This document shows positions 1 to 64,000 of a stretch of DNA of 64,000 bases, in pieces. Positions within the stretch are counted from its first letter, which is position 1. Each line of letters opens with the position of its first letter. Position numbers and translations under genes: made by a program. The stretch spans positions 65,040 to 129,039 of the forward strand of contig JAJZYT010000002.1 in the NCBI GenBank assembly GCA_021797915.1, written 5' to 3'. Below the pieces are notes generated by a model. It made no database searches, was not told the DNA's origin, and saw nothing but the letters and a program-made list of their open reading frames with translations. Source of the DNA: Thermoplasmata archaeon. GTDB lineage: Archaea > Thermoplasmatota > Thermoplasmata > Thermoplasmatales > GCA-001856825.

Positions 1-1
1 A

Positions 2-160
2 ATGATGATTCTGGACCTCCTCAATGACATTAACCTATTGCCAGAGGAGATAGAGTTCGTGACCCACCGTTACCTCGGCAATTACCCTCAAGCCTTCAGC
101 CACCTTTCACTCATAACTACCATCATGGAATACAACAATGCGGTCAAGAACCAGAAGTGA
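2..160 (+). CDS. 3' end of glycoside hydrolase family 15 protein (glucoamylase/trehalase-like), partial at window edge
   Basis: Manual translation MMILDLLNDINLLPEEIEFVTHRYLGNYPQAFSHLSLI...KNQK*; LPEE and LGNYPQAFSH match the GH15 C-terminal motif. Confidence 0.8.
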   Translation: MMILDLLNDINLLPEEIEFVTHRYLGNYPQAFSHLSLITTIMEYNNAVKNQK

Positions 161-269
161 AGGAGATCTACTCTTGTGCTAAGTGCACGAACTCTTAGAT
201 GTTGAAATGGACCAAATTTTGACGGATTGTAGGCCTTTTACCTAGAGTTAAAAACCATTCTCAGTAAGA

Positions 270-323
270 TTTAATAGGGTGATTTGGATTACTACTCAAC
301 AAGCGGTTGTTAACCGAAGGTGG
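270..323 (+). promoter_or_regulatory. Putative hsp20 promoter: TATA-like box, inverted repeats and SD
   Basis: TTTAATA at 270-276; AACAA-N4-TTGTT at 298-311 overlapping CGGTT-N3-AACCG at 304-316; AGGTGG at 318-323 before ATG 329. Confidence 0.45.
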
Positions 324-328
324 TAAAC

Positions 329-880
329 ATGGTTAATAGAAAAAATAGACGAAAAGAAGACGACTTCTGGAGTGACGTCCAAGACTTCCTCCAGAACAAC
401 GACAGGGAATATAGGAGATTCATAGAAAGATGGTTCGATACTTTTGACGAGATCGAGAACATAAAGGAACAGGTCCAACCTGGAACTTATGTTTATGGAT
501 TCACGTACAGATTAGGGGAAGACGGAAAACCAGAGTTCAAAGAATTCGGAAATATTCCTAGGGAGACTAGTGATTATTCGGAATTGCCGAACATGGAATA
601 CAGAGAACCGATAACGGACGTTCAGAAGAGGGAGAATGAAACTGACATTACGGTGGAGCTCCCGGGAGTTACCAAGAGCGACATATCGATCGAAACGAGT
701 GACAATATCCTGGTCTTGAAAGTCGAAAAAGAGGGAAGGAAATATTACAAGGAAGTCGAACTTGATGATGAAGTCCCTCCTGAAAATATCAAGGCTTCGT
801 ATTCGAACGGAGTCCTGGACATAATAGTAAAGAAACCTCAAACAAAGAAGAAGACGGGGAAGAGGATTCCAGTAGATTAG
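329..880 (+). CDS. Archaeal small heat shock protein (Hsp20/alpha-crystallin family)
   Basis: YVYGFTY..G.DGKP.F.EFGN, REPITDV, VELPGV, ASYSNGVLDI motifs; ATG 329 preferred over GTG 320 because of the SD. Confidence 0.92.
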   Translation: MVNRKNRRKEDDFWSDVQDFLQNNDREYRRFIERWFDTFDEIENIKEQVQPGTYVYGFTYRLGEDGKPEFKEFGNIPRETSDYSELPNMEYREPITDVQKRENETDITVELPGVTKSDISIETSDNILVLKVEKEGRKYYKEVELDDEVPPENIKASYSNGVLDIIVKKPQTKKKTGKRIPVD

Positions 881-882
881 GC

Positions 883-1419
883 ATGACAACAGACCTGCTG
901 GACCTCATTGATAATGACATCAGAAGAAAGATTCTGAGCATACTCTCCATTAGGCCCTCGTACACGTTCGAACTCGCAAGGTCGCTAGGGAGTTCGCAGC
1001 AGCTGATAGCAAAGCACATCAAGCTGCTGGAGGACAGTGGCTTGGTTTTCAAAGTGGGAAAAATAGAGTCGGATGAGGGCCCTCCCAGGATCCTTTACAA
1101 GGCCAATCACCCTCTCCTTTCCCTCTTACAGTTCATAGAAAGCATATCGGTTTTCACTAACGAGGAGGAAGAGTCGGAAACTCTGGGAGGTACCTTGCAG
1201 GATCTCATAGTGCAATTGAAAGAGATCGATAACAGGATCAGGCTCCTGGAGGGCGACCTCAAGGAAATGCTCTCTACTAAGCAGAGGCTTTTGCTCGCAA
1301 TTAACGCTCTGCTTCCGGATACCGAAACTTCACTGTTCTTCAGGATGATAGATGAAGCTTTCGAGAAGGGGAATTTTGATCTGTTTTTTCAGGCAGTAAA
1401 GAATCGCAGATTGGAATGA
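883..1419 (+). CDS. ArsR-family wHTH regulator with C-terminal coiled coil (heat-shock repressor-like)
   Basis: N..RRKIL..LS.RP, SQQLIAKHIKLLEDSGLV, GPPRILY; 2 bp after hsp20. Confidence 0.8.
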   Translation: MTTDLLDLIDNDIRRKILSILSIRPSYTFELARSLGSSQQLIAKHIKLLEDSGLVFKVGKIESDEGPPRILYKANHPLLSLLQFIESISVFTNEEEESETLGGTLQDLIVQLKEIDNRIRLLEGDLKEMLSTKQRLLLAINALLPDTETSLFFRMIDEAFEKGNFDLFFQAVKNRRLE

Positions 1420-1613
1420 AAAGCGAAAGGAGCAGATCAGATCGCCTGTCACTCATCATACTCAGTTAAGGCTAAACTCATCACACTGCTCCTAATGGCT
1501 TAGCATATGATCACTTCCCTTTGAATAGTTCTTTTCATTTGTGGCAGTTACTTCCACTGAATGAGCAGATATTTCTCGATAACATATTTATAGAAATTTG
1601 ATTTGAAATCGCT

Positions 1614-2246
1614 GTGCCCCACGTACCTTCAGTTGCAGAGGCTAAGAAGAATCTGTCAAAGAAATCCAAGGTCATGATCGTCGTGGTCATCATACTGGCG
1701 GTCACAACCATCGGAGTATTTGGAGCCCATGAGCTTACTCTGAGCAGATCCCTCTCTCCGGGCAACATGATTTTGACTTCGGGTGAGATCGGAACGGTAA
1801 TGCACAACAGTAGTAGATGGAATGTTGCATTTCTGCCAAGTGACAACAACATTGCGAGTGCCGACTATACCAATGCATCTCCAGTCCCTCCTTATGGAGG
1901 GAACGTAACCTCTCCGAACATAATACTGGCAATCATCGAGAACTCATCAAACAGGTCGGCGCTCTCCGGATACCACTACCTGGAATCGCATCTGCTTTCA
2001 GTAATTTCGAGTGGAGTAGCTCTGGGAAAGTTGACGAACATCAGCATTGCCAACTATTCTGGAGATTATTTCGGTTTCTATAATTCCACAAAGAGCATAG
2101 GTGCAATTGTGGCGACCGAAGCCAATTACATCATAGTTGTCATTGTCTATAATCTAGGACTGGGCGACCTCACCCACCTGTTCAAACTGCAGGTAGACAA
2201 GATCATCAAAATAACTGGACATGATTCATCTCATTTCATAATTTAG
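1614..2246 (+). CDS. Hypothetical membrane-anchored/secreted protein
   Basis: Basic N-terminus followed by one hydrophobic helix; several N-x-S/T sequons; start uncertain. Confidence 0.65.
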   Translation: MPHVPSVAEAKKNLSKKSKVMIVVVIILAVTTIGVFGAHELTLSRSLSPGNMILTSGEIGTVMHNSSRWNVAFLPSDNNIASADYTNASPVPPYGGNVTSPNIILAIIENSSNRSALSGYHYLESHLLSVISSGVALGKLTNISIANYSGDYFGFYNSTKSIGAIVATEANYIIVVIVYNLGLGDLTHLFKLQVDKIIKITGHDSSHFII

Positions 2247-2347
2247 AGAATGTACCATTGCACCGTTCAGAGTCCCTGCAAAAGGAGTATAAGAATGGAA
2301 ATTCACATGTGAAATAGTAAGCCATATAGTTCACCAAAACGAGAAAT

Positions 2348-2914
2348 ATGGGATTAGGATTGTTACTAGTGTACTCAAGACGTGGAGATACGGGAGAGAC
2401 GGACACCCCTTCTGGAAAGAGAGTGACGAAGGACACCCCAGTCATTGAATGGGAGGGAACTCTGGACGAGCTGATTTCGCACATAGGTTATTCGAAAGTA
2501 CAGCTATCGTGGGACGACATGAAAAGCGACCTTTCTCAGGTGCAGACCGATCTGTTCCACCTGGGGGAAGAGATACTAACATCAGGCAAGGGACGTAAGC
2601 TAAGAGACGAAGGAGTATCTTGGATGGAGGGCAGGATAGCTACCTACCTCAAGGAGATAGGAGAAGTCAAGTTGTTCGTCATCCCCGGTGGGTCGCAAGA
2701 GGCTGCTGTCCTGCAACTATCGCGTGCCGTGACACGGAGGGCAGAGAGAAGGCTCGTGGAACTCAACATCAAGGAGAAAGTCAATCCGCTTTCGCTGCAG
2801 TACATAAACAGGCTCTCCTCCCTGATTTTCATGATGGCACTTGCAGCAAACAAGCGAAGAAAATTTACTGAGGTATTGTTCCCGTGGCCCAACCCAGACA
2901 CCAAGAGCAAGTGA
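2348..2914 (+). CDS. pduO: ATP:cob(I)alamin adenosyltransferase, PduO type
   Basis: YSRRGDTGET, GTLDELISHIG, FVIPGGS, RAVTRRAER, YINRLSS; true start may be GTG 2369. Confidence 0.92.
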   Translation: MGLGLLLVYSRRGDTGETDTPSGKRVTKDTPVIEWEGTLDELISHIGYSKVQLSWDDMKSDLSQVQTDLFHLGEEILTSGKGRKLRDEGVSWMEGRIATYLKEIGEVKLFVIPGGSQEAAVLQLSRAVTRRAERRLVELNIKEKVNPLSLQYINRLSSLIFMMALAANKRRKFTEVLFPWPNPDTKSK

Positions 2915-2947
2915 TGATATTCAAATAGAAACTCGTGATACCGTTGC

Positions 2948-3301
2948 ATGGCTCAATCTGTTGTTAAGGGAGCCTCTGAAATAAAACAGCTGGACCTAGA
3001 GGGTGGGGGAAAAATCAGGTGGCTTATCACCCACAAAGACGGAGCTAGAAATTTCTCAATGAGACTGATAACGGTCCCGAAGGGCCGATCAACTCCTGAC
3101 CATAGCCACGATTATGAACATGAGATATTCGTACTTGAGGGAAAGGGAGAGGCGACCCTGGATAGTAGGACTACTCTCTTCAACCGAGACAGTTTCCTGT
3201 TCATTCCTGGGGGAGTGATGCACACAATGACAGCTCTAGAAGATCTGAAAATGATTTGCATTGTCCCAATTTCTGCTGCAATAAAGATACTAGGCCCCTG
3301 A
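2948..3301 (+). CDS. Cupin domain protein
   Basis: TPDHSHDYEHEIFVLEG and FIPGGVMH cupin metal-binding motifs. Confidence 0.88.
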   Translation: MAQSVVKGASEIKQLDLEGGGKIRWLITHKDGARNFSMRLITVPKGRSTPDHSHDYEHEIFVLEGKGEATLDSRTTLFNRDSFLFIPGGVMHTMTALEDLKMICIVPISAAIKILGP

Positions 3302-3396
3302 ACAATCTTTTGATGTGCTACGAGCCACCTTTGCTGATACACGGCGAGCGGTTAGAAAACAGAATTTAGAAAATAAAGAAAATAAAAGTGGGAAAA

Positions 3397-4644
3397 TTAC
3401 TCCACTGATGCGTACTTCTTGTTGAGTTTCTCAGGGGTCGTGAATTTGAAGAACTGCTCAAAGATAGGATCTGCAGTGCCCATCAGGGTCATCCAGTAGA
3501 TTCTAGCCATGCTCATTTTCATAAAGTGTTTGGTGGCCGTCGGGGGGTACGGAACAACTGGATTGTTGTAATCTGCAATTACAAATGTTGCCTTCCCGTA
3601 TGCTGTGTCGAACGGACAGTTTATTCTCCCATTGAATTCGGAATATTTTCCCTGAATGAGTTCAGAAACCGTCATGGCCTCAAGATGTGCGGTCACACCA
3701 GTCTTGGATGTAGGTAACGTATTGCAATCTCCTATGGCAAACGCGTCGTCGTATCCAGGTATTTTCATGTGATTCTTGTCAGCCTTTATGAACCTGTCTT
3801 CGTCCTGAACCGTCTCCGGGATGAACTTGATTTTAGGTCCCTTGCAGGGTGGAACAATTATCGGAAGATCGTACTTCAACGATTCCCCCTCAAGCGAATT
3901 GATCGTCTTGTTTTGACCGTCGATCGTATCAACATCGAAGAAAGGCATTACCTCGATTCCCCTTTCCTTCACCATGGGCTCTACTACCCTATTCATGGGT
4001 TCTGCCGAATAGGCCCTTGGAAAAGGTGTGAAGAACACTATCCTTGACTTCCCCTTTGTCCCTGTTTTTGCGGGATCGTTCACGTTGGAAGGCGAAACGG
4101 GATCAGAGGTTCCAACACTCATACCCATTCCTCTAAGACGCTCCTCCAGAAGGAAGGCTCCCTCCAGCAGAGAAGGAGGACATTTGCAAGTCGGAGATGA
4201 CTGGCCAATTGCGATTGTACCGCCCTTGAAATTCTTGACATGGGACCACAATTTCTGAGAGTTGTAAACGCTGGAGTGATAGTCTCCATACTCGTCGTAG
4301 ATTTGTCTTAATCCTGGGATAGAGTCGGGATCTGGAGACGTGCCTGTGGCAATTGCAATATAGTCGTAGTTGTAGACTACCTTCCTTGACCCGTACGCCT
4401 TTCTTTCATCCAGGTTTATCTCTGTAATCTCGTCCTTAACGAAATTTACTCCTGGTCTAACCAGTTCTCCGATAGGCCTTGATATTTTTCTTTGTGAACC
4501 TTTAAAAGCTATATATAGGAACCATGGCTGGTAGAAATGCAAGTCACTCTTATCGACTATGGTTACATCAAATTCGTTTGTATCCAAGTGGTTCGCAAGG
4601 ATGAGACCTCCGCCACCACCGCCAATTATCAATACCTTCTTCAT
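3397..4644 (-). CDS. Sulfide:quinone oxidoreductase-family FAD oxidoreductase
   Basis: IIGGGGGG FAD motif, HFYQP, KCPP and NCPFDT cysteines, FAIGDC; co-oriented with tusA and dsrE. Confidence 0.8.
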   Translation of the reverse strand: MKKVLIIGGGGGGLILANHLDTNEFDVTIVDKSDLHFYQPWFLYIAFKGSQRKISRPIGELVRPGVNFVKDEITEINLDERKAYGSRKVVYNYDYIAIATGTSPDPDSIPGLRQIYDEYGDYHSSVYNSQKLWSHVKNFKGGTIAIGQSSPTCKCPPSLLEGAFLLEERLRGMGMSVGTSDPVSPSNVNDPAKTGTKGKSRIVFFTPFPRAYSAEPMNRVVEPMVKERGIEVMPFFDVDTIDGQNKTINSLEGESLKYDLPIIVPPCKGPKIKFIPETVQDEDRFIKADKNHMKIPGYDDAFAIGDCNTLPTSKTGVTAHLEAMTVSELIQGKYSEFNGRINCPFDTAYGKATFVIADYNNPVVPYPPTATKHFMKMSMARIYWMTLMGTADPIFEQFFKFTTPEKLNKKYASVE

Positions 4645-4657
4645 GGCAATCTTCCGT

Positions 4658-4894
4658 TTATCTCTTGTTTATCTTTATTCTGATGACTATCTTGTCCGGG
4701 TCTTCTCTGGATTCCAATATCTCATTTCCAGTCTTCGTTGCCCATGCCTGAGTGTCAGCCTTCACTCCCTTGTCCGTAGCCCACATCTCGAATATGTCGC
4801 CCACTTTGGAGTTCCTGTAAGCTCTAGCAAGATCCGTAATTGGACCCGGGCATGCCGCTCCTCTAGAATCTATTATCTTAACACCAGCATCCAT
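4658..4894 (-). CDS. tusA: Sulfur carrier protein TusA family
   Basis: IDSRGAACPGP (CPxP) motif; ATG 4894 preceded by GAGGTGA SD. Confidence 0.9.
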   Translation of the reverse strand: MDAGVKIIDSRGAACPGPITDLARAYRNSKVGDIFEMWATDKGVKADTQAWATKTGNEILESREDPDKIVIRIKINKR

Positions 4895-4904
4895 CTTTTT
4901 CACC

Positions 4905-5309
4905 TCATATGAAGAGTGTTTGTCCGCCTTCTGCTTGCTGGAGGAAAGTTGCTGCTCCTACCATATCGTCGACTATTGGGTCGAGATCCTCTCTCTTTAT
5001 ACCCATAACTCCACACGCCATAGAGCAGGCGTAGACTTTTGCACCGAATTCCTTGGCTTCCTTGATCATGCTGTACCAAGATGCAACATGCTCCCTTGCC
5101 ATCCCTTCCATCATGGCTTGCCCCATGTGTTCGAATTCCTTCGGCATTATCATCTTCTTCTCTCCCTTTGTAAAGCTCAGCAATCCCCAGAATGTCACAA
5201 AAATATTCACTTCAGAGCCCATCGCAGCTGCTGCTTGTGAGAGAACTCCTGCGGAAAGAATCTTGTCTGTAGTTCCGCTGAATACTATTATAGATAGTTT
5301 ATTTCCCAT
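4905..5309 (-). CDS. DsrE/DsrE2-like sulfurtransferase
   Basis: LSIIVFSG..DK, IFVTFWGL, YACSMAC.VMGI...DL, GAATFL motifs. Confidence 0.88.
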   Translation of the reverse strand: MGNKLSIIVFSGTTDKILSAGVLSQAAAAMGSEVNIFVTFWGLLSFTKGEKKMIMPKEFEHMGQAMMEGMAREHVASWYSMIKEAKEFGAKVYACSMACGVMGIKREDLDPIVDDMVGAATFLQQAEGGQTLFI

Positions 5310-5450
5310 AGGTCAACACCTAATTAGAAATGCTTTTCGGTGATTTAATCCAATGCCTAAATATAGTTATAGTTCTTATTATTTTTAGGTAGACTAAAGT
5401 CAGTTAAAGTCCATGGAATCGACTTCATGAAGCGATATGCCAAACTAATA

Positions 5451-8447
5451 TCATTCTAGTTCCTCAATCGGTTGTACTGAAATCTTCTCGGAGTTTGCTA
5501 TCACTTCGGCGAAAGCTGCTGCCTGAGATCTGGTGCTCATATAGAGGACTCTCCTCTCATAGCATGCTCGTCTCATCAGTTTACCATCAGCTTCTGATTT
5601 ATAGTTTTCAGACAATATGTTGATGACTCCTGAGATGTTTCCGAGCTTTAGCATGTCTAAGGCATTTTGACTGCCTTCAAAAATTTTCTTAATCTTCACT
5701 GAATTTATGCCATATTTTGTCAGTCTGTCATGCGTCCCTTCTGTGCTATAGATGACCTTCCCTGAATCATTAATAATTTTAATTATTCCTAAATATTCGT
5801 TGATCCGTTTAGACGTAATTGATACGATTACCCCCTCCTTGGAAATGTCGTAACCGGCCGCTCTATAGCCGTTGAATAGCGCATGTTTCAGGTCCTTCCC
5901 TATTCCAATAACTTCGCCGGTGCTTTTCATCTCTGGACCCAGAACAACATCTGACCCCTTGAGTTTATCAAACGGAAAAATGGGCACCTTCACTCCTACG
6001 AGCTCCGTTCCCCTCGAGTTTTCATATATCTTTCCACCGAGCAATACATCTACAGAAAGCTCAGATAGATTTACCCCTGAAATCTTGGAGACAAAGGGGA
6101 ATGTTCTCGAAGATCTCGGGTTGATCTCTATGATGTGAACGACGTTGTCCTTGATGGCAAACTGGATGTTTATTGGACCGACGATGTTGAGCCTCTTGCA
6201 GATAAGTTTCGTATACTCTTTCATGGTTTCCCGGATGTGATTCGCAATGTTTATTGATGGGAATATGCTAGTTGAATCTCCGGAATGGATTCCAGCCTCT
6301 TCTATGTGCTCTATGATCCCGGGTATCATGACTCTCTCTCCATCCGAGACCCCATCGATCTCAGCCTCGATTGAATTTTCTAGATACTTCTCCACCAGAA
6401 ATTCCCTGACAAACCGGCCATGGAACTTCAGATATTCTTCCGCTTCTTCCTGAGATTTCAAAATGGCCATGTGCGCTCCGGATATGGTATAGGAAGGTCT
6501 AACGATAATGGGGAACGAAAGCTTCTTCACTGCTTCCGTAAACGAGTCTAAAGAAGCAAAATGGTATTCTGGATAAGGGATGTTCATTTCCTTCATCAGT
6601 TCCGCGAACTTTTCCCTAGTTTCCAGGGTATCAATTGAATCCACGCCCGTGCCCAATATTTGGATTCTGGTTCCAAATTCCTGCTGAATTCTCTTGAGGA
6701 TATTGATCGGTCTCTGACCACCAAACCACGGCACGAGATATTTAGCGGAGGAGTTCTGGATGACATTTCTTACCGTCTCAAAGTCGACGGGGTCGAAGAT
6801 GAGGAAGTCGCTCTCGTCAAAGTCTGTAGATACAGTCTCGGGGTTGTCGTTCACCATTATTACCTTATACCCTTTCTTCCTCAGACTGTGTGAGATGTGC
6901 ACGCAGCTGTAGTCAAATTCTATACCCTGTCCAATCGTTATCGGACCTCCACCCAGAACAATCACATCTCCCTGGATCTTTTTACCCGGGTTGGAAGAAT
7001 AGTAGTAAGGAGTTTTAACGTCGAATTCTCCCGCACAGGTATCGACTATCGAAAATCCTGCCGAAGAGTTTTCTTCCTCGAACGCAGTTATCAGTTCGCT
7101 CACGAATAGTTTGTTCCAACCGGTGAGAGAAGATATTTTTTCCAGATCGTAACCGTGCTTGTGTGCTTCCATTATTTGAAGTTCCCTTTCCGGATTCGGA
7201 ATGGTCAGGAGTGTTTCATCAAAATTCACTCTCTTGTGAAGCATCCCCGTTGATCTCAGAGATTTTCTGAATGCTTCTGAAAGAGTCTTGCCTATGCTCA
7301 TGGCCTCTCCCGTGCTCTTCATCTGAGTTCCGAGCTTGAAGTCTTCCTCTGGGAATTTTTCAACAGGCCAGACCGGGCACTTGACTACCACATAATCTAT
7401 TGCAGGCTCTCTTGCGGCATTGGTCTCTCCGGTTACGGTGTTCTCGATCTCTGTCAGCTTCCTTCCCAGAGATATGAGCGCCGCGACCCTTGCTATTGGA
7501 TATCCTGTCGCTTTCGATGCGAGGGCAGAAGACCTTGACAGTCTGGGGTTTACCTCAATCACATAATACTCCCCCGTTCCGTTGTTGAATGCGAATTGTA
7601 CATTGCAAGCACCAACGATGTTGAGATTTTCCGCAATCTTGAGTGCGGAGTTTCTGATCTTCTGATAATTGAAATCGTTGAGCGTCAGGAACGGTGTTAC
7701 TACTATGCTGTCTCCGGTGTGCACCCCCATCGGGTCAACGTTTTCCATTGTACAGACCGCTATCTTATTCCCGGCGGAATCTCTTACAACTTCGACCTCG
7801 AGTTCGTTCCATCCGATCACCGACTTTTCTATCAGGATTGCACCAACCTCGGAGAGAAACAGGCCCTGTTCAACGATCGACCTGAGCTCCTCTACGTTCC
7901 GTGCAATTCCTCCTCCTGACCCTCCCAGAGTGAATGATGGCCGGACAACTATTGGAAAACCAATCTGCTTCGAGTACTTTATAGAGTCCTGAAGAGTTGA
8001 ACAGTAGAATGATTCGAGAACCGGTTCTCCGATTTCTTGCATTTTCTCTTTGAATTTGAGTCTGTCCTCCGACACGTTCACGACGTCTGGCTGAGTTCCC
8101 AGTATTCTCACATTCCTTGACGATAGGACGTTCGATTTCCAGAGTTCTACCAGTAGGTTGAGGCCAGTCTGCCCTCCGAAAGTACCAAGGATCGCGTCTG
8201 GTCTTTCATCGTCTATGAGTTGGGTGATGCTCTCAAGGTTTAATGGGACCATCTTTGGCCTGATTCCTTCCCTCCGGTCCGTTTGGATTGTCGCAGGATT
8301 GGAATTTGCAACTACAACTTCAATTCCCTCCTTCACCATTGCCTTTATTGCCTGGTTGCCCGAGTAATCAAACTCGGCAGACTGCCCGATGACTATAGGC
8401 CCCGAACCTATGATAAGTATCTTCCTCGGGAGAGGTTCAGTGTTCAT
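5451..8447 (-). CDS. carB: Carbamoyl-phosphate synthase large subunit
   Basis: GSGPIVIGQSAEFDYSG, RPSFTLGGSGGG, HTGDS, EVNPRLSRSSALASKATGYPIA, second ATP-grasp half and MGS domain. Confidence 0.97.
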   Translation of the reverse strand: MNTEPLPRKILIIGSGPIVIGQSAEFDYSGNQAIKAMVKEGIEVVVANSNPATIQTDRREGIRPKMVPLNLESITQLIDDERPDAILGTFGGQTGLNLLVELWKSNVLSSRNVRILGTQPDVVNVSEDRLKFKEKMQEIGEPVLESFYCSTLQDSIKYSKQIGFPIVVRPSFTLGGSGGGIARNVEELRSIVEQGLFLSEVGAILIEKSVIGWNELEVEVVRDSAGNKIAVCTMENVDPMGVHTGDSIVVTPFLTLNDFNYQKIRNSALKIAENLNIVGACNVQFAFNNGTGEYYVIEVNPRLSRSSALASKATGYPIARVAALISLGRKLTEIENTVTGETNAAREPAIDYVVVKCPVWPVEKFPEEDFKLGTQMKSTGEAMSIGKTLSEAFRKSLRSTGMLHKRVNFDETLLTIPNPERELQIMEAHKHGYDLEKISSLTGWNKLFVSELITAFEEENSSAGFSIVDTCAGEFDVKTPYYYSSNPGKKIQGDVIVLGGGPITIGQGIEFDYSCVHISHSLRKKGYKVIMVNDNPETVSTDFDESDFLIFDPVDFETVRNVIQNSSAKYLVPWFGGQRPINILKRIQQEFGTRIQILGTGVDSIDTLETREKFAELMKEMNIPYPEYHFASLDSFTEAVKKLSFPIIVRPSYTISGAHMAILKSQEEAEEYLKFHGRFVREFLVEKYLENSIEAEIDGVSDGERVMIPGIIEHIEEAGIHSGDSTSIFPSINIANHIRETMKEYTKLICKRLNIVGPINIQFAIKDNVVHIIEINPRSSRTFPFVSKISGVNLSELSVDVLLGGKIYENSRGTELVGVKVPIFPFDKLKGSDVVLGPEMKSTGEVIGIGKDLKHALFNGYRAAGYDISKEGVIVSITSKRINEYLGIIKIINDSGKVIYSTEGTHDRLTKYGINSVKIKKIFEGSQNALDMLKLGNISGVINILSENYKSEADGKLMRRACYERRVLYMSTRSQAAAFAEVIANSEKISVQPIEELE

Positions 8448-9432
8448 GCATCATCCTCCTGAATTCCTTGAAGATCCCAAGCTCGTCTGTTGGTCCTGGT
8501 CCTCCCTCCGGATGAAACTGTGAGGTCAGGAAGTTCTTTCCTTCTAGGCCTTCGTTGCTCCCATCATTCAGGGACCTGTATCTCTCTCTCACTCCCTCTT
8601 GCTTATCATAAACAACCGTGAATCCGTGATTGTGGGTGGTGATGCCTATCCTGCCGGAGGAAAGATCTTCGACAGGATGGTTTATGCTCCTGTGCCCAAA
8701 CTTCATCTTCTCTGTCTTCAGCCCCACCGAGAGTGAAATCAGTTGATGTCCCAGACAGATTCCCAGTGTCGGCTTCTTACCTATGACATCCTTCAACGAC
8801 CGCACCATCTCGTTAAGATCACTGAATTCTGGATCACCCGGTCCGTTGGAAACTATCACTCCATCCACTTTTTCAATCTGCCGTGGATTAAACTGATCGT
8901 AAGGAATTATTGAAACAGAGTAGTCCCCGAGGAATTTCAGGATGTTTCTCTTGAACCCGAGGTCAATCAGCAACAGCTCCCCTTCTTTTCTACCGGTGTC
9001 CTCAATAGTTTCATCAATAAGATTTGAACTGTATGGATTTATGAATCTGTTTTCTGAGAATGAACCCAGCTTGTTACCGTTGACCCGGATGAAATCTACA
9101 ATCTTCCTCGTTTCCTTAGTTATTATTCCTGGAACTCCAAACTTTTCCAGGTACGAAGAAAATTCCTCCTTGAGGATTTTAGGAATGTGGTTTACCACGA
9201 CTCCTCTGACTCTGGGGCGTCCACTCTCACCTTCTTCGCCAACCCCGTATGAACCGATGAACGGGAATGAAAATACGAGTATCTGACCAGAGTAGCTGGG
9301 GTCCGTTATTGACTTGAGATAACCGGAAGGTGAGGTGTTAAAAACGAGTTCTCCCTGAGAAACAACGTCCCTGCCAATGGATTCCCCCTCAAACACACCC
9401 AACCCATCGACGTATAGCTTGCCTGATCTCAC
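8437..9432 (-). CDS. carA: Carbamoyl-phosphate synthase small subunit
   Basis: GELVFNT, TDPSYSGQI, SNGPGDP, GICLGHQ, QFHPE triad. Confidence 0.96.
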   Translation of the reverse strand: MRSGKLYVDGLGVFEGESIGRDVVSQGELVFNTSPSGYLKSITDPSYSGQILVFSFPFIGSYGVGEEGESGRPRVRGVVVNHIPKILKEEFSSYLEKFGVPGIITKETRKIVDFIRVNGNKLGSFSENRFINPYSSNLIDETIEDTGRKEGELLLIDLGFKRNILKFLGDYSVSIIPYDQFNPRQIEKVDGVIVSNGPGDPEFSDLNEMVRSLKDVIGKKPTLGICLGHQLISLSVGLKTEKMKFGHRSINHPVEDLSSGRIGITTHNHGFTVVYDKQEGVRERYRSLNDGSNEGLEGKNFLTSQFHPEGGPGPTDELGIFKEFRRMMHEH

Positions 9433-9510
9433 TCTGACCTTTAGCGTATAGTGACTCTGAATAAAAATTTAAGGGTAAGAAAGAAGAGAATCATGAGTAT
9501 CAAACTGATA

Positions 9511-10818
9511 CTACGTTTGCTCAGGTATGTACCTAAATTTTCTGAACTCCTTGAGTGATAGGAGCAAAACCCCTATTATCAAAAGACCAATTCCCGAAAC
9601 CGTAAAGTCGAATACTATTCCATTGGATTGAATGAGGAGCCCGCCAACTGCTAAACCTGCCGGAATTGCTGCAAAGGAACCAACCGAATCGATACTCAAC
9701 ACTCGCGCTAGCAACTCTGTTGGAACTGTGGCCTGAACGGTGGCAAAATAAGTAGTATTGAGTAACCCGAACATTGACCCTGCAACAGCTCCCGTCGCTA
9801 GTGAAAGATAGATATTGTTTGAATACCCCATCAGAATGATTACTCCACCAGCAACTAGTATTGTGATGGAAATCAACGGACCAGCAAACCTGCTTCCATT
9901 CACCCGCCCCACAAGAAGGGCACCTATGGCCATTCCTGCTCCAATTGCTGCCACAAGAAAACCAAATGCAGAAGAACTTGAACCGAACTTTACGGCAGCA
10001 TAAACTACAAAGAACTGATAGAACATGCTCCCGAAAAAATTCGCAGGGAGACCTCCTATAAGCGTCCCTTCCAATAAAGGAATATTGGCCTTCATGTATG
10101 CAATGCCTTCCCGCAAGTCTCTTGAGAAGGAGCTTGGCATGAGTTGCTCCTTGGAAGTTCTACTCTTGAATTCTCCAGCAATCTGGAATAGGAAGATGGC
10201 AGAAATCGCGTATGTCATTGAGTTGACTCCCAATCCCCAGACTCCTCCGAGATATGCAACAATCAGTCCACCCGCTGCCGCCCCAACTGATTGAAAAACA
10301 CTGAAAGACCCCTGTAGCATACCGTTACCATTCTCCAGGCTTTCTTTGCCGATCAACATAGGAAGTAATGCCTGACTGGCAGGTTGGAATAGAGTTGAGA
10401 ACGAGTAAACTATGACCATGACCGCCAGTATAAGTGAGAAGGAAAATCCTATGAAGTAAAGGAAGAGAGCAAGGAAGGCCATGGATATCGTTCTGACCAC
10501 GTCTGATGTTACCATCAGGAGTTTCCTGTCATATCTGTCCGCTATAACTCCTGCAAGCAGGCCCAATATTATTCCAGGGATCACGCCTGCCATCCCGAGA
10601 TAGGCTATGTAGTATGCATTGTGAGTCACATGGTATACGATATAACTGACTGCTACTGTCGAAACCGATCCTCCGAATGCAGCAACGGTAGTTGAGGCGA
10701 AAAGATTTCTGAATCCCTTACCCAGTGGTGTGCGTTTAGTCTTGGCTGATGTTTCTCCACCAAAATTCCCTTCAGATTTTGTCATTTTTGGTCCAGTTTG
10801 CCGTTTATCGTTGTTCAA
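9511..10818 (-). CDS. MFS transporter (DHA3/macrolide-efflux-like)
   Basis: About 12 hydrophobic segments; AGVIADRYDRK motif A. Confidence 0.88.
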   Translation of the reverse strand: MNNDKRQTGPKMTKSEGNFGGETSAKTKRTPLGKGFRNLFASTTVAAFGGSVSTVAVSYIVYHVTHNAYYIAYLGMAGVIPGIILGLLAGVIADRYDRKLLMVTSDVVRTISMAFLALFLYFIGFSFSLILAVMVIVYSFSTLFQPASQALLPMLIGKESLENGNGMLQGSFSVFQSVGAAAGGLIVAYLGGVWGLGVNSMTYAISAIFLFQIAGEFKSRTSKEQLMPSSFSRDLREGIAYMKANIPLLEGTLIGGLPANFFGSMFYQFFVVYAAVKFGSSSSAFGFLVAAIGAGMAIGALLVGRVNGSRFAGPLISITILVAGGVIILMGYSNNIYLSLATGAVAGSMFGLLNTTYFATVQATVPTELLARVLSIDSVGSFAAIPAGLAVGGLLIQSNGIVFDFTVSGIGLLIIGVLLLSLKEFRKFRYIPEQT

Positions 10819-11456
10819 TTTGGTACGTTTCTCGATAGCTTCTCTATCTTGGTCACTCTTCCGACGTTAGCATTGGGAGAGATTTTTGCGACCTTCACAT
10901 ACCTTATTTCCTTGATGTCTGAATATTTCTCAACGTTGATCACGTTGCACTCAATACTACCGCAGTCGGTGTCTTTCCCTATATTCACACTATCAGCAAA
11001 TATATCTTCAACCTCTCCCCCCTTCTCTATGTTTATCGTCCCGCAAATTATCGTCCCCTTTATTCTTGAATCTTTGTCTATTTCAATTTCTTGGGCACTT
11101 ATTTCCGTTGCACTCATTTTTCCAGACAGCTCTATTCTAGTAGCTTCGATATTTTCCGCCGCAATTTTGCCTGAAACTTGTATCTTTCCTGATTTCAATC
11201 CACTCCCAATTTCCGCAGCTCCACTTATTTCGAGATTCTTACATTCTAGAGATTCTCCAATTTTCAAGCTGCCGCTGACTTTGATCGAGTCCACCCTGAC
11301 TTGGCCAGAAATCTTCCCGGATCCACTTATCTCAAGACTTTTCCCTTCCGCACTTCCATCTATATTCAAGGAGCCCGCCAGATCTATTCTCTTGAACTTC
11401 ACAGGGCCGGTAAATCTCAAAGAACCGCCTATTGAGAGATCTTCTATCTCCTGCAT
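10815..11456 (-). CDS. Polymer-forming cytoskeletal (bactofilin-like beta-helix) protein
   Basis: About 17-aa repeats such as I.VSGS..I.G.L that are typical of bactofilin/YhbE-like proteins. Confidence 0.6.
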   Translation of the reverse strand: MQEIEDLSIGGSLRFTGPVKFKRIDLAGSLNIDGSAEGKSLEISGSGKISGQVRVDSIKVSGSLKIGESLECKNLEISGAAEIGSGLKSGKIQVSGKIAAENIEATRIELSGKMSATEISAQEIEIDKDSRIKGTIICGTINIEKGGEVEDIFADSVNIGKDTDCGSIECNVINVEKYSDIKEIRYVKVAKISPNANVGRVTKIEKLSRNVPN

Positions 11457-11507
11457 GACTTCTGATTTAGCCGATATTTATAAGTATAACTCACAACTTG
11501 TTAGTTA

Positions 11508-11756
11508 ATGAACAGGTGCAGACACGACATCATTGACGATATGTTGAAGGCTCTTTCCACCGATGCAAAGAGAGTCACAGACCTGTGTTCTGCAAGTAAT
11601 GTTCCTGTCGATAGGGGAATATTAATTCTCTCGAAGATGGAAGAATTTGGACTGTTGTTTAAGATCGAAGAAAAAGGTGAAAGCAGATACAAACTTACTG
11701 ATCGCGGGTATGAATGGATTGGGCATTACAAACATCTGAAGAAGGCATTACCTTGA
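11508..11756 (+). CDS. Small winged-helix DNA-binding protein
   Basis: R.RHDII.DML...YKLTDRG.EW pattern of archaeal HTH_45-type proteins. Confidence 0.75.
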   Translation: MNRCRHDIIDDMLKALSTDAKRVTDLCSASNVPVDRGILILSKMEEFGLLFKIEEKGESRYKLTDRGYEWIGHYKHLKKALP

Positions 11757-11833
11757 CCGTTTGAACAGTTATTGAAAACTCGCAAGATCTGACAAGTGGG
11801 TCAAGGTTAATAATTTGAGCATAATTTAGGACT

Positions 11834-13381
11834 ATGCCATTTGAAAATGAGAACACCTATATCAAAATGGTTGAAAAAAAAGAAGAGGATCTATTTCACA
11901 AAAAATTCGATGAAAGTGTAGAAAATGTTAAGAAACTTTTTGAAAAGGAGTACCCGAATCTGGTGAATGGAGAGGTGATAGAACAGGAAAAACTCCTTCA
12001 CCTTTCTCCCCTCGATGGAAAGACCCAGGTCGGTACCTTCCAGATGTCTACGAAGGAGACTTCGCAAAAGGCTGTCAAAATTGCGAGGGAAAACTACAAG
12101 GAATGGTATTCGAGGGGATATCTTGCCAGAAGCGAGATATTCATGAGGGCAGCTGAATTGCTCTCCAAGGAGAAATTTGAACTTTCAGCCCTATTGAGTT
12201 ATGAAAATGGAAAGAATAGATACGAGGCTATGGGTGATGTCGATGAGGCTATCGATTTCATCAGGTACTACGCCCTGAATCTGTTGGAAAACCAGGGCTT
12301 CTCAAGATTCACCGGAACGGCGTACTACGGGGAAGACTCAAAGAGTGTGATGAAACCTTACGGAGTTTTCCTAGTAGTGGCACCTTTCAACTTCTTTTCG
12401 ATTACGGTTGGAATGGTCAGCGGTCCTCTGCTTGTAGGCAACAGCGTCATTCTGAAACCTTCGTCGGATATCCCTCTTTCATCTTACAAGTTTGTTGAAC
12501 TCATGCACAAGGCAGGAGTTCCAAGGTCAAATCTGATATTTCTTTCTGGATCGGGTGGAAGGGTGGGAAGGACACTCTACACCGATGACGGAGTTGATGG
12601 CATTGTCTTCACGGGAAGCAGGGATATCGGCACGAAAATTTACAAAGAGTCTCAGGAAAGGAGACCGAAGGTGGCGGTCACAGAGATGGGTGGGAAGGAC
12701 ACCATAATCGTCACAGACAAGTGTGATTTGGACAAGGCTGTTGAGGGCGTTGCGAGATCAGCGTTTGGGTACAACGGTCAGAAATGTTCCGCAACAAGTC
12801 TTGCCTTGATTGACGAAAAACTCTATGATACCTTCAAGAAGAAAATTGTAGCCTTCAGCTCCAAACTGATTATTGATGACCCGAGGAAGAAGGGAACATT
12901 CGTTGGGCCGATCATCAACAGGGAAGCGTACGACAAATTCCAGAGAATAATGGAGACAGTCCCCGAGGACAAAGTACTGCTTGGTGGAAAGAAGATTCCA
13001 AGGGAAGGGTTCTATGTCGAGAACACAATTCTTGATAATGTTGGGGATCCGAACATCGAAAGAGTGGAGCTCTTCTTGCCTATCCTTGCTCTCAAACCGA
13101 TCAAGTCTCTTCAGGAAGCGGTCGATCTCGTCAACAGCATGGAATACGGGCTGACTGGCGGCATTTTCTCGGAGGACAAGAAAGAGATAGACTACTACTT
13201 CAACAATGCTGATGTTGGGGTCATCTATGCAAACAGGAGAAGAGGAGGATCTACGGGGGCGATGGTAGGTTCACAACCATTTGTGGGATGGAAATGGAGC
13301 GGCACATCAGGTAAGGGGACGGGTTCCTTCTACTACCTTCAGCAATTCCTGAGAGAACAGGCCCAGACGATAGTCAGGTAG
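11834..13381 (+). CDS. Aldehyde dehydrogenase, 1-pyrroline-5-carboxylate dehydrogenase-like
   Basis: EAIDFIRYY, FTGS, EMGGKD, GQKCSA, YGLTGG, TGAMVGSQPF.GWK.SG. Confidence 0.88.
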   Translation: MPFENENTYIKMVEKKEEDLFHKKFDESVENVKKLFEKEYPNLVNGEVIEQEKLLHLSPLDGKTQVGTFQMSTKETSQKAVKIARENYKEWYSRGYLARSEIFMRAAELLSKEKFELSALLSYENGKNRYEAMGDVDEAIDFIRYYALNLLENQGFSRFTGTAYYGEDSKSVMKPYGVFLVVAPFNFFSITVGMVSGPLLVGNSVILKPSSDIPLSSYKFVELMHKAGVPRSNLIFLSGSGGRVGRTLYTDDGVDGIVFTGSRDIGTKIYKESQERRPKVAVTEMGGKDTIIVTDKCDLDKAVEGVARSAFGYNGQKCSATSLALIDEKLYDTFKKKIVAFSSKLIIDDPRKKGTFVGPIINREAYDKFQRIMETVPEDKVLLGGKKIPREGFYVENTILDNVGDPNIERVELFLPILALKPIKSLQEAVDLVNSMEYGLTGGIFSEDKKEIDYYFNNADVGVIYANRRRGGSTGAMVGSQPFVGWKWSGTSGKGTGSFYYLQQFLREQAQTIVR

Positions 13382-14729
13382 TGCCATTATTTTTAATGAG
13401 TTCGTTCACTTTTTCAACGAACTCAACTTCTTTACCAATTGGAACGATAGCACCTGCAGCATTTCTGTGACCTCCACCGGAGCCTCCCAGGGTACCGGCT
13501 GCCTGCCGGAAGACAACCGAGAGATCCACCCTTTCCGAAAGTTCAAGAGATATTCTGGCCGATATTTTCTTCGTGTTTCCCAGGTTTGCCATTACAACCA
13601 CGACCGTTGTCTTTGGGACGTTCATGTGAGTAATGATCCTCGTTGCGAGGGTGCCCGTTATATTGTTTTGCAGTTTTTCTCCAAAGTCATAATAAAGAAT
13701 GTTCCCGATCGTTTTGCCCTCTGCAGTTTCCAGTGCTTTCGATGCGTTTCTAAGGGAATCAAGGTGGTCCGAATAGAGCTGCATTGCCTCCTTCATGGCT
13801 TCTCCCCTCTCAAAGAGACACAACCTAATTCCAACATCTGGTTTCCCCTTTCTTGAAGTTGCATTGACCAGTGAAGAGAAGTCCCTTAGGTCTTTGATCA
13901 TTGAAGTTGTTGGTTCCCCTTTCATTTCATAGACTTCGCCGATTAGGCGACTGGGGTCTCCCCCACCCCTTTCAACCATGTCCTTGAGGTCCGCAATCAT
14001 CTCTCCCCTCTTTTTCTGGTCAAGGTCCAACCATCTTATCGACTTGAGATTTCTCCTATCAAGACCGTGACCTGATAGGAAATCGGCGACAGCATTTGGG
14101 TTATCGTAGAGAGACTTGATTCTAGGATCGTTACCGAATCTCAGCATGTATGAAACTGATTTTGAGCTCCTTCCATAATACCTTATGTCTTCCTTCACCT
14201 CAATGATCCCCATATTCTTGGCTAGGAGCATTATCTCTCTGTCCGTGTCCACCAGCCTTCCAAATTTCTTGTCATGGAGGTCTCCCACCGATCCGATGAC
14301 AGAGAGATGGGATACAGCTGAAACTTCGGAAAGAACATTGGTTGCAAAGAGGAAGGAAGTTGTCGACCCGGATTGTGAAATGCTCCCATCCAGCCCCTCC
14401 AGGTGTGGGTTGAACTGATATATGTTGTTTCCATCCTCAGTGTAGTGCGTTTCCATCACTATTGGAGTATGATGGTCTGTGACTATTCCACTCACGTTTC
14501 TCATGTCGTTCAGTCGGGCAGAGCCCATGTCGTTAAACCAGTAGATGTCAGAGCCCCCGAAGACATCCTGTGGAGTCAATTGATTTCTGATAGTAACCTC
14601 ATAATTGAGACCCAATCTTCTTGCCACAAAGACTGCAATCGCTGCGGATGCTATTCCATCTGCATCGTGATGAGAAAAGATCCTGAGCTTCTTTGCTGAG
14701 GTGACCATTTCGACTGCTTCGCTAATCAT
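13374..14729 (-). CDS. DHH/DHHA1 phosphoesterase (archaeal RecJ-like exonuclease)
   Basis: HHDADG, NDMGS, DHH, GGGHRNAAGA motifs. Confidence 0.9.
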   Translation of the reverse strand: MISEAVEMVTSAKKLRIFSHHDADGIASAAIAVFVARRLGLNYEVTIRNQLTPQDVFGGSDIYWFNDMGSARLNDMRNVSGIVTDHHTPIVMETHYTEDGNNIYQFNPHLEGLDGSISQSGSTTSFLFATNVLSEVSAVSHLSVIGSVGDLHDKKFGRLVDTDREIMLLAKNMGIIEVKEDIRYYGRSSKSVSYMLRFGNDPRIKSLYDNPNAVADFLSGHGLDRRNLKSIRWLDLDQKKRGEMIADLKDMVERGGGDPSRLIGEVYEMKGEPTTSMIKDLRDFSSLVNATSRKGKPDVGIRLCLFERGEAMKEAMQLYSDHLDSLRNASKALETAEGKTIGNILYYDFGEKLQNNITGTLATRIITHMNVPKTTVVVVMANLGNTKKISARISLELSERVDLSVVFRQAAGTLGGSGGGHRNAAGAIVPIGKEVEFVEKVNELIKNNGTT

Positions 14730-15753
14730 TCAATATAACCTCACTGATTGGTACGCCGGTTTTGTCTTCTACCTCGTAGAAATTCTTCCAAGCCTCTTGA
14801 CACTCACAATTCAGTTCTTCGAGATATCGATAGTCTAACGTTTCGCTGAACAACCTTATCCCTTCAGAGAATCTCCTGTCACAGCTGTGACCGTTGTGAG
14901 CGCCTCTATTCTTTCCTGACGCAGTTACAAGTGAGACAACTGGAACATCGATGCCCCTCAGAGATTGGAGTACTGTCACCACAGTCCAAAGCCAAGGTGG
15001 CCGGTAACTGCCCTCTTTGTAAATTTTTTCAACTAGAGTGCCTCTTTGTATGTTCATTGGGTTAATTGAAATGAAGTCGCTGTACGGAGCAAGATCCCTT
15101 GCAGACTTTATCGAGTCTCTCAGAGCCTCGCTCTCTGTCAGGAATGGTGGCTTAAGGAGGAGATAAGTCCTGACCGATATGCCATTCTCTCTCAGCAGCT
15201 TAGCGGCTTCCTTGAAGTCTTCGAAGTCGTAATTCTTATTCACTGAATTCTTCAAGATTGATGGGTCGGTGCTTTCAAGTCCAATTGCAACCTGCATTTT
15301 CCCCGAATATTTCCTAAGCTTCTCGACCACCTTGGCGATGTACTCAGGTCTGCTCTCTACGATGAGTTGGGCATAACCCTGGAGCACCCTTTCAATGATC
15401 GTGAACTGGACCCCGGCATCTATTTCTATTGGATCGAAGAAGGAACCTGATGTGAATATCTTCAAGACTTCTCCCTTAGGAAACTCCCCCAGGAAAGTGT
15501 TGACCTGATTTTCAATCTCCTCTTTCCCTACCTCTGGGTTCGTGTCGTCCCAATATCCGCACATCGAACACCCAGAATGATAACTCCAGCTACACCCTCT
15601 GGTTCTCAGGATCAATACTCTCTCAACAGTCGTCTTCCCATCAAAAAATTCCTTTTCGGTATACGTTGTCACGTAGTCCGTCCTACCATTTCTTCCGATT
15701 GCATTCCTAATCTTCGCTATTTCACCCGCGAACTGGGGATCGACCTTATTCAT
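14722..15753 (-). CDS. raSEA: Archaeosine biosynthesis radical SAM protein RaSEA
   Basis: RTRGC-x7-CxxC atypical radical SAM motif, KIFTSGSFFD, VESRPE, YLLLKPPFL, YRPPWLW, RGAHN. Confidence 0.88.
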   Translation of the reverse strand: MNKVDPQFAGEIAKIRNAIGRNGRTDYVTTYTEKEFFDGKTTVERVLILRTRGCSWSYHSGCSMCGYWDDTNPEVGKEEIENQVNTFLGEFPKGEVLKIFTSGSFFDPIEIDAGVQFTIIERVLQGYAQLIVESRPEYIAKVVEKLRKYSGKMQVAIGLESTDPSILKNSVNKNYDFEDFKEAAKLLRENGISVRTYLLLKPPFLTESEALRDSIKSARDLAPYSDFISINPMNIQRGTLVEKIYKEGSYRPPWLWTVVTVLQSLRGIDVPVVSLVTASGKNRGAHNGHSCDRRFSEGIRLFSETLDYRYLEELNCECQEAWKNFYEVEDKTGVPISEVILND

Positions 15754-15890
15754 TGTTTCGATTATCGATGTAAGTTATAAAACCGTTTTCAAATAATCCC
15801 CTCGTGTTATGCTTTCTGGGGTTTGAAGACCCCATTGTTATATATAAAAAGGTATGCTAATGATTTTTTACCCGGAAATGATGGGAAGGC

Positions 15891-16526
15891 ATGTGCAGGA
15901 TGCTCCTGTCGATAGGGAATTATTCTGACCTCACTCAGTATATGGATTTCCTCTTTGAGATGGCAAATGAAGGCAAGCACTCTCCTCACCACGACGGTTT
16001 TGGTTACGTCTTGTACTCAAAGAATGAAATAATGGTTCAGAAGAGTATAGAACCAATTCGCAAAGTGGATGGGTTGTACGGAACCGCGCTCATCGCACAT
16101 GCGAGGAAGAAGAGTTCCTCCACAGGTTCATTGATCAACACCCAACCCTTCCTATCTGATAACGTCTCCTTTGCCCATAACGGCACGATAAAGAAGTTGG
16201 GAAAGCGGGGAAAGAGTGACAGTTACCATTACTTCAGAATGATCCTTAGGGGATTTCCTGGGGCGATTACCGGGATTAGGGAGATGGATTTTACGAGCAT
16301 CAACTTCATCATTACTGATGGAACTTACGCTGCTGCTTACAGAGAAGTCAGGAAAGAACCCGGTTACTACTCGCTGTTCTACAAGCTGGAAGGAGATAGA
16401 TTCACAGTATCCACAGAGGCTATGGGAGGAAAGTGGTTCGAGATCGGAGATAAGACACTGGTAGTATTCAGGAACGGCAGAGTGAACGAGTACAAGGCTG
16501 ACGATGTTATCCCTGCGGTCATTTGA
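15891..16526 (+). CDS. Class II glutamine amidotransferase (YafJ/EgtC-like)
   Basis: MCR N-terminal nucleophile, H.DGFG, AHAR, AHNGTI, SDS. Confidence 0.85.
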   Translation: MCRMLLSIGNYSDLTQYMDFLFEMANEGKHSPHHDGFGYVLYSKNEIMVQKSIEPIRKVDGLYGTALIAHARKKSSSTGSLINTQPFLSDNVSFAHNGTIKKLGKRGKSDSYHYFRMILRGFPGAITGIREMDFTSINFIITDGTYAAAYREVRKEPGYYSLFYKLEGDRFTVSTEAMGGKWFEIGDKTLVVFRNGRVNEYKADDVIPAVI

Positions 16527-17481
16527 TTTTTCTTGGAATGGAATCTGCTATCCTTTCGGTGAAAGCTGACATCACGGCTTCTTCTACGAGATGTTTCCTT
16601 TCCTTTATCCCCTTCGAAAAATAGTAGATCGCCCCCTTGTAGTCACCTGAATTGTCTACTCCGATAAGCTCGTTGGTGACCTCTTCGAGTTCCTTCCCCG
16701 ATTTCATTCCCATCATCATTGAATCGTTCATAGGGAGCCCGGATGAAATACCGTAATTTATGTTGCCCAGTGAATCCTTTACAGCAGCCACATGGACATC
16801 GTACTCTATTCCATGAGTCGATATTATCCCAGCCTCTACTCCAATCGCGTAATCGTACTTCGATCTCACTCCCTCTACTCTTCTCAAGGCCCCCACGAAA
16901 GTTTCGTGGTTCATGGGTTGGGGATGAAAACCATCTTCCTGCTCAACTGTTTCAAGTTCGTATCCCTTGAATAATTTAGAAATAATGGATTTGGTCCCTT
17001 CTATCTTTTCTGGGTTTTTGGACACAAGAACGACTTTGATCACTGTCTTCCTTGTTCCATTTTCGTCTATCTGGCCGTTTATGATTCTTTCTGACTTTAT
17101 GGGCATCAGATCATCCGCCAGAATTTGTCCAACATTTACTACTTGAAGCGGATTGATGCCTCTGGACTTACGGATAAAATTGATGTTTGATATGAAATCG
17201 ATAGTTTCATTAGAAGAGACAATCGCTTCATATTCTTGAGAAAGCGTAGAACCATATGGATCCACGAGCTCCTTCACTACCGAATTCGCGCCTATACTAT
17301 TCAGGTATGCTTGCAGATTTCTCTTCCTTGTTTCGAAGGGGGGGACAGCATATTTCTTGTTGAATTTAAACCTGTCTGAGGTAAGGCCTATGGTCAAGTT
17401 TCCCAGCTTGAGCCCTCTTTCAATCATTTCCTTATGGGCCTTGTGCAAAATGCTGAATGTACCTCCCAGAAGAACCTGCAC
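16519..17481 (-). CDS. coaD: Bifunctional phosphopantetheine adenylyltransferase / YjjX-type non-canonical NTPase
   Basis: N-terminal GGTFSILHKAH and KSERI..G.ID; C-terminal SKNPEK, QPM, GVEAG, GAIYYFS. Confidence 0.88.
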   Translation of the reverse strand: MQVLLGGTFSILHKAHKEMIERGLKLGNLTIGLTSDRFKFNKKYAVPPFETRKRNLQAYLNSIGANSVVKELVDPYGSTLSQEYEAIVSSNETIDFISNINFIRKSRGINPLQVVNVGQILADDLMPIKSERIINGQIDENGTRKTVIKVVLVSKNPEKIEGTKSIISKLFKGYELETVEQEDGFHPQPMNHETFVGALRRVEGVRSKYDYAIGVEAGIISTHGIEYDVHVAAVKDSLGNINYGISSGLPMNDSMMMGMKSGKELEEVTNELIGVDNSGDYKGAIYYFSKGIKERKHLVEEAVMSAFTERIADSIPRKIK

Positions 17482-17555
17482 ACCGCTTGATGCTTTTTCC
17501 TTATAATATTTCTACGTTGACTGGTGCGCCAAGCCACTTCCTGATGAATCCGGTC

Positions 17556-17885
17556 CTAAGTATCCACTTCTATGAATCCTTTCTCTTCTCTCACCGGGTA
17601 GACTTTCAAAGTGAGCTTGTCCATCAGGATATTTGGTGCAACATATGGAGGAACGACCATCTTTCCATCCGTCAAGTTGAATTCTGCATGATGGCACTGG
17701 CACTTGGTCCTCAGACTGTCTGTTTCAAGGATGCCCAGGATGCACTTTGCGTGGGAACAAACCCCGTTTATGGCATACAATTTGTCACCGACAGCAGCGA
17801 TGTAAATTACTTCATCCCCCACCCTGACGCTTGAAGCCCCGGCTGCCCTCAGGGATTTTGCGGTAATTGTTTTACGCCAGGTCAT
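17556..17885 (-). CDS. Soluble Rieske [2Fe-2S] protein (sulredoxin-like)
   Basis: CSH...C-x2-H Rieske boxes (CSHAKC, CQCHH), PPYVAP; start MTWRK at 17885. Confidence 0.88.
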   Translation of the reverse strand: MTWRKTITAKSLRAAGASSVRVGDEVIYIAAVGDKLYAINGVCSHAKCILGILETDSLRTKCQCHHAEFNLTDGKMVVPPYVAPNILMDKLTLKVYPVREEKGFIEVDT

Positions 17886-17999
17886 GGTGTTACTTTGATT
17901 ATTCAAGTATTATAGCTTTCTGTCTCCTATTTCCACAACAACCTAGACTGATTTTAGCCCGTCGTCAAACATTAAACTTAAATCCTAGTTTCTAAAATC

Positions 18000-18362
18000 A
18001 TGGTAATGAAAATTGCTGTAGCTCATAGTAAGGAGAATAATCTTGTGCCACTAGACTTAGCTGAATTGATCAGCATCGTTGACACTGATGAAAAGAAGAT
18101 CAGTCAGTATGAGAACCCTGGGTTCGAAAGAGTTCCTGGAGGAAAAGAAATCACGATGGCCGCCATCCTCAAATTGCAACCAGACGCAGTTGTGGTGAAG
18201 GAAGGCATGATGTGCCCCGGCTCATACAGGATGTCAGTGGGTAGAGTCAAGTATGCCCATTTTGAAGAAGAGAATTTGGATGAAATTCTGCCAAAACTAG
18301 AAAGTGTGGAAGATGTTATTTCAGACGACATTCCACCCAACGTATACAGGGAAGTAGAGTAG
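18000..18362 (+). CDS. Conserved hypothetical protein, NifX/NifB-like fold suspected
   Basis: MKIAVA start, ENPG, PDAVVV, MCPGSY; AT-rich TATA-like box about 28 nt upstream. Confidence 0.6.
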   Translation: MVMKIAVAHSKENNLVPLDLAELISIVDTDEKKISQYENPGFERVPGGKEITMAAILKLQPDAVVVKEGMMCPGSYRMSVGRVKYAHFEEENLDEILPKLESVEDVISDDIPPNVYREVE

Positions 18363-18878
18363 AACTTGGCCCTCCGAGTTATTTTATGGAGACAATCTCC
18401 TATATTTTGATGCTTTTTCATTGACGCAATTGAAAGACTAGTGACGGACATTTAAGAGGTATTGGTGAAACCTTGCAAACCTATCGTTCATAAATTGATC
18501 CTCAATCCTTCGTAGAATTCATCAGCGCCTAATTCCGAATCCCTCGTTTGCCCGATCTCTTCTCTTTCGTTGAGGGGGGATTTTGCAGAATCAGGGATCT
18601 GTCTAATTGAAAATCGATGACACCAGTAATACTTAGCTTTTTAGGAGTTTTGTATGCTTTTATCTTAGGTGCTGACTAGACCCCGCTGATTTCTGTAACA
18701 ACTGAATGTCCCAATGCAATCAGTGTGGAGAAAATCCTTGCCTGTTATATGACAAGTCCGAGTTGAGCTATCTCTGGCATTATACCCTTATTAGGAGTGA
18801 AAAATTCCTACCAGAATAGTGGATATTGACAATAAACTGAACCAAACTTTGCATTCAATCTGTTTTGGAAGAGGAAAA

Positions 18879-18951
18879 TGCCGCGAGCCGGGATCGAACC
18901 GGCGACTTCAAGCTCTTCAGGCTTGCACTCTCCCAGCTGAGTTATCGCGGC
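18879..18951 (-). tRNA. tRNA-Phe (GAA), intronless, CCA not encoded
   Basis: Reverse complement GCCGCGA...CAAGC-CTGAAGA-GCTTG...GGTTCGATCC...TCGCGGC-A forms a full cloverleaf. Confidence 0.97.
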
Positions 18952-19061
18952 TTGATTTCTCAAGAGGATTAGCATCCCTTAGAAATACTTTAACTATGCC
19001 CCGGCCCCCCGAATTTCCAGTGGAACGCGAATGTTAATACACCCAGAGGGATAACGAGAGG

Positions 19062-20132
19062 ATGAGGACCCCTCTTTACAATGAAATAGTTAAAATGAAT
19101 GCGAAAATGGTAGATTTCCATGGATGGGACATGCCAATTCAGTTCTCGGGGATAATTGAAGAACACAAACAAGTAAGATCAAAAGTTGGATTGTTCGATG
19201 TTTCGCATATGGGAGATATAACGATAGAGGGGAGGGACGCACAAGAATTCATGATCTATCTCTTCCCTACAGACATTTCAAAGGAACCCATAGGTAAAGC
19301 GATCTATTCTGCTTACCTTACTCCAGAAGCAAACATGATCGACGATACCATAATCTATAAGGAAGCAGAAGACAAGTATCTAGTAGTCCCGAATGCAGCA
19401 ACAATCGAAAAAATCCACAACTGGATAATATCAAACCGGAAATCGTACGACGTCAGGATCAACAACCTTTCTGACAGGATGTCTTGCCTCGCACTCCAGG
19501 GTCCGATGGCATCCGAGGTGATGAAAGGTGTATTCCCAGAAGCAAACGGACTGGAACATTTCACTTTCATGGGTGCCTCTGAGAAGTATCCTGAGAAGGG
19601 ACTCGAGAATGCCACCGTCGTAGGAAGAACCGGATACACGGGAGAAGATGGGTTTGAGTTCGTGGTTCCGAACAAGTATGCAGTGGGGCTTTGGAGAGAG
19701 ATCTTAAGCAATCCGCTGGTCAAACCTATCGGACTCGGAGCAAGGGATACACTTCGAATGGAGAAAGGCTTCCTTCTATCGGGTCAGGATTTCAACGAAG
19801 ACAAGAATCCAATCGAGGCGGGTGTTTCGTGGATCATAGGATGGGACCACGATTTCATTGGAAAGAAGAAACTGCTTGAGAAAAAAGGAAACATAAAAGA
19901 AAGGTTCAGAGGAGTCGTAGCTTCGGACAGAATAGTTCCAAGAATCGGTTCAGTTCTCAAGAGGGGCAGTGAGGTGATTGGAACTTTGACATCCGGGTCA
20001 TTCTCTCCCACATTATCGAGGGGGATAGGACTGGGATATGTGAATCCTGGAGTAGAGATAGATTCTGAAATAACGATTCAGACGAGGAACATAGAGGGCA
20101 AAGGCATTCTTAAGAAACCTAGAATGGTTTAG
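19062..20132 (+). CDS. gcvT: Glycine cleavage system aminomethyltransferase T
   Basis: RTPLY, F.GWDMPIQF, FDVSHMG, RTGYTGEDGFE, GLGARDTLRME. Confidence 0.96.
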   Translation: MRTPLYNEIVKMNAKMVDFHGWDMPIQFSGIIEEHKQVRSKVGLFDVSHMGDITIEGRDAQEFMIYLFPTDISKEPIGKAIYSAYLTPEANMIDDTIIYKEAEDKYLVVPNAATIEKIHNWIISNRKSYDVRINNLSDRMSCLALQGPMASEVMKGVFPEANGLEHFTFMGASEKYPEKGLENATVVGRTGYTGEDGFEFVVPNKYAVGLWREILSNPLVKPIGLGARDTLRMEKGFLLSGQDFNEDKNPIEAGVSWIIGWDHDFIGKKKLLEKKGNIKERFRGVVASDRIVPRIGSVLKRGSEVIGTLTSGSFSPTLSRGIGLGYVNPGVEIDSEITIQTRNIEGKGILKKPRMV

Positions 20133-20135
20133 TCC

Positions 20136-20678
20136 TTAAAGCCTGCTAATGAAGTAGTCGTGTATCTTTCCGTTCCCGTAAATTTCAGGATGGAACGAAA
20201 GACCCAAATTCTTTCCATCTGAGATCATTACTGCATTATTTTCAAAGCTTGCGAGGACTTCACCACCACGGACTCTGGTGACCAAAGGTGCCCGTATAAA
20301 GACCCCCCTGAACTCGCCAATTCCCTTTATCTCTAAATCAGTTTCGAAACTCTCCCTCTGACTTCCATATCCGTTTCTCTTCACTTCGATGTCTAGTATT
20401 GGGATTAGCCCGGGTCTTCCTTCAACGCTCTTTGACATCAAGATCAGCCCTGCACAGGTACCCATAACTGGAAGATTTGACTCAACTATCTTGTTTGAAA
20501 TGCCTCTCTGTCTCATTATGCCCCCTATAACGGTACTCTCTCCTCCAGGCACTACGATCCCTGAAAGTCCAACAAGGTCAGATATCCTCCTAACCTTCCT
20601 AGCTTTAGCTCCCAGACTTTCAAGTATGCTAATGTGCTCAGCTACATCGCCTTGAATGTCCAGGACACCAATTTCCAT
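20136..20678 (-). CDS. pdxT: Pyridoxal 5'-phosphate synthase glutaminase subunit
   Basis: QGDV.EH, PGGEST, GTCAGLI, RNGYGSQRESFE, FIRAP, FHPE. Confidence 0.96.
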   Translation of the reverse strand: MEIGVLDIQGDVAEHISILESLGAKARKVRRISDLVGLSGIVVPGGESTVIGGIMRQRGISNKIVESNLPVMGTCAGLILMSKSVEGRPGLIPILDIEVKRNGYGSQRESFETDLEIKGIGEFRGVFIRAPLVTRVRGGEVLASFENNAVMISDGKNLGLSFHPEIYGNGKIHDYFISRL

Positions 20679-20756
20679 TGCTAGGATATGAGTTCTAAAT
20701 ATCTATTCCTTATCGTCCGATTATCATTATATCCGAAGAGATAATCAACGTTCAGC

Positions 20757-22034
20757 ATGAGGATATTGATTGGGGAAGTAAAGAATCATATTGACACAGA
20801 GGTAGAGATTTCTGGATGGACTCAGAACATCAGGATAATGAGCACAGTATTATTCATCGAACTGAGGGATGTATCTGGAACCGTACAGGGAGTCCTCTTA
20901 AAGAAAGGTAATGAAGAACTCTTCGAAACCCTGAAAGCATTGCCGCGAGAATCCGTGTTGTCCATGACTGGGCAGGCTGTTAAGAGTCAAGCTAAGATTG
21001 GTTATGAAGTCCAAATTAAGCATCTCGATATTCTCAACAGGGCCGAAACTCCTCTCCCCTTGGGTGTTGTGGATAAGATTGAATCGGACATTGAGACCAG
21101 GCTGGAGAACAGATTTCTTGATCTCAGAAGACCTGAAAAACTTTCGATCTTCAAGATACAAAGTACCATCTCAAATTCCATAAGGAATTTTTTCGTCAAT
21201 AGCGGATTCATAGAGATCCACTCACCTAAGATAGTAGCAGCAGCAACGGAGGGCGGGACCGAGCTATTTCCAGTCAAGTATTTTGAGAAGAATGCTTATT
21301 TGAGTCAGAGCCCGCAGCTGTACAAGGAAATGATGATGTCTGCAGGGTTCGACAAAGTCTTCGAGGTTGCTCCGGCATTCAGAGCAGAGGAGCACAACAC
21401 GCCTAGACACATCAACGAATTCACTTCCATAGATATGGAGATGAGTTTTGTGAATGATGAAGGTGTGATGGACGTACTCGAAAATGTCGTTAAAACTGCT
21501 TACAAAGCTGCTGCGGATACAAATGAAAGGGAACTGGAAATACTAGGCGTTCCGAAGCCTAACCTAGATTATAAATTCAAGAGGATAACATACAGCGAAT
21601 ACGTGCAGATGGCAAATCAAAAAGGAATAGTATTGAATGACGGAGAGGATCTGTCAACACAGGTCCTTAAAACTGTTGGTGGAGGGATAAAAGAGTTTTA
21701 TTTCATCACAAGGTGGCCAAGGGAATTGAAGCCATTTTATGTGCAGCCTTACGATGAGAAATATTCCAGAGGATTCGATCTCCAATTCGGAGAGCTCGAA
21801 ATAACCAGCGGCGCTCAAAGGGTCCATTCCCCAGAAGTATTGATCAACAACCTGAAGAGCAAGGGTCTGAATCCAGATTCCTTCAGTTTCTACGTCAACA
21901 CCTTCAAATACGGCATGCCTCCTCACGCGGGCTGGGCTATAGGACTCGAGAGGCTCACCATGGTGTTACTCGATATCGCCAACATAAGGGAAACTACACT
22001 TTTCCCCAGAGACAGGACGAGGGTCACTCCATGA
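20757..22034 (+). CDS. aspS: Aspartate--tRNA ligase (archaeal type)
   Basis: [48 protein letters not shown]. Confidence 0.97.
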
Positions 22035-22047
22035 GTTTCCACTTGAA

Positions 22048-23310
22048 GTGCAGGGGGGAGGGACATTGTTAGAAACTTACGTCAACAACGAATTCGTAAG
22101 GATAAGGGAGAGCGTCTCCAGAAAGCTTGAGATCACGGAGTTGGTTAAAAGACACGGCAAGAAGCCAATCTTGCTGGAGGACCTTGGAGGCAAGAAAGCA
22201 GTTCTCAACCTCTGGGCGGACAGAGAGAGGATATACAGAGAACTGAAAATGACTAGAGACCAGTTCTTGCTAAACTACGAATCATCCCTCTCGGAGAACG
22301 TGAACCTGAAGGAAGGAGAAAAACTCTTCAAGTCAAAAGCAGACATGAAAGACGTCCCTGTGTGCTGGCATTATCCCGGTGATGCAGGCTACTACATAAC
22401 TTCCGGCATATTTGTAGCAGAAAGGAATGGCAAGAGGAATCTTTCCATTCATAGGGTCTTTGTCGAAAGCGAGAGAGGAGGATACGCAAGGTTAGTTCCA
22501 AGGGACCTGCTAAAGATGTACAACGATGCAGTCTCACATGGGGAAGAAATGAAAGTCTCCATTGTCATTGGTTCACCCCTTGAATTTCTCCTAGCTTCGG
22601 CAACCTCTGTTCCATTTGAACAGGACGAATCAATGGTTGCAGCATCTCTTTACCGGAAGTCGAAAGGAAAGGAGATGGAATTTTCAAGGTCAAAATTCGG
22701 GCTACTCGTTCCATCTAATTCAGATTACGTTATCAACGCAATCTTAACCGGTAAAGCGAAGGAGGAGGGACCATTCAAAGATGTAACCGGAACTTACGAC
22801 ATACAGAATGGCCAACCGCAGATTCTGTTCGATTCAGTCGAGTGCGTCAGAGACCCGATATATCACGCGCTGGTCCCAGCCACCATGGAACACTTCAACC
22901 TCATGGGGCTTCCACGAGAACCAACCATCTTCAAGGAGATCAGGGGAGAAGGAGTCAATGTAAAAGATGTTAGGTTGAGTGAAGGGGGGGCCAGCTGGTT
23001 GCACGGAATCGTCAAGATTAAGAAGACCAGTGAGGACGATTTCGCAAAGACCGTGGAAGCCTCATTCAGGGGTCACAAGAGCATGAAGAGGGTAATAGTA
23101 GTAGATGAGGACATAGACATCTACCGTGATGAAGACGTTGAATGGGCCCTTGCGACCAGATTTCAGGCCGACAAAGGGTTATTGATCAAGAAAGAGAGAG
23201 GTTCTTCTCTGGACCCAAGCAGCGGTGAAGACTTCATAACTGCAAAAATGGGCATGGACGCAACCATGCCAATCGGCGGTGGAAGGAAATTCGTAAGAGA
23301 GGTCAGCTGA
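22048..23310 (+). CDS. UbiD-family prFMN decarboxylase (anhydromevalonate phosphate decarboxylase candidate)
   Basis: DAGYYITSG, NLSIHR, EGPFKDVTGTYD, WALATRFQAD, GSSLDPS; probable start TTG 22066. Confidence 0.85.
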   Translation: MQGGGTLLETYVNNEFVRIRESVSRKLEITELVKRHGKKPILLEDLGGKKAVLNLWADRERIYRELKMTRDQFLLNYESSLSENVNLKEGEKLFKSKADMKDVPVCWHYPGDAGYYITSGIFVAERNGKRNLSIHRVFVESERGGYARLVPRDLLKMYNDAVSHGEEMKVSIVIGSPLEFLLASATSVPFEQDESMVAASLYRKSKGKEMEFSRSKFGLLVPSNSDYVINAILTGKAKEEGPFKDVTGTYDIQNGQPQILFDSVECVRDPIYHALVPATMEHFNLMGLPREPTIFKEIRGEGVNVKDVRLSEGGASWLHGIVKIKKTSEDDFAKTVEASFRGHKSMKRVIVVDEDIDIYRDEDVEWALATRFQADKGLLIKKERGSSLDPSSGEDFITAKMGMDATMPIGGGRKFVREVS

Positions 23311-24313
23311 CTCTTCTGACCATCAAATCTGCCATCGCTCTCAACTGACTTCTCTTGGTCGGCGAATCTGTCAAGCCATTTATCGAAGAGACGGCGTGTT
23401 CGTAGTATGAGTTGGCCAGCTCTCTCGTTTTATCAAGCGCTCCAGATTTTTCAATAATATCTTTCACTCTCTGGAAATCTGCGCTGGATATTCCTTTCCT
23501 GCCAAGCCTAGTCTTGATGAACTCCACATCTCCCTTCTTGGCCATCTCGTAGGTGTAGAGGATGAGGTGTGTTTTCTTTCCCTCTTCAAAATCACTCACC
23601 ACTGATTTCCCCAATTCTTTTTCGTTCCCAAACATTCCCAAGATGTCGTCTTGGATCTGGAAGGCAATTCCAAGCGGAATTCCGTATTCATCTATTTTCT
23701 CGGGGTCGTCGTATCCCGACAAAGTCGCTCCCATTTTCATCGGACCGTTAACCGTATATTGAGCGGTCTTGTACTTGTGGATGGCAGTTACGTCGTCGAG
23801 TGACATGTCATTTCCCAAAGAGAGTGTTATATCCATGAGCTGTCCGACTCCGGTTTGCTCCACTATCTCCGACATTAATCTCATGGCGCTGTTCAGTCGA
23901 TCGGGAACGAAATCAACTTCAAGGAGAGCTTCGTGCGAAAAAGCATCTGACAAATCTGCACACACTATTGAGACTCCCTCGCTCACTCTATCCTCATACC
24001 CAAACATTTTATGAAACGCCGGTCCTCCTCTTCTTACCTCACTCTGATCTATAATATCATCGTGAATCAGGAGGTAAGATTGCATGAGTTCGAGAGATAC
24101 AGATGCACGTACTATCTTGTCATCGATATCCGAATTTAACCAATAACCCAGAATCATAAAGAGAGGTCTTATCCTCTTCCCTCCTCTCATCGTGAATTCT
24201 CTCAGTTTGGAAATTGCCTCCTTTTCTATTCCTCTCTTTCCAGTTATTTTATACGAGAAGAATTTTTCGAGTGCCTGATCGACCCGACCTTTGTATTGAG
24301 AAACAAAGTCCAT
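23303..24313 (-). CDS. Polyprenyl (geranylgeranyl) diphosphate synthase
   Basis: GGKRIRP, LIHDDIID..RRG (FARM), KTA.Y, AFQIQDDILG (SARM). Confidence 0.93.
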   Translation of the reverse strand: MDFVSQYKGRVDQALEKFFSYKITGKRGIEKEAISKLREFTMRGGKRIRPLFMILGYWLNSDIDDKIVRASVSLELMQSYLLIHDDIIDQSEVRRGGPAFHKMFGYEDRVSEGVSIVCADLSDAFSHEALLEVDFVPDRLNSAMRLMSEIVEQTGVGQLMDITLSLGNDMSLDDVTAIHKYKTAQYTVNGPMKMGATLSGYDDPEKIDEYGIPLGIAFQIQDDILGMFGNEKELGKSVVSDFEEGKKTHLILYTYEMAKKGDVEFIKTRLGRKGISSADFQRVKDIIEKSGALDKTRELANSYYEHAVSSINGLTDSPTKRSQLRAMADLMVRRVS

Positions 24314-24414
24314 GTTTCTAAATGTATTCTGTTTATAAGAAAGTTTTTTGTTACCTCACTTTCAAATTCTCGTGCGAGTCCAGTGTCTGGGCGACCTTGA
24401 TATTCTGGTGCAAT

Positions 24415-24440
24415 TATCGATATCGATATCGTTTTATATA
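24415..24440 (+). promoter_or_regulatory. Palindrome TATCGATATCGATA directly upstream of a TATA box (ABC operon promoter)
   Basis: Perfect 14-bp palindrome at 24415-24428; TTTTATATA at 24432-24440. Confidence 0.5.
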
Positions 24441-24483
24441 CGCATCCCATTAGGGAGAAGCAAAAGAATGGGGCTCATCCCTC

Positions 24484-25395
24484 ATGATAACAATAGAAAA
24501 CCTTACAAAGATTTATTCCGCGAAGGATGGAGCAGCAGTTGACTCTCTTTCACTCGAAGTCAGGGACGGGGAGATACTCGGGTTCGTGGGGTTGAATGGG
24601 GCTGGAAAATCGACAACGATCAGAATCGTTGCAGGCGTGACACTGCCAACAACGGGAGACGTTTTCATCGATGGTGAAAGCATAACGAAGAAGAAAACCG
24701 AGGCATCCAGGCAGATAGGATGGGTACCCGAACTTCCAAATTTCGAACTGAATGCAAAAGCAGTTCCGCTGCTTAGATACTTCGCTGGATATTATGGGTT
24801 GAAAAGAGATCAGGAAGAAGAACACATCAATGAGTTGCTCAGGCAGGTGGGACTCTGGCCACATAGGGGCAAGAAACTGAGGACATATTCACAGGGAATG
24901 AAGAAGAGATTTTCCTTAGCAGAATCTCTCATTGGCGACCCCCACAATCTGATGTTCGACGAAACCCTAAATGGCCTAGATCCGGAAGGTGTTCAATTCG
25001 TCAGGAATCTGATAGTGGATCAGAAGAAGAAGGGGAAAGCAGTGCTCCTTTCCTCACACATACTGAGTGAGATAGAAGCTTTATCAGATCGTATAGCCAT
25101 AATCCATCATGGGAAGTTAATCAAAATACTCGACAGGAAGGATCTCAATGAGCTGGGCCGAGAAAGAATCGCAATTGAAATAGACAATCTCGATGACAAG
25201 TCGCTGGAAATAGTCTCTAGGTATGGCGAGGTCAAACATACGAGCGACGGTATTTCTCTAATGTCCCTAAGGATCGATAAGAAGGACTATCCCAGCATCC
25301 TTCGGGAATTAGTGCAGGGCGGTTACAAGGTAAGAAAATTTGAGCCCTCTGGGGAATCGTTGGAAGAATATTTCTTCAACTCCATAGGTGAATAG
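24484..25395 (+). CDS. ABC-2 type transporter ATP-binding protein
   Basis: GLNGAGKST Walker A, YSQGMK signature, MFDE Walker B, SSH. Confidence 0.94.
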   Translation: MITIENLTKIYSAKDGAAVDSLSLEVRDGEILGFVGLNGAGKSTTIRIVAGVTLPTTGDVFIDGESITKKKTEASRQIGWVPELPNFELNAKAVPLLRYFAGYYGLKRDQEEEHINELLRQVGLWPHRGKKLRTYSQGMKKRFSLAESLIGDPHNLMFDETLNGLDPEGVQFVRNLIVDQKKKGKAVLLSSHILSEIEALSDRIAIIHHGKLIKILDRKDLNELGRERIAIEIDNLDDKSLEIVSRYGEVKHTSDGISLMSLRIDKKDYPSILRELVQGGYKVRKFEPSGESLEEYFFNSIGE

Positions 25396-25528
25396 AGATG
25401 TATTTTATAGCTAATTTAAACAGTGGAATTCGATGGAAATCTGCAACTTTTAAGGGCCATCTACAAAAAGAGGAATGGCCTAATTCAACCAGTTTCAAGA
25501 GAACAAAAATAATTAAAGGAGTGATAGA

Positions 25529-27508
25529 ATGAAATATTTTGAGAAAAAGAAGAATGGAATGTCAAGACTTAGGGCCTCTGTTGTTGTGTTGATACTCGTA
25601 ACAATGATTATGAGCGTTGGAATACCGACAATTTCTAGCGGGCAAAACGATACTCAATCAGCCCCTCAATATGGGTATCCGTTCAGTGTCTTGAATACAA
25701 CGTTGTCGGAACAAGGTAGCGCAAATTCCTATCAGCTTCAGATAGGGATGGACGACGCAGGAACAGTCAGTTTGGCTCAGTTCAACCTGAACTTACCCCA
25801 CGCGTTTTATGGGGCGGGAAATGTTTCTTCTGAGCAACTTTCCAAGACAAATATCCAGGTTGGATACTTTGAACTGCCCTATCCTATTTACGCATTGAGT
25901 AATGCAAGCAGGGGTTACTACAATTTTTCATTGCGGGTTCAGTACTGGACATCTCTGCCATACTCAGGAACAGGGGCATACAGTGCAAACCAGACGTTCA
26001 ATCTTAACATCACATATCTTGGAACATCTTCCGTCAGGATTACAACTTCCACAGGTTCTGTAATTTCAGGGCAAACAAACTATCTGAAGATGTCCATAGA
26101 TAATCAGGGGACTGGCAATGTCTCAGATCTAAAAATAACCTTCAGTTCTCAGTCGCAGTTGACCTTAATGAAATCTATTCCCAGTGTTAACTCACTGGGT
26201 TCAAAAGAAGTATATAATTTCACAGCACAGGTTTACGTCGCAAGTACGGTATCTGGTGCAGTTTCAATGAATTTTACAGCCTCTTTTGATAGTCCTTATG
26301 GAAGTCATGAATCCACCAGCAATGACTCCAGTTTTCAGGTACAGCCTTCATTAACTTCTATAAACATTACTCCTTCAGCCATCCTACTGAATCCTGGTAA
26401 AACTAACAATATTTCTTTCACCTTCACTAACAACGGAAATAGCAACCTCTCAAATGTACAATCTGCGACCTCCTCCCAGTCACAGCTGAGCTTCCTCGAG
26501 CCGTTTCCGTTGATTGCCTCGCTTGGGGTAGGGCATTCTTTCACATGGGTCGAGCCAATTTATGTCTCTAGCTCGGTATCTGGGGCGGTAACAATCGATT
26601 TCTCCGAGTCTTTCACTACCCCGTCAGGAGTGCAGTCTTCAGAGCAGATTAATGTTGGATTCCATACTCAACAGACGAGCAATTCAGAGAACGCATCGTT
26701 GATAGTCAAATTTGTTTCCCCTTACGTATTGCTTGGCCTTAATTCAACGGCAGTTCTCAATATAACTAATATCGGTAATTCAACCGTATATTCTCCACTG
26801 ATTGACTTTTCTGCTCCTTCTGGTTTTACTGTCACAGGTAATTCTACCCTATATTTCCCTGGAGTTATTCTCAGGTCAGGAGATAGTTTCACCGTGCCTG
26901 TAACCATAAGCAGCTCACCAACTACCGCTCAGGGATCATACACAGCTACTGTTGTAATAGATTACTACAACAGTACTGGGACTGTTGTGACAAAAACGAA
27001 TTCTGCAGGATTCCTGGCAATTGCCCCAGTGTTGCTTGTCGTACAGGCCTTTTCAGAGAATGCCTCTGGAACTAGCATATCCGTAAGCGGCACTTTGCTA
27101 GACGAAGGAGCTGGATCCGCGTACTACCTGACTTTAGAGGCTAAGTTTGTCCAGCAGAACGTATCGTCTTCAGGGACTACCTATCTTGGGGAAATAGATT
27201 CAAACACCCCGACACCCTTCAGTCTTACATTAAAGGTACCTTCTGGAGCCGGCAATGGGTCCGCTTTAGTTTCCATAATCGTCGGATATCAAAACTATTA
27301 TGGCCAGAGTGTGAACTCAACAATAGCATCCCATACAATAGCTTTCCAGACTTCAAACACTTCGGTAATTCATACTCCTCCACCCATAAGGAAATACAAC
27401 CCTGTAAGAACAATAGCGGCACTAATCACGACTTTACTGATCGTGATTTTAATCATCATGGGGGTTGTACTAATAGTCAGGAGAAGGAACAGAAGGAAAA
27501 AGGAGTAG
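25529..27508 (+). CDS. COG1361-like S-layer/Ig-repeat surface glycoprotein
   Basis: Signal peptide, repeated N.G...(L/V).N beta-sandwich units, YLGEID, many N-x-S/T sites, C-terminal TM plus basic tail. Confidence 0.75.
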   Translation: MKYFEKKKNGMSRLRASVVVLILVTMIMSVGIPTISSGQNDTQSAPQYGYPFSVLNTTLSEQGSANSYQLQIGMDDAGTVSLAQFNLNLPHAFYGAGNVSSEQLSKTNIQVGYFELPYPIYALSNASRGYYNFSLRVQYWTSLPYSGTGAYSANQTFNLNITYLGTSSVRITTSTGSVISGQTNYLKMSIDNQGTGNVSDLKITFSSQSQLTLMKSIPSVNSLGSKEVYNFTAQVYVASTVSGAVSMNFTASFDSPYGSHESTSNDSSFQVQPSLTSINITPSAILLNPGKTNNISFTFTNNGNSNLSNVQSATSSQSQLSFLEPFPLIASLGVGHSFTWVEPIYVSSSVSGAVTIDFSESFTTPSGVQSSEQINVGFHTQQTSNSENASLIVKFVSPYVLLGLNSTAVLNITNIGNSTVYSPLIDFSAPSGFTVTGNSTLYFPGVILRSGDSFTVPVTISSSPTTAQGSYTATVVIDYYNSTGTVVTKTNSAGFLAIAPVLLVVQAFSENASGTSISVSGTLLDEGAGSAYYLTLEAKFVQQNVSSSGTTYLGEIDSNTPTPFSLTLKVPSGAGNGSALVSIIVGYQNYYGQSVNSTIASHTIAFQTSNTSVIHTPPPIRKYNPVRTIAALITTLLIVILIIMGVVLIVRRRNRRKKE

Positions 27509-27688
27509 TAGAACTGTGAGCAAGATGACGGAGATCGACAAGAAGGTAATCGCAAAATGAAGCCTGATTCGGCAATCTTAACGGTTGGAAGAATACGGAT
27601 TGAAGGTAAATCAGCTTCCTTCAGATCATCTAGGATTCAAATTTTTCGTCCAGTTTACGGGCCGGTCAATCTTTGGGGCAGATAGGCT

Positions 27689-29164
27689 ATGCGACCCGTA
27701 TTCTATGAAATAAAGAGGTCTATTACCAACAGATTCTCTATAGTTTTGATAGTTGCAATAATAGGACTTTCAGCCCTCATATCTTATGAGGGTGGCGTTT
27801 CCTCAACGTCTCACAACGCCAGGATTGGATCTACTAACGAAGTGACAGGGTACTATGTCACCGGAAACACGGTCACGCTAATCTCATATTTTTACGATCA
27901 AAATGGAAACCCGGTGAGTGACGTTAAAGCAAATGCACTCCTGAACGGTACGAGATTTCCAGGAACAGAAATGTACCCGGGTACCCTTGAATTTAACGTT
28001 ACTGTGCTACCACAGGACAGGATAGATCGGTCAACTTCCGTCTATATAACTCTGAATTATACCTATAAATCATCCTTCGGTTTGAAGTCAAGCACCAATA
28101 CCTCCATGACTATTAATGTGGTCAACACGAAGTTTTCAGGTCTGAATGTTGTAACAGGAATATCTGACCCTAGCAACACTTCAAGTCTAGGGTTTTTCCT
28201 GTTCTATGTCGGGGCCGCAGGAAATCACACTGCACCAGTAATCGACGTAAACCTTGCGACCGTTACTTCAGGGGTTATGAGCACGAATTACATATGGGAA
28301 CATGAATACTCGTCCTTTACCCATCTTAGCATATTTCCATCCCTCGGATCGGCTGCGATAAACAAGACTTATGGGTTGTACATCAAGAGCGGAGTTTCTT
28401 CATCAGTTTTCTTCAAGTCCCCTATCGGACCCCTCTCTCTTTACAAGCCAACAACAGTCAGCTCTCTAGAGTCATCCTTCTTCTCGATTGAGAGTTCCCT
28501 CCTCGTAATATTCATCCCACTCCTGGCAGTGTTCATGGCATATTTCACGTACGGCAAGGACAGAGTTATGGGAGTACTTGAAACAGTCATAAAGAGGCCT
28601 ATCACAAAGGGTGGCGCTATCCGTTCCAGATTCCTCGCCAATTCTGTGGTGGTTGCGTCTTCAATTGTGGCTGCAATCCTGGTAAGCGACCTGATATCGT
28701 TCAGGTATTTCCACCTATTCATGCCTGTGTCTTTCGTGTTATATATGTCGTGGGCATATTCAATCATCGGAATTTCATTCCTTGCAATTGCATACCTCTT
28801 TTCCCATCTATTGAAATCACCTGGGGCTCTCCTGGGAGCACTAATAGCGGTTTTCATGATCTTTGGCCTATTCTGGACCGTTATATTCGATGTTATTGTT
28901 TCGGTGTTTTCGATCGCGTCAGGATCAACAACCTATCTGACGCTGCAGGTCATCTTTGACTACGCAAATCCGGCAGGGTACGCATCCCTGTTTCAGTTGT
29001 TCATCACCCACAATTTGTCTGGGGGGCTAGGCGGGGCAGGCTCATCACAGAGTATAAATCCTGCAAGTTTCGGCGTCACTCCAGCTCTGTTATTGATATC
29101 AGCCATACTCTGGGTCGCAGTGCCTTTCATTCTGGCTCAGCAGATAGCGATCAAGAGAGACTAG
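27689..29164 (+). CDS. ABC-2 type transporter permease with extracellular domain
   Basis: N-terminal TM, soluble domain, GKDRVMGVLETVIKRPITK motif, multiple TMs. Confidence 0.85.
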   Translation: MRPVFYEIKRSITNRFSIVLIVAIIGLSALISYEGGVSSTSHNARIGSTNEVTGYYVTGNTVTLISYFYDQNGNPVSDVKANALLNGTRFPGTEMYPGTLEFNVTVLPQDRIDRSTSVYITLNYTYKSSFGLKSSTNTSMTINVVNTKFSGLNVVTGISDPSNTSSLGFFLFYVGAAGNHTAPVIDVNLATVTSGVMSTNYIWEHEYSSFTHLSIFPSLGSAAINKTYGLYIKSGVSSSVFFKSPIGPLSLYKPTTVSSLESSFFSIESSLLVIFIPLLAVFMAYFTYGKDRVMGVLETVIKRPITKGGAIRSRFLANSVVVASSIVAAILVSDLISFRYFHLFMPVSFVLYMSWAYSIIGISFLAIAYLFSHLLKSPGALLGALIAVFMIFGLFWTVIFDVIVSVFSIASGSTTYLTLQVIFDYANPAGYASLFQLFITHNLSGGLGGAGSSQSINPASFGVTPALLLISAILWVAVPFILAQQIAIKRD

Positions 29165-29246
29165 CTTGAAAACATACATTAAAGCGGGAAATGAATTTGA
29201 AGAAGAATGAAGGTATTTAAGTGACGAGGAGATAAGGGGAAAGTCT

Positions 29247-30751
<1,505 letters not shown>

Positions 30752-30771
30752 TGTTTTAAAGTCTGACGAAA

Positions 30772-31638
30772 TTGAGTTCAGTGAAGATAGTTTCTACAGG
30801 CAATTCAGAAGGACTCTCATCTAAAATTTCGTCAATTCTCGGAATACCACTTGCAAGGGTAAATCATAGGCGATTTGCTGATACCGAACTCTATGTCAGG
30901 ATAGAAGAACAGATGAACGAAGCAATCGTGGTTGGTAGCACGTACCCTGATTCAGGAATAATAGATATATTGCTCACTGCCGACGCGGCTCAAAATGCGG
31001 GAGCGAAGAAGAAGGTTCTTCTCGTCCCTTACTTTGGATATGCCAGGCAGGACGCGATGTTCCAACAGTATGAGGCGGTCAGTGCAAGAGTTCTGTCCGA
31101 ACTTTTCCTGGAAAGGTTTGACAAGATATTTGTGGTTAATATGCACTCTCCGGAGGGCATGGCGTTTCTTGGAAACAAGGGAAAAGAGATCCGTGCAGAG
31201 TCAGTCATAGGGGAACGAGTCAAGGAAGACGGGAACGACGTAGTGATTTCCCCCGATGACGGATTCAGAGAAGAGGGAGAAAATATATCCAAAGTGGCAG
31301 GACTAGAATCCATCTATCTGAACAAGAAGAGAGTCTCTGACACCAAGGTTGAGATCACCATTCCAGAAGGTTTCAGCGTGAAGGGGAAAGTTGTTGCACT
31401 GACCGATGACATGATCTCGACCGGCGGAACAATTCTCGAATCTTCCAAGGTTTTGAAGCAGAATGGTGCGAAAGCGATCAATGTATACTGCGTCCACGGA
31501 CTCTTCGTTTCGGGAACTTCTCGGTATGCAGGATTTGTTGACAGCATTTCCACGACGGATACCGTCGATGGGCCATTCTCAAAAATGACCGTTTCCGATA
31601 TAGTTGCTTCAAGCCTCAGAGAATATTTTGGGCACTAG
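30772..31638 (+). CDS. prs: Ribose-phosphate pyrophosphokinase
   Basis: RFADTE.YVRI, PYFGYARQD, SPDDG, DDMISTGGT; start may be GTG 30781. Confidence 0.94.
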   Translation: MSSVKIVSTGNSEGLSSKISSILGIPLARVNHRRFADTELYVRIEEQMNEAIVVGSTYPDSGIIDILLTADAAQNAGAKKKVLLVPYFGYARQDAMFQQYEAVSARVLSELFLERFDKIFVVNMHSPEGMAFLGNKGKEIRAESVIGERVKEDGNDVVISPDDGFREEGENISKVAGLESIYLNKKRVSDTKVEITIPEGFSVKGKVVALTDDMISTGGTILESSKVLKQNGAKAINVYCVHGLFVSGTSRYAGFVDSISTTDTVDGPFSKMTVSDIVASSLREYFGH

Positions 31639-31696
31639 GGCTGCTTTCAACCGTTATTCCTCAGTCCTCTTATCCACTTTCAAGAATTTGAGTTTA

Positions 31697-32893
31697 TCAT
31701 CTTGCAGTGACTTCAAAAAGCTTGCCTAGCCTCTTCACTCCTTCCACTATGTTTTCGTTGGAACTGTATGTGAAATTGAGTCTCATCGATTCGTGATTGT
31801 CTTCGTCAGGATAGAATGCTGATCCAACCACATATAGGACTTTCTGTTTGACTGCTTCTTCAAACATCTTGTCGGTATTTGCCCCTTTCCTGGTGACCCA
31901 GAGAAACATGCCACCATTCGGTCTGGTGTATTCCACGTCACCCGGGAAGTAATTCACGAAAGATTCAATCATCAAGTCTCTCTTTTGGCGATATAGATCG
32001 ATTATCTTGGGGATCTGCTTGTCCATATATCCGCCAGAAACGTACGCCTGGGCAATGTAAGTGGAAACAGAACTGGTCGCAAGGTCCACTGCCTGTTTTG
32101 CGATGTTGAGTTTTTCAATCACATCGTGCGGTCCAACCACGTAACCCAGTCTGATTCCGGGTGAAAGGACCTTTGAGAACGTGCCGAGATAAACCACATC
32201 GTTATCCATCGATTTCAGGGCAGGAACGTGCGCCCCAGCGAACCTGAGGGCACCATACGGGTCATCTTCAATAACTGTCAATCCCCTCTCGTTTGCTATC
32301 TCGAGAAGCTCCTTCCTTCTCTCGAAACTCAATGTGATCCCACTTGGGTTCTGGAAATTAGGTATGACGTAGATGAATTTTGGATTCGGGTATTTCTTAA
32401 GTTTCTCCCTGAGAACATCCATTCTCATTCCATAATGATCCATCTCTACTCCAACAATCTTGATCCCACTCGCTTTGAGGGCAGATATAGTTCCTACATA
32501 TGTTGGAGCTTCTGTGATAACATACTCTCCCGGATTCGCAAATACCTTTCCCAGCATGTAGAGCGCTTCCTGGGACCCTGTTGTTTGGATTATGTCGGTC
32601 GGTTCCGAATTGATCCCCTCCTTCTCCTTCAATCTCGCAGCGAGAGCAACGTTAAGGGAATCCAGGCCTTCAGTAGCGCCGTACTGAAGCATCTTCTTTC
32701 CATTTCTGGCGAGTTGTTCTTCAAAAATTCTCCTAATATCATCTATAGGGAACGATTCCGGATTCGGAAGTCCTCCTCCAAAGGAAATGACATCGGGTTG
32801 ATTTGCAACTTTAAGAAGCAATCTGATTGCCGAAGGTTTCATGGTATTGGCAATTGCAGAGAATTCTCTCTTAACTGGTGCATTCATCGACAT
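31697..32893 (-). CDS. PLP-dependent aminotransferase class I (LysN/aromatic aminotransferase-like)
   Basis: SFGGGLP, GSQEAL, PNFQNPSG, EDDPYG, GTFSK.LSPG.RLG. Confidence 0.92.
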   Translation of the reverse strand: MSMNAPVKREFSAIANTMKPSAIRLLLKVANQPDVISFGGGLPNPESFPIDDIRRIFEEQLARNGKKMLQYGATEGLDSLNVALAARLKEKEGINSEPTDIIQTTGSQEALYMLGKVFANPGEYVITEAPTYVGTISALKASGIKIVGVEMDHYGMRMDVLREKLKKYPNPKFIYVIPNFQNPSGITLSFERRKELLEIANERGLTVIEDDPYGALRFAGAHVPALKSMDNDVVYLGTFSKVLSPGIRLGYVVGPHDVIEKLNIAKQAVDLATSSVSTYIAQAYVSGGYMDKQIPKIIDLYRQKRDLMIESFVNYFPGDVEYTRPNGGMFLWVTRKGANTDKMFEEAVKQKVLYVVGSAFYPDEDNHESMRLNFTYSSNENIVEGVKRLGKLFEVTAR

Positions 32894-33203
32894 AACAAGA
32901 AAGCGTTTTTTGGGGTATAAGTGTTTGTGACCTCCTCTCCCAGCTTTCGCAGGGAGCTTCCCACTTCAAAGGTTGCTGGCGGGAATCTCCATGGGCTTGA
33001 ATTCCCCTCGGCCCGAAGGTACTCTGTCCTTCATGCTAAGCCATCTGACTTTACGGATGCAGGTATGCATGAAGCAATATGCTATCCGACCTGTTTCACT
33101 TCTGTCTGCCAGCGGACATTGCAATATGTTGGTAGAACCAATAAACTTTTCATTCGCTTTCATCATCTATCTCGTGAAAGGGGAATTCCCGCTCACAAAT
33201 GTT

Positions 33204-33464
33204 AAAATACATACCCAGGTCTATCTTCAGATCGTTCTGAACGTGCCTATAGAATTCTATGGTTGATTAAGTGATTTTTCGGTTGACATCGGAAGAGAAC
33301 AAATTCCTGAATTCTGCGGCACTCTTGGCAGTATTGCCCTGACAATAAGCTGGCTTCTTATCAAGAATTGCGATCTTAAGGTTTCCATTCATTTTCTTAA
33401 TGTGGTAGGCTGATGCCAAGCCCGTTATTCCGGCGCCAACGAAGATCACATCGAATCTATTCAT
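33204..33464 (-). pseudogene. Disrupted FAD-dependent oxidoreductase (sarcosine oxidase beta/DAO family)
   Basis: FDVIFVGAGITG...GNTAKSA, in-frame TAA at codon 66, then plausible continuation STIEFYRHVQNDLKIDLGM; remainder missing. Confidence 0.75.
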
Positions 33465-33481
33465 GACTCATCTCTCTAGCA

Positions 33482-34624
33482 TTAGGGCCATATCATTGAG
33501 TTCACAAGTTGTCTAACAATCTTCTTTGCTGAGGTCACATTTGATCTTAGACCTTCAGAAAGTGCCTCTCCAACCGAGTCCATCTGTTTCGGATTCAGTC
33601 CCCTCATAGTTATCTCGTTGACCCCTACCCTCCCCACGCTATCAACAAGAATGTTTGAGGTTTCCAATCGTCTAGATATCTCCGGAGAGTTCTCATAATC
33701 AAGCAAGAACATAGCGCTTTCAGACACTTCCGGCATGTTTGCTAGCTTTACTTTTCTGTCAATGAGGGCCGAAACTAATGCCCTTCTGTTGGCAAGACAC
33801 CGCTTTCCATAATTGCTCTTAGAAAGATATTCAAGAGAAATCCCGAGAGCTGCAATTCTCGAGAGATGAAAATTGTCGTAGTAATTCCAGATTGGATTGC
33901 CCTTGACTGCTCTTTCCACTCTCCTCCTTCCGACTATGAGTCCACCTTGGGGGCCCGGAAAATTCTTGTGGGTACTTCCGTAAATCACATCCGCTTCTCT
34001 GAAGCCGTTCTGGAATGTTCCAGTAGCCAATAGTCCAAGTGCGTGTGAAGCATCATACAGGATGAACGATTCTGGAAAAATTTCCTTGACTCTTTTCATG
34101 TCATAGGGGTGAAGAAAGAGGCTTGCCCCAAGTATGACTGCCCTGTAATTTCCTCGAATCTTTGAAAGCTTCTCATAATCAATCTTCCACCCCTTCATCG
34201 GTATCTCCTTACCCTCAATTCCCATCAACGAAGGCAAGAAAGGAGGAGTATAACCATCATAACCTCCCTTTGACATTGGGATGTAAAGGAACCTGTCTCC
34301 CTTCTTGAGGAGACTCCCCAAAACTTGCATGGCTGCAAGATGCCCGGCAATCGGTCGAACATCAGCAAAGTCCGTTCTGAACGCTTTCATCGCTAGTCGT
34401 TCCACTTCTTCCACTAGTGCCTCTGAATGCTTCGTACCTGCGTAGGCATTGTGTATCTTCTGTTCCCTGTAATAGGAATCAATTACGAGTGAATACCGCT
34501 GTTCAAAGTCAGAAGATAAGGCTTTCAGTGCTTTCCTTGGAATGGTGTTTTCTGAAGGTTGAAGTGCAAGAACACTCTTCCTGAAGTTTTCCTGCTTCAA
34601 AATTATCTCGGAAACCCCAGCCAT
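33482..34624 (-). CDS. Serine hydroxymethyltransferase-like PLP enzyme (divergent GlyA family)
   Basis: PSEN, YAGT, YDASHALGL, GSTHKNFPGPQGG. Confidence 0.82.
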   Translation of the reverse strand: MAGVSEIILKQENFRKSVLALQPSENTIPRKALKALSSDFEQRYSLVIDSYYREQKIHNAYAGTKHSEALVEEVERLAMKAFRTDFADVRPIAGHLAAMQVLGSLLKKGDRFLYIPMSKGGYDGYTPPFLPSLMGIEGKEIPMKGWKIDYEKLSKIRGNYRAVILGASLFLHPYDMKRVKEIFPESFILYDASHALGLLATGTFQNGFREADVIYGSTHKNFPGPQGGLIVGRRRVERAVKGNPIWNYYDNFHLSRIAALGISLEYLSKSNYGKRCLANRRALVSALIDRKVKLANMPEVSESAMFLLDYENSPEISRRLETSNILVDSVGRVGVNEITMRGLNPKQMDSVGEALSEGLRSNVTSAKKIVRQLVNSMIWP

Positions 34625-34645
34625 GATTTGTAATGCTAACCGATA

Positions 34646-35437
34646 TTAGTTCTTTTTTACCTTCAGATCTAGGACGACGTGGTCGTATGAAGGAGAATAA
34701 CTCTTTACCTTCCTGACTTTGACTTCCACAACGCTCTTCTGAGCCTCATATCTTTCCTTTACAGTTTCCATCTCTCCTCTGTTTATCAATTGATGCAGGT
34801 GTATGGTTCCTTCTCTCTTCAGATACGACATTGCCTTCTTAAGATATTTGAAAGACTCGAAGTGTCCCATCAATATTCTGTCTGCAAAATCTTTCATACG
34901 AAGCTCTGCGGAATCTCCCAGCATCGGTACAAGATTTTTTGTGCCATTAAGTTTCATGTTCATTATCAGGTAGTGGAACGAATCGGGATTAATCTCACAT
35001 GAGTATATCTTCTTCACTCTGAAAGAAAGAGGCACAGAGAAGTAACCGATGCCTGCAAACATATCCAGCACCGTTTCATTTTCATTAACTATTCCAGACA
35101 ACAGATGCCTCTCCTTCTTATTGCCCTTCGAAAACATGACTTTCTGCGGGTCCATTGTGTAAAAGATGCCGTCTTCCCTTTGTACCACTTCGGTATGTAT
35201 GCCAGAGATCATCTTGACGACGGGTGTCCTTTGAACATTTTGTATTCCCGCGTACTTATACACGGACCAAAGTTTGAATGAGGATTGCATCAAATGGCCG
35301 AATGATTTGTGGTCCTTGCTGAAAGAATCTTCTTCTCTGATGATCATCGCCTTACCGATTATCTCGTAATTCTGGTGAAATCTTTCTTTTGAAATACCGA
35401 GTTTGCGGGATACAATATTTATTGCGTCATTTCTCAT
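34646..35437 (-). CDS. Trm5/Taw2 (Met-10+) family SAM-dependent tRNA modification enzyme
   Basis: REDG..Y.MD..KVMFSKGN..ER, LDMFAGIGYF, EINP.S, ADRILMG; start set at ATG 35437. Confidence 0.85.
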   Translation of the reverse strand: MRNDAINIVSRKLGISKERFHQNYEIIGKAMIIREEDSFSKDHKSFGHLMQSSFKLWSVYKYAGIQNVQRTPVVKMISGIHTEVVQREDGIFYTMDPQKVMFSKGNKKERHLLSGIVNENETVLDMFAGIGYFSVPLSFRVKKIYSCEINPDSFHYLIMNMKLNGTKNLVPMLGDSAELRMKDFADRILMGHFESFKYLKKAMSYLKREGTIHLHQLINRGEMETVKERYEAQKSVVEVKVRKVKSYSPSYDHVVLDLKVKKN

Positions 35438-36581
35438 GATTTTCCCATCGTGCCATGTACATCCAAGTGATCGCTCCGAGGATTGGTGCGATGATCGAAA
35501 GAAGAAACATGTTCGAAAGTCCATATCGAAGGTTGAGAGATGCAACTATGACAGGGGCCGTGATCCCTCCTATGTTCCCCCAGAAATTCATCCATCCGCC
35601 AATAAAAGAAGAGCTCTTCTCGCCGCCTAGTCTGGTAGAGAGACGCCAGGATGCAAGCAGTATAGGATCAAGGAAGAAGAGGGAGACAATTACGAACGCG
35701 AGAAAGGTAAACGGGCTCCTAGAAAGAGCCATCCCGATGAGTGTTATTGCAATAATGGTGTATGCAATTTCAGATATCAGCGCATCTCTGTTTATTCTAT
35801 CCATGTAAAGCCCAAACACTATAGAACCAATTGCCATCGTTATCCAGGGAAGAGGTCCAAATAAGAGATTATTCGATTCAATCGCGAACCTTTCCTTGAG
35901 GAAATAGGGGTACCAGGTGAACATCACGTAGAAGAAGTAATCATAGATGAAGAATGAGAATCCGAACAGGATGTACCTCTTTCCCAAGAGCGAGGACCAC
36001 CTGACTTTCTCAGGAGACCCAGCGTAACCAATCCTCATGAGCAACAGAACGGTGCCAGCCGCTATCCCAATGACGCCGAAGACGATAAAGGGTAGACTTG
36101 TGCCGACTCCAGTATAGTAGAGTCCCAGCGTTGCAAACGGAATGATAGCGGGAGACAGATCAGAAACTGCAGACACAACTCCCGATGCCCTTCCATATTC
36201 TCTGTCGCTGTAAAATATTCTCGTTAGATATATTATCGATGGGAAAACAGGACCCTGCGCCAATCCCATGAAAAATACTATTGTGACTGCAGAAGTGAAA
36301 GATCTTGTCAGGGGTAGAATCAAAAAAAGAAATGACCAGGAAATCAATGAAATCCCAATGATTTTGGACGGACCGAACCTATGGGCATAGCTTCCCCCGG
36401 GAAGCTGAAAGATAGTATAACCGATGTAGAAGGAAGAGAATAAAATTGAAAATATAACTGTGGAGGTAAGGTGGTAATTACTCATCAGTTGATCGTATAG
36501 GGTGGACATTACATATCTGTCACCGAGAGCCAGAAAACCTGCGAGGGATCCTAACGCTACAACACTTGCCTTACCATTCAT
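35427..36581 (-). CDS. MFS transporter (ACS-like)
   Basis: QLPGG..AHRFGP, G.AQGP.FP, GWMNFWGNIGG; about 12 TMs. Confidence 0.87.
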   Translation of the reverse strand: MNGKASVVALGSLAGFLALGDRYVMSTLYDQLMSNYHLTSTVIFSILFSSFYIGYTIFQLPGGSYAHRFGPSKIIGISLISWSFLFLILPLTRSFTSAVTIVFFMGLAQGPVFPSIIYLTRIFYSDREYGRASGVVSAVSDLSPAIIPFATLGLYYTGVGTSLPFIVFGVIGIAAGTVLLLMRIGYAGSPEKVRWSSLLGKRYILFGFSFFIYDYFFYVMFTWYPYFLKERFAIESNNLLFGPLPWITMAIGSIVFGLYMDRINRDALISEIAYTIIAITLIGMALSRSPFTFLAFVIVSLFFLDPILLASWRLSTRLGGEKSSSFIGGWMNFWGNIGGITAPVIVASLNLRYGLSNMFLLSIIAPILGAITWMYMARWENHEK

Positions 36582-37648
36582 ATTATGCCATTTTCTTTCA
36601 ATTTCTCTGGTAGATACGTGTCGGTGACAAAGTCCAGACCATATTTTGCTAGTGCTTGTTGCTCCGCCTTCTTTCCTAACTTAAGCATCGTTTCAATCTC
36701 CCCTTTCCAGAAGGGTATGTTGAACCTGGGGTCCTCCAGCTCTGCGTGAAGTGCTTCGGTGTCCTTGTCCGTCAACTTGTCGGTTGGCAGATCATAATTC
36801 ACGATGTCACTGGCCGTGATTCCTATGAATTCGGAAGTAGGAGTGGCAAGGATGTCAGAGATATGGGCGGTCTTTATGGCCCCATAGGCCACAGAGGCAA
36901 AAATCCTGAAACTCCACGGGTCCCCATCCGTGAATACCACGATGGGCAGGCCAAGTTCCTTGTTCAATCTGTTGAGGAGTCTCTTGGTTGATCTGGATGG
37001 TTGCCCCTTCATGTGAACCAGGAGTGAACGCATCTTTTCGTCGAACCTGTTCTCCACAAGCCTATCAAACATACCTCCAGTCTCTATCGCGAGTACAAAA
37101 TCAACATCGCTTGAAACGAGGCTTACCTTCTCCTTTTCGACGTTGTATGGAATAGTGTAACCACCGTCCCCCACGTCGTCTCTGCAGTTAATTTTCTTCT
37201 TCTCTCCCTTTCTGTTCAATTCCGTGAGGGTGAGATTTCCGATAACAGAAGCTCCGCTTTCCTCTGGCCTGAGTCTCATCTCCTCTCTTAGATAATTTGT
37301 CATCACTTCAAGGTCTTCCACCATCAGATCTGATTCGTCCTGGCTCTCAAATTTCCCCAGGTTCCATCCCTCAGAAATGTAGTACATCTCCCTCAGAGTT
37401 GAGGTCTTCAGGCCCTGCGTCATCTCATCTACAAAATCAATGATATGCAACATTTTGAGTATCCCCTTGGCCGAGCTTGCCTTTGATGCATACCTCTTGA
37501 CCGTGTTGTTCCCATACTTCCACACTGAAGTCTTGGGGTCGAAAAGGATGTTCTCCTTGTTTCTCGACTTCAACTCGACTTTGGGTATCTGTCCGTTTTT
37601 CATCTCCTGGTAAATCTGCTTCACAATCGTTTCCAACTTTTCATTCAT
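36578..37648 (-). CDS. top6A: DNA topoisomerase VI subunit A
   Basis: STLREMYY catalytic Tyr, ETGGMFDRL, GQPSR, FTDGDPW Toprim, KAEQQAL; start ATG 37648. Confidence 0.96.
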   Translation of the reverse strand: MNEKLETIVKQIYQEMKNGQIPKVELKSRNKENILFDPKTSVWKYGNNTVKRYASKASSAKGILKMLHIIDFVDEMTQGLKTSTLREMYYISEGWNLGKFESQDESDLMVEDLEVMTNYLREEMRLRPEESGASVIGNLTLTELNRKGEKKKINCRDDVGDGGYTIPYNVEKEKVSLVSSDVDFVLAIETGGMFDRLVENRFDEKMRSLLVHMKGQPSRSTKRLLNRLNKELGLPIVVFTDGDPWSFRIFASVAYGAIKTAHISDILATPTSEFIGITASDIVNYDLPTDKLTDKDTEALHAELEDPRFNIPFWKGEIETMLKLGKKAEQQALAKYGLDFVTDTYLPEKLKENGII

Positions 37649-39410
37649 CGCTAAACACCTTCGGGAGTGAGTATGCCCCAAGGAGAATTGGTTCAGGCAG
37701 GTCCACATAGATCTCTGTGGAACTAATTATCTCCTTCGAAAAATTGAGCTTGACCTTCTCGAAGGGCTTGAGGTTCTTTACGTTCTCAGTGAATCGTTCC
37801 TCTCCCTTCAAGACTACTTTGAAACTATGCGTCTTCTCAGTGTAATTTTCAGCAAACAGTTCTCCATTGATCTCTCTAAACGCTACCACGCCCATCACCT
37901 TTGATATGATGGGGGTGATATCAGGAGGTTCAAGTTTTAGGATCTTCCCGCTCTTTTGGGCAATCTGAGGCAGGATGAGCTCAATGAGTGCAAACTTTTC
38001 CTCTACCTGCCCTTTGTGCGCTTCCTTCTTCCTCATCGTCTTAATCTGCCTAGCGACACCCTTCAACATTATGTCCAGGGCATCCATTATTTCTGGAACG
38101 GTAGCAATGGCCTCCTTGGCTTCTGAAGTGAACGGTATCTTGGTGCTTGCAAGGTGCACTGCAACTATCAAAGGTCCCACCGGAATCTGGTCCTTCACAG
38201 GTTGTGAGAAGCCGTACTGGTTCCACGCAAGAGAAGATATCGCCCTAGTGATTGCACAGCTGCCCGACTGATAAAGCAAAGGCACTCTATTTGCAAACCT
38301 CAGGATCTTAATTGGGTCTTCTTTTGGCAGATCCCCTCCATAAATTGCAATCGCTTCCACAAGAAACGGATGACCGGAAAAGACAAAGGGGCCCTTAATG
38401 ACAGGCTGAGAAAAATACGCGGGATGGTACTCTCTGAATGAATTAATAGCGCTCTTGAAAAGTCCTTCGGATCCTATGGGAGAGAGACAGTCTTTCTTTG
38501 GTTCCATGAACTCTGTTTCTTTTATTGTTTTCATCAATTCTTCGAAGTCGTCCCTCGAAAGTTTGTTAATTTTCCTTCCGTTCAATTTGCTTTTCTCCAC
38601 TATCGTTTTCGCGACCTGCTTTGTTACCCTGGAGAATTTGTCTTCCAAGACTCCTTCTATCGTCTCCCTCTCATTGTCCTTGAAAACAGAGATCAACTCT
38701 CCAAGCTCAACTCCGTGAGGATGAGGCTTGACGGCGATAGGAACCGGTGGAGGTTCGGAAATGCTCCTCACTATATCAATGGCCTTGTCGGGCAAGATCA
38801 GGTGGAAGGTGGAATGTGGATTGGCAATCGCAGTTTCTCTGATGTATTCCTCAATGGATTGTTTTCCGCTTACGTATTTTCCCTTCAACGAAATCACGAT
38901 TCTAGTACCGCTCTTCACATCCCATATTTCTGGAGTAACTGATATGGTATGGGGAGAGTTTTTGCGAATGTCGATCTCGAGAACGAAATGAAATGCAGTC
39001 ATTTCCTTTTCTACTTTCGTGACAATTTCTGTTGGAATACCTGTGGTTTTTTGAGCGTATAATATTGCAGCCGATATTCCGAGTCCCTGTTGTCCCCTTG
39101 ATTGTCTCTCCTGGAAAAATCTGGATCCGTAAAGCATTTTTCCAAACGAATTCTCTACTTCAGTCCTCTTTATTCCGGGACCGTTGTCAATTATTTCAAT
39201 CCTGAATTTTTCTTTCCCCAGTTCTTCGATCCGTACTGTGATCTCTGGAAGTATACCATTGTCAGCGCACGCATCAAGCGAATTGTCAACGGCTTCCTTC
39301 ACTGTCATAAAGAGGGACTTCTGCGGGGAATCAAAGCCCAGCATCTGCTTGTTCTTATCAAAGAACTCAGAAATGCTGACTTCCTTTCTTTCAGGCTCAA
39401 ACTCGGTCAT
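37641..39410 (-). CDS. top6B: DNA topoisomerase VI subunit B
   Basis: SISEFF.KN..MLGF, KEAVDNSLDAC, DNGPG, SRGQQGLGIS, RFANRVPL, FTSEAKEA. Confidence 0.96.
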   Translation of the reverse strand: MTEFEPERKEVSISEFFDKNKQMLGFDSPQKSLFMTVKEAVDNSLDACADNGILPEITVRIEELGKEKFRIEIIDNGPGIKRTEVENSFGKMLYGSRFFQERQSRGQQGLGISAAILYAQKTTGIPTEIVTKVEKEMTAFHFVLEIDIRKNSPHTISVTPEIWDVKSGTRIVISLKGKYVSGKQSIEEYIRETAIANPHSTFHLILPDKAIDIVRSISEPPPVPIAVKPHPHGVELGELISVFKDNERETIEGVLEDKFSRVTKQVAKTIVEKSKLNGRKINKLSRDDFEELMKTIKETEFMEPKKDCLSPIGSEGLFKSAINSFREYHPAYFSQPVIKGPFVFSGHPFLVEAIAIYGGDLPKEDPIKILRFANRVPLLYQSGSCAITRAISSLAWNQYGFSQPVKDQIPVGPLIVAVHLASTKIPFTSEAKEAIATVPEIMDALDIMLKGVARQIKTMRKKEAHKGQVEEKFALIELILPQIAQKSGKILKLEPPDITPIISKVMGVVAFREINGELFAENYTEKTHSFKVVLKGEERFTENVKNLKPFEKVKLNFSKEIISSTEIYVDLPEPILLGAYSLPKVFSDE

Positions 39411-40177
39411 ATCTCTACAAATTTGGGATTAATTCTGTACTTATGTATGTTTGCAGAAAGCTTCTGGAAGAAGAATCGTGACATCTCTGGCGAATAGATG
39501 AGAAGGCTATTCACTCCCTTGGCTACCGCCTCGATGCACCCCTCTACAGGTGCATAAATGCTGGCTTTGATCTTACCGAATTTGCACATTTCAGATGCAA
39601 GGATTCCATAAGCACCTACGTATTCGATATTCTTTTCTTTCAAGATCCGGTTTAGTTTTCCTAGCTTTTTTGGTGCGACATCGTCAAAGTCTACCGTGAG
39701 CACGTAGAAATTTCCAACTTTATGGTCTATTATACCCTCGATTTTTGAAATCTTAACTGGATCTCCCTTCTTAACCCTGAAATCCGCTACACCATTTGAA
39801 CCAGCTTTCTTTCTCCTGTAGGCGTAAAGCAATCCTTTGTTCATCGAAAGGCTTACTCGATCTCCCTTACCCAAGTCTTCTCCCGCAATTGCTTCACACG
39901 ATGAAATTATCCCGGTATCCTCATAGGCATCCTCAACGAATAATGAAATGGTGGCAAGTATCTGTTGAAGAAATGCCACTCCTTCCGGAGTTGGGGTGTT
40001 TCCAGAATCTGTGTACTTGAGTTTTTGAAGATTCTTAAGATACACTGACGCACCCTGTGGAGTAATCTTCAGATCGGTCGAAATCTCCCTCAACTTTCTC
40101 TTTCCCTTTAGAAGCTCGATTAGAATTAGTGCAAATGTTAGGTTTCCTTTTTCCCTAAATTCGTGGAAATCCTGCAT
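39407..40177 (-). CDS. Archaeal HTH transcriptional regulator (COG1497-like)
   Basis: ITPQGASVYLK HTH; AIAGEDL.KGD.V.L.M..G.LYA; G.IEA..KG. Confidence 0.72.
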   Translation of the reverse strand: MQDFHEFREKGNLTFALILIELLKGKRKLREISTDLKITPQGASVYLKNLQKLKYTDSGNTPTPEGVAFLQQILATISLFVEDAYEDTGIISSCEAIAGEDLGKGDRVSLSMNKGLLYAYRRKKAGSNGVADFRVKKGDPVKISKIEGIIDHKVGNFYVLTVDFDDVAPKKLGKLNRILKEKNIEYVGAYGILASEMCKFGKIKASIYAPVEGCIEAVAKGVNSLLIYSPEMSRFFFQKLSANIHKYRINPKFVEI

Positions 40178-40200
40178 TCCAATTCTCCCCTGTTTTGTTT

Positions 40201-40389
40201 TCAGGCCCAGTTCAACCTGTCCAGCTCTCTGTCTTTCTTCGTTGCCTTCTTATACTGCTTGTAGTGTTCCTTGCAGAGATGAGCTTTCGTTCCTTTCGAA
40301 TTAAGTGAGAAGATCTTTTCCACAGACTTTCTTCCGATTGTCCGAGCCTTGGGGTTGGAGCAACCCGCGACATCACACTGATCTTCCAT
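40201..40389 (-). CDS. Small zinc-finger-like protein
   Basis: C-x4-C ... C-x2-H ligands (CDVAGC, LCKEHY); leads the top6 gene string. Confidence 0.7.
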   Translation of the reverse strand: MEDQCDVAGCSNPKARTIGRKSVEKIFSLNSKGTKAHLCKEHYKQYKKATKKDRELDRLNWA

Positions 40390-40556
40390 GGTTATCTGAT
40401 ATTACACAAACTAATAGTTTTGTTGTTAGAAATGAGCCCACTCTGAATGGTGTAACTCAAAAAGGCTATTCTCGAGTCATATCCTCAAGGACAATAACAC
40501 AGGTGTATTGATTTGGAAAATAATCGTTTCTTATATTAAATTTGAGGTGGCAATTC

Positions 40557-40919
40557 ATGGTTCACAAGACAGTTGTACATTTTGAGATACCGGCCAACGA
40601 TCCACAGAAAATTTCAAAATTCTACTCTGAAAGTTTTGGTTGGAAGATTGAAAAATAAGATATGGAAGCTATGGACTATTGATTGATTAAAACGAGTCCA
40701 GATGGGCAAACAGTTGGAGGGGGAATACACAAGAAGATGATCTCTTCAGATACACTAAGAAATTACATGGGAGTGGATGACATAGACGAGTCAATAGAAA
40801 AATTTGAAAGCGCAGGTGGCAAGCAGGTACACGAAAAGGCAGGGGTTCCGGGGGAGGATAGTCCTATATTAGAAAGGATTCTGGGGGCAATCTTGTCGGA
40901 ATTTTCCATGCAAAGTTAA
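40557..40919 (+). pseudogene. VOC/glyoxalase family pseudogene
   Basis: SD GAGGTG then MVHKTVVHFEIPANDP...FY...FGWKIEK*; further TGA, frameshift and TAG before the KDSGGNLVGIF remnant of the DPEGN motif. Confidence 0.8.
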
Positions 40920-41182
40920 AGATATGAACTCTGAGATCAATTGTTCACTCTTTTTCTTCTTACTTTTTATGTAAGAAAAGTCAACCAATTGACTATCATT
41001 TGATAACAGGATCTCGAATATGCATCGAAGCGGTCAAAGTGCTCAGCGATGATAGAGCCAAGATTCCCCCGCAGATGTAACATTTGGAAGAGATGTTCCC
41101 CAGAGGCATCTCAAGGCAAAGTTCTCTTTAGAAATTGACTCCGATCCTCATCAATCTAATCACTCTAAAATCCAGATAAACA

Positions 41183-41217
41183 TTTTATACGGGAGGCTGT
41201 TCGAAGTCTTGGAGGGG
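41183..41217 (+). promoter_or_regulatory. TATA box and SD of the pilin operon
   Basis: TTTTATA near 41183; GGAGGGG at 41211-41217 before ATG 41220. Confidence 0.5.
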
Positions 41218-41219
41218 AA

Positions 41220-41564
41220 ATGAGACTATCTGTTTTGGCACTGACTATATTGATTATCGCCGTGGTTCCAGTATCTTTCGTCCACGGGACTAGCGCGACC
41301 CAACCGTTTGCGTCCGCAGCTGTGAACAATGCTACGGCAATCAATGGGATTGTTCAGAGGGCGTTTGGAATAATAGCGGGAATTTCTGGACTGATAATCG
41401 CAATACTATGGATACCGATAGCAGTTGGCTATTTCTCAAAGGACATGGACAGAAAGGCTGACGCCAAAGAGAGGACCAAGGATGCATTAATTGGGACAGT
41501 CATATTCGTAATGGCTGTGAGCGGTGTATTGTACGCAGTGGTTCACTACATAGTTGCTGGCTAA
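41220..41564 (+). CDS. VirB2/TrbC-like (T4SS-type) pilin
   Basis: Signal peptide then two hydrophobic helices separated by a charged loop (FSKDMDRKADAKERTKDALIG), the conjugative-pilin architecture; gene context. Confidence 0.7.
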   Translation: MRLSVLALTILIIAVVPVSFVHGTSATQPFASAAVNNATAINGIVQRAFGIIAGISGLIIAILWIPIAVGYFSKDMDRKADAKERTKDALIGTVIFVMAVSGVLYAVVHYIVAG

Positions 41565-41579
41565 TCAAGAAATGATTCG

Positions 41580-42611
41580 ATGAACTTCGTTTCGATAATA
41601 GTAGATGCAATACTCAAGGCAATAAGTTACATAGTTTCCGCGATCGTGCTCATAGGTAAACCGATACTTGAATCGCTGTACAACGGTTACATTTCCAAGT
41701 ATCTCTTGTCACCCGGGTACGCATTCCCAAATATAGTGAACGGAAGCATTGGGGTGGGAGTGAAATCGCTCTACTACTTTGTAATGTTCAACATTTATGA
41801 TCCAGGCCTCACAATTGTTCTTACGATCTTGGGGATACTGATACTCCTCAACAGCAGCATTCAACTGGGGTACGACTTCAGAAACATTTGGATCAAGATT
41901 CTGTTGCTTCTGGTCCTTTCTAACATATCGTTCTTTCTGCTTCAGGATTTCCTTTACATTGGTTCTTTGCTGTATACCCAATTCTGGAACTTTGGTTTTC
42001 CATTGCATAACTTTTCTTCAGGTTCCAACATTCTTGCTGGCCTTCAAATCGGGGGTGCGTCAGGGTCGATTGTGAGTCTATTGATACTCATCATCTTTAT
42101 CTTTTTGATGCTCTATCTGCTGCTTTTCCTATCACTAAGGGCTGCGATCATCTACACGCTTCCTATACTCGCTCCAGTCTTCACTCTTCTCTTCATAATT
42201 CCGCAGACCAAAGAAATGGGAGAGAGACTGTGGTATCTTTTCATTGACTCGCTAGTCGCCCCATTGTTGATGGCTGTTCCTTTGATATTATCCACTTATG
42301 TAAGAAATAACAGTGTGCTGGTTCTGGGCTTTCTCGCGCTTGCGGATGCAATCCCTACAATGTTTGCAATGACCCAATCTTCAAGAAATGCAACAAACTT
42401 TCTCGGAAGATCTGTTGGAAGAGGGGTCAACACTTCAATCAGTAAGATTAGCACGAACTTGAAGGGAGCAGAGACTATTGTCAAAACTTTTGCGACACCT
42501 TCTGAGGGCGGAGGAACTAACGGAACTCCACAAATCGGCGCAGTGCGTCAGTTCAGTCCTTTGAACGGCGGCGGATCATCAAACTCTTCCCTTTTTTTCA
42601 AGGTGAGGTGA
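41580..42611 (+). CDS. Polytopic membrane protein, VirB6/TrbL/CedA-like
   Basis: About 6-7 TMs with LR..IIY.L.ILAP...L.FIIPQT...G..LW segment and Gly/Ser-rich C-terminal tail; gene context. Confidence 0.6.
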   Translation: MNFVSIIVDAILKAISYIVSAIVLIGKPILESLYNGYISKYLLSPGYAFPNIVNGSIGVGVKSLYYFVMFNIYDPGLTIVLTILGILILLNSSIQLGYDFRNIWIKILLLLVLSNISFFLLQDFLYIGSLLYTQFWNFGFPLHNFSSGSNILAGLQIGGASGSIVSLLILIIFIFLMLYLLLFLSLRAAIIYTLPILAPVFTLLFIIPQTKEMGERLWYLFIDSLVAPLLMAVPLILSTYVRNNSVLVLGFLALADAIPTMFAMTQSSRNATNFLGRSVGRGVNTSISKISTNLKGAETIVKTFATPSEGGGTNGTPQIGAVRQFSPLNGGGSSNSSLFFKVR

Positions 42612-43198
42612 TTATGGTGAAGATGACCAAGTTTCAGATGTCTTCGTTTAGAATTGGTTCGCTGGAGGGTGCAATCCTCTATCGTCTGATTTTGGTCTCA
42701 TTCTCTGTATTGCTATCCATTTTCTTCCTTCGTACATACGGTTTATTCACGCTCGTTCTGATCCCGATTTTCCTCCTCAGAATCCAGCATGACTATATTG
42801 ATGAGTTTGTCGTGAAGAAGGTGAGGGGAATCACTGCATTTGTGATTCATCCTTTGAAGACTGAAAAGAGCGCCTATTATGAAATATTTGGGTCGAACTA
42901 TGGTTTATCAGATCAACAAGACAGGAACATAGTCTATGTATGGGAGTCGATCGTCGGAACGTTTTCGGAAGATTTGACGATCATTAGGCATCCATACAAA
43001 ATTCCCCTTCAGCGGTTTTTGAAGGGTGATGACGAGTACAATTCCCTGTTTTCTAAACCAGAGAGGTATGCGGAAGCTTACTTTGTAAAGATCAACAAAA
43101 CCAAGACGGACGATTTCGAGAAGATTTTGGGGAATTATGGGGTACAGTTCTCAAAGTTAAGTGAGGAAGAGGTAGGAGTTCTGGATGCCCAGCTCTGA
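42608..43198 (+). CDS. PrgI/VirB3-like membrane protein with cytoplasmic domain
   Basis: Two N-terminal TMs, then soluble YYEIFGSNYGLSDQQD domain; overlaps both neighbours and precedes VirB4. Confidence 0.5.
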   Translation: MIMVKMTKFQMSSFRIGSLEGAILYRLILVSFSVLLSIFFLRTYGLFTLVLIPIFLLRIQHDYIDEFVVKKVRGITAFVIHPLKTEKSAYYEIFGSNYGLSDQQDRNIVYVWESIVGTFSEDLTIIRHPYKIPLQRFLKGDDEYNSLFSKPERYAEAYFVKINKTKTDDFEKILGNYGVQFSKLSEEEVGVLDAQL

Positions 43199-44768
43199 AA
43201 AAAATCAGTCTTCTGTAATCCAGAAGGAGTGGTATTTCGTCAGGAATGGAGAAGCACACTCCTTCCTGTTTGCCAAGGATTATCCTTTCGAGATCGACTC
43301 AAAGTTTAGATCCAAGATTACTGGAGAAGATTCGAAGATAGGGCAGATAGTCAATATACATCCTGTTGAAGACAGCATTGCATGGGAGATAATAACAAGG
43401 GAATTTGGAAGACGGAGCCTTAGGCTGTTAGACCATGAAAAGATGAACGACAGAAACGTGGAGTCAAACAAACTAACGGTCCAGAATATTCAAAATCTTA
43501 AGGAGGTAGTTGCTTCCGGGAAATCCAGACTCTTCAAGTATTCTTGTGCTTATTTCATTCAGGGGCAGCCCAGCAAAATTCTTCCTGCAAAGAAGGAACT
43601 ATTGTACCTGCTCAAAAAACTTGGCGTCAAGACGGAAAACAAGAGATTCTCTGATGCAAAGATCAGGAACAAGGTGATAGATGGTCAGCTTGATGGGGTT
43701 TACCTTGACCCTAGTTCAGTCTCAAACCTTGTACCGATAAACCATGGATACCTCTTTCATGAAGGTGGAACTTTCTACGGAACGTGTGAGGTCTCAAAGG
43801 CTCCTGTATTTCTGGACCGATCAGTCTTTCCTTCGTCCCACCAGCTTGTGCTGGGAATGACTGGTTTTGGTAAATCCTTCTTTGTAAAGGCTACCATGAT
43901 GAGGGAGAAGATAACTAGGAGTGTAGCCCTGAAGATAATTGATCCATTGGGGGAATACGGGCAGCTTTCCAAGTCTATCGGAATGCAATCCATTGACCTT
44001 ATGAACCAGGAAATGAACATGTTTGAAAGGGTGGAGTTTTTGAGCATTAAGGAAAATGTTGACCGTACCCTTGCTTTGATGATAACGCTCTTCGATCTCA
44101 ACAACGAGGACCGTGGTGTACTTGATACAGGAATGACAAAGATGTATGAACAGAATGAGGACCTGAATTTCCTCAGGAATTTTGTTAAGTCCAGTTCCAC
44201 TGAAACACACAATAAGATATCTCCAATTTTCGAAGGTTCCCTGAAGAAGTTCCGAACGGGTAGAAATCCCAACCTCAAAGGAGATCTCAGAATTGATCTG
44301 AAGAATGTTCCTAAGAAACTCCTTCCATTCTACATGCTGCTTTCACTCGATCTCATTATGAGAAGCGATGAGTCAAGTCCTGTAAACTTGGTAATTGACG
44401 AGGCGCACTACTTATTGCAAGAGAGCGTGGTCACATCTGTAGAGAGGTACATAAGACACGCCAGACACAGCAATGTCTCCATGATTTTCATCTCGCAATC
44501 TGCAAACGACTTCTTGAAAAACGGGCCAGCTATAACAGTCATGGAGAACTGCTCAATCCACATTCTGTTTCGACACCAGGTAATCACGGATGAGATGGTA
44601 AGATTCTATTCATTAGACGAAGGACTCTCCAATTTCCTGAGGATGGGGGCCGGCTATAACGGCAAACATTCAACTGCGCTCTTCCTGACTCCAGGTTTCA
44701 CAACCATTCTCAAATTTCAATCCAGCAAGGAGGAGATCGAAAAAATAGATGGAATTCCTAAAGGTTGA
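43185..44768 (+). CDS. VirB4/TraE-like ATPase
   Basis: H.LVLGMTGFGKS Walker A, IIDPLGEY, LVIDEAH Walker B, R.ARH, ISQSANDF, MENCS. Confidence 0.85.
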   Translation: MPSSEKNQSSVIQKEWYFVRNGEAHSFLFAKDYPFEIDSKFRSKITGEDSKIGQIVNIHPVEDSIAWEIITREFGRRSLRLLDHEKMNDRNVESNKLTVQNIQNLKEVVASGKSRLFKYSCAYFIQGQPSKILPAKKELLYLLKKLGVKTENKRFSDAKIRNKVIDGQLDGVYLDPSSVSNLVPINHGYLFHEGGTFYGTCEVSKAPVFLDRSVFPSSHQLVLGMTGFGKSFFVKATMMREKITRSVALKIIDPLGEYGQLSKSIGMQSIDLMNQEMNMFERVEFLSIKENVDRTLALMITLFDLNNEDRGVLDTGMTKMYEQNEDLNFLRNFVKSSSTETHNKISPIFEGSLKKFRTGRNPNLKGDLRIDLKNVPKKLLPFYMLLSLDLIMRSDESSPVNLVIDEAHYLLQESVVTSVERYIRHARHSNVSMIFISQSANDFLKNGPAITVMENCSIHILFRHQVITDEMVRFYSLDEGLSNFLRMGAGYNGKHSTALFLTPGFTTILKFQSSKEEIEKIDGIPKG

Positions 44769-46788
44769 ATCTATAGCACCATTCAATGAATCAAACCCAT
44801 TCCTGCTATCCTGGTTAAGAAGCGGGAAGAGGATTGAGATATTATTCTTCAAGCAAGAAGGAGAAGGAGTGAAACTGTATTTTGGAGGAGATTGTAGAGA
44901 CCTTCTGAAAAAGTCAGGATGGAAGACCTCAGAAACATTTCAATTCAATGAGAGTGGAAAGAGAGTCTTTGTGAAAGGTGACTCACAGACGATTAGATTC
45001 GGAAGTGAAAATCATGCAGACAAGATTGCAGAGTTGCTGAATGAGGAAGAAACTGGTTTTCTATTCATTTCGCTGATACCTCACTATTTCAGTCCGGTCT
45101 CTAATAAGGAACAAAGAGTTGAAGACAAATTTCTAGAAAGAAAGGCAAGGGAAAGAAAAGGGTGGAGGGTCGAACTATCCTACAGGAACGAGAACCTAGG
45201 GAATTACCTTAGTCACATATTCTCTTCTCCTAAAGTTGTGACGAGGAGGGGAAGATTTGGGATCTCCAGACCGGTTATTGCCTGGTGGGAAGTACACCAA
45301 TTCATCCCAACAAGCACGCACTCCCTAAAGGGGGGAGACGTGAGAGTTGGCTCAACCCCTAACAGGGGAGAAATATTCATAGACACCAACAACAACCCGC
45401 ACACCTTGATCAGTGGGTCCTCAGGGGCAGGCAAGAGTTCAATGATAGTAGGAATGATGAATCACATACTGATCAATCAATTGGGAAAAGTAATATTGAT
45501 TGATCCTCACGGAGACACTTCTAAGAAGATGGAGGAATCCGCCTTCAAGAAATTTGTAATATCTCCAGATTCTGCAAATTCCATAAATGTAATAGGCGTC
45601 GGTAGGGAAAATGGGATAACTTACAAAGTTGCAGAAGAATTTGTTTCAATTCTCAGGTCTTCAAGAGAAATCCAATACACAGACCCTCTAGTTGGTCCAA
45701 GGATGGAGGACCTGATCTCCCGAGGAATCTCTCTTCTTGGAAAAATGAAGGGGACGACATTAGTAGATTTTTACAACATCCTCAGAGAAGATGATACAAG
45801 GAAAGAAATTGCCTCCACCTGTAACAACAATGAGCTGAGAAAATTTCTGGACGAATTGGGGGGCATGTCAAGAGAGGAACTTGCGAGTACAGAGAGGGCG
45901 ATAGGCAGGCTGGTGAACGATCCGATGGTGAGATCCCTGGTATGCAATCCAGACGATGAAGGTACCCTCTCAAATGCACTAGCAGAAAACGATCTTGTCT
46001 TGATAGATCTCGAGAGAAGCAGCCTGGGTTACGAAGATTCGAGATTGATGTCAAATATCATGGCTCTCTACATCTGGTTTGCTATCGCTTCCTCAAGGAA
46101 TGGAAACTATTTCCTTTTCCTGGAAGAAGCTCAGGATTACCAGAGCGCGCTTATAGCAGATATGCTAAGTTCTGGAAGGAAGTTTGGCCTGAGAGTATTC
46201 TTCTTGACCACTTCATTCAAATCTATTATTGACAGGTTGTCCTCTCTGTTCTACTCAAACATTTCCAATTACATTTTCATGAAACTCACGGACCCAGACA
46301 AGATCAAGGCAAAGGAACTAATAATGACGGACATAGAAATGCCAAACGAATCTTTCGATTTCGTGCTAATCAACCCCTTTGGAAAGGAAAGGGGCTCAGT
46401 AGAGCCAGTTCGTTTCTCACGGAAAACCAAAGAATTCATAATTAGAAATTACGACTTTATTTCCGAGAGAAAGAAGAGGAATCTATCGCTGCAAATAGAT
46501 GATCTGATATCTCAAATGAAGAGCAGGGAGACCACCTTTTTCGTTTTAGAAGAATTCTGTCAGGTACTGGAAGGATACGACAAAAGAGAAGTCATTACAC
46601 TGCTCAAGGAGAAAATCAACCGGGACCAGAGCATTCACTACGTTGGCAGGATATCACTTGACTCTGGTACGTTTAAGGGGAGGCACGAGTGCTTCCAGGT
46701 CGTGGGGGAAAGAGATGCAACATCCAATCTCCCGAACGAATTCAAGGTCACGAGTGATCTCATTTCCAACCTGTTGGTGAAGAAATGA
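44749..46788 (+). CDS. VirD4/TraD coupling-protein-like (HerA/FtsK superfamily) ATPase
   Basis: NPHTLISGSSGAGKS, LIDPHGD, GPRMED, FLEEAQ, LSSGRKFGL, NISNYIF. Confidence 0.78.
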   Translation: MEFLKVESIAPFNESNPFLLSWLRSGKRIEILFFKQEGEGVKLYFGGDCRDLLKKSGWKTSETFQFNESGKRVFVKGDSQTIRFGSENHADKIAELLNEEETGFLFISLIPHYFSPVSNKEQRVEDKFLERKARERKGWRVELSYRNENLGNYLSHIFSSPKVVTRRGRFGISRPVIAWWEVHQFIPTSTHSLKGGDVRVGSTPNRGEIFIDTNNNPHTLISGSSGAGKSSMIVGMMNHILINQLGKVILIDPHGDTSKKMEESAFKKFVISPDSANSINVIGVGRENGITYKVAEEFVSILRSSREIQYTDPLVGPRMEDLISRGISLLGKMKGTTLVDFYNILREDDTRKEIASTCNNNELRKFLDELGGMSREELASTERAIGRLVNDPMVRSLVCNPDDEGTLSNALAENDLVLIDLERSSLGYEDSRLMSNIMALYIWFAIASSRNGNYFLFLEEAQDYQSALIADMLSSGRKFGLRVFFLTTSFKSIIDRLSSLFYSNISNYIFMKLTDPDKIKAKELIMTDIEMPNESFDFVLINPFGKERGSVEPVRFSRKTKEFIIRNYDFISERKKRNLSLQIDDLISQMKSRETTFFVLEEFCQVLEGYDKREVITLLKEKINRDQSIHYVGRISLDSGTFKGRHECFQVVGERDATSNLPNEFKVTSDLISNLLVKK

Positions 46789-46817
46789 TATTTATCCATA
46801 AAGACATTGGACAAGTG

Positions 46818-47435
46818 ATGAAAGGGGAGGTCAACGATAGTTACCTCAATGCACTCCTCAGGCTAGAGGTAAAAAATGATTATTCACTGGAGCCAGTCTC
46901 AATACAATTTTACAAAGAGGCCAGGAATTATCTCGAGAGCCTTAAAGAGAAAATAGAAACTGAAACCGTGAAAAAGAATTCCAGACAGGTAGGTAAACTG
47001 ACAAATGAACTGGAAGGATCAGAAAAATTTCTGAAGAAGATAATAGAGTTGAGAGTATCGAAGATCCTTAAGGCGAAAGCGAACAACGAAAAGGAAGAGC
47101 TTGAAGGGAAGATGACTCCCGAGGAACAGATCTTCTTCGAGAACATAGCTAAGTCAGTGAGTGAATTTTCAACGCAGCTCGAACAGGGTGAAATCATAAT
47201 ACCCTCAAAGGAAAAAGAAGATGAAGAAGAGGCTGAAATGGAAGTCGGAGGGGAGCAGGAAGAGTCAGAAGAAAAGAAAGTGGCAGTATACATTCTGGAA
47301 GAAATCAAGGGAATATCGATAATGGGTAAACCCGTTAACCTCAGAAAGGAGGACATAGTCACTCTCCCATTAAAATACGCGGGAGTGATTGTTAAACAGG
47401 GTCTAGGAAAAATACTGGAAGGAAGAGAGGAATAA
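46818..47435 (+). CDS. DNA replication complex GINS protein (Gins51-type)
   Basis: FY..A..YL, LRVSKI, MTPEEQ.FF A-domain, acidic linker, L.KEDIVTLP...A..IV..G B-domain; ATG 46818 lies 27 nt after TTTAT. Confidence 0.82.
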   Translation: MKGEVNDSYLNALLRLEVKNDYSLEPVSIQFYKEARNYLESLKEKIETETVKKNSRQVGKLTNELEGSEKFLKKIIELRVSKILKAKANNEKEELEGKMTPEEQIFFENIAKSVSEFSTQLEQGEIIIPSKEKEDEEEAEMEVGGEQEESEEKKVAVYILEEIKGISIMGKPVNLRKEDIVTLPLKYAGVIVKQGLGKILEGREE

Positions 47436-47574
47436 GTCTCAATTTGCGAGTCCCTGAATGGGTATCGGCTCATTCGTTCCTCCTCAAAAAGGAAATATTT
47501 TCTTTGTCAAGGTCAAGAATTAAGAAAATACTACGGTTCTGGTGGCATAGAAAAATAGCCGAAAAATAGAGATT

Positions 47575-47590
47575 AAGAAATCTATATATA
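47575..47590 (+). promoter_or_regulatory. BRE/TATA promoter of the 23S rRNA gene
   Basis: Purine-rich AAGAAA followed by TATATATA at 47583-47590. Confidence 0.7.
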
Positions 47591-47682
47591 CAGAGTGTCG
47601 CTATCGTTATTTTGCTCATTATGCACCCTGTGATTGTATAGTCGCAGGGGAAGGACTGAAACCTTTTTAGGGTTGATGAAGG

Positions 47683-50653
<2,971 letters not shown>

Positions 50654-50664
50654 TTTATGAGCAA

Positions 50665-50679
50665 CTTTTCTATTTGTTT
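50665..50679 (+). terminator. T-rich tract after the 23S precursor
   Basis: CTTTTCTATTTGTTT immediately after the outer processing helix. Confidence 0.45.
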
Positions 50680-50831
50680 AGCCTCTAATCTTAGGGACCT
50701 TTTCCTTGTCCGAGTACAAATTTGTCATAATAGAATCAGCCTTGAGAGTCCTTATGAATGAGTTGTGATGTAAGTCAAAGAATGAGGTGAAACCAAGCGA
50801 TGTTAATTATGTTTTAACATTTAGACTAATT

Positions 50832-51839
50832 TTACTTCTTCTTGCTTTCGAACAGTTTTTCCAAGTCATCGGCATCCTGGGTGGAAAGGGATATGTTTCC
50901 ACTTCCAACGTTCTCCTCTAGTTGTTCTTCCCTTGTGGCCCCTAGGATTGGAAAGATGTATTTCCCTCTGTTGATGAGCCAGCACAGAGCAAGTTGCGAC
51001 ATGGTCACATCCTTTTGTTTGGCAATCACGCTGAATTTTTCGAGAGATGCCTGGTTTTCCGCTTGAAGTTGGTTCTTCTCAAACCATCTCTCATATTCCT
51101 TTCGCGAATCCCTGCTGTTTTCTTTGATGTATCTCCCTGCAAGGACTCCTTGCGCTAGTGGACTGTAGATCATCGATGCAAGCGAGTTGTCCTCTGCTAC
51201 CTTTATGTTAGTATTCTCCAGTTCCCTCTCAATCAGGTTGTACTTGTCCTGAATGAAAGCCGGCGGTTCAAGTGGCTCAAAATATCTGAGATTGAGAAAT
51301 TTGATGATGCTGTGGGCGGAGTGATTCGAAATTCCATAGTGAAGTATCAAACCCTCGTCCTCAAGGATATTCATCGTCTTTGCAGTTTGCTCAATTCCGC
51401 TATCTTCATCGGGGCCATGAACCATATAGAAGTCCACATATTTCAACTTGAGTCTCTCCAGACTTTTTGCAATTGCACTCCGCACGTGTTTCCTATTGGC
51501 ACCCAGGTCATTTGGAAGAGGTCCAGTTCTGCCCATTACCTTCGTAGAGATCACAAAGCTCTCTCTATCATAACCCTTCAATGCTTCTCCAACAATCTTC
51601 TCTGCTAACCCAACATTCTCAAAATTCGTTGCAAAAGTATCTCTATCATAAATCCCCCTGTAAACGTCAGCTGTATCGAAAAAGTTGATACCTAAATCGT
51701 ATGCTTTCTTTATCAATTTAATTGAAGTTTGCCTGTTTACTTCCCTCTTTCCGCTTGTTTCACGGCTCGGAAGATACCACGTACCAAATATCAATTCAGA
51801 AACCTTGACTCCAGTCTTGCCAAAGCTCTTGTACTTCAT
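50832..51839 (-). CDS. Aldo/keto reductase
   Basis: GINFFDTADVY, ISTKV, SLERL...YVD, YSPLAQGVL, PILGA. Confidence 0.93.
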   Translation of the reverse strand: MKYKSFGKTGVKVSELIFGTWYLPSRETSGKREVNRQTSIKLIKKAYDLGINFFDTADVYRGIYDRDTFATNFENVGLAEKIVGEALKGYDRESFVISTKVMGRTGPLPNDLGANRKHVRSAIAKSLERLKLKYVDFYMVHGPDEDSGIEQTAKTMNILEDEGLILHYGISNHSAHSIIKFLNLRYFEPLEPPAFIQDKYNLIERELENTNIKVAEDNSLASMIYSPLAQGVLAGRYIKENSRDSRKEYERWFEKNQLQAENQASLEKFSVIAKQKDVTMSQLALCWLINRGKYIFPILGATREEQLEENVGSGNISLSTQDADDLEKLFESKKK

Positions 51840-51980
51840 GATTCAGTTAACCGCAACTCATTCAAATTTTTTAGGTTCCAAACTGCGGAACTAGCTGATG
51901 AGAATCGAGTTCCAATTTGTCATCATTACGGTCATGCTTCCAAAAGAAGTTAATATTGCCGTGCTTATAGGGAAAATCAG

Positions 51981-52065
51981 GCGGAGGTTGTCGAGCTTGG
52001 TCAAAGGCACTAGATTCAGGGTCTAGTCCCGTAGGGGTTCGCCGGTTCAAATCCGGCCCTCCGCA
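51981..52065 (+). tRNA. tRNA-Leu (CAG), long variable arm, CCA not encoded
   Basis: GCGGAGG acceptor pairs with CCTCCGC-A; CTAGA-TTCAGGG-TCTAG anticodon arm; GGTTCAAATCC. Confidence 0.97.
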
Positions 52066-52239
52066 CTGAGAGAAATAATAGATCAGGTTTGTCAAAAACA
52101 GTTGTTGATTAAGCATCTCTTTTCAGTAACAGTAAATGTATGGATAAGAGAGGTGAATTTTGGCATCTAAACCCACGGTAGGCGGGGTTATGCCTTCTGG
52201 TCACTAAATCCATAAATACGGATATGTTGTTTTAGAACA

Positions 52240-53979
52240 ATGAAAGTACTCGTCTTTGTGAAACAAATTCCCGACGTGCATGACATAAAATTCGACTCGG
52301 TTACTAACAGGATATTGAGGGAAGGAGTACCATTGATGATGAACTCTTTTGACAAGAAGGCGGTTGAGGAGGCAATAAGGCTTGGAGAGAAGTATGGCGC
52401 AGAGACGATCATAGCTTCTATGGGTCCCCCGAGCGCAGTCGATGTTCTAAATGAGGGTATGAAAATGGGGATACAAAAAGGTTACCTCTTAACTGATAGA
52501 AAATTCGGTGGATCGGACACACAGGCAACTTCAACGATACTCTCCAGGTTCGCGTCCACAATTAAGCCTGCCATCATTCTTACTGGAAAATATTCGTTGG
52601 ACGGAGAAACTTCCCAGGTCCCCCCAGAAATAGCTGTAAAACTATCCTACAATTTTAAATCAAGCATTTCGAAGATTGAAGTTAATGGTGACAAAGCTGT
52701 AGTGGAACACGAAAATGAACTCGGGCTATACAACATCGGTGTTACTCTCCCCGCTGTCTTTTCCGTGAGTGAGAAGATTAACAAAGCAAGACCAATCAAA
52801 CCCGGAGCCCCGGATTACTCAGATTCCATCGTCACAATTGATTCGTCGACGTTGAAACTAGATTCAAATGGTGTCGATATGAGCCCTACAGTTGTGTTTG
52901 CAACTAAGACCATGCAGAGTACCAGGAGATGCGAGATTCTAGAAACGAACCAAGACGTATTCAGAACATTGACGGCAATCTTAAAGGAAAACCAGGTCAA
53001 AGCAGAGACATCGTCGAAAGTTCCAATGCCGAGCTTCAGTTTGGAGGGACCGCTGATTATGGGAATCGCACTTGATGACCCACAGATTTCGGTGGAGATT
53101 GCCACTAAAATTTCATCCCTTGCCATGTCGAATAATCTCAACCCAGTAATGTTAGGGAATATACCACAAGAAAAACTCAAAGGAATGCGATCACCCGTCT
53201 ATTATCATTTAGGGTCGCAAGATTTGTTTGATATGCTGACGGCGCTACTGAATTTCATCGATGAGAAACATCCCGAATATGTCATTTTTCCTTCTACTAC
53301 TAGGGGGAGAGAACTTGCCGGGACAATTGCAGGTGAACTTAACCTTGGTCTTACGGCGGATTGTGTGGACCTTGAAATAGACAAAGGAAGATTGATACAA
53401 CACAAACCTTCATTCGGCGGTTCAATAATCGCTTCAATCTATTCTAAGACAAAACCCGCAATGGCAACAGTTAGACCAGGCATTTTTGAAACGATGCTAA
53501 CGGACGAAGCGTTTCAGGTCAAGGAATTGGATGTTGAAAGCTACAGACACGAGGAGATTCTTTCTTTTTCGCCTGTCCCTGAAGAATACCAGCCACTTCA
53601 TTCCGGAAGGATTGTATTTGGAATTGGGAGAGGCGCAACTAGTAAGGAAACGATCAAGAAAGTGTTGCAGCTTGCGCAAATGACGGGCGGGACTATTGGC
53701 GCATCGAGGCCGGTGGTAGACATGGGGCTCATTCCAAGACAGCAACAAATAGGCCTGACAGGATATTCAATTTCTCCAGACGTATATATTGCTTTAGGTA
53801 TATCCGGTCAAGCAAATCACGTAGTCGGTTTAAGATACTGCAAAAAGGTAATAGCAATCAACACAGATCCCAATTCAATGATATTCAAATTCGCCGATTA
53901 TGGCTTAATTATGGATGTCACAAAATTCCTAGATGGAATGATTTCGCAAATAGACACAGAATCTTCGACTATTCATTGA
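52240..53979 (+). CDS. Fused electron transfer flavoprotein beta+alpha (FixA/FixB-like)
   Basis: N-terminal KQIPD, N.FD..AVEEA, GSDT.AT, DGET.QV; C-terminal GLTADC, G.GRG, GASRP.VD, QQIGLTG, GISG...H. Confidence 0.92.
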   Translation: MKVLVFVKQIPDVHDIKFDSVTNRILREGVPLMMNSFDKKAVEEAIRLGEKYGAETIIASMGPPSAVDVLNEGMKMGIQKGYLLTDRKFGGSDTQATSTILSRFASTIKPAIILTGKYSLDGETSQVPPEIAVKLSYNFKSSISKIEVNGDKAVVEHENELGLYNIGVTLPAVFSVSEKINKARPIKPGAPDYSDSIVTIDSSTLKLDSNGVDMSPTVVFATKTMQSTRRCEILETNQDVFRTLTAILKENQVKAETSSKVPMPSFSLEGPLIMGIALDDPQISVEIATKISSLAMSNNLNPVMLGNIPQEKLKGMRSPVYYHLGSQDLFDMLTALLNFIDEKHPEYVIFPSTTRGRELAGTIAGELNLGLTADCVDLEIDKGRLIQHKPSFGGSIIASIYSKTKPAMATVRPGIFETMLTDEAFQVKELDVESYRHEEILSFSPVPEEYQPLHSGRIVFGIGRGATSKETIKKVLQLAQMTGGTIGASRPVVDMGLIPRQQQIGLTGYSISPDVYIALGISGQANHVVGLRYCKKVIAINTDPNSMIFKFADYGLIMDVTKFLDGMISQIDTESSTIH

Positions 53980-54164
53980 AATTCCTCCCTTGGGATACCT
54001 CTCAACCAATAGAAAACTCAAATCTTCGAAACTCACATACATATAGTCTCGTCAAGGCCTATTCCTGTTCATTGATTCACATAGTGGATACTGGTTATGA
54101 AGAGGGGCAACCCACTAAATCATTAATTAGATCAGAGAGGACCAATCCCCTTCTCTTATTCTTG

Positions 54165-54428
54165 CTAGAGTTTCTCATTCGGCCTGTAGAACTTGCTTGC
54201 AACTATCCTCTGATGATTCTCGTCATAGGCATAGACCGTGGAAAGGTCTTCATCTTCCGTTATTTCATGGCTCCCATCGCAAAATGGTTTGTTGTTAGAA
54301 AGACCACATCCACAGAATTCGACTTCAAATTCCAATAGCTTGGAGTTAGAATCCACTTTTTCCGCACCTTCAATGTCCCTGATCTTTATCCTATATGGTC
54401 CAGTCCTTTCATGAGTTATTATACGCAT
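54165..54428 (-). CDS. CDGSH iron-sulfur domain protein
   Basis: CGCGLSNNKPFCDGSH; start ATG 54428. Confidence 0.9.
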   Translation of the reverse strand: MRIITHERTGPYRIKIRDIEGAEKVDSNSKLLEFEVEFCGCGLSNNKPFCDGSHEITEDEDLSTVYAYDENHQRIVASKFYRPNEKL

Positions 54429-54853
54429 AACTGCTAACTTAAGCAAGATTAAAAAATCTTACCGTTGCAATAGCTGCTTATTGACATTATTCCATTCGCC
54501 TGGAATTTCTACCTCTCTAAGAAAATACGCATTCCTGTTTCCATAAGATAAGTAGGTGTCAAAAACGAAGTAGAACTAAGTGTTTGCTTGCAACCCTAAC
54601 TAAGAGTAAATTAACAGAGCAGGGCAGTCACTGAATTTGTGGTCGGAATTGTCACTCTATCCGTTACCTGTAGTATCAGCTAGCAATACATTTCCTTCAA
54701 TCGCTAGAGGTTATCTCCAACGTTCGGGCAGAATCCAATCAATGTCTTTGCAGCTCCATCTCTCCAGGCTCTGTTCAGAAGCCAAGATCATATCACCCGA
54801 ATTCAGAAGTATTGCGTATGGTGCAAAAGGCTTCCAATACGGCGCCCTACACT

Positions 54854-55198
54854 TCAGAGTAACTTTTCAACATACTGTTTCAAGGCGACTGCATTATTGA
54901 TATCCTCGACTTTGCTGGAGTAGAGAAATATCACATCATTCTTTTTACACAAATCAAGCAACTCAGCAGTGAGGGGATTCTTGTCAAGTTCTTTGAAATA
55001 TCTTCTCTTGAATTCATCCCACTTTTCGGGATCGTGTAAATACCATTTTCTCAGTTCATCAGTGGGAGCAATTTCCTTCATCCACTTATCCAGTTTAAGT
55101 TTCTCTTTTGTGATACCTCTCGGCCAGAGTCTATCAACCAGAATCCTGTACCCCTTTGACTTAGAAGTCTCGTTATAGATTCTTGAAATGGTAATCAC
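54854..55198 (-). CDS. DUF488 (YeaO-like) protein
   Basis: [40 protein letters not shown]. Confidence 0.9.
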
Positions 55199-55308
55199 TC
55201 CCGATTGATTAAAAAAGAGTTGATAATACTTACTCCGAAAATCTGAAAACGACTTTTTTTATATTTTAGCTTGGAAAGATTTATTAAGTACGCTTTAAGT
55301 CTCTAGAG

Positions 55309-56049
55309 ATGGACTCTAGTCTCTCTCTCAGTATAATAACTGCTACCCTCAATGAGTGGGGAAATGTCTCGCAGTTTGTTGACAGAGTGGAGAAGGCAGT
55401 TGGAAAAGGGCCGCACGAGATTATTGTAGTTGATGACAACAGCAGTGACGGAACGATAGAATTGTTAGAAAAAATTTCTCTCAGTAATCCGAACGTGAGG
55501 ATAATAGTAAATTCACAAAGGGAGGGGCTCTTGAGATCTAACCTGAGAGGCCTAAAAGAATCAAGAGGAGGGATCAAGATAGTGATGGATGCAGATCTTC
55601 AACATCCTCCAGAGATAATCGGAAACATAGTGAGACGCCTTGAAGGGGGGGAAGACTTTGCCGTCATGAGCAGATTTGTAAATGGTAGTCAAATCTATAA
55701 CAGGAACCCATACAGGGAATATGCCACTTCACTAGCAATCTCACTTTGTCACTGGATAATTCCACAGACGAGAAAATTCAAGGATCCCATATCCGGCTTC
55801 TTTGCAATCAACTCGAACATTGAGATACCCTACGAAAAGCTGTACGGTTTATTTGGAAACCAGAGGGGCTACAAGATTCTTGTACCTATAATAGCCAACA
55901 ATGTGAAGAAAAAGATAGTCGAGCTGCCTTACTATTTCGGTAACAGGTACTGGGGCCTGTCTAAGATAGGTACGGAAAATCTCCTGATTCCTAGATACCT
56001 GACCGAACTAAGTCAGTATCACAGCCTATTCAAAGAGAGCGTGTCCTGA
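55309..56049 (+). CDS. Glycosyltransferase family 2, polyprenol-phosphate mannose synthase (DPM1)-like
   Basis: VVDDNSSDGT, MDADLQHPP, SRF, DPISGFFA, GYKIL, R.WG.SK. Confidence 0.9.
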   Translation: MDSSLSLSIITATLNEWGNVSQFVDRVEKAVGKGPHEIIVVDDNSSDGTIELLEKISLSNPNVRIIVNSQREGLLRSNLRGLKESRGGIKIVMDADLQHPPEIIGNIVRRLEGGEDFAVMSRFVNGSQIYNRNPYREYATSLAISLCHWIIPQTRKFKDPISGFFAINSNIEIPYEKLYGLFGNQRGYKILVPIIANNVKKKIVELPYYFGNRYWGLSKIGTENLLIPRYLTELSQYHSLFKESVS

Positions 56050-56679
56050 ATGGAATCAGTCAGGGACAGAAAGATCAGGGAGGCGGTGGAATTCTTTTCT
56101 CGAATAAAAGTCGGAAATTCTTCTTTTATAGGAATAAGCGGGTCTGTATCTTACGAACCAAGGGAGGAAGACGACATAGACATCTTCTTGATCGCTAAGA
56201 ATAACCGTCTTTGGATTTCAATTCTTGAGGTTCTCATTTTCAGGAGAATATACAAGTTCAAAGATCTCTGTCTGTCCCTATGTATGGACGAAGCATATGC
56301 AACATCATATTTTTCAGAGCTGAAGGAAAGCATTGCTGTCAAGGATTCCATCCACGTGGTTCCAATTTCTGGTGAAGGTTATTTTAAGAGTTTGATAATG
56401 CGGTCTAGCATCATTTCGAGGAAGCTGAATAAAGAGGGTTGTTTAGAGGTCGCTAAAGACACACAAAAAGATCCTCCATTCAATCCTCTCGAGTTTCTAG
56501 CATTTGTTTTCGCGGCGGCGTGGATAAACATAAAAGCAATCATTACAAACAAGTCAAATCCGCAAAAAGGGGAAGGCTCTTTCAACACGATATTCTCCCT
56601 TCACACCTGCTATTTCAATACGGAAAAGTACAGAATTCTGAACGACAATTACATGGGAACAGAAGCGACTCTGGAGTAA
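56050..56679 (+). CDS. Putative Pol-beta superfamily nucleotidyltransferase
   Basis: GISGSVS-x6-DDIDIF (hGS..DxD) motif followed by RLW and DLCL; starts immediately after the GT2 stop. Confidence 0.62.
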   Translation: MESVRDRKIREAVEFFSRIKVGNSSFIGISGSVSYEPREEDDIDIFLIAKNNRLWISILEVLIFRRIYKFKDLCLSLCMDEAYATSYFSELKESIAVKDSIHVVPISGEGYFKSLIMRSSIISRKLNKEGCLEVAKDTQKDPPFNPLEFLAFVFAAAWINIKAIITNKSNPQKGEGSFNTIFSLHTCYFNTEKYRILNDNYMGTEATLE

Positions 56680-56688
56680 TGCTTAATG

Positions 56689-58467
56689 CTATCTGGCAAA
56701 GATGGCTCTCCTTACAAATCTGAACTCCCTCTTCCGAACCACCATCAGAATTGTCGTTATTACGCTCAGTGTGAAAGCCGTGACCAGAGGGAGTATGAAT
56801 AGGTTGGATGCCGTTATCCAAGTCCTGAGTGCTTCCTGTTGACCCAGAGAAGAAGCGAAGTAGCCCAAGGATAGGCTGGGAACTATGAAGTAAGTGAATG
56901 AGTAAGTCAGCAGTATGAATAAGAACGGGTATACTGAGAAGACTACGTAATTCCAAAGGTCCCTGTTTATCAGGAAGAGTGGAATAAGAACTATGAAGTA
57001 CTGAGGATCAACAAAATTGTAAGTTAGGAAGAAGAACATGAATTCCACGATTAGGTAATTCACTATGTTTCCCCTCCTAAGGTAGTAGACAATTGAGATA
57101 ATGACTAGGAATGGAAGGAATGTGTAAAGGAAGACGGATGGGAAATGAACGATTCCCAATTTTGAAACAATTATCTGCCACGTCAATCCCTGGGCGTTGA
57201 ACACCCCCCCAAAAGTGTTGGTCGATCTGCTATAAACGAGAGTCTCAAGATCTTTGACAAAATTCCCCGTATAGAAGTAGATGAGGAGCGCAGGCAGGGA
57301 TGACAGGACCGCAATTCCAAGGTCTCTTATTCTATTCTTGCTTTCTATCAGGATAAGGGGGAAAATGAAAATTGGGAAGATCTTAATCCAGAATCCTAAA
57401 ACTGACGCAAGAACGGCCAAATCACTCCTCCCCTTCTGAAAGTAAAACACGGACAGAAGGAGAAATACTGACGCAATAATGTCCAGTTGTCCCCATACAA
57501 CTCCAATCAGCATCACAAAAGGACTCAGCAACCATATCTTTGTGAGGTTGTATGGTAGATTGAATTTCTTGAGAAGGATATAATAAATAGCGACTACAGA
57601 AGTGACCATTGGAAGCTTCGCAAGAAGGTAGTATACCGGCAAAGACCGGGGAACAAATGCCAGCCAAGCTTCGTAGTAGTTGAAGCTCAAACCTGGGAAA
57701 ATGAGCGAGTGGGATGTGGGAATTGCAGTATGGGTGATGGCTCCAGACAGCCAATCCGCAATGACAGACCAGATCAAGTAATAGGGAGGATACGTCCACT
57801 TCAGCTCCCCCGGGATGTTGTGAGATTGAATGAATGGATTGGCTCCTGAAAGAATGTGAAATCCACCAGTGATCATGAAGAACATATCGAACCTATGCCC
57901 CAGAAAAGCAGAAAGAACTAGGAATGAAACAGCTATTGGTATGATCCACAGTCTAGACTTGAAGGGAGCTAAGTAGATTCCTGTAAGGAACAGAATAAAT
58001 GAGGACAAGAGTGAGAGCTCTCCAATAAGTGGCAGGGGAGATGACTTAATAGCAATTGAAACTGTAATGATCTGGCTGCCTATAGTCACGAAGAAATTCT
58101 CAGTTTGAAAAGATTTGTTCGGGTGAAGACCAAAATAGAATGAGAAATAGGACACGTTGTGGAATGTCCGGTTGAATACAGACAGATGGGTAGAATTCAC
58201 CTCGGTCACCGATACCTGAACGACGCTTTGAACACTCTTGAGCGTAACCGAGGCAAAGGCTGACGGACTGTACCACAAGAAGTTGTGGACATAGAGAACT
58301 GACGGGGTGATGCTAAGGTCTCCGCCATTAAAAGAATATTGTTCCAGTTGCTGCGGGGGGACGTTTACGGAAAGAGAAAAGGCTACCACGAAAAGTACTA
58401 TGGCTATTATTATCAGGGAATAGAATTTCTTCCTGTCTTGTTCCATAGCCTTTCTTTCTATTGACAT
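56689..58467 (-). CDS. GT-C fold membrane glycosyltransferase (GT87/Alg-like)
   Basis: Multi-TM; FDM, WTYPP, K.P, WLLSPF, WGQLD, KIFP, NFVDPQY motifs. Confidence 0.75.
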   Translation of the reverse strand: MSIERKAMEQDRKKFYSLIIIAIVLFVVAFSLSVNVPPQQLEQYSFNGGDLSITPSVLYVHNFLWYSPSAFASVTLKSVQSVVQVSVTEVNSTHLSVFNRTFHNVSYFSFYFGLHPNKSFQTENFFVTIGSQIITVSIAIKSSPLPLIGELSLLSSFILFLTGIYLAPFKSRLWIIPIAVSFLVLSAFLGHRFDMFFMITGGFHILSGANPFIQSHNIPGELKWTYPPYYLIWSVIADWLSGAITHTAIPTSHSLIFPGLSFNYYEAWLAFVPRSLPVYYLLAKLPMVTSVVAIYYILLKKFNLPYNLTKIWLLSPFVMLIGVVWGQLDIIASVFLLLSVFYFQKGRSDLAVLASVLGFWIKIFPIFIFPLILIESKNRIRDLGIAVLSSLPALLIYFYTGNFVKDLETLVYSRSTNTFGGVFNAQGLTWQIIVSKLGIVHFPSVFLYTFLPFLVIISIVYYLRRGNIVNYLIVEFMFFFLTYNFVDPQYFIVLIPLFLINRDLWNYVVFSVYPFLFILLTYSFTYFIVPSLSLGYFASSLGQQEALRTWITASNLFILPLVTAFTLSVITTILMVVRKREFRFVRRAIFAR

Positions 58468-58792
58468 TTAGATCGTTGGGTCAATACTAATTCTCTATGT
58501 ACATACTGTTAACATACACCAAAGTTGGAGTTTGCCGTAACAAATGGGGGGAGCAAGGGTGCCTATTTAATTGGTTTTTAATGGGAATGCGCACTCTGTT
58601 CGGTGATTCCAATGATTTTACCATACTGAAATACCACATAAAGAAAGTTAATAATCTTTGTCAAATTCTTAGTATAGCCGAAGGAAAACCAGTGTATACA
58701 ACAGAAGACGATGGAATTTACTAAACGATAAGTGCAATACACAAAGAAAAATCAATAAAGATGCGGTTCCTTTAGATTCTGATTGATGTATT

Positions 58793-59773
58793 GTGAATGA
58801 ACATTCCAAAGGTGATTCAGACTATCAAGAGATTGTTAGCAACTTCGAGAAATTGGACTTTGTTTCCCTATGGGAGGGGAGAGATAAAGTCAATCTTCTC
58901 GAAAAAAAAATTCTATCACATCTTCTGAACAGTTCAGATGGGAGACGGATTCTAGAGATCGGTCCTGGCAACGGAAGATTGACAGGCACCATTAAAGCCT
59001 ATGCCAGTGAATTCGTAGCCACAGACATAAATATGTCTTTCCTTAATGAAGTCAAATTGAAGTATGGACTTAATGATGCGTTCTACGTCGCATCGAATTT
59101 ATATCACCTTCCCTTCGCAAATAATTCGTTTTCATCAATCGTAATGATTAGAGTATTTAATTTCATTTCAAGACCTCTCAGTGTGATAGAAGAGCTATCT
59201 AGGGTCCTAGTTAGCGGAGGTCATGTATTGATTTCGATAAGTCCAAGGCCCTCACTATCTACACTGATTGACGACCTGAAATACATTGGTTCCTCTGACC
59301 ATTCCAAGGGACAAAAGAAACGCAGTATTACATTTTCAAATAAGGACATGACTCCAGTTCATCCTGCTTCGTACCCTACCTTTGTGTTCAGGAGCAGTTT
59401 TATAAGGAGTCTTTTTAAAAAGGCAGGATTCAAAGAGGTAGGTTGCGTTTCTAGCGGTCTGGAGGATTATTCCATTCTTCGAGCCATTCCAGCGGGAAGC
59501 TTATTCAATATTGGTATTATATTTCGCAGTGTTCCAATATTCCCCACCATGTTCTTTCATTTTCAAAAGGGAAATGATAACCAAACTTCGCTTAGAGTCA
59601 TCAAAGACATTCTGCAGTGTCCATCTTGCGGCTCGAAGTTGCCCGTAGAAATGGAGAATGGCAAAATTGAATGTGAGAAGTGCGGATTTGTTGGGTTCAC
59701 TAGTAACGGAATAATTGATCTTACTTATGTACCGGAACAAGCCGAAGTTGCAGAAGAAGGGCAATGGAAGTAG
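58793..59773 (+). CDS. Class I SAM methyltransferase with C-terminal Trm112-like zinc ribbon
   Basis: ILEIGPGNG, LPF....FS, RVL..GG; C-terminal LQCPSCG...CEKCG....NGIIDL. Confidence 0.85.
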   Translation: MNEHSKGDSDYQEIVSNFEKLDFVSLWEGRDKVNLLEKKILSHLLNSSDGRRILEIGPGNGRLTGTIKAYASEFVATDINMSFLNEVKLKYGLNDAFYVASNLYHLPFANNSFSSIVMIRVFNFISRPLSVIEELSRVLVSGGHVLISISPRPSLSTLIDDLKYIGSSDHSKGQKKRSITFSNKDMTPVHPASYPTFVFRSSFIRSLFKKAGFKEVGCVSSGLEDYSILRAIPAGSLFNIGIIFRSVPIFPTMFFHFQKGNDNQTSLRVIKDILQCPSCGSKLPVEMENGKIECEKCGFVGFTSNGIIDLTYVPEQAEVAEEGQWK

Positions 59774-59886
59774 ATCACGAACGAACCAATAGAAAGGGTT
59801 AATACTCACATTTGTAACAGCGACCTAATCAAAATGGTCATGTCAAACGATCCAAAGAAACGAATTAAGGGCGGTAGGCGTTTAAG

Positions 59887-60663
59887 ATGGTAGGCAGGAT
59901 AGATGTTATCATTCGAACTTTCAATTCCGAATCTACCCTGCGAGACTGCTTACGCAGTGTTGTCGAACTTCTCCCTGTAAACAGACTCATTTTGGTGGAT
60001 CATCACAGCATTGACCGCACAATTGAGATAGCTAGAGAGTTCGGTTGCGATATCTATTTTGAAGAAGAAGGATTAGGGAAGGCTACGACGATAGGGATAG
60101 ATAGTTCGACCACGGAAGAGATTTTGTTTATTGACAGTGACATTACGGTAAAAAGGGGAGACTTTGTGGAAATTGCATTGAAATACATGAAAAATCCAAC
60201 GGTTGGCGCAGTAGTCGGAATGTCAATGGGACACAAGTTCTCTTACGGAATACCCCTTGGTATGACTTTATTCAGGAGATCCGAGATATCGCGCGTGAAG
60301 ATCCCGGGGCATATCTTGGCGAGGGAGACTTACTTCATTCAGAAGTTATACAAGGAGAGTGGGTTCAAGGTGAGATACGTTCCAGATTCTAACATTCATT
60401 CATCAGAGAGCCGCAAATACGAACACTGGCCAGAATGGCAGGGATCGTGGGTTAGAATGACCTCTGGGTTAAATCCCAGGGAGGTTGTCTACTCCATGAT
60501 CGTTGTCTTCTTGTTACTGAGCAATTCTAGAAATGTCAAGAATTTCTTTTATTTTCCGATATTTCAACTGAAATTACTCAGAGGATTTCTACAACCAGAG
60601 AAGTGGTCGCGCAACTTTAGAACAGGAGATTTTCTTACCTCGAAGAGTTCAGGTGGACAATGA
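59887..60663 (+). CDS. Glycosyltransferase family 2
   Basis: VIIRTFNSE, VDHHSIDRT, FIDSD (DxD). Confidence 0.85.
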   Translation: MVGRIDVIIRTFNSESTLRDCLRSVVELLPVNRLILVDHHSIDRTIEIAREFGCDIYFEEEGLGKATTIGIDSSTTEEILFIDSDITVKRGDFVEIALKYMKNPTVGAVVGMSMGHKFSYGIPLGMTLFRRSEISRVKIPGHILARETYFIQKLYKESGFKVRYVPDSNIHSSESRKYEHWPEWQGSWVRMTSGLNPREVVYSMIVVFLLLSNSRNVKNFFYFPIFQLKLLRGFLQPEKWSRNFRTGDFLTSKSSGGQ

Positions 60664-60884
60664 AGATATATTCTGAAAGGTTTGCTATTAAGTACCTCTT
60701 CTCTAACAGTGGAGTTTGCTTCGGAGTGGACACAAAGAAGTGCTCTTATCTCTTCATCGCTTCTCGCAAGGGTGTTCTCTTCCAGAGAAGACCAGTTGGA
60801 GACAAAGTTGTAGAAAATCTCAACTATGAAATTCCAGCTATTTATGATGCCTTGTTAGGAGAAAAAGAAGGCTCAGCCGGCTGA
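60660..60884 (+). CDS. Small hypothetical protein
   Basis: ATGA overlap with the upstream GT2 stop and AGGTGG SD; 74 aa. Confidence 0.55.
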   Translation: MKIYSERFAIKYLFSNSGVCFGVDTKKCSYLFIASRKGVLFQRRPVGDKVVENLNYEIPAIYDALLGEKEGSAG

Positions 60885-62018
60885 GGTTTGTGGTTCCATT
60901 ACCAAAAGAAAGTGGTCTCCAAGCATATAGAATGGCCATCTCTTACCTAACCAGGAATCTATCTTCTTCAGCTCGTTTAGTCTTCCGTTGAACATCCTGA
61001 CGTACTTCACGAAATTTGATGGAAATATGATGACGGGGACACCCTCCCTATAAACAGACTTGAAGTACGGTTCGAATATTCTTAGAATTTCAGGTACAGA
61101 ATACGAATATATGTCGATACAAAACCTTGACTCTCCCTCAGGTGATATACTTTTTAGTCTGTTAAAGGCAAGTCTTGGCTTGAACTTGGCAAGATAACCT
61201 CCAATTTCTTGAGCGCAATACTTATTGTATATCCCCATAACAAGTCTTCCATCGCCTTTTAGGAGGGAGTGAAGCTTGGCCGGGATTGTATTAAGACCTC
61301 TTATACAATTAATAGCTCCGTAGGTGGAGTAGATTCCATCAAACGAGTTCTCTCCGTATAAAGGGATCAGCCTCTCTATCTCTTCACCGTTCAACTTGAG
61401 TGTTGATAGATTTGATTTCAGATCTAGATCTCTAGCTTTCTTTGAGACTATCTCGAGCATCTTAGATGATACATCCACTGCAAGAACACTATGACCTTTC
61501 TTTAGAAGCTCTATTGTCTCCGTTCCCGTCCCGCTTCCAATTTCCAATAGATGGGAAGGTTTGTCAAAGACTCTCTCCATCAGGGCGAGAGACCTCTCCC
61601 TAAGTAGATAGTTTACTTCATTTCCAAAAATGTGCTCGTCGTAATTGCTTGCAATTGAATCAAATTCTGACTCCAACCATTTGGAATATACATCCCCACT
61701 CTCATCACCCGATGGTGAACCATCAAGCTCAATTACCCTAGAAGAGGAAGAGAACCATTTGTCTGTTTTCTCCCTCCCATATTTTTCGGAGAGCAATTCC
61801 ATTACCCTATCCTTGATTTCCTGTTCGGAAACCAGAGCTGTCTTCCTAGAGAGCAACATCCCTTCCAACCTTACCACGGCTCTTCCGTTTCTCAGTATCT
61901 TCGATGGCCATCTGGCATCGTTGCCGCTTGATGCTAAATATATTTTATCTCCTACTTCAACGTAAGCAAGCTCTATCTCGTCTCTATTGGTGACCAGTTT
62001 GAGGCTCTCCTTTGCCAT
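60873..62018 (-). CDS. Class I SAM methyltransferase with N-terminal split-barrel (deazaflavin/nitroreductase-like) domain
   Basis: FDSIASNYD, LLEIGSGTG, VDVS..ML, FDGIYSTYGAINC; N-terminal 100 aa with KIYLAS...RW...KY pattern. Confidence 0.8.
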   Translation of the reverse strand: MAKESLKLVTNRDEIELAYVEVGDKIYLASSGNDARWPSKILRNGRAVVRLEGMLLSRKTALVSEQEIKDRVMELLSEKYGREKTDKWFSSSSRVIELDGSPSGDESGDVYSKWLESEFDSIASNYDEHIFGNEVNYLLRERSLALMERVFDKPSHLLEIGSGTGTETIELLKKGHSVLAVDVSSKMLEIVSKKARDLDLKSNLSTLKLNGEEIERLIPLYGENSFDGIYSTYGAINCIRGLNTIPAKLHSLLKGDGRLVMGIYNKYCAQEIGGYLAKFKPRLAFNRLKSISPEGESRFCIDIYSYSVPEILRIFEPYFKSVYREGVPVIIFPSNFVKYVRMFNGRLNELKKIDSWLGKRWPFYMLGDHFLLVMEPQTSAG

Positions 62019-62204
62019 ATCTCACTCCGCAACCAGAATTCATAATTTAAAGTTACTTAAATGCATAAGATGGACTCAAGATTCTCGCCACAAGAAGGTT
62101 AAGTATAGCTTGATATCGAATTCATCGAATGTAACCTGAAATTTATTTAACTCTGCCTAAGAATATCAGGAAACCTATAAATAGGAACATTTGAATGAGA
62201 AGGC

Positions 62205-62675
62205 ATGTCAGAAACCGAAAAGGGCTCCAGTAATTTCAGAGCAGAAGGGGCTCTATTCATAGTAGCATTCATGGTGGCAGTAATCATCCTTTTGACAGAT
62301 AAGAATCTCCAAACCGATTTCGGAATTCACGCACGTTACTTCATCCACTGGTACGGAATGCTTGTTATTGCGATTGTAGCTCTCATCGCAGGCGCTATAC
62401 TCTTAACCACAAAGAAAAGGAGTTTGGGTCTCGCCGGTACGATAGGGTCCGCATTCATCGCTCTATTCCTAGTCAGTGATTTAGCGACCTATTCCCAGGT
62501 TGGATTTACCAGTGTTTCTCAGTTCGCAACTTACCTGTTCGGAGTGACCAAGTATCCCGGGTCTCTCTCTTACATTCCGGGAATATACGATCTGTTGGTC
62601 ATTCTGTTCGTACTCACTGCGGTAACCGGTGCAATTTCATTGAGAAGGAACAAGAAAGAAGAACAAACGATCTGA
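62205..62675 (+). CDS. Hypothetical integral membrane protein (about 4 TMs)
   Basis: Hydrophobic segments, DKNLQTDFG...YFIHWYG; TATAAATA 29 nt upstream. Confidence 0.7.
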   Translation: MSETEKGSSNFRAEGALFIVAFMVAVIILLTDKNLQTDFGIHARYFIHWYGMLVIAIVALIAGAILLTTKKRSLGLAGTIGSAFIALFLVSDLATYSQVGFTSVSQFATYLFGVTKYPGSLSYIPGIYDLLVILFVLTAVTGAISLRRNKKEEQTI

Positions 62676-62720
62676 ACCAAATTTTCTGACGAGGTGCAAC
62701 CAGAATTGATCTGGCTGATA

Positions 62721-64000
62721 ATGAGAAGGTCCGTGGGCAGAAAGAGGAGTGCATTATTCAAGCTGTTTGCCCTTGTCGTGGTTTTTATCTTGCTCGGTGA
62801 AGTTAGTCTCTCAGCCAGCGGAACCTCTGTCTCTACGAATACGCCAATAAAACACATAATAATTCTAATTATGGAAAATCACAGTTTCGACAATTTTTTT
62901 GGACAGTATGGTAGGACTTCTTCTGGAGAAATTGCTGGTGGTATTACGGTCCCATACAACCTTATCACGCACCCGGTATCACAGAATCTGACGGCTGTTT
63001 CCCCAGACAACTTCTCAACAACAGACCCCTACGAGGGTTATAGCAATTATCATCAGGACTGGAACAATGGCCAGATGAACGGGTTCCTGAACGGTTCCGG
63101 TCCAAGTTCGCTCTACTATTTTACTGCTGATCAGATGGGGCTACAGTGGGCCTTAGCCCAGAATTATGCAATCGGTGACATGTACTTCAGCTCGACACTG
63201 AGCGAGACACTTCCCAACCGCTTGATCAGTCTTGCCGGATATTCTCCTGTGAAACAGGATCAATTTTCTCCGCCGCCAAGTATCCCTTATGACAAAACGA
63301 TATTCTCAGAGCTCAACACATATGGTGTGAGCTGGGGTTACTACTTCAAGAATCCCTCGAATGGTATCTATCCCCTTGATTTCATATCGGGGATGAATAG
63401 CAGGACTTCTAACATTGGTACGTGGACTGACCTTGAAAATGAAATCAGAAATGGCACCCTTCCTGACGTGACCTGGGTATCTCCAATTTCTGGTGGAGAA
63501 TCAGGTTATAGTCAACATCCACCCGACAACGTCTTGGTAGGAGAAATTTGGATGTTCACAATAATTGAGATGCTTATGGAGAGCAGTCTCTGGAAAAGCA
63601 GCGCAATCTTTGTGACTTATGATGAGGGAGGCGGGTACTACGATCAAGTATCTCCGCCATCCGTAGGTGGATCTCAGCTGGGTTTCAGGGTTCCATTCAT
63701 GGTAATATCTCCGTATGCGAAAGAAGACTACGTCTCTCACACAATCATGTCCCACACATCCATATTGGGCTTCATCGACTACAACTGGAAAATGTTGCCC
63801 TTGGATCGTTTGGTGTCTTTCTCGAACTTACCTTTGGATATGTTCAACTTCAACTCGACCAACCTGGATGGAAGCAAGATACGCGGCCCCCTCGTGTTTA
63901 ACGCATCGTTTCAGAGGTTTGTGATGCAGAACATCGATTTCAATCAATCATTTGTGAAACAGTTTCATGACATCGGGAATCTCTTCCCGATGAATTTTCA
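62721..64000 (+). CDS. Secreted phosphoesterase (phospholipase C/acid phosphatase AcpA family), partial at window end; absent from the ORF track
   Basis: Manual translation MRRSVGRKRSALFKLFALVVVFILLG...TPIKHIIILIMENHSFDNFFG...SETLPNR...SQHPP...TYDEGGGYYDQV...GFRVP..VISPYAK. Confidence 0.9.
   Translation, partial: MRRSVGRKRSALFKLFALVVVFILLGEVSLSASGTSVSTNTPIKHIIILIMENHSFDNFFGQYGRTSSGEIAGGITVPYNLITHPVSQNLTAVSPDNFSTTDPYEGYSNYHQDWNNGQMNGFLNGSGPSSLYYFTADQMGLQWALAQNYAIGDMYFSSTLSETLPNRLISLAGYSPVKQDQFSPPPSIPYDKTIFSELNTYGVSWGYYFKNPSNGIYPLDFISGMNSRTSNIGTWTDLENEIRNGTLPDVTWVSPISGGESGYSQHPPDNVLVGEIWMFTIIEMLMESSLWKSSAIFVTYDEGGGYYDQVSPPSVGGSQLGFRVPFMVISPYAKEDYVSHTIMSHTSILGFIDYNWKMLPLDRLVSFSNLPLDMFNFNSTNLDGSKIRGPLVFNASFQRFVMQNIDFNQSFVKQFHDIGNLFPMNF

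Follow-up and report, generated by a model that had tools for sequence, protein, structure and literature searches.

The window, by which we mean the whole 64,000-nt stretch of Thermoplasmata archaeon DNA that was analysed, carries five co-oriented genes resembling a type IV secretion system (T4SS). An ORF check of the window placed all five as in the preliminary description, with the last four overlapping serially, and the TATA-like box, strong Shine-Dalgarno sequence (SD) and both P-loop ATPase motif pairs reported there likewise match the sequence (Table 1). The TATA-like box and purine-rich SD recur 5′ of the pilin gene in the family loci compared; inspection of those loci by eye made no further conserved operator evident upstream of this gene. 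The neighbours described earlier stand for the most part: top6A and top6B lie upstream, GINS follows directly, and the nearest upstream frame has two stops. We take that frame to be a VOC-like pseudogene, but a Pfam search of its 78-aa piece gave zero matches, so the VOC label lacks support from Pfam.

Table 1. Features of the operon, its flanks and the unlinked locus (window positions unless a contig is given; gene names reflect predicted similarity)
Feature	Position	Strand	Remarks
Pseudogene	40558-40919	+	Two in-frame stops; presence at site not conserved
Microhomology TTAGAAATT	41128-41136	+	9 nt; left end of deletion in close relative G007
TATA-like box TTTTATA	41183-41189	+	Follows A-rich BRE-like stretch; putative promoter, by sequence
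SD GGAGGGG	41211-41217	+	Purine-rich, upstream of pilin gene
VirB2-like pilin	41220-41564	+	114 aa; variable signal region, then conserved helical hairpin
VirB6-like polytopic channel/stalk protein	41580-42611	+	343 aa
PrgI/VirB3-like 2-TM protein	42608-43198	+	196 aa; C-terminal domain soluble
VirB4 ATPase, MPF_FATA-like type	43185-44768	+	527 aa; GMTGFGKS/DEAH
VirD4-like coupling ATPase A (VirD4-A)	44749-46788	+	679 aa; GSSGAGKS/EEAQ; no TM segment or nuclease motif
Second copy of TTAGAAATT	46442-46450	+	Inside VirD4-A gene; right end of G007 deletion
GINS subunit	46785-47435	+	Constant right neighbour, outside system; Pfam Sld5, NCBIfam Gins23
Unlinked two-gene locus	G000:C11:88,994-91,181		Partner gene (178 aa) and VirD4-B

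Identity of the five proteins

Profiles, VirB6 fold searches and the VirB4 and VirD4 trees agree with the original naming of the parts as pilin, VirB6-like, PrgI-like, VirB4 and VirD4-like proteins, the PrgI match being weak. The first gene is predicted to encode a VirB2-like pilin: Pfam T4SS_pilin is matched by the window copy under the cut-off (E 7e-5) and by 15 of 19 orthologues (best E 1.7e-8), and TrbC/VirB2 by 3 of the 19; the pilin profile had no match among solved structures when compared by sequence. For VirB6, fold searches, profile neighbours and an Atlas search agree, and no structure prediction at odds with the expected folds was encountered. Pfam PrgI is matched weakly by 5 of 23 positional orthologues of the third gene (best E 0.0011) and not by the window copy; several Thermoplasmataceae, however, have a similar N-terminal TM extension fused onto VirB4, which supports the PrgI/VirB3 assignment. 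The best NCBIfam matches of the fourth protein are VirB4 families (E 1.7e-26, under the curated cut-off), its Walker A residues are invariant in 20 orthologues, and in the tree it groups with VirB4 of bacterial ICEs and plasmids. VirD4-A, whose orthologues were found only in families f1 and f4, has no match to the nuclease profile and clusters with archaeal plasmid VirD4s; all three of its plasmid matches are annotated as T4SS DNA-binding-domain proteins. Judged by these sequences, the operon resembles MPF_FATA conjugation systems.

The preliminary description had proposed a counterpart of the Ced/Ted systems, which the accessible text of three reports describes as chromosomal VirB2, VirB6, VirB4 and VirD4-like systems whose ATPases are required for import (PMC9905601, PMC11823120, PMC11868833). 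By descent the system is not Ced: grouping its VirB4 with CedB as one clade is rejected (AU test, LG+G4; p-AU 0.002 and 0.008) in a tree that took in CedB and had no sequence positively identified as TedB, and the operon includes a PrgI/VirB3-like gene, reportedly absent from Ced. The CedB profile of NCBIfam scores only 19.5 bits (cut-off 700) as compared with 92.8 bits for conju_CD1110, all under their cut-offs. Nor are two ATPases the special trait they were taken for, as Ced and Ted likewise have CedD and TedD according to the text available (PMC11823120).

Inheritance and loss

The operon is a chromosomal, single-copy, host-inherited unit under purifying selection, and the fixed site and vertical inheritance suggested earlier are thus confirmed. 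It lies directly before GINS in all 18 family loci retrieved; all nine starred splits of its tree recur in the flanking-gene tree, and the six starred splits of the radA tree recur in the operon tree (radA is itself located within an operon). The dN/dS of the four larger genes is 0.03–0.14 against 0.04–0.13 for GINS (five measurable pairs), quite unlike that of pseudogenes. The core was found across Thermoplasmatales, in Thermoplasma, Ferroplasma, Picrophilus, Cuniculiplasma and Aciduliprofundum; a VirB4 profile matched 34 of 34 Thermoplasmataceae and a VirB6 profile 111 out of 169 genomes from the whole order, once only in 106 of these 111, with no match in five Micrarchaeota/Thermoproteota genomes. 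Thermoplasmatales VirB4 was not recovered as monophyletic, and a constrained clade is not rejected (p-AU 0.20); the tree and this test are compatible with one capture or several.

Among 21 scorable family genomes the operon was lost independently three times, on three separate branches, which indicates that the system is dispensable. In G007 the loss is a deletion between the two copies of TTAGAAATT; because a gene stub remains, TTAGAAATT is not an att site. Another genome, G059, has both VirD4 genes broken and the core ORFs intact, although such lesions were read from MAGs and could be assembly errors. Co-loss with type IV pili was considered and rejected, both pilus ATPases being intact in the operon-loss genomes.

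The losses, together with patchy presence in family f5 (7 of 21 genomes) and additional related VirB4-VirD4 pairs in G204, G012 and G001, are what one might expect of a stranded or helper conjugative element, i.e., an immobilised ICE remnant retained by drift or for mobilising other elements. We consider this very improbable given purifying selection on par with GINS, a tree that matches the host, VirB4 in all 34 Thermoplasmataceae genomes, and a G007 loss that left a stub. The integrase, the att repeats and the tRNA site that would mark an ICE or a conjugative plasmid are also absent from the locus, as had been noted: the only tyrosine recombinase found genome-wide is on a different contig, the longest direct repeat common to both 1-kb flanks is 10 nt, the closest tRNA is 5.2 kb away past the 23S gene, and the operon GC (42–44%) shows no shift from the remainder of the window. 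Patchy presence within integrated elements bearing a relaxase and integrase was not what we found, and a recent mobile element is largely excluded. That this is a resident, domesticated T4SS is a reading we hold with high confidence.

The unlinked VirD4-B locus

A second VirD4, VirD4-B, is fused to an invariant PD-(D/E)xK-type motif, with a winged-helix-like segment also present. Its locus is damaged in all three operon-loss genomes and in none of 17 that keep the operon, every operon-bearing genome with a fully assembled VirD4-B having an intact copy (17 of 17). In the operon-loss genome G011 the damage is a stop in the partner gene only, VirD4-B being intact with a dN/dS of 0.05. This partner matched no Pfam family consistently, and its likeness to the VirD4-A N-terminus was not significant (hhalign E 0.08).

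In the tail, H446, P475-D476 and E489-x-E491 are invariant among 16 orthologues from three families and fall in an alpha-beta-beta-beta-alpha-beta domain of the predicted model. Pfam matches were weak (REase_MTES_1575 in 2 of 16 members; CoiA in 2 of 16, E 0.083), and none of the 16 matched Replic_Relax. The model resembles the TrwB, VirB4, DndH and HerA folds equally, the searches having been run on the whole protein with matches dominated by the ATPase domain; an Atlas search with the tail gave a best match of just 0.76. When 8,000 longer candidates were scored with the tail profile, at least 33 matched, all of them ATPase fusions of 543–654 aa, and those bearing names were from Thermoplasmata or Euryarchaeota. 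The tail is a candidate PD-(D/E)xK-type relaxase. The claim that the system is relaxase-less is accordingly doubtful: there is none in the window, and PF07514, PF03432, PF08751 and PF13814 had no match in the 89%-complete genome, in a search that covered these four families and whose PF13814 control came up blank, but an unlinked, co-lost VirD4-nuclease-like fusion does exist.

A PD...ExE tail also follows the ATPase in VirD4 of the four archaeal conjugative plasmids examined (pSOG1, pMGB1, pAH1 and pT33-3), and these VirD4s form a single clade with VirD4-A and VirD4-B (SH-aLRT 99.5). The likeness of the VirD4-B tail to those of Sulfolobales and pT33-3 is statistically weak (hhalign E 0.02–0.03, probability ∼2%), and a combined tail HMM did not detect them at useful E-values. 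The plasmids are mobile, pSOG1 with an integrase, whereas the present genes are fixed amid housekeeping genes. MOBC relaxases such as TraX of pAD1 and MobC of CloDF13 are described, in the text available, as PD-(D/E)XK enzymes with the acidic motif linked to a coupling protein (PMC12857230); here the domain is instead fused to the coupling ATPase, lacks the Replic_Relax match, and has no known oriT.

Substrate and direction of transfer

DNA is the likely substrate. Patescibacteria, however, have a similarly arranged machine: as far as the available text goes, their T4SS is MPF_FATA-derived and chromosomal, with pilin, VirB6, PrgI and VirB4, often a distant coupling protein and no classical relaxase in most cases (PMC12102498). 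A comparable contact-dependent protein secretion or adhesion role, with the tail vestigial or a self-delivered effector, would agree with the Saccharimonadales protein among the distant VirB6 matches and with several lineages that have VirB6 but not the tail domain: Ferroplasma-type genus g11 (tail in 0 of 11; VirB6 in 11 genomes), g22 (0 of 3; 2), f5 (0 of 21; 7) and f3 (0 of 1; 1). The core can thus persist without the VirD4-B gene. Yet the nuclease-type residues are invariant over three families, damage to the VirD4-B locus accompanies loss of the operon, and no effector-like gene accompanies the operon in any of 18 family loci, so we regard this role as improbable. The present hosts are also free-living archaea with one pilin gene and a conserved, co-lost VirD4-nuclease-like fusion, and PrgI-VirB4 fusions exist here while none is reported for Patescibacteria in the available text (PMC12102498).

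As to direction, Ced (Sulfolobales/Desulfurococcales) and Ted (Thermoproteales) share with this system, in the portions of the reports at hand, a chromosomal, domesticated state with some genes unlinked, a VirB2-like pilin, a VirB6-like channel and VirB4-like and VirD4-like ATPases, which in Ced/Ted are needed for import (PMC9905601, PMC11823120, PMC11868833), and in Ced the VirD4-like CedD works in import (PMC11823120). An importer that takes DNA from neighbours for repair, the tail processing what comes in, would fit this build and the weak match to the competence nuclease family CoiA. It nevertheless seems unlikely: VirB4 does not group with CedB, both VirD4s cluster with those of exporting plasmids, DprA is strong in just 1 of 25 family genomes and was not found in that of the window, and no operator is evident beside the TATA-like box and SD. 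The present system further differs from Ced/Ted in its PrgI/VirB3-like gene and its pair of VirD4 paralogues, of which one bears a nuclease-type tail. The co-lost VirD4-PD-(D/E)xK-type fusion favours donor-side export over Ced-like import, and we lean modestly toward export with VirD4-B acting as a processing nuclease. Taken as a whole, a domesticated machine passing DNA from cell to cell with a built-in candidate relaxase is the reading we prefer, by a similarly modest leaning.

In this preferred reading, a monoderm or archaeal MPF_FATA-like conjugative T4SS would have been captured early in Thermoplasmatales and would now be a resident two-locus machine that moves DNA, most likely chromosomal, between cells. 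By analogy with bacterial T4SS biology, the PrgI-like protein would anchor VirB4, VirB4 would pull pilin out of the membrane, and VirB6 would nucleate a VirB2-type pilus or mating channel. More speculatively, VirD4-B might cut donor DNA in the manner of MOBC relaxases and, with VirD4-A, pump it through the channel, with RadA perhaps recombining it in the recipient. A bolder proposal, which we put forward tentatively and with some doubt, is that the unfound relaxase of archaeal conjugation is a PD-(D/E)xK nuclease on the C-terminus of the coupling ATPase, carried by Sulfolobales plasmids, pT33-3 and one haloarchaeal plasmid, and that in Thermoplasmatales the domestication of this tail along with a FATA-type T4SS gave a chromosomal system for donating DNA (“sex”), which is independent of Ced/Ted and runs in the opposite direction.

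If true, this would be an independent archaeal domestication of a conjugation machine outside Ced/Ted. The VirD4-B tail may hint at the enzyme that initiates archaeal DNA transfer, which would make that question testable. The system is present in cultured Thermoplasma acidophilum, Ferroplasma, Picrophilus and Cuniculiplasma, and is a candidate mechanism for gene exchange among acid-mine archaea; Eppley reportedly described genetic exchange in Ferroplasma in 2007. The literature searched, with subscription papers and supplements outside its scope, held no account of the system as domesticated, nor of an archaeal VirD4-nuclease fusion. The preliminary description knew of no characterised system in the lineage; T4SS genes had already been listed in Cuniculiplasma. 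The accessible text of that 2016 genome paper relies on arCOGs alone, without a pilin or VirB6 call, nuclease domain or inheritance test, and names CSP5_1185-1189 and CSP5_0791 as type IV secretion components (PMC5155288). CSP5_1185-1189 are orthologues of the core cluster, and CSP5_0791, a “TraG/TraD/VirD4 family enzyme” in the source, is probably the orthologue of VirD4-B.

The operon and its inheritance beside GINS

The operon is real, and it is a domesticated chromosomal T4SS, a variant apparently set apart by descent from the crenarchaeal DNA-import systems Ced and Ted; the preliminary description of a minimal, domesticated T4SS-like operon holds in outline. Reading of the window sequence bore out its five ORFs, their serial overlaps, both ATPase motif pairs, the TATA-like box and the SD, and its GC equals that of the window. 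The reported lack of an integrase, att repeats and a flanking tRNA was likewise confirmed, as the only tyrosine recombinase found in the genome lies on another contig, no direct repeat above 10 nt is common to both operon flanks, and the closest tRNA is 5.2 kb away. A 62-aa zinc-finger-like gene, near the pilin in family f1 and near VirD4-A, the operon's VirD4-like ATPase, in f4, hints at an old gene order.

The operon is resident and inherited in the family. It is full-length in 18 of 26 family genomes, directly 5' of GINS in all 18 and downstream of the top6 string in 17; its region is unassembled in five, where GINS is missing too, and it has been lost in three on separate branches, by a 5.3-kb deletion through 9-nt microhomology (G007), by a deletion leaving a decayed stub (G011), and by stop codons or frameshifts hitting each of the five genes (G015). 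All 9 starred splits are common to the operon and flanking-gene trees, and all 6 of the unlinked radA tree recur in the operon tree (16 genomes each), which agrees with the vertical inheritance first proposed. Over five measurable pairs, dN/dS was 0.04–0.08 for VirB6, 0.06–0.14 for the PrgI-like gene, 0.03–0.08 for VirB4 and 0.07–0.12 for VirD4-A, as compared with 0.04–0.13 for GINS, as expected of a fixed machine and not of pseudogenes. That the operon is a stranded or helper element is thus very improbable. The pilin gave 0.05–0.22, and 0.50 in the pair containing the one operon of 18 with a frameshifted pilin signal region (G012); the rest of that operon is intact, and the frameshift is an assembly error or early decay.

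Coordinates of features (window positions unless a genome or locus is named)
Feature	Position	Strand	Remark
Zinc-finger-like gene	40201-40389	minus	
TATA-like box	41183-41189		sequence
SD	41211-41217		sequence
VirD4-B	G000:C11:88,994-90,652		unlinked paralogue, overlapped by partner gene
Partner gene + VirD4-B	G000:C11:88,994-91,181 = L074:6995-9182	minus	partner 178 aa, no known family
Frameshifted pilin signal region	L039:5790-6147		G012
Frameshifted VirD4-B	L271:3119-4763		G010
pSOG1 VirD4	L297:351-3542		PD...ExE tail after ATPase
pMGB1 VirD4	L299:1766-4855		same
pAH1 VirD4	L300:1568-4642		same
pT33-3 VirD4	L298:6164-10276		same
Very large VirD4-like protein	L050:26-6126 (with the adjoining extra VirB4 copy)		G012
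Very large VirD4-like protein	L051:3178-10256 (with the adjoining extra VirB4 copy)		G001
Micrarchaeota VirB4-like ATPase	L143:1891-5898 (locus)		
Micrarchaeota VirB4-like ATPase	L157:5739-9657 (locus)		

VirD4-B and the missing relaxase

The label "relaxase-less" stood insofar as four relaxase Pfam families (PF07514, PF03432, PF08751 and PF13814, the last with a blank control) had no match in the genome, which is 89% complete, but it became doubtful with VirD4-B, an unlinked VirD4–nuclease-like fusion. In the tail that follows its ATPase, H446, P475-D476 and E489-x-E491 are invariant among 16 orthologues from three families. The structure model (pLDDT 81) folds this tail as an alpha-beta-beta-beta-alpha-beta domain, which fits the PD-(D/E)xK nuclease layout, and Pfam returned only weak REase and CoiA matches; the modeled tail is a candidate PD-(D/E)xK-type nuclease domain.

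Each of the three genomes without a working operon also has a damaged VirD4-B locus. In G007 a 2-kb deletion takes both genes, and in G015 VirD4-B carries three frameshifts and a stop and its partner is frameshifted. In G011 the partner has a nonsense codon and VirD4-B is intact (dN/dS 0.05), which counts against co-loss. VirD4-B is intact in all 17 operon-bearing genomes with full assembly of the gene, and the partner in 15 of these (one masked by Ns, one undetected); the association (Fisher p 0.0009) is overstated because related genomes are not independent. Genes beside the locus in the operon-loss genomes can be aligned over their full length in a single frame, and neither type IV pilus ATPase is disrupted there. 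Also counted against the tie are G059, with both VirD4s broken and the core intact, and the many core-bearing genomes in groups where the tail profile, matching 117 of 169 Thermoplasmatales genomes, detected none: g11 (Ferroplasma by source names; 0/11), g22 (0/3), f5 (0/21) and f3 (0/1). In G010, VirD4-B is frameshifted (L271, L278) and the contig stops 341 bp past the wHTH gene; we predict that this genome has lost the operon.

The T4SS is resident, selected, dispensable and spread over two loci, and the second locus alters the picture; the co-lost fusion makes the missing-relaxase question testable and is the main source of interest. VirB4, with its PrgI-like anchor and VirB6, would build a VirB2-type pilus or mating channel, VirD4-B would cut DNA and with VirD4-A pass it into the channel, and the recipient would recombine it. 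We give this whole chain slightly better than an even chance. DprA had a strong match in only 1 of 25 family genomes, so classical transformation gains no support.

In all four archaeal plasmid VirD4s examined, the equivalent position holds PD-x(21-24)-ExE. Profile similarity between plasmid and Thermoplasmatales tails is weak (E 0.02–0.03, probability about 2%); still, among 15 windows placed along the three Sulfolobales proteins this one scores best, and the acidic residues fall in register. Better matches (probability 85%, E 7e-6) came from a Halomarina plasmid protein and two additional VirD4s of G204. A single clade (SH-aLRT 99.5; fast search, 33 rows), separate from CedB and VirB4, unites the ATPase domains of VirD4-A, VirD4-B and these plasmid proteins. 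Judged by sequence, the plasmid tail is a candidate fused relaxase of archaeal conjugation. Extra VirB4 copies adjoin very large VirD4-like proteins (1,069–2,015 aa) at L050, L051, L189 and L190 (the last two in G204), which are likely mobile conjugative elements.

Range and relatives

The VirB6 profile matched 111 of 169 Thermoplasmatales genomes (once in 106), a lower bound because it missed two loci with such a gene. VirB4 was matched in 34/34 Thermoplasmataceae, 3/3 f4, 2/5 f5, 7/7 f12 and 35/38 f15 genomes (32/35 without three unpublished ones), and in 0 of 163 genomes from 25 other families of class Thermoplasmata. By source names, orthologues occur in Thermoplasma acidophilum, Picrophilus, Ferroplasma, Cuniculiplasma divulgatum and Aciduliprofundum boonei, and the VirB4 of the record 'I-plasma' is 75% identical to the window's, in keeping with a Thermoplasmatales host. 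The order pilin-VirB6-(PrgI)-VirB4 recurred in all 18 further Thermoplasmataceae loci fetched, 13 with common downstream genes, and flanks were common to all six f12 loci. Families f12 (L173–L178) and f15 (L179–L192) have their own VirB6/VirB4 operons, mostly single-copy and at fixed sites; the f12 pilin exceeds the TrbC and T4SS_pilin cut-offs. At L063, L064 and L066–L068 (f3, f5) a secreted-looking 384–616-aa protein with no Pfam match, possibly an adhesin or VirB5 counterpart, precedes VirB6, and the pilin lies further upstream. Operons of Thermoplasmatales type in a WOR-3 bacterium record (L124) and a 'bacterium' record (L133, with Thermoplasmataceae flanking genes) are probably mis-binned contigs; for L124, transfer is an alternative.

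Of the 109 ATPases collected, 81 entered a tree once redundant and short rows had been dropped; its VirB4s formed one clade per host family, next to those of bacterial ICEs and plasmids and away from CedB. With 47 rows, grouping with CedB was rejected (p-AU 0.002); monophyly of Thermoplasmatales VirB4 was not (p-AU 0.20), yet it was absent from the recovered tree. The suggested Ced/Ted analogy therefore survives as likeness, both being chromosomal and domesticated, but, to judge by the CedB test, not as membership by descent, and Ced-like DNA import is an unlikely reading. Nor do two ATPases distinguish the system, since Ced/Ted have a second one, CedD/TedD (excerpts of PMC11823120 and PMC11868833; the latter holds that archaea lack VirB3 homologues).

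An excerpt of PMC9905601 treats Ced/Ted as domesticated T4SSs and knows of none besides. In one of PMC5155288 the Cuniculiplasma cluster, together with a distant TraG/TraD/VirD4 ATPase, is counted among type IV secretion components, with arCOGs as the sole assignment. Pili joining Thermoplasmatales-type cells were ascribed to type IV pili (PMC3750248, in part), and the portions seen of PMC4158269, PMC12350378, PMC13492992 and PMC2745702 hold nothing on this system. The role put forward for the chromosomal T4SS of Patescibacteria (PMC12102498, in part), secretion of proteins or adhesion, is quite unlikely here. In Micrarchaeota, VirB4-like ATPases forming a separate clade (L143, L157, L128, L138, L151, L159, L160, L163, L167) mostly have a 2-TM neighbour, with a pilin-like and a polytopic gene upstream in two; by analogy with Patescibacteria, these loci may encode host-contact T4SSs.
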